Source: Lytechinus pictus (lineage: Eukaryota). From it: 64,000 bases of DNA. A model generated the notes under the pieces. It was not told the DNA's origin and ran no database searches. It saw nothing but the letters and a program-made list of their open reading frames with translations. Shown here in pieces: positions 1 to 64,000 of the stretch; the stretch's first letter is position 1; every line of letters starts with the position of its first letter. Made by a program: the position numbers and the translations under genes. Location of the stretch: contig NC_087254.1 in NCBI RefSeq assembly GCF_037042905.1, positions 35,278,001 to 35,342,000 of the forward strand, given 5' to 3'.

Positions 1-476
1 TGATTTTTGTTTTCAGGGTGAGGGAATTTTTATTTAAAAAATCACAACGAAAACTATTCCTATATAATCAAGGCAATATAGGCCTAGTAGTCAAAATTTG
101 ACGGATTTGCAAAAATCAGTAACGACCAACCAACTTAATACACAATCAGTACGTGCAGGTGGTACAATTAATGGAGGGAGGGGCTGCTATCTTGCCCTCC
201 CCCCATGGTCGGAAAGTAGCTAGGGGCTAATATAATGGAGCATCAGCATCATCCGCAGGATTGTCATTTCTAGCTCGGCCTGCAAAATGCCACTTTTCGC
301 TTTTTTTTTTGCCTGCTCGCGATCATGAAAATCTGTCACAGAAAATGATATAGGGTTTTAGGGTTCAAAGCATAAAGATTATTAGTATAGGCCTATATCT
401 TTATGGTTTAAAGTTAGAAACTTCCCTATTTTTGCCTCGACATCTCGTTTTTAGACAGGTGGGTTTTTTCAGTCAG

Positions 477-1015
477 CCCGGGGGGGGGGGGGGGCAGTCA
501 AATGTATTGCTAGTACACATGCGTGGCCAAATTATTTCCAAACACCCCCTGTATAGACTGTCGTCTGCTAGCGATGTCTTCTGCTTAACTACTACAATGA
601 TTCAACCCCCCTAATATAGCGCCACGCCCACGGCCACGCGGGCAAGTTCTGTGTGCAAAATAACCCCCTAAACCAAGTTTTTCACCGGCTTTAAATTTAC
701 ACAGTTTGGCTCCTAAACAAGTTGTCACCAGAATATGACCCCGGGGGAAAAACATACCCAAAACACGTTTGGCTATCTTTAAAAAAAAATGCAAAAAAAC
801 CCCAAACATATAGGGCCTATATACCTTAAAAACGTTTGAACCCGCGATTGACCCCCATATTGACATGTCTTTCAAAACCACCCTTTTTCTTGAAAATCAG
901 TGTTTTTTATACCCTTAACGAGTGGCCCGCTTCCTAAACTGAAAAAACTCACCCCTTTAAATGCGTTTTTTTTTTTGCCACGCATGTGTACAGCAATATA
1001 TTTGACTGCCCCCGG
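477..1015. mobile_element. Non-autonomous TIR element (MITE) just upstream of PICK1
   Basis: Long terminal inverted repeats ccg(g)ncagtcaaatgtattgctagtacacatgcgtggccaaa / tttgccacgcatgtgtacagcaatatatttgactgcccccgg. Confidence 0.8.
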
Positions 1016-1250
1016 TTTTTTTTTTAGGGTTACCGTTTTTTCTAGCCGAGAGGCCGAGAGTCAATTCAAGCATACCGTCAATCAAGTTATCGTGCCCCTG
1101 ATTTTCTGTACCGGTAGCTATGTTCATTCATCATACATCGGCCGTCTCTTTGTACGTCGGTATGTGAACAGCTGTTCACAACATCGACGAAAACCGACTT
1201 TCTTCAGTGCGTTTTGAGTTGTCTAGATAGAACGCGGCCAGAGAAGAAAT

Positions 1251-1279
1251 ATGGACTTTGAATTAGAAGAAGACAGGAT
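1251..1279 (+). CDS. PICK1: PICK1 coding exon 1 (MDFELEEDR-M, phase-2 donor)
   Basis: ATG 1251; AT|GTAAGT donor at 1280; resembles PICK1 N-terminal acidic segment (DYDIEEDKL); joins in frame to 15966. Confidence 0.9.
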
Positions 1280-4200
1280 GTAAGTATCTTCAAAATATCC
1301 TAAAAGTGCAATGTCAAGTAGTGTAGTCAGGTAGTCACCCCACACAACCGACGTCTAAAATCGGCGATATAGGTTATGTGCAATTCTGATTTATCTATCA
1401 CGAAAACGTGAAAATCTGTACCGCGATTGCGTGCCTGAAAGATTGCTCGCGCCATGCTGTGAAAGGAAATTATATCCAGAGTTCATGCATTGAACTTTTT
1501 GTAAGCGTGCCAAAGAAAAGCTCAAACATGTCAAAGATGAGTGGAAAAAGAGCATTTCCCCGTACCTCCTTGTAATATTTTAAATTCAAAGGATAAGTCC
1601 ACCCCATCAAAAAATAGATTTGAATAAAAAGAGAAAACTGACTGAACAATACTGAAAATTTCATCAAAATTGGATGTAAAATAAGAAAGTAATATTGTTA
1701 TGATGTGACATAAACTTTCGCTTAATTTCACAAGAAAGTTATACATGTAATTGATGTAGGGTCTATGCACATCCTAGTCAGTATGCAAATGAGGGAACTG
1801 ATAACATCACCCACTTTTTCTTTTATATTTTATTATTATATGAAATATGACATATTTTAATTTTCTCCTCATTGGCATTGCAATTAACATTTAACAATTT
1901 AAAATAGTTTCATTCCTCCCTGAATATGTGGAATTATCATTGTTTTATAATTTTGTGGTTCAGTCACATTGCCATCGGTCACTATTGTCAAATTTGTAAA
2001 AATTGAAATATTGTATAATTCAAACAATAAAAAAAACAAAAGAAATAGTGAGTTAGTTACATAATCGACTCTCATTTGCATATCATTGAGTAGACCAAAA
2101 GCTTCAGTCTCTGTATTTTGGTTGTTCCGCTGAACTGCGTTGGGTCCACTCACCAATACATAGACTGAAGAGTTGTTGGCCCGTACGTACGTATTAGCAG
2201 TAACGTTAGATCCAACATTCGGCGTATACCCGATTTTCGGATCGTTTTTTTGTGTACATAAAATGTCACATAAAAAGAAATTACATCAAATTTACTAAAA
2301 AATATATAAAATTCAGAAATATCGTACCTTAGATCGGAGTAACCGCTAATTCCTTTCAAATGATGATGAAAACATAATCATCTTCGATCCTTTCATTGGT
2401 CAACGTAAGTTGCCGTCTTGGATGACGTCATCATCCTTACAGACGTATTTACCAGTCGCCATACATGTATATTGCAATTTGTGCCGCTGCTTTGCGCTTG
2501 TAGATGTGCGTGCGTTCGAAACTTTTCGCTCGCATTGATTGGCCAGGATATCGAAAATTCTTATCGGAAAGCCTTGATGTGTGTGTGTGTATTTGAGTTT
2601 TGTCAGACGTGTATCAATCAGATATGATTATTTACGTCTGGGACCGACCTTTAACGTCACCATCCGAAAGACGTGACCAGGGCTCGAACCTCGAACCTCT
2701 GCATCAATTTGTAACTTCCCCAAAGCTTGGATTACAGGCGCACGCCACCACGCCCAGTTGATAAAAGCACAACTCGTTGAGCGTAGAGGGCAGCAACACA
2801 TGGCTGCCATTTTTTCCTCTCCCGCAGAAAAAATTAAAAATAAGGAATAAATCATCAGTAACGTATATTTTGGATATTTTCTTGCAATATGTATATCATG
2901 AAAAGAAAGAGTCTAACGAAAATAGTGGGCCTTCGTTCAAGATAATATAATGTCATTTAGAATTAAAAAAAAAATAAAAATCTAGACAAAACTTGGTTCG
3001 CCCGAATTGGTGGTCCTGATTACACATGCAGGCTCGCACTAACACACTACCGTCGGTGAATGGGGATGAAAGTAAAATGTCAGAAATTGTAAATAAATCC
3101 CCAGAAACAACGGTTATTCCTGTCTAATTATTGAGTTGTGCATATAACTGTTTTGTGAAAAAATAAGCAAAATTTTAAGATGTCATAATTTTCTTATTTT
3201 TCATCCGATTTTGATGAAAATTTGATTTTTCTCTATAAATTCAAATCAACATTTTTCTGGGGTAGACTTGACCTTTAAATACATGGCATAAAAGTTTTCT
3301 CCTTGTATTTCCCATCTTGGCGGGAAATTGCCAGCCCTGTGTTGAGAACATGAAATTTCTTGACTTGTTTTAGAATGTTTGTGTGCAAATTTGTGGCATC
3401 CATGTACTGGATTGCTAGTTTATGATTGATGCCTTAGGAATACAGAAATAAATAAAATTTGCCATGACTTTGCTCTCCTTCCCTTCTTCCACGTATGAGT
3501 GAAAATGTTTGACTTTTGAGGACCCATAAATATTTTTTACTTGTATGAACCAAAAAAAACCCTCTTGCATATAAATTTTCATACCAATTACCATATTCAT
3601 ATTGCTTAGGAAATGTCTTTTCAGATGATATACAGGATAGGTCAAAGGGTCTTGTTGATTTCGAACTGACATTTCTCTTCACAATTTGTAAAACTTGAAT
3701 CTACATGTATTTATAACTTTTAAGGTGTATCAAGCTGAGGGCTTATTATAACAGTAGGGACTTCAGTTGACAGTAGGGACTTCTCGTTGACCGCGATTGC
3801 TCTCCAAGCACAGTCAATGGGAGCCCATTGACTTTGTACACACTCACGAGCTGTCAGCTTTTGGCACGCGATTTGTGAATGAACTGAGAAAGACGTACTT
3901 GTGACATGTTGTTTTCAAAGGCTCGGGGCATTGTTCTGATTGGTCAAACCTAATAATTATAAAGGAACTGATGAATAAACATGAAAAATTAACGTACCCC
4001 AAAAATAGCCATGTTCGTCACTGTCTTAGAAGTGAAATGGTTTTTGAGAGAATATCTTCAGCTGGCACCAATGGGATTCGTTATATTTTGGTACGTACAT
4101 GTAGCATTATCATTATTATTTGTTGCTATTTATGAAGTTTCTCGATTTTTTATTTAAAAATGGCCATGCCTTGCTCGGCAGAGTAACATGATGACCCAGT

Positions 4201-7200
4201 CATTTTTTTAACGATTTCTTACTCGGTCCAAGCGAGCAGAGGCAGAACCCCCAGTTGATAATGACGTCATCATCATATGCCAAGTGGATTCGTCCACTGA
4301 TCAAGAGGGTCACTATTTTAAGTAATTATCTTTATCTAACACGTTTGAAAATTATTGAAAAATAATCTTATACGATGTCACAGAATAACAAGATCGATAA
4401 AGAGCTCAAATGATCATTAAAATCATCTTTTGAAAATGAATTCCACTGTTGGAATACTTTGTTCCCTGTGACGAATGGTATCGTGCCACAACGAGATTTC
4501 GTAATACACCCCTTGGATCATGCTCAATTCTTTTGCGATTAAACAAGATGGACCCTCTTTAATCAATTAAATTATCATCTTCGACACTTTACTGAGTGTA
4601 TTTACTATTTTAATAACGCTGATCTGCATATGACCTACGGGAAATGTAAGTGTGACCCTCTAGATCTATCTAAGAAAACACTTACGAACATTTTATTTCA
4701 TAATGTCGTTCAAGGTCATAATGCATGTGAATTTTCCAACCCCCCAAAATGGTTAAAAATTAATGTGCTTACTATTACGGTACTGCTAAATGACATAATA
4801 AAGCTCAATCTGCATTAAAATTCTGGTATAATTGACACTAAGGGGAAAATGTCATGAAATTATGATTTTATATTTCATTATCAAGTTCAAGGATATAACA
4901 TGTGAATTTCCCACCAATGGTTAAAAAACTATATGTGCTTACTAAAAAAATGACATAATAAAGCTTAATCTGCACTAAGATTCCTGTTGAACTGACTCTA
5001 GAGGGAAAATGTGATAAAAATTATGATTTCATATTTCAAGGTCAAGTTCAAGGTAATAACACTTCTGATATTCCAGGTGGTGGTCAAAAAATATTTTTTC
5101 ATTTTGAATAGCATTACACAGCATATTCAACTAAACATTTCCACTTTAATTGACCAGAAAGACAAAAATATTGAAAAATATGCAAAAATTGTGATTTAAT
5201 ATTTCATTAATTTATTATTAATGACCTTAACCATGCAAAAAATACATCAAGGCAAAATATAATATTTATACTATTTAACATTCTGCCAAGTTTCATAGCT
5301 GTAATGCAAAAAACATGGGAATAACACAAGTTTGAAAATATACATGTACATGTATTATTATGTCAGGTTTTTCATGGTGCCATTCTCACAACAAAGTAAA
5401 ACAAAATAATGACCTTTGACCTTTGGTCAAATATTATGTCCAATTGCCGAAACATAATTGGGCATAACCAATGACTCATTGGGTCAATTTTCAAAATTCC
5501 AAGTGTTCTGAGATCTGGAAGAGTTTCTCTTTCAAATGGTACATGTAGGCATATCAATTGCAAAGCTATTATCACAAGCTCTAAAAATCACCTGAAATGC
5601 CTAATAACAGCTTTGTTTTGCTTGAAATGAGACCAAGATCAATCTGTTGCCTCTTGTGTATATTAAAGTTGTCAATACCAAGTTACCAACCATCTGTTTT
5701 TACACAAGTGATTCTTAGTAGTATGTGGAATAATGCAATGTTTGTGTGAAGTTAAATGTGATGTTTTTTATTTTATTTTAAATGTAAGTTGTTATGCAAG
5801 TCAGCGGAGGCTGTGGTATGATGATAAACTAACTTAAAGGAGAATGAAACCCAAAATGTAATACCACTTAATATCATTGATAAGTAAATGATAATCAAAA
5901 TGAATCCACTTATACCCATATCCGATTTCCCAAAGTGGAGTACCACCTCTTCAAAGTTAGACTTCTTCACGTTCAAAGTCTCTGAATGGAGATCGCCATT
6001 GTTGCGAGGTTCGTTCAAAATTGTGACATCAGCGACGTACAACTGCTCTCAGTACTAGCTTCCATGTGCAGCTAGTCACAGGCTGAAACCAACCCCGAGT
6101 TCGCATAATATAGATACTTTTTTTACAAGAAATAAATATAATATACACATAAAAACACTTGAAAATATTATCAAAAAGCTATTCAAATTATTTTATGGTT
6201 TAAAACACAAATTGATGAGTTTTGATGAAAATGTTTACACATTTATTTACGATTACCAAATTGGCAAATTTGACAAAGCTAAATTTGTACGTAGACAGTA
6301 CAGCCGTCCCCGGCCACCCACTCATCACACGTATTGCGAGGTTAGTATTATAAGCCAGCACCGTAAACCGCGTTTGGCAGTGGATTTCTATCTAGTGGGT
6401 CGCGCGTGCTGGGATCTTCCTTCTGGTGTCCACAACACACGACTTCTGTGGCTTGATTTTTCTGTGCGCGGCAGCATGTAATGAACCCTCGAGTGCCGAC
6501 CGCCGGCCCACAACCGAGTGATCGTGTTAACTGTTATGTTGGAAGTTTGGTTCTCTATCCCGTTTGAATATCGTTAAATTGTTAATTGTGCTATTTTTCA
6601 ATATATCTAACGTTGTTTATTATTTGTTACCGTCGATTTTAAGTAAAACAAAACTTATCTGACGTTTGTATTGAAATAGAACTTAGTTAGAAGGCCCGAG
6701 AGCCTACGACTTCGAGTCCCAATACTCGGCCGAAGAAATCGGTAAAATGCTCGCTACGAATAACATCATTCCTCGTGAATTTTGAAGAATTGTTGTATTT
6801 CTCCACCTTTAGTGCAGCCACTCATTTTTTAAAGAGATTTCTGGCCTCTTCTGCGGATCAGGAATTTGGCAAAAGCTGCATTTTGTGCCCCTTTCTGACC
6901 ACTCTGGCCCATGTATTTTATGCTAGCAATCAAAGGCGAGTGCCGAGGTCGGACACCGAGTTGTACGTCGCTGACGTCACAACCCCCCACGGAGATATAG
7001 GGAGTATGAGCAAAATGGCGATCTCCACGGGTCTTTCAAATATCAAAATATTGATAACTTTGACTTGGCATATCATGGGAAATAGGAAACCATTCTGCCT
7101 CATTTTAATTTTATTTTACTCAGTGAAATGTAATCACTTTATGATCAGATAATAAATCTATCCTTTCATTTTCCTTTAACTATATACACTGTAGCTCTCA

Positions 7201-10200
7201 TTATCCAGGTCTCGACTATTCTGTGTCAATTTACAATGTAGCCCTCTAATGCAGAGCTCAAGTCTACATTCTGTTTGTATAGTCAGGATTTTTCTCTTTT
7301 TTTTAAAATGCATTTTTCTATTGAAGATATTTAAAAAAATGAATGATAACACTTAAAATTTTACAGCAGGAGGGGAAAAGGAAAATGTTTTATTTCTTAT
7401 TTTTAAACTATTATTTTAATTTAAATTAACTTTTTAAGAGTTAGTCACTGACTGGACAAGACTTACATCATGTCTGATATTCATGAACATTGTTTCCGCA
7501 AAATGACCTGAATACTTCCTTGCATTTTACAAAGAATATACACAGAGGACAAAGAGTGGAAATATGATATTTGCAACATACATGTAGTTATGTAAGGTTA
7601 GCAATAACTTGAAATAAAAATGAAAAAGTTGCAAGGCAAGGTTGAAAAAAGGTTTTTTGTCTTGTTATTTTGTTGTTTATGTGTTGCATACATGTACATG
7701 TACATATACCGGTATGTAAATTTTAAATCTATGCCATTTTGTTATGCTGCAATGTGTAAGTGTAGATTTCATTCAGAGGAAAATCATTCCCATAGGATGA
7801 AAACATGTAAAAAAACAACAACAAAAAACCCAAAACATTTTATAGTGAAGAGCCCTTTCAAAAAGGATATTGAGGGTTCCTTTTCAAAATTGCTCCTAAT
7901 TTATATTTCCTTTTTTGTATCAATATTTAATTTTCAGTGATACAATTTTCATATAATGTAATAGTAATCAGTGTTCTAGCTTGAACCATTTTAGTGGCGG
8001 TCACTATTTTACGGCATTACAAAGTTTTTTCAGGCGAGTTAGTGGTCTTAAAATTAAAGCCAAAAGTGACTAAGGAACATTAATGTATTAATCTGACATT
8101 AGGAAATCTTTGAAAAAAAATCAAATATAAGAATGTTTAATGTAAATTATGCAAATAAAACCAGATTAAAGATGGAAGTGGACGCAAAGCAATTCCTCTT
8201 TTAAATTAGTGGTGGATGGAATTAGTCTGTGCTGGTTGGGCCCAACAACTGCCGTCTACTGTACATGTACATTAGCTATAACACTGTGTATACTTGTATT
8301 TGTTGTGAATTGTTAACTGATCCTTTCAGCCTGCAGTTTAATCAGTACATGTAACTGTACCAAATTGCATATTCAAGGGGGGTGGGGGCAGGATTTGAAA
8401 AGAAATAATAATGATAATGGAGCACCCCTAAAATGCCTTCATTTTGGACTGATGGCCTTTTTTGTGGTGGGGGGGTTCATCTAATTTGGGGGACATAAAA
8501 TGCACCCCCTCAAAAAAAATTCTTGGCACTGTGCCTGTATACCCCGAAAAATGAATGAATTAATGAATCGCATAAGAAAATAGGAAAGCTAAGAAAAAAA
8601 AATGAGTCGTGCATTTCTTTCAAATTCATTTCAAAGACCACATACATAATACATGTAGGCCAATACATATAAAGTACATTAACACTGTTAAAAAAATCTG
8701 TCTTACCCTAACTTATGAAATCAGTCACTAGATACCAAACTCCTCAATAACTGAAATGCATGTATTCTGTTTTCATTTGCCTTTTATAATGCATAAAAAC
8801 TCCCAGGTTTTACTGTTGAAGTACTACATGTATGCATGTGGTGCAATACCAATATTATCACCAGTAAAAATGCAAGTCATTGAAATTTCATTCTTTATCA
8901 TTTGTCTGATGACAGTGCATTTTCTGGATTTGATAAACTTACAAATACTTCCAACTAGAAAATATCCACTGAAGAAAAGAATACTGTGGACACTTTGGAG
9001 TTTGGACACCAATTCACAAATTAGCGAATTGAAAATTACATAGTAAACAATGTGTTTACATACATGTACATCAAAACTGAGTGTACTGTATCATCCTGAA
9101 AGAGCTTGAAGTTGATTTTCAAGACTGCTGCCCTCTAGTGGTAACTACAGCACAATGTTTGATACTTGTTCACATCTTGTTACAAAACTGAAATGTCTTT
9201 ATTGAATGAGAACACATGTTTTAAAAAGATTTATATGCATGCATTTTGTAGAGCAATGGTTCATTGTCTGATTTGAATCAATTTAGAAGAAAGACAATTT
9301 AGTGTGAAAAAGGGAAGAAAGGAAAAATAAAAATAAAGGATAATATGAAAGTTGTGTATCTCTTTTTTTTTGTAATGAGCTCAAACAAAACATCAAGAAA
9401 AAATTAAAGATTGATCAAGTTTACTTTGATTTTTGTTTTAATCACTCTTTTTATTGAGATATGAACATGAAGGCCTAATATGTATGAAGTCATGTTATCA
9501 ATTATGACATTTCTCTTCCCCCTTTTCTTGTGTAAAACTAAGGTCAGAACCTGTGTTACTAGGCTTGTTTTTCCATGATATATTATCTACCAATTAAATA
9601 TGATTGCTGGAACTTAAAATTCTAAAAAAAATAACATTTGGAGCTGCTCACAAAGGTTTTCCATGACTTTTATAAGTGTATCCTCATTCTGTATTTACTT
9701 TTCAAAACATAGTATGGAGATACATGTACAAGTTTACATGGATCACAGAATCATTTATTACAATGCATTTACTTCATTTTCCATCAGCAAACCAAGATGG
9801 TTTTGTTTTGTTTTTCAAACAAGTTTTGCCATCAAGATAAGGTGGGGGAGTCAGGGGGACACATCTGGGGCCAATTTTCACAAAACTTGTTATCATAACA
9901 AATTTGCAATATAAATGTTTAGAGCTACTGAAATCCATCAATTTGATTGGCTGATAGTAATCTTGTGCATTTGTTGTTATTACATGCCTTTGTGAAACAG
10001 GACCTTTTTAGAGACTTTTTTCTGAATAAAGACTTAAAGTATGTATTGTTTGTTAACTGTACATAATGGTAATTTCATACACGTACTCATTTTTTTTCTC
10101 TCTCTCACTCTCTCTCTTCCCGTACTTAAAAAAAAAACAGAAATAACGTTTTTCAGTGCACTGTGATATTTCAAATTTATCTCCTCTATAAAAGATTTAC

Positions 10201-13200
10201 TCATGAACCAGGCATACATTACTGTCAAGTTGGATGGACTGCTATCGTCAAACAACATTGTGAAAAGTGTGTATGAAGCGCAAGTTGTACATATACAGCT
10301 ACATGTATGTGTATGGAGATTCTCACACCTAAAGCCTTGAGATAATTTGACAACGAAATAAATACAATACACTATTTTCATACAAATACCAATCAATACC
10401 AGTATTGTATCCCCTTCATTTGCATATCAAAGGAGAATAGTCTGTTCTCACATCGACTGGATGTCATTGTAAAAAAAAAAATGTTGTTCTTGGTTTGTGC
10501 ATGTCAGAGATTAAGTCTTGTACACAGCGATTGCACTTATACTCTTCTATTTCTGTTTACATTAATTCATGTATGCTTTGCAAATACTTCTTCATGTTTC
10601 ACCCTTGAATATAAGACTGTTTAGTTGGCTTGGTCTGTTGTAAGTTTCTTTGCTACTTTTAGGCTTGGTCGATCAAAGTTTGAGTGGAAACCTTTATGAA
10701 CCAGGGACCTTGGAAGTATGATGAAAAGGATATTAAGCCACGCTCTGGTAGCCCAGATCTCTTTTATTTCATGAAAAGCTGTCTATTGATTTCACATACC
10801 AGCACAATAATAATTCTTACATGTATTGGAGGGTTTTATTTTTTTCAACAAGCTGTCCTGTTTGCCTACCAGAAGAGTATCTGTGTAATCTTAAAAGCAT
10901 GTACATTTGCTCATACATGTATTCATGTACATTGTAGCTTCTATTTGGGATGCAGATACATTAATGGAAGTCGTAAAGTGAATAGGCCTATTTAAAAGTT
11001 TTGCATTATCTTAGGATACTTATTGGATCAGTAAAAGCGGCATTGTGGATCTGACCTGAGTGATTGGAAACTGACAAGAGTTTAAAAGGAATAATCAGCT
11101 TTTATCATTCCATCAAGATCATACTGGATTTGTCTTAGAGCCTGCACCATCACATTTTTATTATGAAAAGAACATTGTATCAGAAGAATGGACATTAGAA
11201 TGTGTTTGCAAAGTTTCCACAAACATTATTGAATTTGAAGATACCTGAATGGGAGAACAGTTATCACATACTTCAGGTTTGAAGTAATTCATTTGCTTGA
11301 TGGAACTTGTTTCTAGCACTTTTAGCAATGGAGAATGCATCCGTGAGATAGCTGCTTCATTATTCACTAAAGAAAAACTTTTAAAAAGGAACAGAGAACC
11401 AATAAATATTTCCATTAAATACATTATTTTATTAGAGACGATATGCCAGTGGAAGTTATAAAGACCCCAGAAGGATTCATGGCCTGTGAAGATAAGCTGT
11501 AAGTTAATAAAAAACATTTTAGTACCCTTTCGTTGAGCAGGGTACTTTAATATATTTTTTATGCGCAGGGAGCCCGTCCTACAGGACTTATTATGGTATC
11601 ACGTTCGGTGTCCGTCTGTCTGTCTACTTGTTAACTTTTCTTTGTAAACGTGATAACTTCAGTTTAACTTAACCTAGGCTCATATAATTTGGTGTGTATG
11701 ATACTAGCATGGATCCCAGGAAGCCTATTGATTTTGAGGTCAAAGATCAAGTTCACAGTGACATGTTTTCCTTGTAAACGCAATAACTTTAGTTTAACTT
11801 AACCTAGGCTCATATAATTTGGTGCGTATGATACTAGCATGGATCCCAGGAAGCCTATCGATTTGGAGGTCAAAAGGTCAAAGGTGAAGTCTCCACCTTC
11901 CACTTTTCTTGCTTGACCAATACATGTTCTCCATTTTCCGCGTTACAGGCGGGCGTATTATTTGCTCACCTTAATAGCGACACTCTTGTTAACGATATAC
12001 TTTAGATGTATTATTTGCAAATATAGAGTTTGAAAGTTTTTACATGTAGTGCTCTTGATATTTTGACCGTTCTAGATTGGATTGTATTTTCTTTGATATT
12101 TTGGTTTTAGGGATCTTGAAATTGATTTTATTTGACTTTAAAAGATTAATGTTCCTTCTTTTCTCTAAATAGTCAAATTTGTACATGTGAAAAGATGTTT
12201 TGGTTTCCTTGTTGCTGATTAAAGGATAAATTTATTGTAAAAATAGGATAATTTTATTGTAAAAAAAGAAAAAAAATGATGAAAAATATTTCCAAAGGTT
12301 TATATAGTGCATAATATTTGACAGAATCTCTATGCGCTTTACATAAAAGTAGTTTAGTCTAATACTAATAAACTTTAAATAAAAAAAAACATGAATGAAA
12401 AACTACATGTAACAAAAACTTTGCAACATACCGTACCTTTTAAACAAAACAATCTAACGTGAGAACAAACTACGGTATGTCTTTAAGAAGTACAAGTGAT
12501 GGCCCTCAGATGATTAGGCAATTTATTCCAGGTACAGTACAGGTGCTGCTAACAAAAAGCAAGGAGCTTCCAAGGCACGATCCCCAAACGAACATGTTTT
12601 AGACATTGGCGCAATTGATAAATTCTGGTTAGAAGAGCGGAGATTTTTATTGCGGGACACATCCAGATATCAGATCAGACAGATATAATGAATCAACTTT
12701 TCAGTGGTCTTTTTACACAAGTAGTTCTGAATTTTTGCAATTCTTCTCAATGAACACATTGTTGTTTTAGTTGAAGGTGTTGAACTGTTGATCCATGTGA
12801 AAGCCCAGATTGTGTGCTTTAGTTGTCTCATGTACATCCACCCCGTCTGTTTCAATACAAGCTGGTGTTAAAGCAGAATTAATCCTAGATGAAACATGAA
12901 TCACTTCAGTCTTCTGTGGGTTGATTTTCAAACTATTTCTTCGGGCCAAAGGCAGGACTTCAGCAAATCCTGCTTGTAGCATTCAGTAGATCATGTTTGA
13001 GAAAAATCCATCAAAGAATAAAAAAAGTTATTAGAATTTGAATTATTTGATTTGTGACGTCATATGCCAGCAACTTTTCTACATATCATTTGGTTAAATA
13101 TCAATGAAATGTCATTTTCTCAGAAAATCGAAAATTTTACTGTATCTCTAGTATATCAATACACAAATTATTTCACACCCGTTCCTAAAAAGAAAAAAAA

Positions 13201-16200
13201 GAAAGAAAAATAGGTCATGAACCATTAAAAAAATGAAATTTATATGCATTTTATATTAACTTATGGGCCATATGAAATCAGTTGATTAATTGCTAGTATT
13301 TGCTACCGTATGGTCCTGCCAGTTTGTAAATTTTAACTCTCCCTGTTTGAGTAAGTTTCCGTTATTCAACAAATTCAACAGACTATAGTATTTGTTGAAA
13401 ACCATGTCTATCGCTCCAGAGCTCTGGTATGCATTGTGTGTACTTGACAAACATTTATTCTTTTGAGGTTTTGTTTGTGTAGGTCAAGTTTAGCGTTTTC
13501 TGCGCCAGCTGGATGGTACATGTAGTACATGTGATTTGCAAATGAGATCATGGAGTATTAAAACTACAAGTGGATCTGCCTTACTCGAATCTCTAGGAAC
13601 GATGGAAATCTGTTCGAGAAATACTAAATTTGACTTGAAAATGATATCAACATATATGTATTGTATTAGGCTTGGGCAATTTCCAGCTTTCCCAGAGTTG
13701 GTTCTGACCTAAGGCTTCGGTTCTGAGAGGAGTCGACTCCACTAGTGCATTACCAGATTACCGGTACACATTAAGCTCTTTTCATCCCCTCTTTGTATGT
13801 CCGAGGGTGACCAGATTTTGGCAGTTGAAATACGGGACACTTCCTTCGAGGTCAATATACGGGATGCAGGACAAATTTGTGAAATAGGGACTTTCCCTTA
13901 AAGTACGGATTGTCTGGTCACCCTGGTATATCCGTCTCTCTCTTTCTCTCTCAAATCTCAATGTTTTTGGTTTCTTTTTTTGTTATTGAAACATTGAAAG
14001 TGTGTATCTGACCAATTTCTGGAGAAGTCTGCTTGCACTCCCACTTTATGACACAAGTGGTCTGGAGAGTAGTTCTAACGCAACTGCACAGTAATTGACA
14101 GTATAAACTAAATTTCTTGAGCCTAGAATTCTCAACTTCATTGTAAGCCTTGATTGTACATCAACAGGGCTTTTCTATGTTATAAAAAATAGAATCAGTT
14201 CTCTTGTACATTGAATCCCTTGGGCTCGAGATATGGGCCTTGAAACTATGGGGGTCGACTCCTCGACTCTGGTGACAAGAATGTGGCAAACTCGATTATT
14301 CGGCTGTGATGCCCAAGCCTATATTGTACATTCTGGTCAAATCATGATACAGTACAGTATCTTTGAATGAAAGAAGCAATTGTTTGATATCATGTTTACC
14401 ATGCACAATAGAGTGTTACGATATGTACGGCCTAGATCTTATCTTTATTCTTTAACTAGTTTAATAGTAACTGATCGCAGTGCTGTTGCCATTGCGAAAA
14501 ATGATGCAAATTTTAGGGGATACTGAACCTATACTCCTAGCTTCTATAGACATGTCATCCACTGTACCAAGGTAACTTATCTTTTGATATTCTAGATTTC
14601 TCTTTCCTTTAAATATTGTGGAGGCCTACATTGGCCAACATTTACATTTGACATTTTTGGAGGGAGAGAGAGAGAGAGAGGGGTATAGGAAGGCTTGGAA
14701 ATTGTTTCATCAAGTTGTTAGTTTCTTTGTTCACCTGTGGAAGTTGTACTGTCAAGAGATCACCTTAGAATTGTGTTATAATTGTGCACATGTACATGTA
14801 CAGTATATTTAGAACAGAAGTTGTTTGGGGATTAAAAGCTTGAGAAAAGCCTCAGCCTACCTCTGTACACTGCTTTGCTGTACTTGCATCAAGATACATG
14901 TATGCATGTTGCTTGATGATCAGTCTGTATTAAGAAATTCCTACTTTGAAGCCCATGGCCCGAATCAGTCATGGAATTATGTGCAATAAAGAACCAGGCC
15001 ATTTGGATCGGAACTGGTTATTTTACATCAACATTTATAGCTGTTTAACATTGCTGTACATGTACTTTAGTCTGTAGCACAGCTAGTACAGTACATGTAT
15101 CATATTCATTCTAAAGGTGTTTTTGTTTATTTGTGTTTAATGTAAGAAATTATGCATGCTCATAATGTTACGCTGTGAACTTGAACAGGTAACGGGAAGA
15201 GCTTACCATGAAAGCGCTAATGTATAACGGGTTGAAATATCAAGTGGTAACAATAGAAATGATTGCCTTGGGCTATCCTAGGTTAATGATGGATGACCCC
15301 ATTGGATATTTGCATTCTTTGGATTGTTTACAATAGTTGTTTGTCTGCATTCCTCAAATATTGTGATTTATAAAGTGTGCAATTCTGTATGCACTATATG
15401 CACAGGTATATATGCATGACTCTCCGTGGTTTAAATGAGGATTTTTTATTTTCTGCTTGTATCGTTTTCTCATATATCTGCCCATCTGTTTGTTACATTT
15501 GTAAATCTGTGGGTAGCAAAGAAATCTGTATCTCATTCAGTGTGTGTTGTTTAGTCCCCCCCCCCCCACAAAATGGTTTCTTGGTATATGCCCCCTCCCT
15601 CTTCCCTCGATATACCTCTGTTGAAAGTGCCAGTGGTTTCAAAACCATATTCGTGGTTATTTTCCATACATACATCAGAATTAGATAATGTATGAATTTC
15701 TTCCACAAAGTATACCCTTGAATAATACAAGTAGCGTACACTCCTCACAACAAGATACATGCACATGACAACCTCATGGTAAGCTGCAGATGTTAAAGAG
15801 TAGAATCAGCAGAGCAACAGTTTCATGGACTTTAATATTTTTGGTAATAAAGGCAGGCCAAGGTATGCTAAAGTCCACAGAAAAAAAAATTAAATTGTTA
15901 AACTGCCATTTAGTTTTAAAACAGTTTAATCCTAAATTCCTTCCTTTACTATATTATCTTTTCAGGGGTATGGAGGCCATTCCAGGCACTGTCCACCTGG
16001 AGAAGGATAGTCAGAACCTCGTGGGCATCAGTATCGGTGGAGGGGCGCCACTCTGCCCCTGTTTGTACATCGTACAGGTGTTTGACAACACCCCTGCTGC
16101 TAAAAGCAAACTCCTCAACGCTGGAGACGAGATAGTAGGGGTCAATAAGAAGTCTGTGAAGGGAAGAACTAAAGTGGAAGTGGCTCGGATGATCCAAGCT

Positions 16201-19200
16201 CTCAAGGTATGTATACTGCAGAATACAGGGTAAATTACAACTTAGTCGACACCCACTTTTAATACCTACTTTCCATTTGGTCCCACAAGGTTTAATTCTA
16301 GTTTGTCTGCTACCAGTTTGTCTACAAACAAGTACTACTTAGCCAGTTTAATATTTTAAGTAATGGAATAGGTTATACCCATTTCATCTAATAATATCCA
16401 CTTGGTCTAACAATAGTCTATTGTAGATAACTGTTAAACCAAATATTTTATGACAAAATGTGAAAATATACCAAATTTGTAACAGACCAAGTTGGTTTAG
16501 CCATGATGGTGTAAGACTATCTGAGAACTAGACCTTTGGCTACTAGGCCAGTGAATGCTAGCTGTAAGGAATACAGTATTGTACAGTATTCCCTAGTATT
16601 TTTTTTCAATTTATGAAAGGTGCTGAAATATATTTTAAATAAAAAGATATAATTAGTCTCTGCACAAAAACAAAAAAAGGTTTGAGCATGGCTTTGTTTT
16701 GCAAAGCAAAGAAATGTAAAACTTGTGATGAAAAATATGTTCTCTGTGTACAACCCCTTCCCCATTTATTCATCATCTTTCTCTCATTAAAATGTACATA
16801 TTGATACATGTAGGCCTATATTTTCTCTTGGAGAATGCGAATTACATTGTGATGTAAAAGATAATCTACATGCACTGTACCTTTACATGTACAGTTGACG
16901 TGTACCCACTTTTATTCAGAACCAAACCTTGAGCATATGGTAAAAGATGAATCTCTAAAATTGATTTATGCACAGTGCAACATCTCACTATCATTTGATA
17001 TTTATGGCCATCACAGAATCAGACAGCAAATACATGTAATTTTACTGCACTACCAGGGGTATATTTTATAAATGAAGCAATACAGTGCAACTTTTGTAAC
17101 CCATTGACCCCCCATTTGTCCTTGGAATATCTGCTCCCAACCACGGTCAAGTTCTGCAATTCACAATGATTTCTTGGGGAAGGTAACCTAAATGAATTCT
17201 GAATTCTATCATTCCTGTTAGTTTTGTACATGGACTACCCAATCCCAGTACTTTGGCAATGGGTTAATAATACACATGTATGTGCAAATGCAGGTTTCTT
17301 GATGCTCTACCTTAAGGAAGAGAGTAGAATCTAGATGCCATGGTACTTATTGCTACCTGTTTATGTCATTGCATCACTAAAAGGTCTTCATGACATACAT
17401 GTACAAGTACAGTATAGAGGACAATGTACATCACGACATTGGAATTATGTGTTATAGAAGTTGTGTTGGAATTAAGTTTCTTGCTGGGTATGAGAGCTAC
17501 ATGTATGCTGCAGAACACTGTGGGGGGGTAGTGTTTCTTAAAGTTGCAATTTAATTTCCTAGCGGTATGTTACACATCACTACATTGCTCTGATTATGCA
17601 ATAGCGGATGTGCACTAATGCTTTAAATTCCTTGAATTTGATCGGCTGAGAAGCACTATGGCAAGTGTCTGTAAAAACAGGACTTGTCTGATAAAATATC
17701 TGACAAGTCCTTTCATGAAACTCTCTCATCTAGAGCTGCAGGAAGTTTAATATTTGTACATCCAAACCAATGTTGCCAGATAAGAAATTTTAGAATGACT
17801 TTATGCATATTTTCTTTGATTTTTGATAGGGAGAGGTGATAATCAGCTATAACAGCCTCAAAGCAGACACCAAGGAAGGGAAAGGAATGGATATTGCTCT
17901 CAAGAAAGCCAAACATCGGATGGTGGAGAACATGAGTTCTTCAACTGCTGATGCCCTCGGTCTCAGTAGAGCTATTCTCTGTAATGGTAAGTTATACAGG
18001 GACATGGGGCCTGTACCACAAAGCTTAAAGGTCAAGTCCACCCCAGAAAAATGTTTATTTGAATAAATAGAGAAAAATCCATCTAGCAGAATCACTGAAA
18101 ATTTCATCAAAATCGGATGTAAAATAAGAAAGTTATGGCATTTTTAAGTTTCGCTTATTTTGTCACAAAACAGTGATATGCACAACTCAGTGACATGCAA
18201 ATGAGAGAGTCGATGATGTCACTCACTCACTATTTCTTTTGTTTTTTATTGTTTGAATTATACAATATTTCATTTTTTACAGATTTGACAATAAGGACCA
18301 ACTTGACTGAACCATATAGTATTAAACAATGCTAATTCCACATGTTCAGGAGGATTTTAATCGTTCTTTCACTTGACAATGAGGAGAAAATTAGATTATT
18401 TCATATTTCATATAATAAAATACAAAAGAAATAGTGAGTGGATGACGTCATCAGTCTCCTTATTTGCATACTGACCAGGATGTGCATATAACTGTTTTGT
18501 GAAATTAAGCAAAACTTTAAAATGTCATAACTTTCTTATTTTACATCCGATTTTTATGAAATTTTCAGGGTTATGCTTGTTGGATTTTTCTTTTTTTATT
18601 CAAATCCATTTTTTGTTGGGGTGGACTTGTCCTTTAATAGCAATGATCGTAGAACATTTTTCCACAATTGATTCCATTGAATACAATGTACAATCAATTG
18701 TGAAAATCAAGTGTACGATTAATCACGAATCTTTGTGTTACGAGACCCTGGATGGTGTTTCACAAAGCTGTTCTTAAAGTTACGCATGACTTTATGAACA
18801 GCCGGAACATGGGGCGTCAAGTCAGCTGCAACCTGTGCAAGAAAGGGTCCCTATTCATGGGTAAAGCCATGCATAACTTACAAACAGCTTTATGAAACAG
18901 CCCTTAGGCACCTATGGGGCCCACTATCTATTGTTGGGATCATATGACATGTATGTATAATTGCTCATTGAGCATGAAACCAAACGGTCACAACCTTGGC
19001 TAGTTTGAATCCTGATTTGAGGCTTTATTGATTCACCTAGAATACACTATAGTTCATACATGTATATTTTTATATGGATGGTTAATATCAACGTGAAGCC
19101 AAGTGTATATTTACTTGTACTGAAAGAGACCTGCATAATTTATTTGCACATTATGGTAAAGTCACCAGGTTTTACCCACCATTAGGTCAACTGCATTTTT

Positions 19201-22200
19201 TATTAACCTCCTTGAAGTCATTTGGTGGTATTCTGATTGATAAACCAAGGTTTAAACCTATTTAAAACTAGAATGTCAAACCACCCTTCTACATGTATGG
19301 AATGTTGGCATTCATAATATTTCTTTCATATTTGTGGTAATTATAATGTATCAATTCATTTTAATAATTAAAGTCATAATATTTCTGTATTATCTCATTC
19401 TTCCCATTTCATGACTGGATTAAGTTTTTGGCAACCTTTTGCAGCAGGATTTAATTGGTGAAGGAGTTGACAACTTGCAATCCATAAGTGTGGTCAAACT
19501 CAACCCAGGTTTTTACAAAACCATAGCCATCAGAATACCACCTATTGTATTTCATGATAAAGCTGAAGCAAATCTATTTCATGTGCTCAAGTCCCTTGCC
19601 TTACAACAGCATCATACTTATTACTGAATCCAATTGATATAATTTTTAAAATTTAAATCAATGAAGAATATTGTAACTATCTTGTTCTGCTAGATGTTTT
19701 GATTAAGCGACTAGATGAGCTGAATAAGACATCCCGTCTGTATAAAGGACTGATGGACCACACCAAGAAACTGCTCAAGATCTTCTATGAAATGTCCAGC
19801 ACACACAGAGGTAATGACTATTGGATGTATCTGAGAAGGGAAGGTTGATCCATTGCTGGGTCATTTATAAAGTCACTTGAAGAGGCCCTAAAGCTCTTCA
19901 TCCTCTTGGGTGCCTACTTGAAAATATTTTAAGTAATAAAGGACAAGTCCAACCCAACAAAAAGTTGATTTGAATAAAAAGAAAAAAATTCAACAAGCAT
20001 AACACTGAAAATTTCATCAAAATCGGATGTGAAATAAGAAAGTTATGACATTTTGAATTTTTGCTTAATTTCACAAAAAAGTTATATGCACTTCTTGGTC
20101 GGTATGCAAATGGACTGATGACATCATCCACTTACTATTTCTTTTGTATTTTATCATATGAAATATGGAATATTCTAATTTTCTCCTCATTGGCAAGTTA
20201 AAAAACGATTAATTCCTCCCTGAACGTGTGGAATTAGTATTGTTTGATACGTATGGTTTAGTCAAGTCGGTCCTTATTGTCAAATGTGTAAAAACTGAAA
20301 TATTGTATAATTCAAACAATAAAAGACAAAAGAAATAGTGAGTGAGGGACATCATCGAATGTCTCATTTGCATGTCACTGAGTTGTGCATATCACTGTTT
20401 TGTGAAAGATAAGCAAAACTTTAAAATGTCATAACTTTCTTATTTTACATTTGATTTTGATGAAATTTTCAGCATTATGCTAGTTTGATTTTTCTCTATT
20501 TATTCAAATCAACATTTTTCTGGGGTGGACTTGACCTTTAAAGCCTAAGAATTCTACACTTTGAAAAAAAAAATTCATCACCTTTTATTGATTAAAAAGG
20601 GGAAACAAATAAACAATTGTAACAATAAGCACAGGTTTCCTGTTCTAAACAAAAATGATACAGGACATGGACATCATCTAATGAAAAGAATAAAGTGCAG
20701 TAAAAAAACAGAAACAAACATAAGTCAAGAAATATGCACATATCAAACAAGCTGATTCGATCAATAACAAAATAGTGAGAAGGGGGAAAGGAGGGGGATA
20801 TACCTTGTGCGTTAATTAACTTGTTCTGATATTAACATGAATTCTTAATTTTACTCACTTATTGGTATTACAAAAATATATAAATTATGTGAATATAATT
20901 TTTAAAAAATAAAGAGCAAATAAACATTTTATCTCTTTTTTTAGGAGTGATTTTGTTCCAGAATAGTTGTATAAGATACAGTTCATATTTTATCAACCTA
21001 ACATGCCTAAGAATGAAACTTTTAAATTGTATTATTTTTGTGTATGTTTATTTTGAGAACTCTTGATATTAAAGTGTAGTTTATGTATCATGGTTATCTT
21101 CAATAATATCCATGTCCTTTTGAAGGACCGTTTATTATCATTACCACTGTTATTCAATGAAATGTTGGTCTTATATGTTCATGTAGGAAATACTATTTTT
21201 TTTTCTAAACAGCATTTGGTGATATCTTTTGCCTGATCGGCACAAGGGAGATTCAGCCGAAAGCTAGCGAGGCCTTCACAAAGTTTGGAGACGCTCATCG
21301 AAACATGGAGAAGTTTGGCATCAGGTTGCTGAGAACGGTCAAACCTGTAAGGATATCATCATTCTGCCTTTAAATCTTATATTGATTCGATTCAATCTGT
21401 GTGTCATAATGCATATGCTACCAACTTTTGTTGTAATACATTCATTGAATAATACTCAAGTAGAAATTGTTTTATAGGTACATGGACACTTCCGTTATAT
21501 AAGCACCCTGACCCCCGTTTATGACTGTTCTTAATTCTTACTTCACTTCACAAATTGTACAAGTCATGATAAGCGAAAGTTTTCCTCTTTGCATATTAGC
21601 TACAAAACAGAAAATTATTTCAGCAAGGTCTCGTGTATAGGAAGTTGGATGCACATATGAATTTCATGGAATTGCCAATATATAAGCTCCCAAACATTGT
21701 GAAAATAAATAGAAAAAATTTGTACCCCAAACAATAATTAGCTTTAACCCTAAATAGACTGGGCTATTTCGACGCCTAAAAACACCGGGGGGGGGGGGGG
21801 GGGGAGGGGCTGATTCAGCCCCCCTTATGATCTCGGCCTTCGATCGCGACGAAAATTGGCACGCGCGTTACCCATGGCATTATCTACAAAACTATAATAT
21901 CAAATTCTGCGAAAAATCTCATTGCTCATTAATTATGTTAATTTATGCGTAAAATCATAAGTTTGCTCTGATTAACAAAATAATGCCCCTAAAATGCTAA
22001 TTTTTGTTTCACATACTGTTTATAGGCATCTGATTAAATTTATTTAAAAAAAATGTAAACAACACATTTATTTTTTATGTATTTTACTGCTTTCTTAATT
22101 TCTTATGTATTTCTTTGTTTTTCGACTTTTTGTTTTTTTTATTGTTTTTTCAATGGAAATTGTCGGAGACTTTATTTTGACCATAAACAAGATAAAATTA

Positions 22201-24581
22201 ATTGATTTTAAGCAGTAAAAGGAAAAATAATGATACATTTTATGAATTTTGGCTAAAAACACTATTTGCATTGGATTTGTACACAAATTAACATTTTTGA
22301 GCAATTTTGGGTCTGCATGCACTTACGAAATGTTGCGTAAGTTCGGAACCGCGTACCCGGGATACACAGTTTTTGGTCTCAAAAGTTGCACGAGACTTGA
22401 AATTAAAAAGTCAGCGAGTGACGCGGTCAAAAAAATTCGCGCGGCAGATTTATTGCGTAAAATGTTGAGGGGGGGGCTGAATCAGCCCCCCCGCCCCCCC
22501 AGTCTTCTTAGGGTTAAATACTGATTGATTTTGTTGACTTGAGCTTCATTTTGAGGTCTTTTTAAACTTTAATCTGTACAGATGCTATCAGATCTTGGGA
22601 CATTCCTCACGAAAGCCATTCCAGACACCAAACTCACCATCAAGAAGTATGCCGATGCTAAATTTGAATACCTGGTGAGTTCTATTTTTTGTTATTTGAT
22701 ATGTCACATATGAGGATATATATATAAATATATAGCAAAATTTAATCTGTTTCATTTTTAGGGATTTTTCTTGTTGATTAGGAATTCACTCTCTGTTTTA
22801 TTGGGTTTATCACAAAATATTAATGTTAAGCTCAATATGATAACAGCAGTATCAACAACAACAGTATGGTAATGATAGTGATAGTAATATCAATAATAAG
22901 TTTACCACAGACATACATATTCAAACATTTCCAATTTTAGAGGCCTGCAGATAATAATTTACCAATGTCTTTTTGTTTTTAAAGGATATAACTAAGTGTT
23001 CTTGGAAGTACATTTGTCTGGTTACCATGGTTTCATTTTCATACTCAAATCAAAGAAAGGTTAAATGCTTGGCACAAACAAGATGGGATAGAAATATGAT
23101 GCATGTATTTCTTGTTTTCTCTTTCAATTACGATCATAATAAATTGACTTTGTCTATAATTTGTGCATATTTTTTAGGAAAAAAATATTTAATTCATGTT
23201 TCTTAGTTTGGAGGACATACATGTAATATACTATATTACTTAGTATGATTAATGTAGATTAATATATATCCTCTGTTTCTGTTGATCTTATCAGTCATAC
23301 TGTTTGAAAGTAAAGGAGATGGATGATGAAGAGTATGCATATGCTACACTTGGAGAACCTCTTTACAGAGTGGAGACAGGAAACTATGAGTACAGGTAAG
23401 GATCTATTTCATTATTTTTTTATTTTATTTTAACCATAATAGTCCAGGGAGGGCGTGGCGGCATTAATTCACGATTGTATAGTCCCAGACGAGATCTGGG
23501 GGGCATAATGTCCCCCCTCCCCTTCCTCAGGACTTACCAGACTCAAATAGCCAGGACTATTAGGGTTAAATGTAAATATAAAATATAGATATTTATCTAA
23601 ATTTAATCATGGTTTTTATGTGGCAGTTATGGGCCACTTTTCATCAGACCCAAAGAACAATATAAATAAATAATTCAAAAGAATAAAATATTGCTATATT
23701 TGGTATTATTAAACGTGTCAATATTTCATGTCATCTCATTGCAGATTGATATTGCGATGCCGGCAAGAAGCAAGGGCAAGGTTCGCTAAGTTAAGATCAG
23801 ATGTGATGGTTAAAATGGAGTTATTGGACCAGAAACATGGTAAGCTTCATTATTAACATAGGGACATACACAAGGGTAAGAGAGCCTGTTGCCCGAATTG
23901 CCCCACAAATATCTAAACTAGAATGCTTTGGAGTGATAATCTTTTTGAAGTTGCCTCAAACAGTATTCAGAATGTATTGAAAATTAATTTTCTTCATTAT
24001 AATTACTTTAACAGCATAATTGTTCATGGCATAAAAAAGTAGCTCTTTACATGTAAATGCAAGAATAGCCCTGATAATTCAGAATTCACCCAAATTGAAA
24101 AACCTTACCCCTAATTTTTTTTTCATACTCTAATCACTAAATCTGTTTTTTTTTTACCATTCAAAGTGGGTCCTTAAACTGTTATTTCGTACAGTCTATC
24201 ACTAATAGAGCAAGAAAACCTTCATAAATAAATGTGAAAGAGTGAAAAAGTATGACTAACATAACACTGTATCTAATTCCCACTAATGCAACCTCGTTCT
24301 CTTTTCTTTTTGCAGTTCAAGATATAGTTTTCCAGCTCCACCGCCTGGTGTCTGCCATGACCCAGTACCTCCAGGATTGTCACCAGCAGATGAAGAACAC
24401 CGACCTCTTCCCTATCGAGGTCGATCTCCTCAGGACGACCATCAATTACGACAGGTCTGATCAGTTCAACGATGGCTTCGATGATGAAGAGGATGAGGAG
24501 GAGGAAGAGGAGGAGCATGAGAATAACAGAAGCGGTGGTGGAGGTAGTCTGATGGAGGGAAACCTCATTGATACATCGTAG
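1251..24581 (+). CDS. PICK1: PRKCA-binding protein PICK1 (PDZ + BAR/Arfaptin-homology + acidic tail), spliced CDS join(1251..1279,15966..16206,17830..17986,19694..19810,21213..21346,22582..22674,23295..23395,23745..23839,24316..24581), 1233 nt, 410 aa
   Basis: All eight introns are GT..AG and phases join in frame. Translation MDFELEEDRMGMEAIPGTVHLEKDSQNLVGISIGGGAPLCPCLYIVQVFDNTPAA...KHRMVENMSSSTADALGLSRAILCND...KAIPDTKLTIKKYADAKFEYLSYCLKVKEMDDEEY...ELLDQKHVQDIVFQL...FPIEVDL closely follows known PICK1 sequence. Confidence 0.97.
2091..3126. mobile_element. ~1-kb insertion with near-perfect 9-bp target duplication (possibly Mutator-like, non-autonomous)
   Basis: Flanked by atcattgag (2082-2090) and attattgag (3127-3135); ends tagac...gtcta; absent from sister MITE copies. 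Confidence 0.6.
2578..2758 (-). mobile_element. Composite SINE candidate: 7SL/Alu-like head, B-box, Deu-domain-like segment, (CA)n tail
   Basis: Minus strand reads ACTGGGCGTGGTGGCGTGCGCCTGTAATCCAAGCTTTGGGGAAG...GGTTCGAGCCC...TCTTTCGGATGGTGACGTTAAAGGTCGGTCCC...ACACACACACAC. Confidence 0.65.
4690..5070. repeat. Two diverged ~170-bp tandem units inside an unclassified interspersed repeat
   Basis: Repeated block aatggttaaaaa...tgtgcttacta...aatgacataataaagct(c/t)aatctgca...attatgattt(t/c)atatttca...tcaagttcaagg at ~4747 and ~4916. Confidence 0.65.
5838..7175. mobile_element. TTAA-flanked (Kolobok-like) non-autonomous DNA transposon
   Basis: ttaa|aggagaatgaaa ... tttcattttcct|ttaa; subterminal inverted 24-mer ttgtgac(a/g)tcagcgacgtacaact at 6021 and 6959. 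Confidence 0.8.
11556..11990 (+). mobile_element. DINE-1/Tsp/pearl-like Helentron-associated element (HINE)
   Basis: T-run start, gcccgtc.../ggcgggcgtatt subterminal inverted motif, GTCY microsatellite (gtccgtctgtctgtct), two ~130-bp internal tandem units (11641, 11771), ends cttgtt. Confidence 0.75.
12470..12950 (-). mobile_element. Degenerate L2/CR1-group LINE ORF2 3' fragment
   Basis: Minus-strand peptides NSLKINPQKTEVIHVSSR...KAHNLGFHMD and LRSSNQ...SFGDRA...WNKLPNHLR, typical of post-RT C-terminal LINE sequence; frameshifted. Confidence 0.7.
13667..14321. mobile_element. hAT-like non-autonomous element (outer)
   Basis: TIR taggcttgggca/tgcccaagccta; 8-bp TSD tattgtat/tattgtac. Confidence 0.75.
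13803..13925. mobile_element. Small hAT-like MITE nested in the previous element
   Basis: TIR agggtgaccaga/tctggtcaccct; 8-bp TSD gtatgtcc/gtatatcc. Confidence 0.8.
15966..16206 (+). CDS. PICK1: PICK1 exon 2, PDZ domain
   Basis: ttcag acceptor, AAG|GTATGT donor; encodes KD carboxylate-binding residues, GISIGGG and CPC motif. Confidence 0.97.
17830..17986 (+). CDS. PICK1: PICK1 exon 3, PDZ end and PDZ-BAR linker
   Basis: GEVIISYNSLKAD...GLSRAILCN; tag acceptor, G|GTAAGT donor. Confidence 0.96.
18029..18633. mobile_element. ~600-bp TTAA-type (Kolobok-like) MITE, intact
   Basis: ttaa|aggtcaagtccacccc ... ggggtggacttgtcct|ttaa; long internal inverted arms. Confidence 0.9.
18750..18904. mobile_element. 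Short palindromic MITE (Harbinger-like termini)
   Basis: tgtttcacaaagctgtt...aacagctttatgaaacagcccc inverted ends; relative at ~45630-45984. Confidence 0.55.
19224..19542. mobile_element. Harbinger-like MITE
   Basis: TIR ggtggtattctga/tcagaataccacc; related to elements at 24678-25244. Confidence 0.65.
19694..19810 (+). CDS. PICK1: PICK1 exon 4, BAR helix 1
   Basis: DVLIKRLDELNKTSRLYKGLMDHTKKLLKIFYEMSSTHR; canonical splice sites. Confidence 0.95.
19940..20537. mobile_element. ~600-bp TTAA-type (Kolobok-like) MITE, intact, opposite orientation to 18029 copy
   Basis: aggacaagtccaacc ... ggggtggacttgacct|ttaa; reverse-complement match to 18029-18633. Confidence 0.9.
21213..21346 (+). CDS. PICK1: PICK1 exon 5, BAR
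   Basis: AFGDIFCLIGTREIQPKASEAFTKFGDAHRNMEKFGIRLLRTVKP; canonical splice sites. Confidence 0.95.
21748..22513. mobile_element. piggyBac-like MITE
   Basis: ttaa|ccctaaatagactggg ... cccagtcttcttaggg|ttaa; subterminal gggctga(t/a)tcagcccc palindromes at both ends. Confidence 0.85.
22582..22674 (+). CDS. PICK1: PICK1 exon 6, BAR
   Basis: MLSDLGTFLTKAIPDTKLTIKKYADAKFEYL; CTG|GTGAGT donor. Confidence 0.95.
23295..23395 (+). CDS. PICK1: PICK1 exon 7, BAR
   Basis: SYCLKVKEMDDEEYAYATLGEPLYRVETGNYEYR; canonical splice sites. Confidence 0.95.
23434..23565. mobile_element. Mini piggyBac-like MITE (132 bp)
   Basis: ttaa|ccataatagtccagg ... ccaggactattaggg|ttaa. Confidence 0.7.
23745..23839 (+). CDS. 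PICK1: PICK1 exon 8, BAR
   Basis: LILRCRQEARARFAKLRSDVMVKMELLDQKH; canonical splice sites. Confidence 0.95.
24316..24581 (+). CDS. PICK1: PICK1 terminal coding exon, BAR end and acidic C-terminal tail
   Basis: tgcag acceptor; VQDIVFQLHRLVSAM...DLFPIEVDL...DDEEDEEEEEEE...NLIDTS, then TAG. Confidence 0.95.
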
Positions 24582-24677
24582 GATGGGTTGGTAGCAATGG
24601 TGGTTGCTACCAGTTGATCTACAAACCAGTAGCTCTACATCTAAGATAGTCTAATACTACATGGGCTGAACCCCATT

Positions 24678-25244
24678 GGCCCGTATTCTTAACTCCGGTT
24701 CAAACTTGTGGTGTAACTATGGATAGCCAGTTGTGACAACAACAAAAACGGTGGAGGTCCGATATATCAGCTCATTTGACTCTCAGATCATTGTTAACTG
24801 TCTGGGAAGGCTAAATAAGATAATTGTCTTCACCATGAGAAGCGTCCAATGTAAACAAAATTTTGATGTGTTTGGCTTCCCATAAATTTAGCAGAGAGTC
24901 TAAGGCCGTATTCTGAAGTCAGGTTTATCGTAGACCACGGTCTAATTCTGTGCTACAATTATGGGGATCCAAAAATTCTGTTTATGTTGTATATTTTTTG
25001 TTGCTTACTATATTGTTTCCTTTTGCTTTCATAATGAGGAAAAATGCTTCAGTTATCATTCCAAGACAATTATGAACAGTTTGGATGTCACATGAGTTAA
25101 TAAATTGGATGTGTAGTGTTATGGGTTTGTGTCCCAATGGGCTCTTCTTAGTTAACCACATCTTTAAACCAAGGTTTACTTTAAACCTGAGTTCAGAATA
25201 CGGGCCTAATGGTCTAATTTAAACCGGACTCTAGAATGAGGGCC
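24678..25244. mobile_element. PIF/Harbinger-like MITE (outer) downstream of PICK1 stop
   Basis: TIR ggcccgtattct.../agaatgagggcc; 3-bp TSD att/att. Confidence 0.7.
24904..25206. mobile_element. PIF/Harbinger-like MITE (inner, same family)
   Basis: TIR ggccgtattctgaagtcaggttta/taaacctgagttcagaatacgggcc; TSD taa/taa. Confidence 0.8.
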
Positions 25245-25784
25245 ATTTGACCTAAGCTGTTTGGTCTTCTCTATATTTGGTCTAATTCCCACTTATGCCC
25301 AGATGTCCAGTTCCCACTTCATCTACTAATATAAATTTCATTCAATAATATTTCATGTTATTTATGTAGAATTGTTGATGCTGGACCAAACAGATTTTCG
25401 AAAAAATGGCTATAGCCTGACTGGAAATTAGACAAGATATAGAATGGGCTAATTGACAATTAGACCAAATGGTAAGTGGATGAACTAGGACTAGACCATG
25501 TTCAGATGATACCAAACTGCAATTAGATGAAGCAGGTGTAGACCAATCGGCACTTTGCCGTGATCTTGTGATAAGTTTGATATTAACACTTTCACTTCTC
25601 CCTGATCAATCTTTATATGCTCAAAATTTTATTTGTGTATCTGACGGTAAGCAGTTTTTTTTTCTTTCATCATTGAACGAGAGCATCTAACACACAACTA
25701 GCAAACTTTAAGTGATAATAATTATCATGAAAAATAAGCATTTATCTAAAATTGTGCCATCTACACTATCTAGAAATTATTCAT

Positions 25785-25930
25785 TCCAAGGCGCACTATA
25801 ATTACTACTCGGACTTTAGCTCGAGCTGCTATTTCCAGCACTCGGTGCATCGAAGGGAGTTATCATGCCGCGTACCCTTTCACCTCGCCTGGGTTGAGTG
25901 CAGCACCCTGTGGTTAAATGTCTGGTACCT
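25785..25930 (-). mobile_element. SINE body fragment (tRNA-SINE family central domain)
   Basis: Minus strand tgctgcactcaacccaggcgaggtgaaagggtac, similar to the core of the SINE at 50678. Confidence 0.55.
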
Positions 25931-25968
25931 CAAAGCCAGATTTTGTACCCTCCACTGGACAGGACTTG

Positions 25969-26210
25969 CACTTCAAAAACTCCGGTGTTGATTTAAAACC
26001 AGCCCGGAATCTATATATGTCCACACCAGAGAAGTGTTAAACAACACCAGTTTCATTTTGGTCTAACACCAGAAAGGTGTTTATACAACACCAATTAGTT
26101 TTAAAACAGCATCGGTTTGGTTTCAAACTGGTGCTGTTTCAATACTTCTCTGGTGTGGACATATATAGATTCCAGGCTGGTGTTAAATCAACACCGGAGT
26201 TTTTGCAGTG
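25969..26210. mobile_element. Palindromic MITE with CACT-type termini (EnSpm/CACTA-like)
   Basis: ~85-bp inverted arms cacttcaaaaactccggtgttgattt... / ...aaatcaacaccggagtttttgcagtg; internal aacacca subrepeats. Confidence 0.8.
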
Positions 26211-28967
26211 TGTGTAGTGACCCAAGGAGGAGAAGAAGACCTATGAAATTCAAGTGTTTCAGGCATTGTAGCTCTCTATGGAATGCTCCCCAGTGAGTGG
26301 TGAAAGTGCATACTCCCTGTGCATGCCAGCCCAATAAACAGGGATAATTATATTCTTGTGAAACTTAGCCATCATTTTTTGTTTTCAGTGCTGTAAAATG
26401 CAGAATGTTATCAATATTATTGATTACCAACATATTTAGTTCATTTTCATTTATTTTCTCAGCAGAAAAAATTGTACAATATGAACAGGAATGACAAATA
26501 ACATGTATTAGAGCCCCAAACAAATATTCTAATCAGAGACTATCAAACAGGGAATTATATTCATAAGTATTTTGTAGCTTTCTACTGCAATTAATCCCTT
26601 CTTGTGTTGCATCGTGATGTAACTCTCAAGTGATAAAGGCCCCAAACAAATATTACTTTATGAAATCAAATTTATTTTAGATATTATGAAGATAGGATAT
26701 GAAGAAGGAAAATATCTAACAGTACTTATTATGTAGCTATATGTTGCAATTCATCCCTTTTTGTGTTGCAATTTGAATTGATATATGTATAATTTTATGA
26801 ATGTTTTTGTGCAATACCTAACATTAGCTTAAATTATGTTATCCTGTTTGATTTGCATAAGATATCTCATGAGTAATTTAGAGGCTTAGATTGAAAAATT
26901 GTCTCTAAATTGAGTATTAATTGTGTATGTTGGTAAACTAAAAAGTATAGTAAAACAATGGAGATTGATTGAATATTCCCATTGTATTGCCAAATTAAAT
27001 TTTTATTAATTCCAATTATGTAAGACACTTTCCAATTTATTTGCTTGATATTACATCCTGTAGATATTCACATTTTATCATGTTTTCCACTGGTGAAAAT
27101 TTGCATCAACATCAATTCAAACTTCAATTTAGTTGATGGGATAACCACACATCAGTTCAGTGTTTTCACTATATTTTAAACAGATTAAACATAATACTAG
27201 TATATCTTTGCTAAACAGTAATAGTGATATACATGAAAGCTGTTGTATTGTTTTTTTTATAGTGTGTCTTAACTTAATATTTGTTTCCTTTTACTCCGTA
27301 TAAATCATCCAATTCTGAATTGTTTTTTTGTCTATTTCCATTATCCATCTGCACTTGTATCCCTTTGATGTACATTAAATGACAAAAATTTTCTGTAAAG
27401 ACATATTTTGTTCTTCAATTTCAGCTGATAACACTGTCACAGACATGATGCATTCACAGTACTGTGTATTGTCAATTAAAAGTACCACTAATGCCACTTT
27501 GGGGAACTGGCCAAAGTTTCTATTGTGTTCATAGTGTTAGCAACAGTTTCATGAATGATTCCTAGTTAAAAAAAGAAAAGTACTATATGTCAGTACTTGG
27601 GAACCATCTTTCTGCGAAATGACTCTCTTTTTTTTTTCAAAATTGTTCAAGTACTCCCACCATAACTTTTCAACTTGTCCATGTTGTCATTTGTGCGATT
27701 GCATTAAAATGTCAATTTGATATTTTCATATTTATTATCACTTCATCATTCTACATGACTTAAAAGATGCTTTTCACAATTTTCAGGATTTTCAGAACTC
27801 ATACCGATCACCTAGCTCTGTAATTGTCCTTTTTGGGGGGCTAGGAGGGGGGGAGGGGGGGAAGAAGTGTCATTTCCTCAACATGACAGCTAAATTGTCT
27901 GCATGGTAAATGCTAATTGATTTGTAGGTCCATTACCTAAATGAATGCAGTCCTATTGAGCAACAAATTTCAGTAAATTTCTAGAGTATGATTAGAATCT
28001 TGTGCTTAAACCTCTGCTGGGTACATAACATGCTCAATGCTTTGATATTCATTCCAATTGTCAACCACTACATATCTTCTGAAGACAGCAAGGACAGTCG
28101 AGTTTGGGTGGTCCCTTTCAGGACCAAAAATGCTTACGAAGTGTGTGCATGGCGTACATTGGATCCTCTACATTGATTTGGTGGTCCTTTTCAGGACCAT
28201 CATATGCCCACGATAGAATACATGGTGTACCGTGAAACCACCACACTCTTCTTCTTTGCCATGGAAACCTTCAGATGTTACATTGATTTATTCTTCGCCT
28301 TGGAAACCTTCAGAAGTTAACAAATATAGTCAACCTGTAAAGCAGGCTCACATTTACAGTTTTTACTTTCTTTCCTTTAAATTGTGGTAAATCTACTGTT
28401 TAACTCCTAAGGGTGAGTTTATCAACAAGGTCTTGGCTTTTTGCTGTTTTTACTTAAGGTTGAGTCATTTGTACAGTCTATTTAACAGACCATATATAGG
28501 CCTATCTATTGACTTTGGCCTTGGAAAGCCTAGACCAGGTCAGTTCCATCAGCAATCATGAAAATATTTGTGTAGATCACTGAGAAAAGTACTGGTAAAA
28601 TTTACAGAAGGACAAACTTCAGAATATGTTTTCCATATGTAGTTAATTATGTAAATTTAATGTTCTCTTTTTTCTTGATTTGTTGAAACTTCATGTATGT
28701 ACTTTCATATAATATTATCTCTGACCTATAACTTTTCATAGTAATGTATTGCTTTATTTGATTTTAGTCTGGATTATGACAGTGCAAAACAATTACATTT
28801 TCTTAGTCGAATAGAACTTTTGAAAAAAGGACTTGCATTCAGGCTGAAAGGTGCTTGAATTTACAAACATTTTTTTGTTTATATACTAACGAAGAATTCT
28901 CACAATACATGAAGTGCATTCATGTAAAGGCTCTCATTTTATGTTATTATGTATATAGTAGAACAAG

Positions 28968-29051
28968 AATAAATCTTATTTATTTCCAGTGTTCTCAATC
29001 ATAAAGGCTTAGTTTTGTTTCTTGCATGTCTCTATTTAGTTTAGTAATAAA
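28968..29051 (+). terminator. Candidate PICK1 polyadenylation signals (AATAAA at 28968 and 29046)
   Basis: Two AATAAA hexamers, the first followed by T/GT-rich sequence, at the end of the CpG-poor domain covering PICK1; assignment is inference. Confidence 0.3.
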
Positions 29052-29469
29052 AAGATTGATTATACCGTGTTAAGAGGATGCATTATAAAGTGAGAGTGAT
29101 TGTACAATGATTTTAAGACTAGTAAAACACCCCACAAGGATTAAACAATAATGGATGACGGGGGGGGGGGGGGGGCTCCTTATACCCATTTCCTCCCTCA
29201 GTCATTGACAAGTTATTGTAGATGAAATCTACGTGTATCTCCCCTTCTCGAAGATTCCGCTCAGGCCGCTCCACCTGCGTGAACCCCCTATTAGTATTAC
29301 CCCATCCCGTCTGCCTCTTGAAGAGTGTGCCTAGGGTAATCAAACTCCGTAATACACTTTGCTTGGCGGGAACCACCTGAAGATTGTGCATATAACATGA
29401 GACGGAGAAATAGACGATACTCCACTAAACTCATGAGCGGTCCAGATGAAGTGTGTGGAGAGATTGAGG

Positions 29470-29745
29470 AAAGATAAAATATTGAAGAACGAGGAGCAGA
29501 AGAAGAAGGAGGAGGACAAGAAGAAGAGGAGGGTGAAGAAGGAGTAGAAGAAGAATTGGGAGGAAGGATGAGGAGGAAAAATAAGAAGGAGCAGAAGAAG
29601 AGGAAGAAGATGGCGAAGGTAAAGGGGAGAAGAAGGAGGAGGAGAAGAAGAAAAAATAAGAAGTGGGAGAAGAAAAAGGAAAAGAAGATGAGGATGAGAA
29701 AGAAGAGAGAGAGAAATTGTCCGAAGAGATGGGGAAGAGAATGGG
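29470..29745. repeat. Degenerate (GAA/GGA)n purine tract
   Basis: Almost pure A/G low-complexity run. Confidence 0.9.
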
Positions 29746-30753
29746 TTTCACTTTGAATCGGACTGGAGGGGAGGGAGGGGGTGTAGTATAAAATGGGAAG
29801 AGAACATAACACTATTCCGGGATTTATACTAAGCAGGGTAAATGATTTACATGAGCGATATGCAGAGTTAGGGGGAACGAGATCGGGGGGGGGGGGGGGG
29901 AGTGATGCCGAAAGGCACCCAAGGAGGGTTGCCGGGTTAAACAAAAAAGAGGAATAGTGGGGGTAAGCATGGAATGGCGTAATCTTTGATAATATAATAC
30001 AGAATGCAAAATATGGTTATTTACTGAATTTTTAGAATTTGGTGGTGTTTTTGATGGAGCTGGGAGGAATGCTCATCAATTTAGACCGCAGCAGCAGCAG
30101 TAGTCGGGGCAGTAGTAGTATCGTAGTAATTGTAGTGGCAGCAGTAGTAGAAGTAGACTTACTTAGTTGATACTACTGTCAGTATACTCGTAGTAATAGA
30201 ATGAAAAGTAGAAGAAATAGTAATATTATGAAACCAGGATAGCGCTGGCCCACTTTATTTACCGGGTCAATCTCTAAGTCTGTATACCCTAAGGGTTTGT
30301 TACTGATGATGTGACTAGTAATTGGAGACACGATGATGGATGAAATAAATGGCTCATCTACCTTGGGTGTGTTAGACTATCAGGGGTAAAGACCTTTCCC
30401 TGAATGGCTGTAAAACCGAGCTTTCGGATTCATACGTGATTAATATCAAAGTGGAGTACATCCTTACTTTGCAGGAACTGAATATCGATTCGATTCTCAT
30501 TTTTTCACTGATTCAAAAGAAATTCATTTCTTTTAAAAGTGTATTTATTATTATCATTATTACTATTATAAGTATTATTATTGTTGTTGCCATTATTATT
30601 ACTATCACATCGTCATCATCATTGTATTTTTGTTTTGTTTTTTAGATGTTTATTTATTTACTTATTTATTGATTTTATCTTACTTTCTGTGCAGAGAGGT
30701 TTCTCGGAAATGAAAGCTCGAAAATGAAATTTAAACAACACAGAACGATGGAT

Positions 30754-31005
30754 NNNNNNNNNNNNNNNNNNNNNNNNNNNNNNNNNNNNNNNNNNNNNNN
30801 NNNNNNNNNNNNNNNNNNNNNNNNNNNNNNNNNNNNNNNNNNNNNNNNNNNNNNNNNNNNNNNNNNNNNNNNNNNNNNNNNNNNNNNNNNNNNNNNNNNN
30901 NNNNNNNNNNNNNNNNNNNNNNNNNNNNNNNNNNNNNNNNNNNNNNNNNNNNNNNNNNNNNNNNNNNNNNNNNNNNNNNNNNNNNNNNNNNNNNNNNNNN
31001 NNNNN
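30754..31005. other. Assembly gap (252 N)
   Basis: Run of n. Confidence 1.
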
Positions 31006-31244
31006 GCTAAATAGATGAATGGTTGAATATAAACACATATTTTACACTGATTTTCAAAAAAAAAAATCGATATTCAAATTTATTTCCACAGTTAAAAATA
31101 TACATAATAATTATATACAAATAATTGACATTACGGAGCTATATTACATGTGGAGGGGTCAAAGAAAGCACAACTGCTTGTATAAATTGGCCCCATTGTA
31201 ACAATACTGTAAATCATAGTAATACATGTAAAATGAACAATATA

Positions 31245-31910
31245 CAGTGCGTGTCAAAAAAAAGTTTACACTTTGAAAAAAATCCTTTAAATTCATACAT
31301 TTGCAATATCCTTAATATTTTTTTTTCACATTTTAACATTGGTACAGATCCATTTAAGCAAATGATGATGTCGAAAAATATTTCCGCTTGAGTGAGCACC
31401 ACTTACTTTTGGAAAGTTAGTGAAAAATTATTAGCACAGAACTTTGAAATAGTTATGCGAATAAAAGTAGAATTTAGCTAGTAAAATTGATTTGAAGATA
31501 TCTTTTATCTGTTTTAACTTGTTTCCTTGCCCAAAACACTTCGAAGTGTGCATTGCGCCCCACCCCACTCCCCCACACACCGAGGCCATCGTGACGATAT
31601 TTGCTTTATTTCAATTGACTAAAAGTGCAAGGGAAATGTATGAGAAATGTTTCGCAGGGTAAGTTTGATTTCGCCCTTTCCCTTAACACAGCCAGCGTGA
31701 AAACGAGCATTTCTGCGCAAACAGATTTCTGCGAGCTTTACAAAAATGGACAGTGCTCACTCAAGTGTAACATTCTGTCTAAACTTGAAATTTCATTGGA
31801 TAGATGAGACCCAAACCCAAGATTATTTGTGAAAAAAATTACCCACGTGTTGTATATTTTTTAATTCCCTGGGCTATTTCAAAGTGTAAACTTTTTTTTG
31901 ATACGCACTG
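31245..31910. mobile_element. Tc1/mariner-type MITE
   Basis: ta|cagtgcgtgtcaaaaaaaagtttacactttgaaa ... tttcaaagtgtaaacttttttttgatacgcactg|ta. Confidence 0.9.
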
Positions 31911-34900
31911 TATAATCATAATCATAACATACTTACAAATAAGTCTAAGAGAGAGGGAGGGGGGGGGTGAAAACAAATCGTTACAATAAATGGAAAGCCG
32001 TGTTGAGGACGGAACAAGAGAGATGAAGAGACTTGTAAATTTGAGAATTCCTTTACAGATTCAACCAAATCTATATAGTAGACTTTTTATTTTCTTACTG
32101 TATGTTATAGACATTTTCTTGTTCCAAAAGGGTCGAAAAAATCGACATGATCAGAACCGGAATATGTAAAGAATGGATAAAATTCTTGACACAAATCATG
32201 TGTTTGCTTATTACTTTTATTCTGGTTACATTTTATTATATATACCCCGTGGATATTCCATTTACTTGATCTTAACCTCTCTATATAATTATTAAAGCAG
32301 ATATCCACTGAAACAATATCGTGAATTCAGGGTTTATATTGAGGTGATATTGCGAATTTATTACTCAGACTCATCCAATATATGAAATGGCAAGTTATGA
32401 TTATGATGTAAATTCAAGTTGTTTTTGATTTTTTTTACTCGAATGTCAATAATGAAATACATATGAAATGGAAAATATTATGAGCAATTATGATTGGATG
32501 TGGTTCGAATGGAAATTTGAGCATTTTAACGAAAGTATTTGAACATGTCGGCAGACCACAAAAACCTCTGCTCTGAAATAAAATTCAGATGCCATGGCGG
32601 TCTTGATCGAAGAGGGGTGTAGGAGGCTTGATGAATATACGACATAGGAAGAGAGTCGATGGGAGCTAGAAGAGGGAGAATTAGCATTAAGACTTTGCCG
32701 GTAGAGTATTTTGATAGCGGAGGGGGGGGGGGGGGTGGGGAAAACTAAATGTGACCATTTTTTTTCTCAACTTAACAACGATCGCGCATTTTAGTGATTA
32801 TCGATTTAAATGACTCATATGACACTTTTTGATAACTTCTTTCCATTTTCTTCCCCTTTAGTTCTACTTTTCAACACTTGAATTATGATTTTGGGGCGGT
32901 TGCCCCTGCCCCTCCTGTGGCTCCACCTATATCAAAGAAGAAAAAACGTTGATTGGTCGCGAACAATGGAAAAGGAATATAAACAAGGATGAAGTTATTG
33001 AAAAAGGAGAGGAGAAGAATAGAAAGAGGGGAACAGTATACTAGTATTAAGAGGAATAGATGAGCGAGAGAAAAAGATCATCAAAGTAGAAAATATAAGG
33101 AAGAAAGTCGAAAATAGAGACGATAAGAATAATGAAAACGTGAAGGATAAGGAAAGGAAAGATGGTGGTGACTAAGAACACTTCAAATGCCAAAAAGAAA
33201 ATCACTGTGAAAGTTTATTTCTATATCATCAACAACAGTCTCCTATAGTTCACCTTTAATATAGCGATTGTAAAATATAACTTGTGAGAGATAGTTCGTG
33301 TCGCCATCCAATGCATCATGGGGGAAACACGACCCGTGCCTGATGACAATAACAAGTTGTCCAACATATCACGAAATTAAAGAGACAACTCCTTAGGGGC
33401 CGCGAGGACACACACACACGCCCTCTCCTCTCATCCCTTAACATACTCGCGCGCGGACACACAGGCGGATCAGAGTAGAATATCAAACTCATCAATTTGA
33501 CCAATTAAATGTTTGCTCTGGAACTACATATTATCTCCCTTCCCCCTGATCAGAGTTGAGCTTATTTCTTATGACAACCAGGCCAATGGCGGGAAAATAA
33601 TCCCAGGGAAGCCTAATTTATGGCGATGAGACCGCCATGATCGCACTGATATTGCTTCAATCAATCAGCATTGTGAGAGGAAATATATCGCAAACAGGAA
33701 TCAATAAACAATCGTCATGTCTCGTGGTTGTGTCGCCAAAAATGGTTTACTTTTATTTGAAACACGAGCAAGCCACGCCAGTGGTTGTCTTGCTCATAGC
33801 CTAAAGCAGCAAACTGTTGACTGTATGCTCACTGTTTTGTCATTAATAATCATATAAAAATCACAATTTCTTTGGAAAATAGAAAAATAGATTCGATATA
33901 GTCCTAATTTTAATTTTCAAATGAGCAGTGTACTCATGAAAGCAGCGATTTTTATACATAGAGTCAGTTAATAATTATGAGATAATCTTTTAAAAAATCC
34001 GTCCACCATAAAAGTTTTAATAACATTTTCGCAACGTCTTATCTGTTCTTGTATTTTCACAAGTCCTCTAGAATTTACACTTAATATGATTTTAATTTAC
34101 ATGAAACTCTATTCCATATTCATTGGCTAGATTTTCTCATCAGCAAAAAGGCATTTCCAATGTAGCCAGACCATATCAAATAATCAAATATAAAAACAAA
34201 TATGATATTGTGACATTAGCTGTGTTAAACGGCATTTTCAATTAAAATATTCGTCTACGATTTAGTTTTAGTGAAAGACATTATGATAGTCACAATTTTA
34301 TGCTCAATAATCAATATTACAAATACAAACTTTGTAATAGAAGTACCATTGTGGGAATAGATGATGCTATACACAACGCTCTTTACTGCACTGAGTGAAG
34401 ATGATAAGCATCAGGGTTTTTTTTCTTAGCTGCCCTAGAAAATATAAGGTAGGTCATCTTGATTATTCGTTTATTATTCAAAATGATATCGGGAATTATT
34501 GAATTCAAAGGAATAACGACTATTCTGACATTTCTTGTATGGCCTCACCCGGTGTTAAGATATAAAAGTCAACAATTTATTATTTCAACCTAAATTCTAC
34601 GGTGATTAAAAGATCTAAATTTTCTTTCATTCTTTAGAATAAGGTATTTGATTGAGCTTTATTTATGCTAGTTGTTTGATCTATTCATTATCTTTATTGG
34701 GGTAGACGTGGTCTTTGTAAATATTTTTTTACTAAAACGACACTTTTTACAAACTATTTAAAGAAAATATGAAAAGAATATCTTCCTGAAATATTCATAT
34801 TGTTTTGGGGACTCCGGTCTTAAGCGAATGTCTGACTTCTTTATCTCAGTGCATATCATGTGTACTGGGGTATATAGGCCTATTCATATACGGAGATATC

Positions 34901-37871
34901 CCAAGGGGAGGCATGCCACTCCGAAAAATCCAGATTCTGTACAGATATTACTCAAGGTATAACAAGACATGTCCTAGAAATACTGCCTGTGATAAATCGA
35001 TAATTCTTTCACATCTCTGTTGTCATGGCAATAATGAAATATTGTATGAATTGTCTCTCATCGTAATGTCATCATCAGCAAGCACGGATCCCGTCACTAG
35101 TAAAGGTTAGAGTTTGGGTGATGTTAAAAATATTGTTTCGCATTTGTAATGGCTGGTGGGAGTAATTGGAAAAAGGTCGAGTTTCGGGGATTTGTCATAC
35201 TTTAATCAGTATGATTGGCGGCCTATGTTTAAATAATCTTTAATTTGTCCCACAGTGAAAGACGATTATATCATAATTATTATACTAGCAGTCTCCGTCT
35301 ATCTATATTAAAGAATAAGATAAGTAAGAAAGGACCGGAAGGTTAAATCCAACATGACCAAGAAAACAAATATAAATACTTTTTAGTCATACCTTTTACA
35401 TACAAGTCATGTACACACATTAAGCAATTATAGCGCTTTACCATTGAAACATGCTGAAAGCGCTTTACAATAATTCTTATAACATAAGAATTAATGAATT
35501 CTATACTCCAATTGCTTGCATTGAATTACAATTACAAACACTATTTTTTATTATAAGTGGCCCTAATGTAATACAATTTGCAGTTTTCAATTTTTTTTTT
35601 TTTGGTTTATCTTCATTCATACGTAATGAAAATTTTGTTTTATAACGTTTGCATACAACCGCTCTAAATTACGTGTATACACTCTTCCACAAAGCTACTT
35701 TGTATTTAACCAAAAGTAGATGTATATGGGTGTGTGTGTGTGTGTGTGTTTCTGGGCCTACTCTTACTCACAAATAAGAGGGAAAAAATAGAGAGTGCAC
35801 ATTGGTATAAATTATGAAGACATAGGTCTATTAACGTTTTTATCATAATACAAAAGCTCATGATAATTATTTGTGACTTGTTAATCTGCGGGTGACAGTT
35901 TTACTAGAATAGCCGGATAAAATATCTTTTTTTTTTGTTCGGATATTACTCGACTCTTATATTTCAAACACTCACTTAATCAGTTTATTTTACTTTGTCA
36001 ATTAGTTTTAACGAACAACTATCAAGGGGGGGGGGGTCTCTTCGTTCGAAACTTAAAATTTGTTAAGCAGTGTACTCGTCTCACCCCCCCCCCCCCCCGT
36101 GACGAAGAAATCTCAGGAATTTGCCTCATGTAATATAGTACTGTCTGTTTTTATGGAGTTTGACATGCAGTGGATGTTTTTTCAGCAGTGCACATACCTT
36201 TTCCGGACATTGCCATCAAAGTAATAAAAGAACATTCCCAGTACCGATTAAAGGACATAACATCTATTTTTTTATTATAAGTAAAAGAACAGAAAATAAG
36301 TTATAAAATATCTCTCCTTTAAAATATACCTCTCAAGATACTCGTCTATATTAGATATTAAACTATAGCGTGCACAAAATGAATACGAAAATTGCGATCA
36401 ATGAATGGGCTTCGTAATGGCATCCTGCCCGCTGGCTTGTCTGTTTAAATCCCTTTTCAAGCCGGTCCCATTTCTGAGAAGATGAGGGCTTTTTAGGAGG
36501 ACAAGGCAAGAATAAAGCATTTGAATTGTACACTCCATCCCGGGATTTTATCCCCGGCTCTTAGCTCTCAAATTAGATTAGGATTCACAACGCGGGTCAG
36601 CTGGAATCCTCAGCCGGGATTTTCCTGACTGTAATTTCACTTGAAAGCAACAAATGAAACATAAAGTGATGGGCGCTGTCGTAGCGATGGGTTGCAGTGA
36701 GAGCTCATGGATGTATCGTAAATTAGACCATTTTGGTAGGAGGAAATGAGAAGAAAGACGGACGTGAAGAGAGGGGCAATACACGGAGAGAGAGAGAGAG
36801 AGAGACAGATAGAGAGGGAGAGAGATGTGGGGAGGGGAGGGGGGGGGGTAGATATAGGTTGGCATAACTTTACAAAAGTATCGGCTTTCGGCCGTACAGA
36901 TGGATTTACAGAGCAGAGAAATAATCAGGGTAAACTGCTTGTGTTATCAAAGCCATGAAATATTTTCATATCTACTGAAGATATACCGATAGGGTGAGAG
37001 AGAGAGAGTGCATAGGGGGGTGTTACATAGAAATTAAGGCGATAAGAAAGAAAGAGGGATAGAGAAGGAAGGGGTGATTGCGTTTGCCTCCATTGTTTCG
37101 TTTTTTTAATTACTGTGATTAACAATTAGAGTTATTATCTCCTTTTCTCAATAAATATGATTGAGTTATAACCTGTTGCATGTCTACCGCAGATAGTTAT
37201 ACGTGATGAAACTGATTTCTTAAAAGTACAATTTTGTAAGATAGAGAAATGAAAGAGAGACAAGGACACAGAAAAATTGAATATACAATGGAGAGAGATG
37301 AGGAACAAAGGAAGAGAAATAGATAGAATTAGGAGAGAGGTGGAAAAGAAGGAGGGAGAGAGGGTTGGAACAAGGTGAAGAAAGTAAATATTGTTTTAAA
37401 CAGAGATGGGGGGGGGGGGGGGTAGAGAGATATAGGAGAAAAAGAGGGGTGGGGGATTATTGTACATTTTGCTTTGTTAAAATGAATAAATGAAAATGAG
37501 GTTTCCCATTCCACCTGTTTATTTTATGAACATGATAAATGTGATATAAGACAAGAAGGAATGATTTATTGGAGAACAAAATGGACATTTCTCAATATCG
37601 AAACCCAATTACATCCCCTTTGAAAATAATAATCCACCTGTGTACCAAAATGGATTGACCAGCTTTGATGAGAATCGAGAATTGTATCCATCCCTATTAC
37701 TCTCGTTTCAAACTCCTTGATCCCTTTCTCTTTCTAGGGAAATAATACAGTCGAGCCTGGACACAGCAGATAAATTGGTCGGATCACACGCGCACCTATC
37801 AATTTTCTCCCCGGGTTTTCTCTCCGCTCAGATAGGCGCAGTTTACCCTATTCACGGCCTGTGTGTGGCTT

Positions 37872-37985
37872 GCACTTCAGTTACAGAAACGAAATTGACT
37901 CCAAACCGACTGACGGTATGTGATCGGTAATGAACTTAGCAGCTTTTGTCGGTCAAAGAAAGATTCTACCGGTGTGACGGCAGCT
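37872..37985 (-). mobile_element. Single-unit (~115 bp) MITE homologous to the 93-bp array element
   Basis: Aligns end-to-end with the reverse complement of one monomer plus both termini (gaaattgactccaaaccgactgacggtatg...agcttttgtcggtc...ggtgtgacggcagc). Confidence 0.7.
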
Positions 37986-38985
37986 GAATGCACTATATTC
38001 AAGGGACATCACTGACGTGGCGATGGATATCTGATTGAACTGGATTTTTATGTTCGTCTAGATGGGGCACGTGTTTTCATCTTCGTTACGGTAGGATGGG
38101 ATGAGTCGACCCTCAAATATATAGGTTGCTGCGCAAAATTAACGTTTCCAAGAGAACCCCCCTCCCCCCGAATTGTTGCCTATGCCTCAGCCGCACATAC
38201 CTTCACATAATTCGGCCCATCATTTTGATCATTGTAGGCTATGTGAGTCACGATGACGTATCGAACTGTATGTTAGCCAGCTACATTTTTTTTAACATCT
38301 TAAACATGGAAAATTTGGTAAAATCTGATAAATCAATATTTAAATCAGCAAAAAAGCTGTAAACTCTCTAAAAAGATTATTAATCAACTTCTGTCTTTTC
38401 ACTGCCTGGAATCCATTTATTGCAAACAATCAAGTGAATTTCGATAACGTAATATCTGTAAACAAACGAAATGAATATGTCTCCTATCGTCGTAATTGTA
38501 ACTACACAGTGTTTCAATATCAAACTACCAGTTATTATTCATTCAGGTCTAAAAGCATGCCAATGAAAACAGTATCCAACATGTCGTGTATTTACCGAAT
38601 CTGAAGATTTACATTGTTCAATTCTTAGAAAAAATACGTGCAATGTTTAACGAAATTGAACATTCCAATTCAGAGTTCCCCCCCCCAAAAAAAAAAAAAA
38701 ACTGTTACCATCGTTACCGATGAAAAGTGCAATCACCGTATGATAAATTTGTCATTATCCAATCAAAACGCGGTGGCTTTATTGCCATTGTAACTAACAC
38801 ACAAGGTTTCCAATCAGTGGTGAAACAGTAAGGGGCCAATCAAGGATATCGTTGTTTGCACATTATGCACAGTGTATCCAGTTTTTACCAATCAAAAGAG
38901 CTGTTGACGACTTGACCATTGCGTCTGTTTCTGAAATGACCTTATGATCGTTGTGACTCTAACATAAAAACCAACCATGATCACG

Positions 38986-39279
38986 CAGGACCCTGGGAAC
39001 GAATTTTACGTGTAAATTTGAAAAGAAAAAAGGAGAAGAAAAAAAAGGGCTCGCTACAAAATGGAAGTCAAATTGGTCTTGAAAAATTTGAAAAGCCAAA
39101 AAAAAAGGGTTTCACTGAAAAATGAAGGTCATTTTGGCTACATTTTTCATGTTTTACACCTCTTCCAGAATACCTGGGGGTTCTGCCTATGGAGAATAAT
39201 ACATTCAACACCCCAAGGAAATTTTGGGGTGCTTCAGTGCTTCAGCGCCCCAAGCACCCCAGCTTCCCAGGGCGCCATG
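38986..39279. mobile_element. hAT-like MITE
   Basis: Exact 8-bp TSD tgatcacg on both sides; ccctgggaa/ttcccaggg inverted ends. Confidence 0.65.
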
Positions 39280-40233
39280 TGATCACGTTGAACGTCAATC
39301 GGAAGATTCAAGATTTCCATTGTAGCATAATATCAAGGATACCGTTATTTCGAATCTTATATAAAAAGGTTCCTATAAAGGATAAATCGGCTCGAATTTT
39401 TTGTTTAACAACCTGTAGTGGAAGAGTAAACATTGATCAACTCAATCTGAGTATAGTTCAATTGAACTGTGATGTAATTGGCTACGTCAAACATGCCGCC
39501 ATACCAATTCATGTCGCATGGACTAACGGTAATAGGTGAATCCTACAAGGAATGAATCTTAACAGGCCCACGTTGCAGAAAGAGATGGGTTTGAATACAA
39601 TCCACCCGAATCGATCACATGTCCAAAATACGGTCGATGATTGGCTCATAATCGTGTTACTTTTGATTGAAACTCTTTATGTAACCGCTCAAGATATAGA
39701 TTGAGGAGGGGTAGATAGTTTTCCTCAAAGAGACCTCTCAAAGGTCATGTCTAGAGTGGTTTGAAAACCGAAAAGAACTCGAAACTATCTAGAGAATGGT
39801 CTGTTCAAATATTGGGAAAGATGTGGGGGAGAATTCGATTAAAAAAAAAAAAAAAAAAACAAAGTGAGGAGCAAAAGGGAGAAAGAGGAGCGAGATAAAA
39901 AAAAAATCATAATGGCTATTTAGATAGTAGGGGTTTAACTGTACAAGGTGGTAAACCGATGGAGAGAGAGGGGGGGGCAAACAGCGATGAAAAGGAGGCA
40001 AGCTGCAGATATGACAGATCTAACAAAAAAGTCGAAGTGTACAGCAAGGCGGATTTAATTTTTTTTCAATGAACCCATTGGTGGTGCTATGAGAGGGGGT
40101 TGAGGGTGCTGTCGTGCTGACATCCAAATTTTTGAAGATTTTCTAGTGAAAAGGGGCAATAGAGGATTAATTAAAACAAGGTAAAAGTCGGAGAAGAAAA
40201 ATGATAGAATATAGAAAGAGATATGGGGGTTGT

Positions 40234-40760
40234 GTAGTGGCGTCATCAGGATTTTTAAACTGGGGGGGGGGGGGCGAATGGGGAAGGGGTTATAGGGTTA
40301 ACATGAATTTTGTTATGCCTGTTTCGCACAATTGAGCGCAAAGCGCGAGCTAAAATGTTTAATGTAGGCCCTATACTGACTTGTTAAGGACTACTGGAAG
40401 TATCTTGTAAATACCTCAAGTGACTTGTAAATATCTATCCAAATATATAATGCGAGCGCGAAGCGCGACCCGAAAATGTAAATATCCTGAGATAATGACT
40501 AGACACTATTCAAGCACTGTAACCATGACCAGCTCAGTGGCGGACCGTGACCAGGAGGAGACAAAGCATTGGAGGGGCACAGCATTGTTCACAAAGAATA
40601 GTGTCCCTCCAATCATTTGTCTCCTTCGGGTCACGGTCTGCTACTGATGACCAGGATGGGTATCTAACTAACCAATTGATGCGAGTGCGTAGCGCGAGCT
40701 GAAAATGTTTAATAGACCGATTCAGCACTTTAAAAAATATGAACATGCAGGACGCGTATC
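40234..40760. repeat. Interspersed repeat with gcgagcgcgaagcgcgagc subunits
   Basis: Motif at ~40334, 40452, 40681, each followed by aaaatgt; G-tract near the left end. Confidence 0.6.
40535..40646. mobile_element. 112-bp fully palindromic MITE inserted in the previous repeat
   Basis: cagtggcggaccgtgacc...ggtcacggtctgctactg, arms pair over nearly the whole length; atgaccag duplicated in flanks. Confidence 0.8.
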
Positions 40761-41518
40761 TCGCTTTGTACAGATACTACTAATCTGTTACTGACCAAAC
40801 ATATGAGATTATTGAGATTAATATGAGATTATAGACTTACTTATATGTCTACAAGGCTCGATTGTAAAATTAATCTTTTGGTGAATATGCGTTCGTGCTT
40901 CAAAAATGTTCAATGTCAAAAAACGAATTTGGAAGGTAAATGAATATCATTATATCTTATAAATTAATATTAGTTGATTTTGACCAGTTTTATCTGTCGG
41001 ACTAACATATTGGTCATTTTTTACCAAGCCTTTTTGATAGTGAACTTAAAGAAGAGTTGACGATCTAGATTATCTGCATGTTGAGCAGTTCGTATCATTA
41101 AAAAAAGAGTTTTCATGAATTTATAACCAAGTATCACTGCCAGGTACATTTAAATGAAATAGTACGTCACATGTGAACAACAAAAAAAAAAACCATCCCC
41201 CCCCCAAAAAAAAAACATTTGGTAATTGGATCTAACAAAATAGCAAGATTCTAGACGAAGTTAACTCTAAATAACAGAGAAATGTTATTATCATATTTAA
41301 ATTAAATCAATATATATTTTTACCATTTTTACCTTATGTGACGAAATTGTCACTAAAATGTTAAAATACTTATCAAAACGATCTATGGCAGGCCAAAGTA
41401 CTTGATGCGAGAGCACCTTTTCAATGTAAAAGAACCCATTATGAGTGATCGCTACCACATAATATTATGATGCCCCCAGTCACACATACCAAACCGACTC
41501 CTAATCGACAAAAACATA

Positions 41519-43706
41519 TTATTAGGTGGTCTGTCAACGACAGATCACCTATTGATTTCGCCAGAATTTTTATTTCTTCCGTACACTTTTTTGTACACAC
41601 GTTCACTCGAAATCGACATGGTCAATTTCCTTCAAATTTCTGTCAGTCATCAAGCCCTATGATTTCAAGTTAAATCAACATTTTCAAGGTCATCAGGTCA
41701 TCGTGACGTCATCCAGGCGCCATTTTGTGAAATCACATTATCAATCATATCTTCATGATGTGCAATCAAAGGTCATTCATATTCATATCACATTAACTTC
41801 AGGTCACGGGTCAACAGGTCATGTCATCTAAGGTCACCTGGAGGTAACGACGCGCGCGTACGCGCGCGTCAAAATTTTCAATTGCTCAAAATCACTTTTT
41901 GACCAAAGTAAAGTACGTTTCAGGTCATTTTAAGCATTTCAAAAATTTGCGCGCGCACACGTATGCGCGCGCGTTTCCGCGCGTAACACCTTCAACGCAA
42001 CGCAGAAACGCCGTTTTTTTATATCATTGCATTGATAATATAATTCTGAGCAATTTGATACCTTGATCAACCTTCTACGACCATTAATAACGAAATTAAC
42101 ACCCGTTAAAGTTTGCAGCACGTGTGCGCGCGAGCTCTTACTATAGGCCATATATGGGCAAAAACATGCCTATTAAAAATTCACTGTAGCTCTTCAGAAC
42201 GAACGGGAACCCCCAATTTTTCCTCACTCTTGGATTTAGTCAATATCTCGTTTGGAGATTTTGTGATGACATCAAAATCCCATTCGAAGTAAAAAAACAT
42301 TTTTTCGGCAATTCATCAATTTTTTATTTATTTAGTATTTATTTATATTTGGCTGTATCTTCGTTATTAGTGGTCAATTTTCTCCCAGATTTTGATATGA
42401 TGTATTGAAGACAATTCTCTACAAATAACGTTTGACTTATTTTCACTTTTGACCACAGCATCAGTGTGTTATGACTTGTTTAAGTTTTTGCTATTTTTTT
42501 CTGGACCTAATTTTTGAGAATTTTTTAAAGAAAATGCTTCATTAATCAATTGTACGGTCTTGCTGAAAATTTTAAGCCCACCTGCTTTGCGGTTACTTAT
42601 GTAGGACATATTTTGTAATTTTGCCGGAACTTTTTAAGGGGCAATTTTAACATTGTAAAACATCATTTATGTATTTTTGTAGTAAACGCTGCAATATTTA
42701 AACACTATTGGGTTGAAAATTTTTATTCCGGACATTTTGCGGAAATTCCTGGATTTTTTTTCTGTTTGTTCATTTTTACTAAATATAACGTATAACAAAT
42801 TTCCAGGTACCTTCTGTGAAATGAAAAAAATTGTGCAATTTAGTTAATTACACATGTTCCCGAAATTTTGCGGGAAAATCGCCAGTATTTGAATCTTTTA
42901 CCTGACTTTTTTCAGTAAAAATCATCAAGAAAGAATTTTCAAGTAAATGTCAAAGTCATACACAATGAATAAAAAGATATTGAAAATTCTTGACGGAAAA
43001 TATTATTTGAAATGTTTAGAAATTTGCAGAAATTTGGCAAACATTTACAAAAAAAATTATACTTGGTTCTTTTATCAAATACATCACTGATGAGTTTTGA
43101 TGTGAATGCTGTGAAATTATAGCATAGTGAAACTTCTCATTAAAATCTATTGAAATGTAGCAGAAAATTTGAACAAAAAATAATATTTAAGATATTTTAG
43201 TTTTCAAAAAGTATCACCTATAAATTTTCAAGTATTCTGTGAAGTTTATACCCACTGACATTGTGAAATGTCAGTGGGTGAAATCTTTAAAAAAAAATGC
43301 TCAACAAACAAAGAATTTTTACAAAGATTTTGCATAAAAAACATCAAACTGTCGATTAAAAATTAGCTGCTGTGAAAATTAAAGCGCCTTTCATTGCGCA
43401 ATTTTGGAAAGCCAATTTCAGTAAAATTGTCAGGAGATTTTTGAGTTTTTAAGGCATTTTACGTGCTCCTAACTTTATTTTGTATTTAACATATTGCATT
43501 ATCACCACCATCATTATAATCATCACTACATTTATAATCAAATTTAGCAATTGTCAAAATTTATTCCTTTGATATCTATGATCAAGATTATCAATCATAT
43601 CTGAATGATTTATTCCCAGGATTCATTTTATAGAACATTAGCCGACAATGAATGAAGGATCATGACAGACCACCTAATTCGTCCGCATGACGAATTAAAA
43701 TCTAGT
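41519..43706 (+). mobile_element. Non-autonomous Helentron (HINE/DINE-1-like), ~2.2 kb
   Basis: Perfect 16-bp subterminal IR attaggtggtctgtca (41521) / tgacagaccacctaat (43663); local 5' IR gacagatcaccta; 3' hairpin aattcgtc-cgcat-gacgaatt; ends CTAG then T-run; no TSD. Confidence 0.85.
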
Positions 43707-44330
43707 TTTATTTCATTTCATTATCAGTTATTTCCACAATAACAGCAAAGCATATAAATTTTTTACAACTCAACATCATTATGGAAAAGATACAATTCAA
43801 ATTACATTGGAATAAAACAATGCAATACATTCGTGAAAGCAGTCAAATACGTAGTAATGATCATGTAACTTTAAAGTTGTCATGGAGAGGAAACCTTGTG
43901 AAACATGTTCCCTTTATTTTACATAATGGTATCATTGTTCATTATTTGAATTGAAATATAGAGAATAATGACAAAGGATACACTATACAACAGTCAACAC
44001 AACACGGAACAGGACAACACTTAAGACAGACGATAACATTATCCTGAAATTAAGTTTTTAGACTGTAGCGATTAATTTGGTTAAGTTTGAGTTTGCGTTT
44101 GAAAGTAAATAAGCTTGGTGAGTTTTTTATAAACTCATCCAGAGAATTGAATAAATGAGTTTTCTGTTAAAATAATGTTCTCAACAAAGGAAGGTGAAAA
44201 TTGTCTTGTGGGATAGCTATGGAAATGATAATTTTTTTATAAATAATAAATTTAGTAAGGTTGGCAATTCACCGAGATTTAATTAGTATATAAAACAGCC
44301 AAGACGAAGGTGATATATATTTCGAAATTT
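43707..44330 (-). mobile_element. 5'-truncated CR1-group LINE 3' end
   Basis: Minus-strand peptide NSLDEFIKNSPSLFTFKRKLKLNQI, then AT-rich 3' UTR and (AATGA)-like tail. Confidence 0.65.
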
Positions 44331-45653
44331 TATTACGTTATTAACAGCTCCATACCATCGCTCGGTTTGGTGTCTGTTTCATTGGTTGTGACTGTACCCT
44401 ATCTTGAGGAGTTTGTATTTAAATGGGAATAAAGTCATCATGGTCAATCACTCTTCAAATCCCAAGCTGATTGAGATAGAATCATCCAGGCGTGATATAT
44501 CTCAATCTTTCATCCAGCTTTCCATACGTGACCTGCATCCCTTAACTCATTACTGTCCCCTTTCAACATTAGAACCTGCAGTATCCGACGATCATAATGT
44601 CATATTTCCCCTAACCAAACGTTTAGTATTTAATAGATACTTTAAATTAGTAGGGAAAGTATTAATAAGTGCTCACCTCTAAACATGATTTTTAAAAAAA
44701 GGATCAAATTTAATTCATGTTTTTTAAGTAAAGTTTAATCAGTGAGAATATAAGGCTTATTGACCAGATTATAGAGACTCGACTCCAGACTATTCAAAAA
44801 GAAGTCACGATTCTATCTTGAATCGCTTCATCCCGGGCCTACTCAATGTTTCATGATGACTGGTGGCATTCGAGACTAATCCCCGAATGATTCATGAATA
44901 TATCAGGTTTCATTAAATATCCAACTCTCAGGCATTGAAAGTCCGTATATGAAATAATACAATTTACTCTTAACTCACAAGAGATAACTGGGGGAAAATT
45001 TTACCAACTCCCCCTCGGTAATCATTTGCGCATGTATGATTCACCGAAGAACCAAATTGTAAAGTTCATTTAAAGTTAACTAGCATCTTAAAACACTCCT
45101 CTTGAAATCGTGGGCTCAACTGCGTGATATTCTTATTCTACAAATGTATGGCATTAGTAAATCTTAGAATCCATTATACCACATATCTGAAGAATATAAG
45201 AACATGAATATCTATCAACGTTACATAATGTAAATGACATTCATATCGGGTTCAATCGTTTGATACTTTAATTCTACAAAACTTTGACATTAGATACATT
45301 TATAACGTTCATTTCTTAAAAAAAGGAATCTGCCAACATTCTGGTTGTCATATTATACATGTAGTTGTGAATGATTGATTTTATATTTAAGCCGTTACTT
45401 TGTAAACTTTGTATTACCTTGTATCTAAGGAACTGATTATAGTCTTAATCTATGCCTTTTGTGTGACTTTAAATGTCTTTTTTTCGTTTTGTTTTGACAG
45501 ATTGACAGTCATTTCACATTATATAGAAATGAAACAACCTTAAAACATTTACAAATCTGATGTTTGTTTTTCGTTCGAGATCCGTTCGCATATCTGCAGT
45601 GATCAGTTTAGGAGTCTTCACACCTGTTGGATGTTTCATAAAGCGCTTATTAA

Positions 45654-45826
45654 AGGAGAATGAAACCTTTGGAACTAGAAAGCTTGTGTGAAAACAGAAA
45701 AATCAAAGAAACAGACCAACGGAAGTTTGAGAAAAATCGGACAAATAATGAACAAGTTATGAGCATTTGAATATTGCGATCACTAATGCTATGGAGATCC
45801 TCACATTCCAAATGTTTCATTCCCCT
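45654..45826. mobile_element. Short TTAA-type MITE sharing termini with 5838-7175
   Basis: ttaa|aggagaatgaaac ... gtttcattcccct. Confidence 0.65.
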
Positions 45827-47480
45827 TTTAGTTGAGGGCGACTTTAAAAACGACTGGTGATCCTTTTTTGTGGTAAATGGTATACGCCAAAATGTTCAAT
45901 GGCAATGGTTTAGCGCGTAAGAAAGGTCCACCAGTCGTTCTTAAAGTCGCTCTTAACTTACGAACAGCATTATGAAACGGCCCCTTGCCGTATGAATTTA
46001 CAATAAACATTTTAAGTTAAATGAACATGCAGGAAGTTGGTGTTCATAATTAAATGTCATTTTGTTTATTGATAAACTAAAATCTATTTTCTTTCTCCAA
46101 AGTTTATTTATTAGTTAAGGAAAACTAATTTGATATACAGTATGTCTATGAAGTAATAAGATGGTGATAAATATTGACTCCACAATGATTAATGCAAGAA
46201 TCAGTTTAACACCGACCACAATCATAAAGATTTAAAAAAATGGTTACAATGAAATTAAACAAAAGATAATAACAAAAAATAAAGTCCAATCTAACGACAA
46301 TAACAATCATTTCTGTCTGTTTACGTCCATCTGTTATAGATGCATATATAAGCAATTTGTAATGAGGGGATTTCGGGTGGATGAATGAAAAAGGTGATGA
46401 ATATGGTTCGAATAAAGGAGGCAATGCATCTAAAATGCGCTTGCATCCACCGTTGCTGGGAATGATTAAGATTCACAGATATGATACATCAGCTGCTCTG
46501 GCGGACAGGTGCAAAATGGGTGCCCGTGTCACTTAATATCAAGAAAAACACTCCCAAACCTCTCTCCCTCTCTCTCTTTCTGTCGGCCTACCCCTCCCTC
46601 TCTTTTCTTCAATTCTCTTTCGCAATCTTCGACATCTTCTCCGAATTGCTGGCAAACCGAACGTGCAAGGCCCGGCTGCATTTAAACGCCCCATTGGCGG
46701 CGGCGTTTCAATTTATTCCCTTGTCCATGCACGACCTGTGTTACCTTACATCATACGTGCCGACCTCGTTCCATCAAGCCCCACTTGTTCCTAGATTACG
46801 CACCCGTGCGACCCTTCCGGCAATTAGACTCTTCCCTGTCTTTTTCTATTCCCATTACAGATTGTGCCGAGGTTACTCCGAGCACTCCCCATACCATCTA
46901 CTGGCGGGGATGTGAGCGACGCGTAAAACAAAAACAAAACCGCAGACGGTCGGAGAGGTTTCTTGCGTATCCTCGTATCTTGAGGAATGTATGACGTACG
47001 TCAGCTGGTTTAATTTTCCGCCACTTTGCTTGTTTTTACCGGACTAATGCGCTACTTCTACATCAGCAGTAGACGAAAAACCTCTGCTAACCGGATTTTA
47101 TCTCACACAAGGAGAAATCAGGCGGTTTTTTTTTATTTGACCAAGATTCCCATGTCGTGAATTAGTCCATCCTCATATTCTGTATCTTGTGTAGTACTTG
47201 TACCTGGGTATTTTCCCAAACAAGGAACATTCACTATTTCATCAGCTCTTTGGAAACAGAATTATCGCCAATTTGACAGAGAGGAGCAATTAAAATATTT
47301 GGACCTGATGCCGATATACCGAGATGATAATGTCTTTGCATTCAACAGGTGGGATGTTTAATTTTGTGTGAAAAGAGACGAATGTAATAACCAACCGATT
47401 CTTCCAGATTGGTCAAGACCCGAAAGATATATCCTTTGAGCTGCATCATAAGATACGATTAAAATAATAAAAGAAATTAA

Positions 47481-50400
47481 ATGGTTGAGAAAAAGACCAA
47501 GCAAGTGCTTATCTCTAGAATGGAGAGCAGCCATTTGGAGGCTCCATTGTCGTACTACCAGCTGAGGAAGAGAGCCGCCACCTGGCTCCGATGTGGAACC
47601 TTATCCTCCCTCATTCTCACCTTAGCAGGTGTAGCCATGATCATCTTGGGGATTCAGGGCACCCCTGCATCTTACAACATCAAATGGATCGGCATCGCGG
47701 CATCCGCCTCCGGGGGCAGCCTACTCCTCTTACTGCTACTGATATCGCTCATCATGGCCAGCTTCTGTCCCCAGGACGGTAATGGGGGCATACAGGTGCA
47801 GGGTATTGCCCCTCCTTGCACCCCATCTCATCACCATATGCACTCCCACCAGCACGCTCTTCCATCGGGTTCGGGGGCACTCACACCCACCTCTAGACAC
47901 CCTCCTATGGATGGTATGCAGTGGATGGTCTATTATCACCCCTCTAAGCATCAGCAGTTGGAGTAAGTTGTTAACAAATACTGTACTATTTTTATGTTCT
48001 AAAAATATGCATTTTTATTTATCATTATCATTTTCTAATTTACTTGCTTACTCATTTATTTATATACTAGTTTTTATTCATTTGCTCAAATAACATTATT
48101 TGTTATCATGATTATTTGTATTCAAATTCGTCACCAAAATAACACTATATACTTTGATAATTACAAAGATAGCCAATTGGCAACACCTTACACATACATC
48201 AAAATTATCGAGTATATTTTTTTCGGTTATGCTGCATGTTTTTAGGACTCGTTTTTTAGCGTATCTATAGGTAAATAATAACCTTTAAAAGATGTGTTTT
48301 ACGATACTATCCATTGTGGATATACACCCCGAATGTTCACATAATCTTTCAAAATCTGTCACCGTCGCTATAAAGAAAAAAAATCATTGGACAGAAATGA
48401 TTTGTGACATTTTGCTATCAGAGTACATCATGATAGAAAGTTTCATCTCCCAGAATCCAATTTGCCCCCTTTAAGCTGTCAAGTGTAATAATCGCGCAGC
48501 CAGAAGCTAAGGGAATGTGAGAGGACACTCTTAACTTAGGTATGGGACTCAACACATCTCATATATTAAATCCGAACTCCCTGTTGCCTGCACCAGGGCT
48601 GACGTTTCATTAAGAAACCCAGAGTGTGAGGTGGTACAGTGAACTGCATTACCCCTGACAACGGGATGGCTTCTCTAAAGTTGGTGAGACTTAATGAGTA
48701 GCCATTTTCAGCAAAATTGTGCCACCTCCAATTTGTAAATACAAAGTTGAATAATAGATTGCTGTTTTTCATGGTCGGTATTAGCCTACACTGAACTCAA
48801 CGATTTGCTAGATCATCAGTTTAAACCTACCCGCCAGAAAACACAAATCATAAGTGTTTGCCTTTTCATTTTACAAGGTAATTCATCTAAATCTCCAGAA
48901 TATCGATTGTTTTTATACCCATCTCACCCTTCAATAATGTCAAATTAGACTTTCAAAGGACCATAAACCTTTTTGATCTTCATTGAAATATATCCCTTTT
49001 TTAAATCTAAACTCTTATCCATCTTAACTATATATTGTCTTAATAAGCAAAATTCAACGGGTGCTTAACAAATTATTGCACTGAAATTAATGTAAAAAAT
49101 CGGTGAAATTACATCAATAAAATGACCCGATGCACCAGTATTATGTAAGATTTATTGATCACACCAAAAGCCTTCAAGATCTGAGCTTAAATACATTTTC
49201 GCAGTTTTGAGAACCAATGGATCCTGAATCACTGTTGACTAGACATATATGCTAGAGATAATCCTGTTTGATATTGATGATGTTAACATAATAAAACAAC
49301 AGAGAATAATCAGTACCCTTTTCTGTAATGTAAGCAATCCATAATGATGGGAAGAAATGTCGTTCCCCATCACTTTCGTGATTGAATTGCATCGTTAAAA
49401 GTGGGAGTGTTTCAATGGTGAATGATTCTAGAACCTGACATTGAGTTATTATTGCTTTCGAAACATAATCATTGCTTAAAGCTGTTGACTGCAAACCGGC
49501 AGCGCGAGCTAGCTACCAAGCTTATCCCTCAAGCGAGAAGCAGTCTAGTCTCGACTGGTGTTTAGATAATCCCAGTGTGCTTTCATCACAATAAGATGTG
49601 TTTTATGCGAAGGCTCAAAGCCTCGCAGATATCCAATCCATAATTATTTCCCTGCCTTTGTGAAAATTAGGCGGATCTCGTGAAAGCTTCCTCTGTAAAG
49701 CAAAACGAGACCTCATAAAATGGAATGGATAGATGAAGATGGGAAATGATGGAGATGGAGAAGAAAGAAATTCAACTAAATGTGAGGAATACGCCAGAGA
49801 GATGAAAATAAATAGAAATGGTTGACGTTCCAGCAGAAACTGTGAAAATACAATAATGGGCAAGCGACTGGTAAAATAAAGAGGTGGGTTGATAGAATAA
49901 TAGTACTAATAAGATAAGAGAGTAAATCATTGGGACAGATAGACAAACAACAAAAAACATAAAGATAAATGGATTGTGACGTATAGAATTGCAAAGTATA
50001 AATACCTTTTGTGAGGAAAGTTCCTTGAACTATAACAAGTTTGACATCATTTGTAGGATGGAATAAAAAAAAAATATTGCACAAAACGGCTTAATTAGCC
50101 AAAAGGGTATTGTCCAATAATAGGCAAAATAAGGCTATTTAACACAGTGTGAATAGATTTTAATTTGATTTGTGTGTTTTAGCATATATAAGTTAAGATA
50201 GAGGATTAGGAAATATCAAAAACGAAGAAATACAGAGATGCAGCGAAGAGTTAAAAGTTGAAAATACCCTGATAAAAACTTATTGCAAACATCCTTACTG
50301 TGAAAGAACAGTGTTCGTCCTCACAAGCACTCGCTCATCTTACGTTTATATTTCGTTTTGCCCCTTTTGTTTACTTGAGTCTTATCATGCTTATAGACAA

Positions 50401-51879
50401 GATAGATAGGGAAGAAAAATATCCATAAACTTTAATATAAAGCACTTGTTCATGGATTGCAATGACCTCTTTTAGGAGACCCCATGGATGCTTCTATTCG
50501 ATGCTAACGAGCATCCCCGGGTTTTAGACTCAGAGGCATCCATTTGGCCGTCATAGGCATGGTCATTACACGTCGTCATTAAGGATACAATATTGCCCCA
50601 AGCATAAGGGCTCTTTGCAAACACGACGCGGCTATATGCACTTCGAAAGTTGTGGTCTTTCCGTGAACCTATCATGTGGAAGCGTCGTGGTGTAGCTGTT
50701 CTGGCTCTGACTTTTTAACATTAGTGTCGTGTGTTCGAATCTAACCGGGGCCTAGCGTCCTTTGGCAAGGCGTCAATCCACAGTTTGTCACTCTCGACTC
50801 GGGTTTTAATTGGTACCTGGTTTGGATGGGAAAGCTATATACCTGAAATTGAGTCTTGGAATTCTTGTTTGAATGCTCCCCAGGTTATAGAGAAAGTGCA
50901 TACATTGTGTGCGGGGATGCCAGGATCCGATGGAGTGGGGTAATAATAGACTTTGGCCGTGTTTATGCTTCCACTTTTCAGGCCAGAATCAGCGTTTCCA
51001 TACGTGATTAGTCCAAAACACGGTTGCGTCCATGCGTTGTATAATAGCGGAATTTTTTTAATTATAAATTGTAATTTCGAATATTCGACTGATCTTGGAG
51101 AATACGAATTTAGTGTAAAGACTACTTACAGTTGCCGAACATTTACGTTTCGTTTTAAGTAGTGCGATATAATTCCCTTGATGGGTTGATGTTGTTGTTG
51201 ATGAAGTTATTGTTGCCGCTACTGCTTCTGCATTTTTCCCCATATTTTTTCGACGTCAAATTATTTTGAGCATACCGTATATAGGTGAAATTAGTAATCG
51301 GTAAAAGGTGCGCAATCAGTCTCCACTAATTTGTTCAATTTTCTTGTAAAGGTTTTTCCTTGATTTTTTTTTCACCAGCCGAACTACAAAGGAATCAAGG
51401 GAAGATCTAAATTATAAAATACATATGTTTTCATGCTATTGAAATAACGATGTTATATCCAATGTATATGCCAATGAAATTCCACATCGAAATGATGAAA
51501 TTTAATGTAATCTTTTGAAAATAACAATAGAGCAATATACTACTAGCTAAAAATACTCCATTAATATATTAATGTCTTTTCCTAGAAATTAGTACGGTAC
51601 ATATACATTAGTCATATTTCAAATAAATAACAGAGTCAGGAGATAATTTGCATTTACCCCATAAGATGTGGAAGCATCGTGACCGAGTAGCCTCGTGCGC
51701 CTGACTACCCACATTGAAATCCGGGGTTCGAAACCCGGCCAAGACACTTTTCCCCATGAGCAAGGATTTATCTAAATTGCTCTTTCGTGTGTTTCATCGT
51801 TATAGGTCAGTCCCTCACCATATCTGATTGATATATCATTTTGAGCACTTAACCACTCACACACACACTCACACACATA

Positions 51880-51915
<36 letters not shown>

Positions 51916-53054
51916 TATCTCACCAACACCCACAATTACATACACACTCAATTACATCCTTATCCATACACTAACATTGGCATACACCCACAACAATACA
52001 CGAACACACGCACTCACCTACCCTATCCCACATGAACGCCCACACACACTAAAACCCTCAAACACAACATTTTTTCTCTCTCACACACGCACACACCCTC
52101 GCAGGCTCGCACACCCACACATACTCCCGACGTATCACGAGTATTCCTTAATTCAGAGCAGAGTTCTCCTCTTCGAGGAAGGACGTAATTAAATGTCGAT
52201 GACACGCTTCGAAGTACAGGTGTTATTGGAAGGTCTCTTCATACTCGATGGATGTTGTCAAATCACTATCGAGATCGAAATAGGTGAAGATATAGATTTA
52301 AAGAAAGAAAGACTTGAAAAAGCGGTGGAACAAGGGAAAGATAAAGCGTTTTATCAAATGAATTTGGTTTATTTTCTTTATCTTACAAAATATAATACTG
52401 TATAACTCACGACAAGATAGAAGAAAACATACATGATAAAATAGTAAAATACAATAATTCAAAATAGGAAAAAGATTGTTAATAACATTTTAAGATGCAG
52501 ATTGGAGTCACACATTAAAAGCGGAAAATATGAAGGGAAGTTAAAAAAAAAAAAAGATCTTGTAATTTATAGCTTTCTATGACTGACTCATTTTCAATAT
52601 GTTATGGAATATCAATAAAAAATGGGGGAAGAAAAATATATACTTGAATAAAGAGAGAAAAGACGAGGTTGCACCAACGATGGCTAACAAAAACATAAAA
52701 GGGGTAAGGGACAAGTATTCAGATTTTTGTCTTATATTTTCATCTTTTCAATAATACTTATTTTACTTTTTGTTATAATCTTGTGTTTCAATGAACCATG
52801 AATTTATTTTAAACAATGCTACATGCAGATATCAGTCGCCTAATGATGAAAAGCATTTGGTCACAAAGAATACAAAGTCTTGCTCATATGGAAATGTATT
52901 ATTTTGCCATTATCATGATTATATATTAGTATTACTATTGTGACCCTTTCATTTCAAAAGGTGTTAAAATTGTTTGCTTATGACACCCATTTCATATTCT
53001 CTCTCCCTCCCCCAGTCTCTCTATACATACATACATACATATATATATATTTAC

Positions 53055-53097
<43 letters not shown>

Positions 53098-56000
53098 AAT
53101 GCAGAAGTCCAACAGGTATGAATATCATAATCTGCTATTATATAGCATTGAGCACTTTGTACAATCACCAGCATCTCATCTACGGATATATGTAGATATA
53201 TTCAATTCCCCCTCTCTCTCTCTCTTTCTCTCTCAGAATAATGCTCATCTTTCTCTTTTCCCTGTCTATCATAATGCTAATGGCCTCTCCCCTTTATTTC
53301 TCTCTCTCTCTCCTTCTTTCTCCCCCTCTCTCTCTCTATCTTTCTGAATAAGGCTACATTTGGTCCTTTCCTCATCAATTTGCGTCCGCCAGTGATGTCC
53401 ATGCTTTCTTTCTCTCGGGCAAAATATCGATGAACTTATTGACAGCAGGATGAGAAATCAAATTTCGATGCAATTCAATTCCACATCACGCTCTACTCAT
53501 CCTAAAAATAGATTTCAGCGAACGGTTTGGCCAGTATTCAATTTCCTTCTTAAAGTTTTTTTACATTACTCTTTATGGTTATAAATTTGCTCCATGTGTT
53601 GGGTAGTTTGAATCTTTAAGTTATGGGAGGAGAGGACCCATGCCATATTAAATTGTAATTTCGATTGCTTTTGGATGACTGAACAAGACTTGCGTACAAA
53701 AATCCAAATATTCCCAAATAAGTTGAGAATCAAAGGATGTTGCATTTCCTTTTGGTTATAATTTCAACGATGTGATCGATATTTTGAATACTTAGTTCTG
53801 AATAAAATTTAAAAAAATGTAATTTGTAACTAATGTCCGGAGGTGTAACGTGCATCAAAAACACACAATTTTCAAAAAAGGTGAAATTACCTAACTTGTT
53901 GATTCATTCTCCATTCTGATTAACATGGCGTTTTTATCAACACTATCGTCGAAATGATTTACATCACAATTAATCTTCTGCATGAGATCTGAAGTTATAT
54001 ACATGATTTTAAAGGATGGCAGTGATAGCAATGGTAACTAAGAATGATGATGATTATGATGATAATAATAATAATGATGACAACAATGATAATGAAAATG
54101 ATAATTATAATAACATAAATAATAATCACAAATATCTATGATAATTCGAGAAAGATTTGAAATTGAGCAAATGCCCCATTTCCCACATTCTTTCCTTCCG
54201 TCTTGCACAAATACTTATATGCTTTTCACACTGAACTTTTATTCCTTAACCCCGGAAATGGGTGGGGCTTAGGGAGTGGGGTCTTAGCTCCATCAATTGC
54301 CCGAGGCTAAGCTTAGTCCGGGGTTAGTGAGGGGTAAAGGAAATGCAGTATGAAAAGAAAAAACACAATACACACTCCATACCCCCACCTAAATACACGC
54401 ACACACACGCCTGAATCTCCAATCATGTATGTATAATTGTTCCCCTTATTCTACCTTACCATATATGGCTATACGTACTTCTCTCCACTTTTTCCCTACA
54501 TTGTTCATTTCAATAATTTTTCCTTGAAAACCTCGCTCTCAACCCTATTATTATTCAATCTTTTGAATGTTTTCCTTTACCTTATCATTATTTTGGCCGA
54601 ACAATCTTATCCTGTTATCTTATTTGCCATGACATTTCCCTTCCTTTCCTCATCTCACCGAATATCTTACCTACGTACTGTCTTACTCGCGAGTGCATGA
54701 TTACACTTTATCTCAATGTAGAGTAGCTCCTAAAGTGGAGTGACTATAGATTTCAGTCAGAGATTACCCGAGATGCTTAACATCAAAAACGTGTACAGGG
54801 GTTAAGCATAAAGATCAAATGGAATATAAGGGAGAGATAATACGGAAAAGGAGAGCAACAGCAGTGAGGTGTCCACAACTAAAATATTACAAAATGAATT
54901 GGTAATAAAATAATTAGTGTGCAGGCGTATATGTTTGTCATACAAAATGTTGACAGCTAAATGGAATCGGACAAGGAATAAGAAAGTTATCGCTGTTAGA
55001 AAAACGGGATTACCAAGTCTGTGTAAATTTTAAGAGGCAGTTTGGTGAAAAGAATGTGGGATTTGGTAGTGGTATGCTCCCTTTTGCTTTGTAGGCATTA
55101 TCATAAGGAATTTATGTTGTCTTCTCATCTAAGCACCATTTCTCAAATCTTAGATAGATGTCCTCATAAAGGAAAAAAATATCAACATATAAAACAGAAA
55201 TATCTTTCTCAGTAAAATCTAGAAAAAAATACGAGATTTTAGTCATTTTAGATAATTTATATTGATTTATTGTTTTCTCCTGCATTCATATCATTCGTAT
55301 AATAAATTTTCCCATAACATTAACAAACATAATTGATTAAAATCTGTTTTTGGCATGAATCATAGAGAGAGGAAAAAAATTATAACAGAATATAATTCTA
55401 AACAAATATGATCTGCTACCAACTTATAACAAAATCACAATTTGCAGGAGAAGGATTATCACAGTAAGCAGATTGCTTGAAAGAAAAATGACATATTGGA
55501 TCGAATGGATCAGTATATTTTCCCTACATAGCGTACGTCTGTACATGGTTAATTTGAAATACATATAGATATGGTGATTTATTTTTCTTTAAATAACTTT
55601 TATATGCATTGAATATACATAATTCCTTATTGCATGTCCGACTTTCTTCAAATTGTCTCCTGCCCACTTCTATGATTTATTATCTTTTTCTTTCAAACTA
55701 ACTTTCTACTTGGTTTGGAATTCCCTTTAATTCCAAAGGAAGTAATTAATATTTTTCATTGTCAAATTATGATTTTTTTTGTCTGTTTAATAATAGACGA
55801 GAGAATAAATCATTTAACCCCGGCATTTAACAGTTAAAGATAAAATTCCTACCACGCTCGATTCCAAACGACAAAGTAGATTAGCGAGAAATACACCAAC
55901 CAAAATCACAATAAAAATCTTTTCTATCTACAATGCGTTCAGAATACGCTCAAGTTGTTACTTTATTTGTCGATATCTCCTCAAAACAAGTGCGCGAGGA

Positions 56001-58639
56001 TGCAAATCTCAGAATTTCAGATGGAAAGCGGAGCCAAAAAGCTGTGAAAACCAATACCACTACCATGAAGTAGTGTCACGTGACCCGTTTAAAGCGGTGA
56101 ACGAGGTGCGTTCGTTGACCACAGATCGGTGAAAGTGTTTTATTCATGAAGAATCTTCAGTGCGGGCAAAAGTGTAAACTTCTATATTGGTACGCCACTC
56201 ACCCGCGAAACGTTAAGTATAATTTCTAATGAAAATATACCGCAGATCTGCATTTAGTTGTCTCCTCCAGGGGGGGGGGGGGAATAAGGAGTGTTTGATG
56301 AATAAAAAGGATATTCATACTCGGGGGGGGGGGGGACTCAAGACTTTCCAAAGTGAAACGGTATATGAATTAAAAAAGATATTTTAGATATTAAAACATC
56401 TGAGAATATCATTCCACTGTGAAAGTAAATGAAACACACTAGTCTTATTTAGACATTGTCTTCATGGATATAAATTGCATTTTCTCAGGAAGACAGTCTG
56501 TGAAACCAGATTTCTATTATATTATCCGTATAAAAGAGGATTTACTATATATAAGCATTGCAAAAGAAGTACTAAGAACTACACCGTGTTGTAAATTAGG
56601 CCGATTTGTAGGAGAGTATGTTGTTAGGGTGGGTGCGTGAGTGAATGCATGTGTTTTTCAGTGATGTTATATGTGCACTAAGATTATCAAACTTGTGGAG
56701 ACACTTAATGAACTTGTTTCGCTGGTGAGGAAGTCACAAATAACTAGAAAATAAAATTGTGAGTGAGTGGGTGGTGTCGATATGCGTGTGAGTGTGAGTG
56801 TGGGCATGTGCGTGCCTGTGATAGTATTTCTTCCTCTTGATGCTCCCGTTGGTTGAGAAGCACGGCACAAACACTTGTCGTATATCCGAGGTCAAGTAGT
56901 TAGAAGGCATGACACAAACAGATCAAAATAGCTTCACGGCAGGCAGGAGTCAAGCCTTGAAAATGAAATGGATCTCTGGATGCATGTTTAATCTCGCTTG
57001 ACATAAAACCTAGTCTTTCCACCATTCAGTTTTTTCCTTGGTGTTTTCCTGCATATATAGTACAGCTACAAATTATAACATGCACTTTCTTTACAGTGGT
57101 ATGAAGAACTAAAAAAAAATCCCATTTTATTGCATCATGGGATATTGTGTTAACCCTTGTCCTGAGTCCAACACCTTTAGGTAAAGAAAGAGATCACGCA
57201 TTCGTCTAAAATGTGTTTGCCTTTGTCTTATTCTATCTACCCCCAACCTATTTACTTTCTTTCAATGTCATGAATATGCTATCAGGTAGTTACGAAAAAG
57301 GTTGCATTTGTTTTTATTGCTTCCGCAATCTTCAGGTGATTTGGCACGACAGTGACGTAAATTTAAAGTGTAGGCACAAACAATTTGAAATTCATTACTA
57401 CCATTAATCGCAGATTTTTAAGTTCATTAACTACTTTTCGAGGGAGGGGATGCATCACGCTGTAAAAAAAGAAATTATAATTATTGTGTGATTTCCAAAA
57501 TGTTGTAAATCGGATTTCGACTGTACAACAATTTAAGGTTGACAGGTTCATGAGTGATTACTGGTTAGGGGATATCACCTGATGTGGTTTTCATTGACAA
57601 TGAAAAAATACAGTCTGACTTGCCGATCTTCGAGCAAAGCATATACTAACGAGCTCTAAATACAGTTATTAAATATTTCTTTAAAAGGACAAAGTGAATC
57701 TTTCAAATGAAAGGTGACATGGTGTGACTTTATCCAATTCTTTTAACAGGCACATGGCATTAATTTGTTGTATCTGTGTTCTCGTTTACTTTCTCCAAAG
57801 GAGTCTTAAAACATTTTTTTTTATATTTGTTTCATTTCAGACACTCTATTTTATACCCAATACCAGGATTTCATCCTGGGATGGGTGCTTCAGTTAGTGG
57901 TTCGAACGGAATACAGAATGGTGGTCAGTGGGCATGGCGTGCTCACCAAACGACCATTCAGCCTCCACCACAGTACTCCTCACTCTATCCTGATCCGAAT
58001 GGGAACTGCATTCGCCCTACAACGAGCTCAAACTGCAGTGCAAACCCCAACAACGCAGCAAGCACGACAGCGGGATCCGGGCGAGCAGGTTCGGCGGCAA
58101 CCACACCAACAGGTACTGTCACCTCAACGCCTCCTTCAGAACAACGTACTCTGCAGCGCCCTCAGCGGTTAAACCCACCTCTCCTTTTACGCTGTTCTCC
58201 ATCTTCAGATCGACACGTCCATCACCATCATCACACTCACTATCGACAGAGCACACACTGTCCATCACCTTCACCTTCAGGTCAGTCGTGTAGGACACCA
58301 ACGCCGGTAGAGCATCGACCAGCTTTGACTTCACCCGGACAATCATTGACTGGCCAACAAACAGTGCGGTCTCCGACTACGCCACAGAACCCGCCATCTC
58401 GTAGAGCATCACCGCAAGATAACCACGCCTGTCGAGAGCATCAGGTATCATCACCATCATCACAGCAGGTCCATCTATTTCACCACCAGCATCCTTTGCA
58501 TCTTCCTCTTAAGCAAAGCCCGCTGACTGGTCCAAGCACACTTCCGTCATCCTCAAGAAGATCCTACCATTCCTCTTTACCATCTACACCTTTACTAGAA
58601 AGTGTGGATGAATCCAGGAATACAAGTGATTGTGTGTGA
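47481..58639 (+). CDS. Uncharacterised two-pass membrane protein with long Pro/Ser/His-rich tail, join(47481..47962,57841..58639), 426 aa
   Basis: Two GC-richer ORFs in AT-rich surroundings. Donor GA|GTAAGT (47963) and polypyrimidine acceptor ttcatttcag|A (57840) are both phase 2 and join as GAA in frame. Two hydrophobic helices (TWLRCGTLSSLILTLAGVAMIILGI; WIGIAASASGGSLLLLLLLISLIMASFC); PPPQY; ends TSDCV*. Confidence 0.8.
50678..50958 (+). mobile_element. tRNA-derived SINE, near full length, diverged
   Basis: A box (tggtgtagctg), B box (gttcgaatc), core ctttggcaaggcgtc...cactctcgactcggg...ggtacctgg, 3' gaatgctccccagg...aaagtgcatac shared with 26280-26340. Confidence 0.75.
51670..51783 (+). 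mobile_element. tRNA-derived SINE head
   Basis: ggaagcatcgtgaccgagtag...ggggttcgaaacccggcc followed by ccatgagcaagg core. Confidence 0.65.
53024..53095. repeat. (TACA)n/(TA)n microsatellite
   Basis: Direct reading. Confidence 0.9.
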
Positions 58640-59781
58640 TGCTTCTTGGACATGAATCATGAATGTGTTAAAAGGGGGGAGTTTTAGAACCAACAATGTC
58701 AATTATTAAATATGAAATTGAATATATTAAAATTGTCGAAAGTATCTATCAGAATAAAGTAAAGTAAAATGAAAGAAAATTAGTTATGTTGGTTGAAATC
58801 AGAAGGCTTCATCCAGATATGAGTTTAAAAATAACATTTTAGATAACAATTTATTTCAAAAGACAATAATACAGAGAAGTTATCGTTGATACAACCATCT
58901 CACTTTTTGGCTGCATGACTATATTTCTTGAATTTAACAATGTTTCTATTGACCATTTCTTTTTCTTAAAACTCATTTCGAAACGGAAGGGCAATCTTTA
59001 ATAAGTTCGACTGGATGTCGAACTCTATGGTATGCCGTGTTTCAATGGAAGTGTTTATTTTTCCAGTACACTAAGCATTACGAGATTTCCCCTTTTCATA
59101 CTTTTCCTAATATTGCATGCGAGTACATATACATGATGTAAGTGTGTGCATATGAGCGTGTGTAAATATAAATATTTAAAATCATTTTCTTTTATTTTAT
59201 CATTCAGGCAACAAGCTGTGATATTAACATACCTTTCTAAACCATAGGTGTAGAGATTTTATCTGTTATTTTATTTTCCACCAAACTCATTTTCATTCTT
59301 ATTTCAGGAATCTAAACAACCCCTCTCCAGTCCCCAGCGCCCCCCCCCCAAAGGAGCAAAATCTAATCATTATTTTTTCTTAGAAATATAGATTTCTTAG
59401 TTTTGTAATCAGAGATATATTGCATTAAGTCGGTTGATGAGATTATTATGACATATTGAACGATGTGCACACGCCCAAGGGTAACATAAGTTTTCCTTTA
59501 GCATGCCTAGTTTTTAAGTGGGTCCATGGAGACATATACACCATGCCTGTTCATTGTAGACATTTTTGCACAATGGATACATATTATGTACAAAACATTT
59601 AAATGCGAGTTATTTTATGAGATATATTCGTCATATTATTTATGGAATCATGAGAATGAAGTGCATGTTAATTGATTATAAAAACATTATTAAGCAATTA
59701 CAGGTATGACGTGTCTATTGTGTTTCAACAATTAAGAATTTAAGAAGACAATCTCTCTGTTCCATGTTTTAGTTCCGCCCA

Positions 59782-59898
59782 GGGGCCAGTAACACAAAAC
59801 TTAGCAATAATCGTAGAACATTTTTCTACGATTGATTCCATTGACTATAATGTACAATCAATCGTACGATCAATCGTTAACCTTTGTGTTACGGAACC
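59782..59898. mobile_element. Short palindromic MITE; sister copy at ~18006-18748 is split by a Kolobok-like MITE
   Basis: gtaacacaaa...tttgtgttac inverted ends; shared tagcaat(a/g)atcgtagaacatttt...ttgattccattga core. Confidence 0.7.
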
Positions 59899-61230
59899 AA
59901 GAACCTTTCCTTGGCATCTATTTTTTTTCTCCTCTGTGTTCACTCTGTAAATTATGGGAGGGTAAATGATGCACGTTTCTAGTCTGTGGTGTGTGAGTGT
60001 ATTATAGTGGATTGTGCCTACTCTCTCTCTCTTTATTATTTCTCTCTCTCCCCTCTCTCCTTCTCAATATTCAAATTTAATCTCTCTATCTCATTTTACT
60101 CTCACTCTTTTAATTTATCACCCACTCTTCCGTTCTTTCATCTCTCTCTATCGCCCACAACCACAGACAATAACACACACCCACTCTCGTATATTTTGAC
60201 AATCGGAGACTCATTTATCATCATCGCCGAAGTGAGGACGCGTGTCTGCGGAATATACACTCAAAATGTTTAATTAAATTCACTAGCCGGACTTATTATC
60301 GGGAACAACGTAAACATGGCTGGCTAACCGGGGACGCTTCCAGTCCCCTACACATACATCTTGAATTTAATTGTTCGAACGGGATCTTTATCAAAATCAT
60401 GCATTTACTATATTACATGGTTTGAAATGAGATGAAGAATTGGATTGGCATGGTTATGTGGATCGGGAACGTCCTCGGTTGATGGCAAAACATAAGAAAA
60501 TGTCCCCCGAAGAAGGTCATTATACAAAGTCAAGCACACACATGCACCCTTACACCCCATCCGCTCGTCCGCACCCTCTCCTAACCTTCCTTTCTCGCTC
60601 GTTCTTCCTTCAATTACCATTTCACGGGCAAGAAAATCTTCCCTTTTCTCTATCATTCGTTTGGCCAAAAACCATTTCCTCATGATTACTTTCAATCCAC
60701 GACCTCTCTTCTGCTTCCCCGCGTCGCCCAGTCATGGTGAAACAGAGTGCCCTTGAACTATTGTAGAAACCAATTAGTATGCAGGTGTTTCCTGAGTTTA
60801 TAGTCCTTTAGCTTGACCAAGGAAAGGATATTGCACTGCCGTATACTAAGAAGTTATAATGGTAACAGGTGGCATTCAAAGTCGTATAACTAGTCTTCAT
60901 AAATAAAATATTAGGATAGATTTTTTTTAAATAAACAAAAAATCATCATTCTTTGTATAAGCATAGCTCTATGGTATAAGTATCTAGTTTTAAATACGTG
61001 AAACGGTACCATCAATGCTAAACTCATTTTCATGAATCCATGATTGATAAAAAGACAATGTAGATGCTTCTTCGAGGCATGGCAAGGCATGTGGACGATC
61101 AACATGATCAAAAGACAACCCCCACCGTAGCACAACTACTAACACAATGATATACACAGCTAGTTGAAGCTATTGATGCTACAGCTATCTAAAACCTTAT
61201 ATATCTTTTGAATATAGTTTTCTGAACCTA

Positions 61231-63299
61231 ACGCTACAGTCACACCGACTAAACCGACTCCAGACCGATCAAAGCTATTACATTATTTCCATCATACACC
61301 ATCGGTCTATTTGGATTCGGTTTCGGTTACAGTCACACCATCGAAACCGACTCCAGACCGATCAAAGCTATTACATTATTTCCATCATACACCATCGGTC
61401 TATTTGGATTCGGTTTCGGTTACAGTCACACCATCGAAACCGACTCCAGACCGATCAAAGCTATTACATTATTTCCATCATACACCATCGGTCTATTTGG
61501 ATTCGGTTTCGGTTACAGTCACACCATCGAAACCGACTCCAGACCGATCAAAGCTATTACATTATTTCCATCATACACCATCGGTCTATTTGGATTCGGT
61601 TTCGGTTACAGTCACACCATCGAAACCGACTCCAGACCGATCAAAGCTATTACATTATTTCCATCATACACCATCGGTCTATTTGGATTCGGTTTCGGTT
61701 ACAGTCACACCATCGAAACCGACTCCAGACCGATCAAAGCTATTACATTATTTCCATCATACACCATCGGTCTATTTGGATTCGGTTTCGGTTACAGTCA
61801 CACCATCGAAACCGACTCCAGACCGATCAAAGCTATTACATTATTTCCATCATACACCATCGGTCTATTTGGATTCGGTTTCGGTTACAGTCACACCATC
61901 GAAACCGACTCCAGACCGATCAAAGCTATTACATTATTTCCATCATACACCATCGGTCTATTTGGATTCGGTTTCGGTTACAGTCACACCATCGAAACCG
62001 ACTCCAGACCGATCAAAGCTATTACATTATTTCCAATTATACACCATCGGTCTATTTGGATTCGGTTTCGGTTACAGTCACACCAATGAAACCGACTCCA
62101 GACCGATCAAAGCTATTACATTATTTCCAATGAGGAATCATCGGTCGGTTTGGATTCGGTTTCGGTTACAGTCACACCAACGAAACAGACTCCAGACCGA
62201 TCAAAGCTATTACATTATTTCCATCATACACCATCGGTCTATTTGGATTCGGTTTCGGTTACAGTCACACCAACGAAACCGACTCCAGACCGATCAAAGC
62301 TATTACATTATTTCCATCATACACCATCGGTCTATTTGGATTCGGTTTCGGTTACAGTCACACCATCGAAACCGACTCCAGACCGATCAAAGCTATTACA
62401 TTATTTCCATCATACACCATCGGTCTGTTTGGATTCGGTTTCGGTTACAGTCATACCAACGAAACCGACTCTAGACCGATCAAAGCTATTACATTATTTC
62501 CATCATACACCATCGGTCTATTTGGATTCGGTTTCGGTTACAGTCACACCATCGAAACCGACTCCAGACCGATCAAAGCTATTACATTATTTCCATCATA
62601 CACCATCGGTCTATTTGGATTCGGTTTCGGTTACAGTCACACCAACGAAACCGACTCCAGACCGATCAAAGCTATTACATTATTTCCATCATACACCATC
62701 GGTCTGTTTGGATTCGGTTTCGGTTACAGTCACACCATCGAAACCGACTCCAGACCGATCAAAGCTATTACATTATTTCCATCATACACCATCGGTCTAT
62801 TTGGATTCGGTTTCGGTTACAGTCACACCAACGAAACCGACTCCAGACCGATCAAAGCTATTACATTATTTCCATCATACACCATCGGTCTGTTTGGATT
62901 CGGTTTCGGTTACAGTCACACCATCAAAACCGACTCCAGACCGATTAAAGCTATTACATTATTTCCATCATACACCATCGATCGGTTTGGATTCGGTTTC
63001 GGTTACAGTCACACCAACGAAACCGACTCCAGACCGATCAAAACTATTACATTATTTCCAATTATACACCATCGGTCGGTTTGGATTCGGTTTCGGTTAC
63101 AGTCACACCACGAAACCGACTCCAGACCGATCAAAACTATTACATTATTTCCAATTATACACCATCGGTCCGTTTGGAGTCGGTTTCGGTTAAAGTCACA
63201 CCACGAAACCGACTCCAGACCGATCAAAACTATTACATTATTCCCAATGACATACCATCGGTCGGTTTGGATCCGGTTTCTTTCGGGTGACTGTCGCGT
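61231..63299 (+). repeat. 93-bp tandem array (~22 units) bounded by MITE-type terminal inverted repeats
   Basis: Unit acagtcacaccatcgaaaccgactccagaccgatcaaagctattacattatttccatcatacaccatcggtctatttggattcggtttcggtt (starts 61236, 61329...); ends ta|acgctacagtcacaccga ... tcgggtgactgtcgcgt|ta. Confidence 0.95.
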
Positions 63300-64000
63300 T
63301 ATGTTGCACATTTTTGTTAACACAAACTTTTCAATTTAGCTTTGTAAAGACCTAAAGCTTAAAAGTGTCCCTCACTCTCAATAGCTATCCTTTTGTTCAG
63401 ATCGGGGTTCAGATATCTAATATTGAAGAAGTCATTTGATTTAGATTCACCATCCAACGTCTAAAATGTCATGGCGTGTGACTCATTTGACTCTCTTTGG
63501 TTTTCTATAGTAAGGCGACACCGCTCGCATATTTTCCATCAATCTTAAAAGCCAATTCTTTCCAATCAAAAAAGAAAATAAACCAGCTACAAGCAATCTC
63601 ATATCCGGCCTAGCAGTCGATATTCCATCGACTTCTCAATCAGCGAACTAAATCAAATGAACCTTTCAAAAATAAAAAAGAAAGCCATTTGAACTCCCCT
63701 ATCCATCATTCTGGAAACGTTTCAAGACACGCCCGGATAGGGGATAAGATGGGGCATTGAGAAAGGCTTACAAATTTGTATACATTTTAGATTAAAATAT
63801 CAAGACGGGAATGGAAGTGATTATTAACTTTTATTATATTGATTAACATCTCAAAGTTGCTAAAATATGCCATTCTTCTTCATGGACAAACTACAAATTT
63901 TATAGTATAATATAGTATATTATTTATTTTGCGTATAAAAAACACACCCAAAAATGCAAAACGGATGGATAGCCCATATTCAGGTTAGTTGACATGACTA

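What the first reader, a model, noticed from the sequence alone, without database searches (positions are those of the whole stretch)
61231..63299. Satellite born inside a MITE: 93-bp array enclosed by terminal inverted repeats
Seen: ~22 head-to-tail 93-bp units sit between inverted termini (taacgctacagtcacaccga / tcgggtgactgtcgcgtta). Each unit is itself an imperfect palindrome (aaaccgactccagaccgat vs atcggtctatttggattcggttt) and contains part of the left TIR. Inference: nearly the whole body of a ~115-bp MITE was tandemly amplified in place while both ends were retained, so the 2-kb array could still be mobilisable. This looks like a snapshot of a TE-to-satellite transition.
Basis: partly seen in the sequence, partly recalled or inferred. 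Interest (0 to 1): 0.7.

Follow-up and report, generated by a model that had tools for sequence, protein, structure and literature searches.

The report
Tandem-repeat MITE array in sea urchin
This 2-kb block of 22 head-to-tail 93-bp repeats is one expanded copy of an old miniature-transposon family of this sea-urchin genome; its multi-unit form spread to about 50 sites before growing here, a well-known route from transposon to satellite-like DNA.

Summary
TRF finds 22.0 copies of a 93-bp unit at 61235-63280 (96% match). Inverted termini bound the array, every unit is a hairpin, and every unit carries the left terminal motif.

The "born here" reading is only partly right.
- Single-unit elements exist on all chromosomes: 96 have exact 10-nt tips, mostly 102 bp, against 0 controls. 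The arm motif has 3,187 hits.
- About 50 other loci hold arrays of 2-15 units with the same termini.
- All 13 arrays read share one unit-to-unit junction, GGTTTCG-GTTA-CAGTCACACC (151 exact genome-wide). The multi-unit form therefore arose once and moved as a whole. Half of the array loci lie on one arm of contig C9.
- Growth did happen at this locus. The 22 window units share 8 states that are rare or absent elsewhere, 9 units are identical, and part of the array is a 186-bp dimer repeat.
- Two other junction types (106-bp arrays on C5 and C18) show that the family became tandem at least three times.
- The insertion also sits at the same site in a related organism, whose flanks are about 90% identical.

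The family is old, so present mobility is doubtful. Superfamily (TA versus TWA duplication) and the autonomous partner are unresolved.

This is a new member of a known kind (Xstir, miDNA4, DTC84). The scan holds only this same stretch as a prior note.

The parts
61229..61231 (.). TAA flank next to the left terminus. It is either TA target duplication plus the first TIR base, or a TWA duplication.
   Evidence: Flank consensus T-W-A-T-G-C-T-A before CAGTCACACC over 94 element ends; window sequence.
61232..61268 (+). Left terminal inverted repeat: tip CGCTA, then CAGTCACACC and the arm.
   Evidence: 3 of 37 mismatches to the family consensus; inverted with 63262-63298.
61235..63280 (+). Array of 22 units of 93-94 bp. 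Each unit holds the left tip, left arm, loop and right arm, and lacks the right tip.
   Evidence: TRF; register print; unit list.
61319..61339 (+). First unit-to-unit junction, GGTTTCG-GTTA-CAGTCACACC. The same junction is found in arrays on other contigs.
   Evidence: C10:35339319-35339339 equals window 61319-61339.
61328..61978 (+). Seven consecutive identical units (units 2-8). Units 15 and 17 are identical to them as well.
62530..62900 (+). 186-bp dimer higher-order repeat, with alternating AAC/ATC and CTG/CTA variants.
   Evidence: Identity at lag 186 is 1.000 against 0.978 at lag 93; units 12-18.
62995..63280 (+). Right-edge units 20-22. They are the most diverged from the rest of the array and lack several of the window-specific states shared by 17-22 of the 22 units.
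   Evidence: lag-93 identity is only 0.78 here.
63262..63298 (-). Right terminal inverted repeat, including the only copy of the right tip GGGTGACTG-TCGCG.
   Evidence: 7 of 37 mismatches to the consensus.
63299..63301 (.). TTA flank next to the right terminus.

Best explanation
The region is one copy of an old, non-coding, TIR-bounded miniature DNA transposon family of this sea-urchin genome, in its tandem-repeat-containing form. The basic element is about 112 bp. It has a 5-nt tip TGCTA, the core CAGTCACACC, arms of about 34 nt that pair with each other, and a loop of about 34 nt. Step 1 (inferred): two copies came to lie tail to head. Their abutting tips formed a perfect palindrome (tip, 2-3 nt spacer, tip). 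This was resolved by deleting the right tip, the spacer and the first tip base. A 3-nt GTT microhomology sits at the break. The result is the junction GGTTTCG-GTTA-CAGTCACACC and a 94-bp unit. Step 2 (shown by shared junction, complete outer termini and unrelated flanks): the oligomer, still carrying one left and one right tip, was moved in trans to about 50 loci. Half of them lie on C9 between 11.7 and 25.3 Mb, as local hopping would give. Step 3 (shown): at this locus unequal exchange or replication slippage between hairpin-forming units raised the copy number to 22 and homogenised the units. Ancestral-like units were left at the right edge, and a 186-bp dimer repeat formed. Step 4 (partly shown): the termini have decayed, so the array is now most likely an immobile seed of satellite-like DNA.
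For: Array and termini. Monomers: 96 exact matches to tip-N70-100-tip, 0 in the control, on all large contigs; consensus. Family size: 3,187 arm-motif hits, control 0. Other arrays: units 81-89% identical to the window's; family termini visible at most array ends. Shared junction: identical in 13 arrays; 151 exact matches, control 0, 67 of the first 100 on C9. Unrelated flanks: among 116 ends only one duplicated pair (L063/L064) shares flanks up to the element. In-place growth: identity within large arrays is about 0.95 against 0.863 between arrays, and 8 window-specific states are shared by 17-22 of 22 units but found in 0-40 of 161 other units. Precursor-like tail-to-head pairs with a 3-nt spacer: C19:14077286 and C18:13987781. 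Independent junction types that also keep only one tip intact: C5:45451399-45451830 and C18:16.80-16.87 Mb. Age: both element borders are present on contigs of a second organism whose flanks are about 90% identical (records 12, 13, 20, 21, 23, 30, 31). Non-coding: units elsewhere are 94 bp, and there are no Rfam hits near threshold. The same model was proposed for Xstir (Hikosaka and Kawahara 2004, as summarised in PMC12628747).
Against: No target-site duplication could be established. Of 8 elements with T-W-A on both sides, 5 have complementary triplets (TAA...TTA) and 3 have identical ones (read by eye). This fits TA plus a variable first base about as well as it fits TWA. No autonomous partner and no empty site were found, so transposition is inferred from structure and distribution, not shown. 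A junction recreated many times by a deterministic mechanism would mimic common descent, but the shared GTTA tip variant and the existence of other junction types argue against it. The internal copy number of the window array rests on the assembly alone. The automatic end test found both termini in only 16 of 33 arrays. Part of that shortfall is mis-set array limits and part is real truncation.
Confidence: 0.8

Rival explanations
1. One reading: a single 115-bp MITE inserted here and its body was first made tandem at this locus, so the junction is a local invention.
For: All 22 units share window-specific states and 9 are identical, so most of the copy number arose here.
Against: The same junction, with the same GTTA tip variant, is present in all 13 arrays read on C7, C9, C13 and C19. 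It has 151 exact matches genome-wide.
Confidence: 0.08
2. The arrays are short satellite-like repeats spread by segmental duplication, circular-DNA reinsertion or recombination, and the inverted ends are only edge units, not transposon termini.
For: No target duplication or transposase partner was demonstrated. Some arrays are truncated at one end.
Against: The right tip GTTGGTGTGACTGTAGCA occurs only at array ends and is absent from internal units, yet it matches the tip of free monomers. Flanks are unrelated between loci. Monomers outnumber arrays and are dispersed.
Confidence: 0.07
3. It is a foldback element, or a Helitron/Helentron-borne array as in oysters and Drosophila.
For: This genome has foldback elements with satellite arms (earlier scan notes). 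Helentrons carry arrays in other invertebrates (PMC7492417).
Against: The units are all in direct orientation, not in two inverted blocks. The ends are inverted repeats of each other, not the asymmetric Helitron ends. The monomer is a plain 112-bp hairpin element.
Confidence: 0.03
4. It is an assembly artefact or a coding or RNA-gene repeat.
For: 93 = 31 x 3 gives stop-free frames of 387 and 347 aa across the array.
Against: Both borders are confirmed by independent contigs. The variant units occur in a non-periodic order. The family unit elsewhere is 94 bp, which breaks any frame. Rfam matches score 19-25 bits against thresholds of 84-180.
Confidence: 0.02

Closest known systems
Xstir / Xmix MITE and its tandem arrays in Xenopus (Hikosaka and Kawahara 2004; summarised in PMC12628747 and PMC9659126)
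   Same: Three forms coexist: free MITE, tandem array, and array bounded by MITE ends. The repeat unit derives from the MITE's own sequence. The proposed origin is two nearby copies forming a stem-loop whose loop is excised.
   Different: Different host phylum and an unrelated sequence. Here the unit is almost the whole MITE including one complete tip. At least three junction types are seen. Arrays stay short, at most 22 units.
miDNA4, a Tc1/mariner MITE carrying a satellite in Xenopus tropicalis (Scalvenzi and Pollet 2014; via PMC12628747, PMC9659126)
   Same: Copy number of the internal repeat varies between insertions. Arrays are homogenised locally. TIR decay is proposed as the route to a free satellite.
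   Different: [quoted passage not shown] Here the repeat is the MITE body itself.
DTC84 / pearl-type tandem-repeat-containing MITEs of bivalves (PMC3879986)
   Same: A short non-autonomous element serves as a cassette around 1-5 or more core repeats. A palindrome near each unit junction is suggested as the hotspot for length change.
   Different: DTC84 has distinct flanking modules, a microsatellite and an ordered set of core variants. Its core is not the element's own inverted-repeat body.
Tetris foldback transposon and the TIR-220 satellite of Drosophila virilis (PMC4079207)
   Same: Transposon terminal sequence supplies the monomer of an emerging satellite.
   Different: Tetris repeats lie in two inverted arms. 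Here a single direct array lies between short termini.

Membership tests
MITE (miniature inverted-repeat transposable element) | Short (under about 800 bp), with no coding capacity | tested here: met
   The monomer core is 102 bp, about 112 bp with tips. It has no ORF. The stop-free frames in the array are an effect of 93 = 31 x 3.
MITE (miniature inverted-repeat transposable element) | Terminal inverted repeats | tested here: met
   The arms pair over about 34 nt. A monomer folds at -29.5 kcal/mol, z = -6.7. Consensus.
MITE (miniature inverted-repeat transposable element) | High copy number, dispersed, with unrelated flanks | tested here: met
   3,187 arm hits and 96 perfect-tip monomers on all large contigs.
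MITE (miniature inverted-repeat transposable element) | Target-site duplication of fixed length | tested here: inconclusive
   The flank consensus is T-W-A next to TGC. Paired ends are split 3 identical to 5 complementary. TA and TWA both remain possible. Only 3 perfect 22-nt tips exist.
MITE (miniature inverted-repeat transposable element) | Related autonomous element supplying the transposase | not testable with these tools
   The genome has at least 150 DDE_Tnp_4 (PIF/Harbinger) matches, many with open 446-aa frames.
PIF/Harbinger (Tourist-like) superfamily | 3-bp TWA target duplication, identical on both sides | tested here: inconclusive
   T-W-A is enriched at -8..-6 and +6..+8, and tail-to-head pairs are spaced by 3 nt. 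However, the window, L013, L069, L075 and L077 have TAA on one side and TTA on the other.
Tc1/mariner (Stowaway-like) superfamily | TA target duplication | tested here: inconclusive
   TA followed by ATGC, and GCAT followed by TA, fits the complementary pairs and the weaker T at -8. It needs a variable first TIR base.
Tandem-repeat-containing MITE (Xstir, miDNA4, DTC84 kind) | TIR-bounded element whose internal tandem repeat varies in copy number between insertions | tested here: met
   2 to 22 units between family termini at 33 loci read.
Satellite DNA in the classical sense | Long homogeneous arrays (many kb to Mb) forming a sizeable genome fraction | tested here: not met
   There are only 151 exact junctions genome-wide and the largest array is this 2-kb one. 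Collapsed arrays in the assembly cannot be excluded.
Foldback element | Two long inverted arms built of repeats | tested here: not met
   All units are in direct orientation.

The most novel reading that the evidence does not exclude
The family's hairpin architecture makes tandem formation a recurrent, sequence-determined outcome. Whenever two copies abut, the tip-spacer-tip palindrome is resolved by loss of one tip. This happened at least three times with different breakpoints. The resulting oligomers stay transposable and hop locally (the C9 and C19 clusters). One genome would then preserve every stage from monomer to locally homogenised array with a higher-order repeat, giving a testable general rule for how MITEs seed satellites.
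Probability: 0.3. Interest if true: 0.5.

Novelty: new member of a known kind. Interest (0 to 1): 0.35.

Why it matters
The route from transposon to satellite is well documented in frogs, bivalves and flies. The searches made here found no echinoderm case, and the library of papers is incomplete. The value of this family is that one assembly holds the whole series:
- free monomers;
- tail-to-head pairs with a 3-nt spacer;
- three independent junction types;
- about 50 transposed oligomers clustered on one chromosome arm;
- one 22-unit array with identical units and a dimer higher-order repeat.

This allows direct tests of two points: whether palindrome resolution at abutting termini creates the first junction, and whether arrays remain mobile. 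For annotation, the two long open frames across the array should not be called genes.

Tried and rejected
- **Target-duplication tests on 44 monomers and about 30 arrays:** no k-mer duplication stood out, because the ends are too decayed.
- **Search for young copies:** only 3 ends have a perfect 22-nt tip.
- **Empty-site search among all loci held:** the only flank homologies were one duplicated pair and unrelated dispersed repeats that stop short of the element.
- **Autonomous partner:** the Pfam DDE_Tnp_4 scan found many Harbinger transposases, but no loci could be cut out. Long ORFs in the loci held are host genes: galactosyltransferase, BTB.
- **Reads:** all runs are contigs. They break inside the array, so they give no copy number. 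The joints that skip the array have short sides (23-42 nt) at 85% likeness and probably come from other family members. I did not take them as empty or monomeric alleles.
- **Rfam:** only sub-threshold miRNA-like hairpin matches.
- **Earlier-findings search by sequence:** blank, which means nothing here.

Full report
**1. What is there**

TRF finds one strong array in the window: 61235-63280, period 93, 22.0 copies, 96% matches. Printed in register, the units are 93-94 bp.
- Units 2-8 are identical, and so are units 15 and 17.
- Between 62530 and 62900 the identity at lag 186 is 1.000 against 0.978 at lag 93. This is a dimer higher-order repeat.
- The three rightmost units are the most diverged from the rest. 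They lack several of the window-specific states.

The array is bounded by inverted termini. I place the element at 61232-63298, with TAA before it and TTA after it. A 34-nt terminal motif occurs 20 times in the window, all inside the array, with none expected by chance. Each unit folds as a hairpin (-16.1 kcal/mol, z = -5.4). The stretch spanning a unit junction folds just as well (-17.5 kcal/mol, z = -6.3), so the array is a continuous chain of alternating arms.

**2. The family**

The genome is a sea urchin's according to earlier scan notes. I did not test that. It has 811.7 Mb, and the window is C10:35278001-35342000.

*Monomers.* The pattern of tip, 70-100 nt, then tip has 96 exact matches and 0 controls. 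Most are 102 bp, on all large contigs.
- The consensus of 44 copies shows arms that pair over about 34 nt around a loop of about 34 nt.
- A monomer folds at -29.5 kcal/mol, z = -6.7.
- The arm motif, with up to 2 mismatches, has 3,187 hits and 0 controls.

*Element ends.* Flanks of 94 ends give the consensus T-W-A-T-G-C-T-A directly before CAGTCACACC. Composition is flat further out. The mirror image appears at the other end. The same consensus appears in the loose ends of hundreds of contigs of a second organism (table 7). The element therefore ends about 5-6 nt outside the CAG...CTG core.

**3. Arrays elsewhere, and the junction**

A two-unit query finds arrays on C1, C7, C9, C11, C13, C14, C16, C19 and C21, with units 81-89% identical to the window's. 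I read 33 arrays of 2 to 22 units.
- Most show the family tips at their ends, and their flanks are unrelated.
- In all 13 arrays printed unit by unit, the unit-to-unit junction is the same: the right arm up to GGTTTCG, then GTTA, then CAGTCACACC. GTTA is a minority variant of the left tip.
- The 21-nt junction has 151 exact matches and 0 controls.

An identical breakpoint with an identical variant is best explained by one origin. Complete outer termini and unrelated flanks are best explained by transposition of the whole oligomer.

About 50 array loci were seen. Some 25 lie on C9 between 11.7 and 25.3 Mb, and 7 lie on C19 between 2.4 and 4.0 Mb. Monomers, by contrast, are spread evenly. This looks like local hopping of the array-bearing subfamily.

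**4. What happened at this locus**

Mean identity within the large arrays is about 0.95, against 0.863 between arrays. The window's units share 8 states held by 17-22 of the 22 units but by only 0-40 of 161 units elsewhere. So nearly all 22 copies descend from one unit variant, in place. The least homogenised units sit at the right edge, as unequal exchange would leave them.

The termini differ from the consensus at 3/37 positions (left) and 7/37 positions (right). They are far more decayed than the identical inner units, so the expansion is much younger than the insertion.

*Reads.* In a run of the window's own organism, contigs match 60300-61280 and 63213-63567 without a difference. Both borders are therefore real (records 1 and 8). 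In three runs of a second organism from three studies, contigs about 90% identical to the flanks run into the left tip (to 61240/61241). Other contigs run from the last unit across the right terminus into the flank (records 12, 13, 20, 21, 23, 30, 31). The insertion thus predates the split of the two organisms. Its copy number in the second organism is unknown.

**5. How the first junction may have formed (inferred)**

Two copies lying tail to head would place right tip, spacer and left tip together as a perfect palindrome.
- Such pairs exist. C19:14077286 reads CAGCA-CAA-TGCT and C18:13987781 reads ACGCA-TTT-TGCTA.
- Deleting the right tip, the spacer and the first tip base between two GTT triplets gives exactly the observed junction.
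- Two further array types kept a different part. On C5:45451399-45451830 the 106-bp unit holds a full tip, TTA, 14 nt of filler and a truncated tip. On C18:16.80-16.87 Mb the 106-bp unit holds a full right tip, TGA and a left arm without its tip.

The family therefore became tandem at least three times, each time keeping only one of the two abutting tips intact. This is essentially the stem-loop excision model proposed for Xstir (PMC12628747).

**6. What is not settled**

*Superfamily.* T-W-A next to TGC suggests a PIF/Harbinger TWA duplication, and the genome is rich in Harbinger transposases. Among 8 elements with T-W-A on both sides, however, 5 have TAA on one side and TTA on the other. That fits a TA duplication plus a variable first base at least as well.

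*Partner and empty site.* No empty site and no autonomous partner were found.

*Age.* The family is old: only 3 ends keep a perfect 22-nt tip.

**7. Rivals**

- *Foldback or Helitron-type carriers* do not fit the direct orientation of the units or the symmetric ends.
- *A coding reading* fails because the family unit is 94 bp.
- *RNA families:* Rfam gives only sub-threshold hairpin matches.
- *Assembly artefact* is unlikely given the confirmed borders and the non-periodic order of variants. Long reads are still needed for the copy number.

**8. Comparison and verdict**

MITEs that carry or generate tandem arrays are established: Xstir and miDNA4 in Xenopus, DTC84 and pearl in bivalves, and Tetris in Drosophila (PMC12628747, PMC9659126, PMC3879986, PMC4079207). 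This is a new member of that kind in an echinoderm. It has an unusually complete series of stages and a repeat unit that is almost the whole MITE.

The claim that the tandem state was born at this locus is not. Interest is moderate.

Noticed in passing
G000 C9:11.7-25.3 Mb and C19:2.4-4.0 Mb: About 25 of roughly 50 array loci lie on one stretch of C9, and 7 lie on C19 between 2.4 and 4.0 Mb. Free monomers are evenly spread. Local hopping or a special chromatin region could explain this.
   Followed up: partly
G000 C18:16799681-16873103: 106-bp arrays of the same family with a different junction (full right tip, TGA, then left arm without tip). They recur at about 5.1-kb intervals, as if embedded in a larger tandem macro-repeat.
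   Followed up: no
G000 C5:45451337-45451830: A third array type with a 106-bp period. Each unit keeps a full tip, TTA and 14 nt of filler before a truncated tip.
   Followed up: partly
G000 C3:7167713-7168175: A cluster of same-strand arm motifs spaced 44, 88 and 267 nt apart. This may be yet another rearranged or arm-only repeat form.
   Followed up: no
L041:1473, L092:1085 and 1477, L093:305 and 966: Another repeat ends in GTAAGGTGTGCGGTGGCC. Read inward, its tip (GGCCACCGCACACC) resembles this MITE's tip. It directly abuts the MITE's T-W-A flank at three loci. It may be a related element using the same kind of target.
   Followed up: partly
L035:1610-1730, L075, L013, L025; L055:402-651, L051, L077, L034, L022: Two other dispersed repeats lie within 7-450 nt of several family members. 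One has a motif of about 16 nt repeated internally. The other is at least 235 bp and has its own inverted ends. Their nearness is probably chance among abundant repeats.
   Followed up: partly
window 61311-62474 and 62150-63193, + strand: Stop-free frames of 387 and 347 aa run through the array only because 93 is a multiple of 3. They should not be annotated as genes.
   Followed up: yes
window 15790-16233, + strand: This ORF carries a PDZ domain (Pfam E = 1.2e-9). It is probably an exon of a host gene.
   Followed up: partly
window 29484-29706 and 11636-11874: A GAA/AGA-rich low-complexity repeat lies inside a 215-aa frame on the minus strand. A 130-bp repeat of 1.8 copies was also reported by TRF.
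   Followed up: no
G000, many contigs: There are at least 150 PIF/Harbinger transposase (DDE_Tnp_4) matches. Dozens have near-identical scores and open frames of about 446 aa, which suggests a young and possibly active Harbinger family.
   Followed up: no
L083:1378-2400 (-) and L012:1-663 (+): Host gene exons (galactosyltransferase; BTB/POZ) lie within 1-2 kb of family arrays, so the arrays sit in gene-bearing euchromatin.
   Followed up: partly
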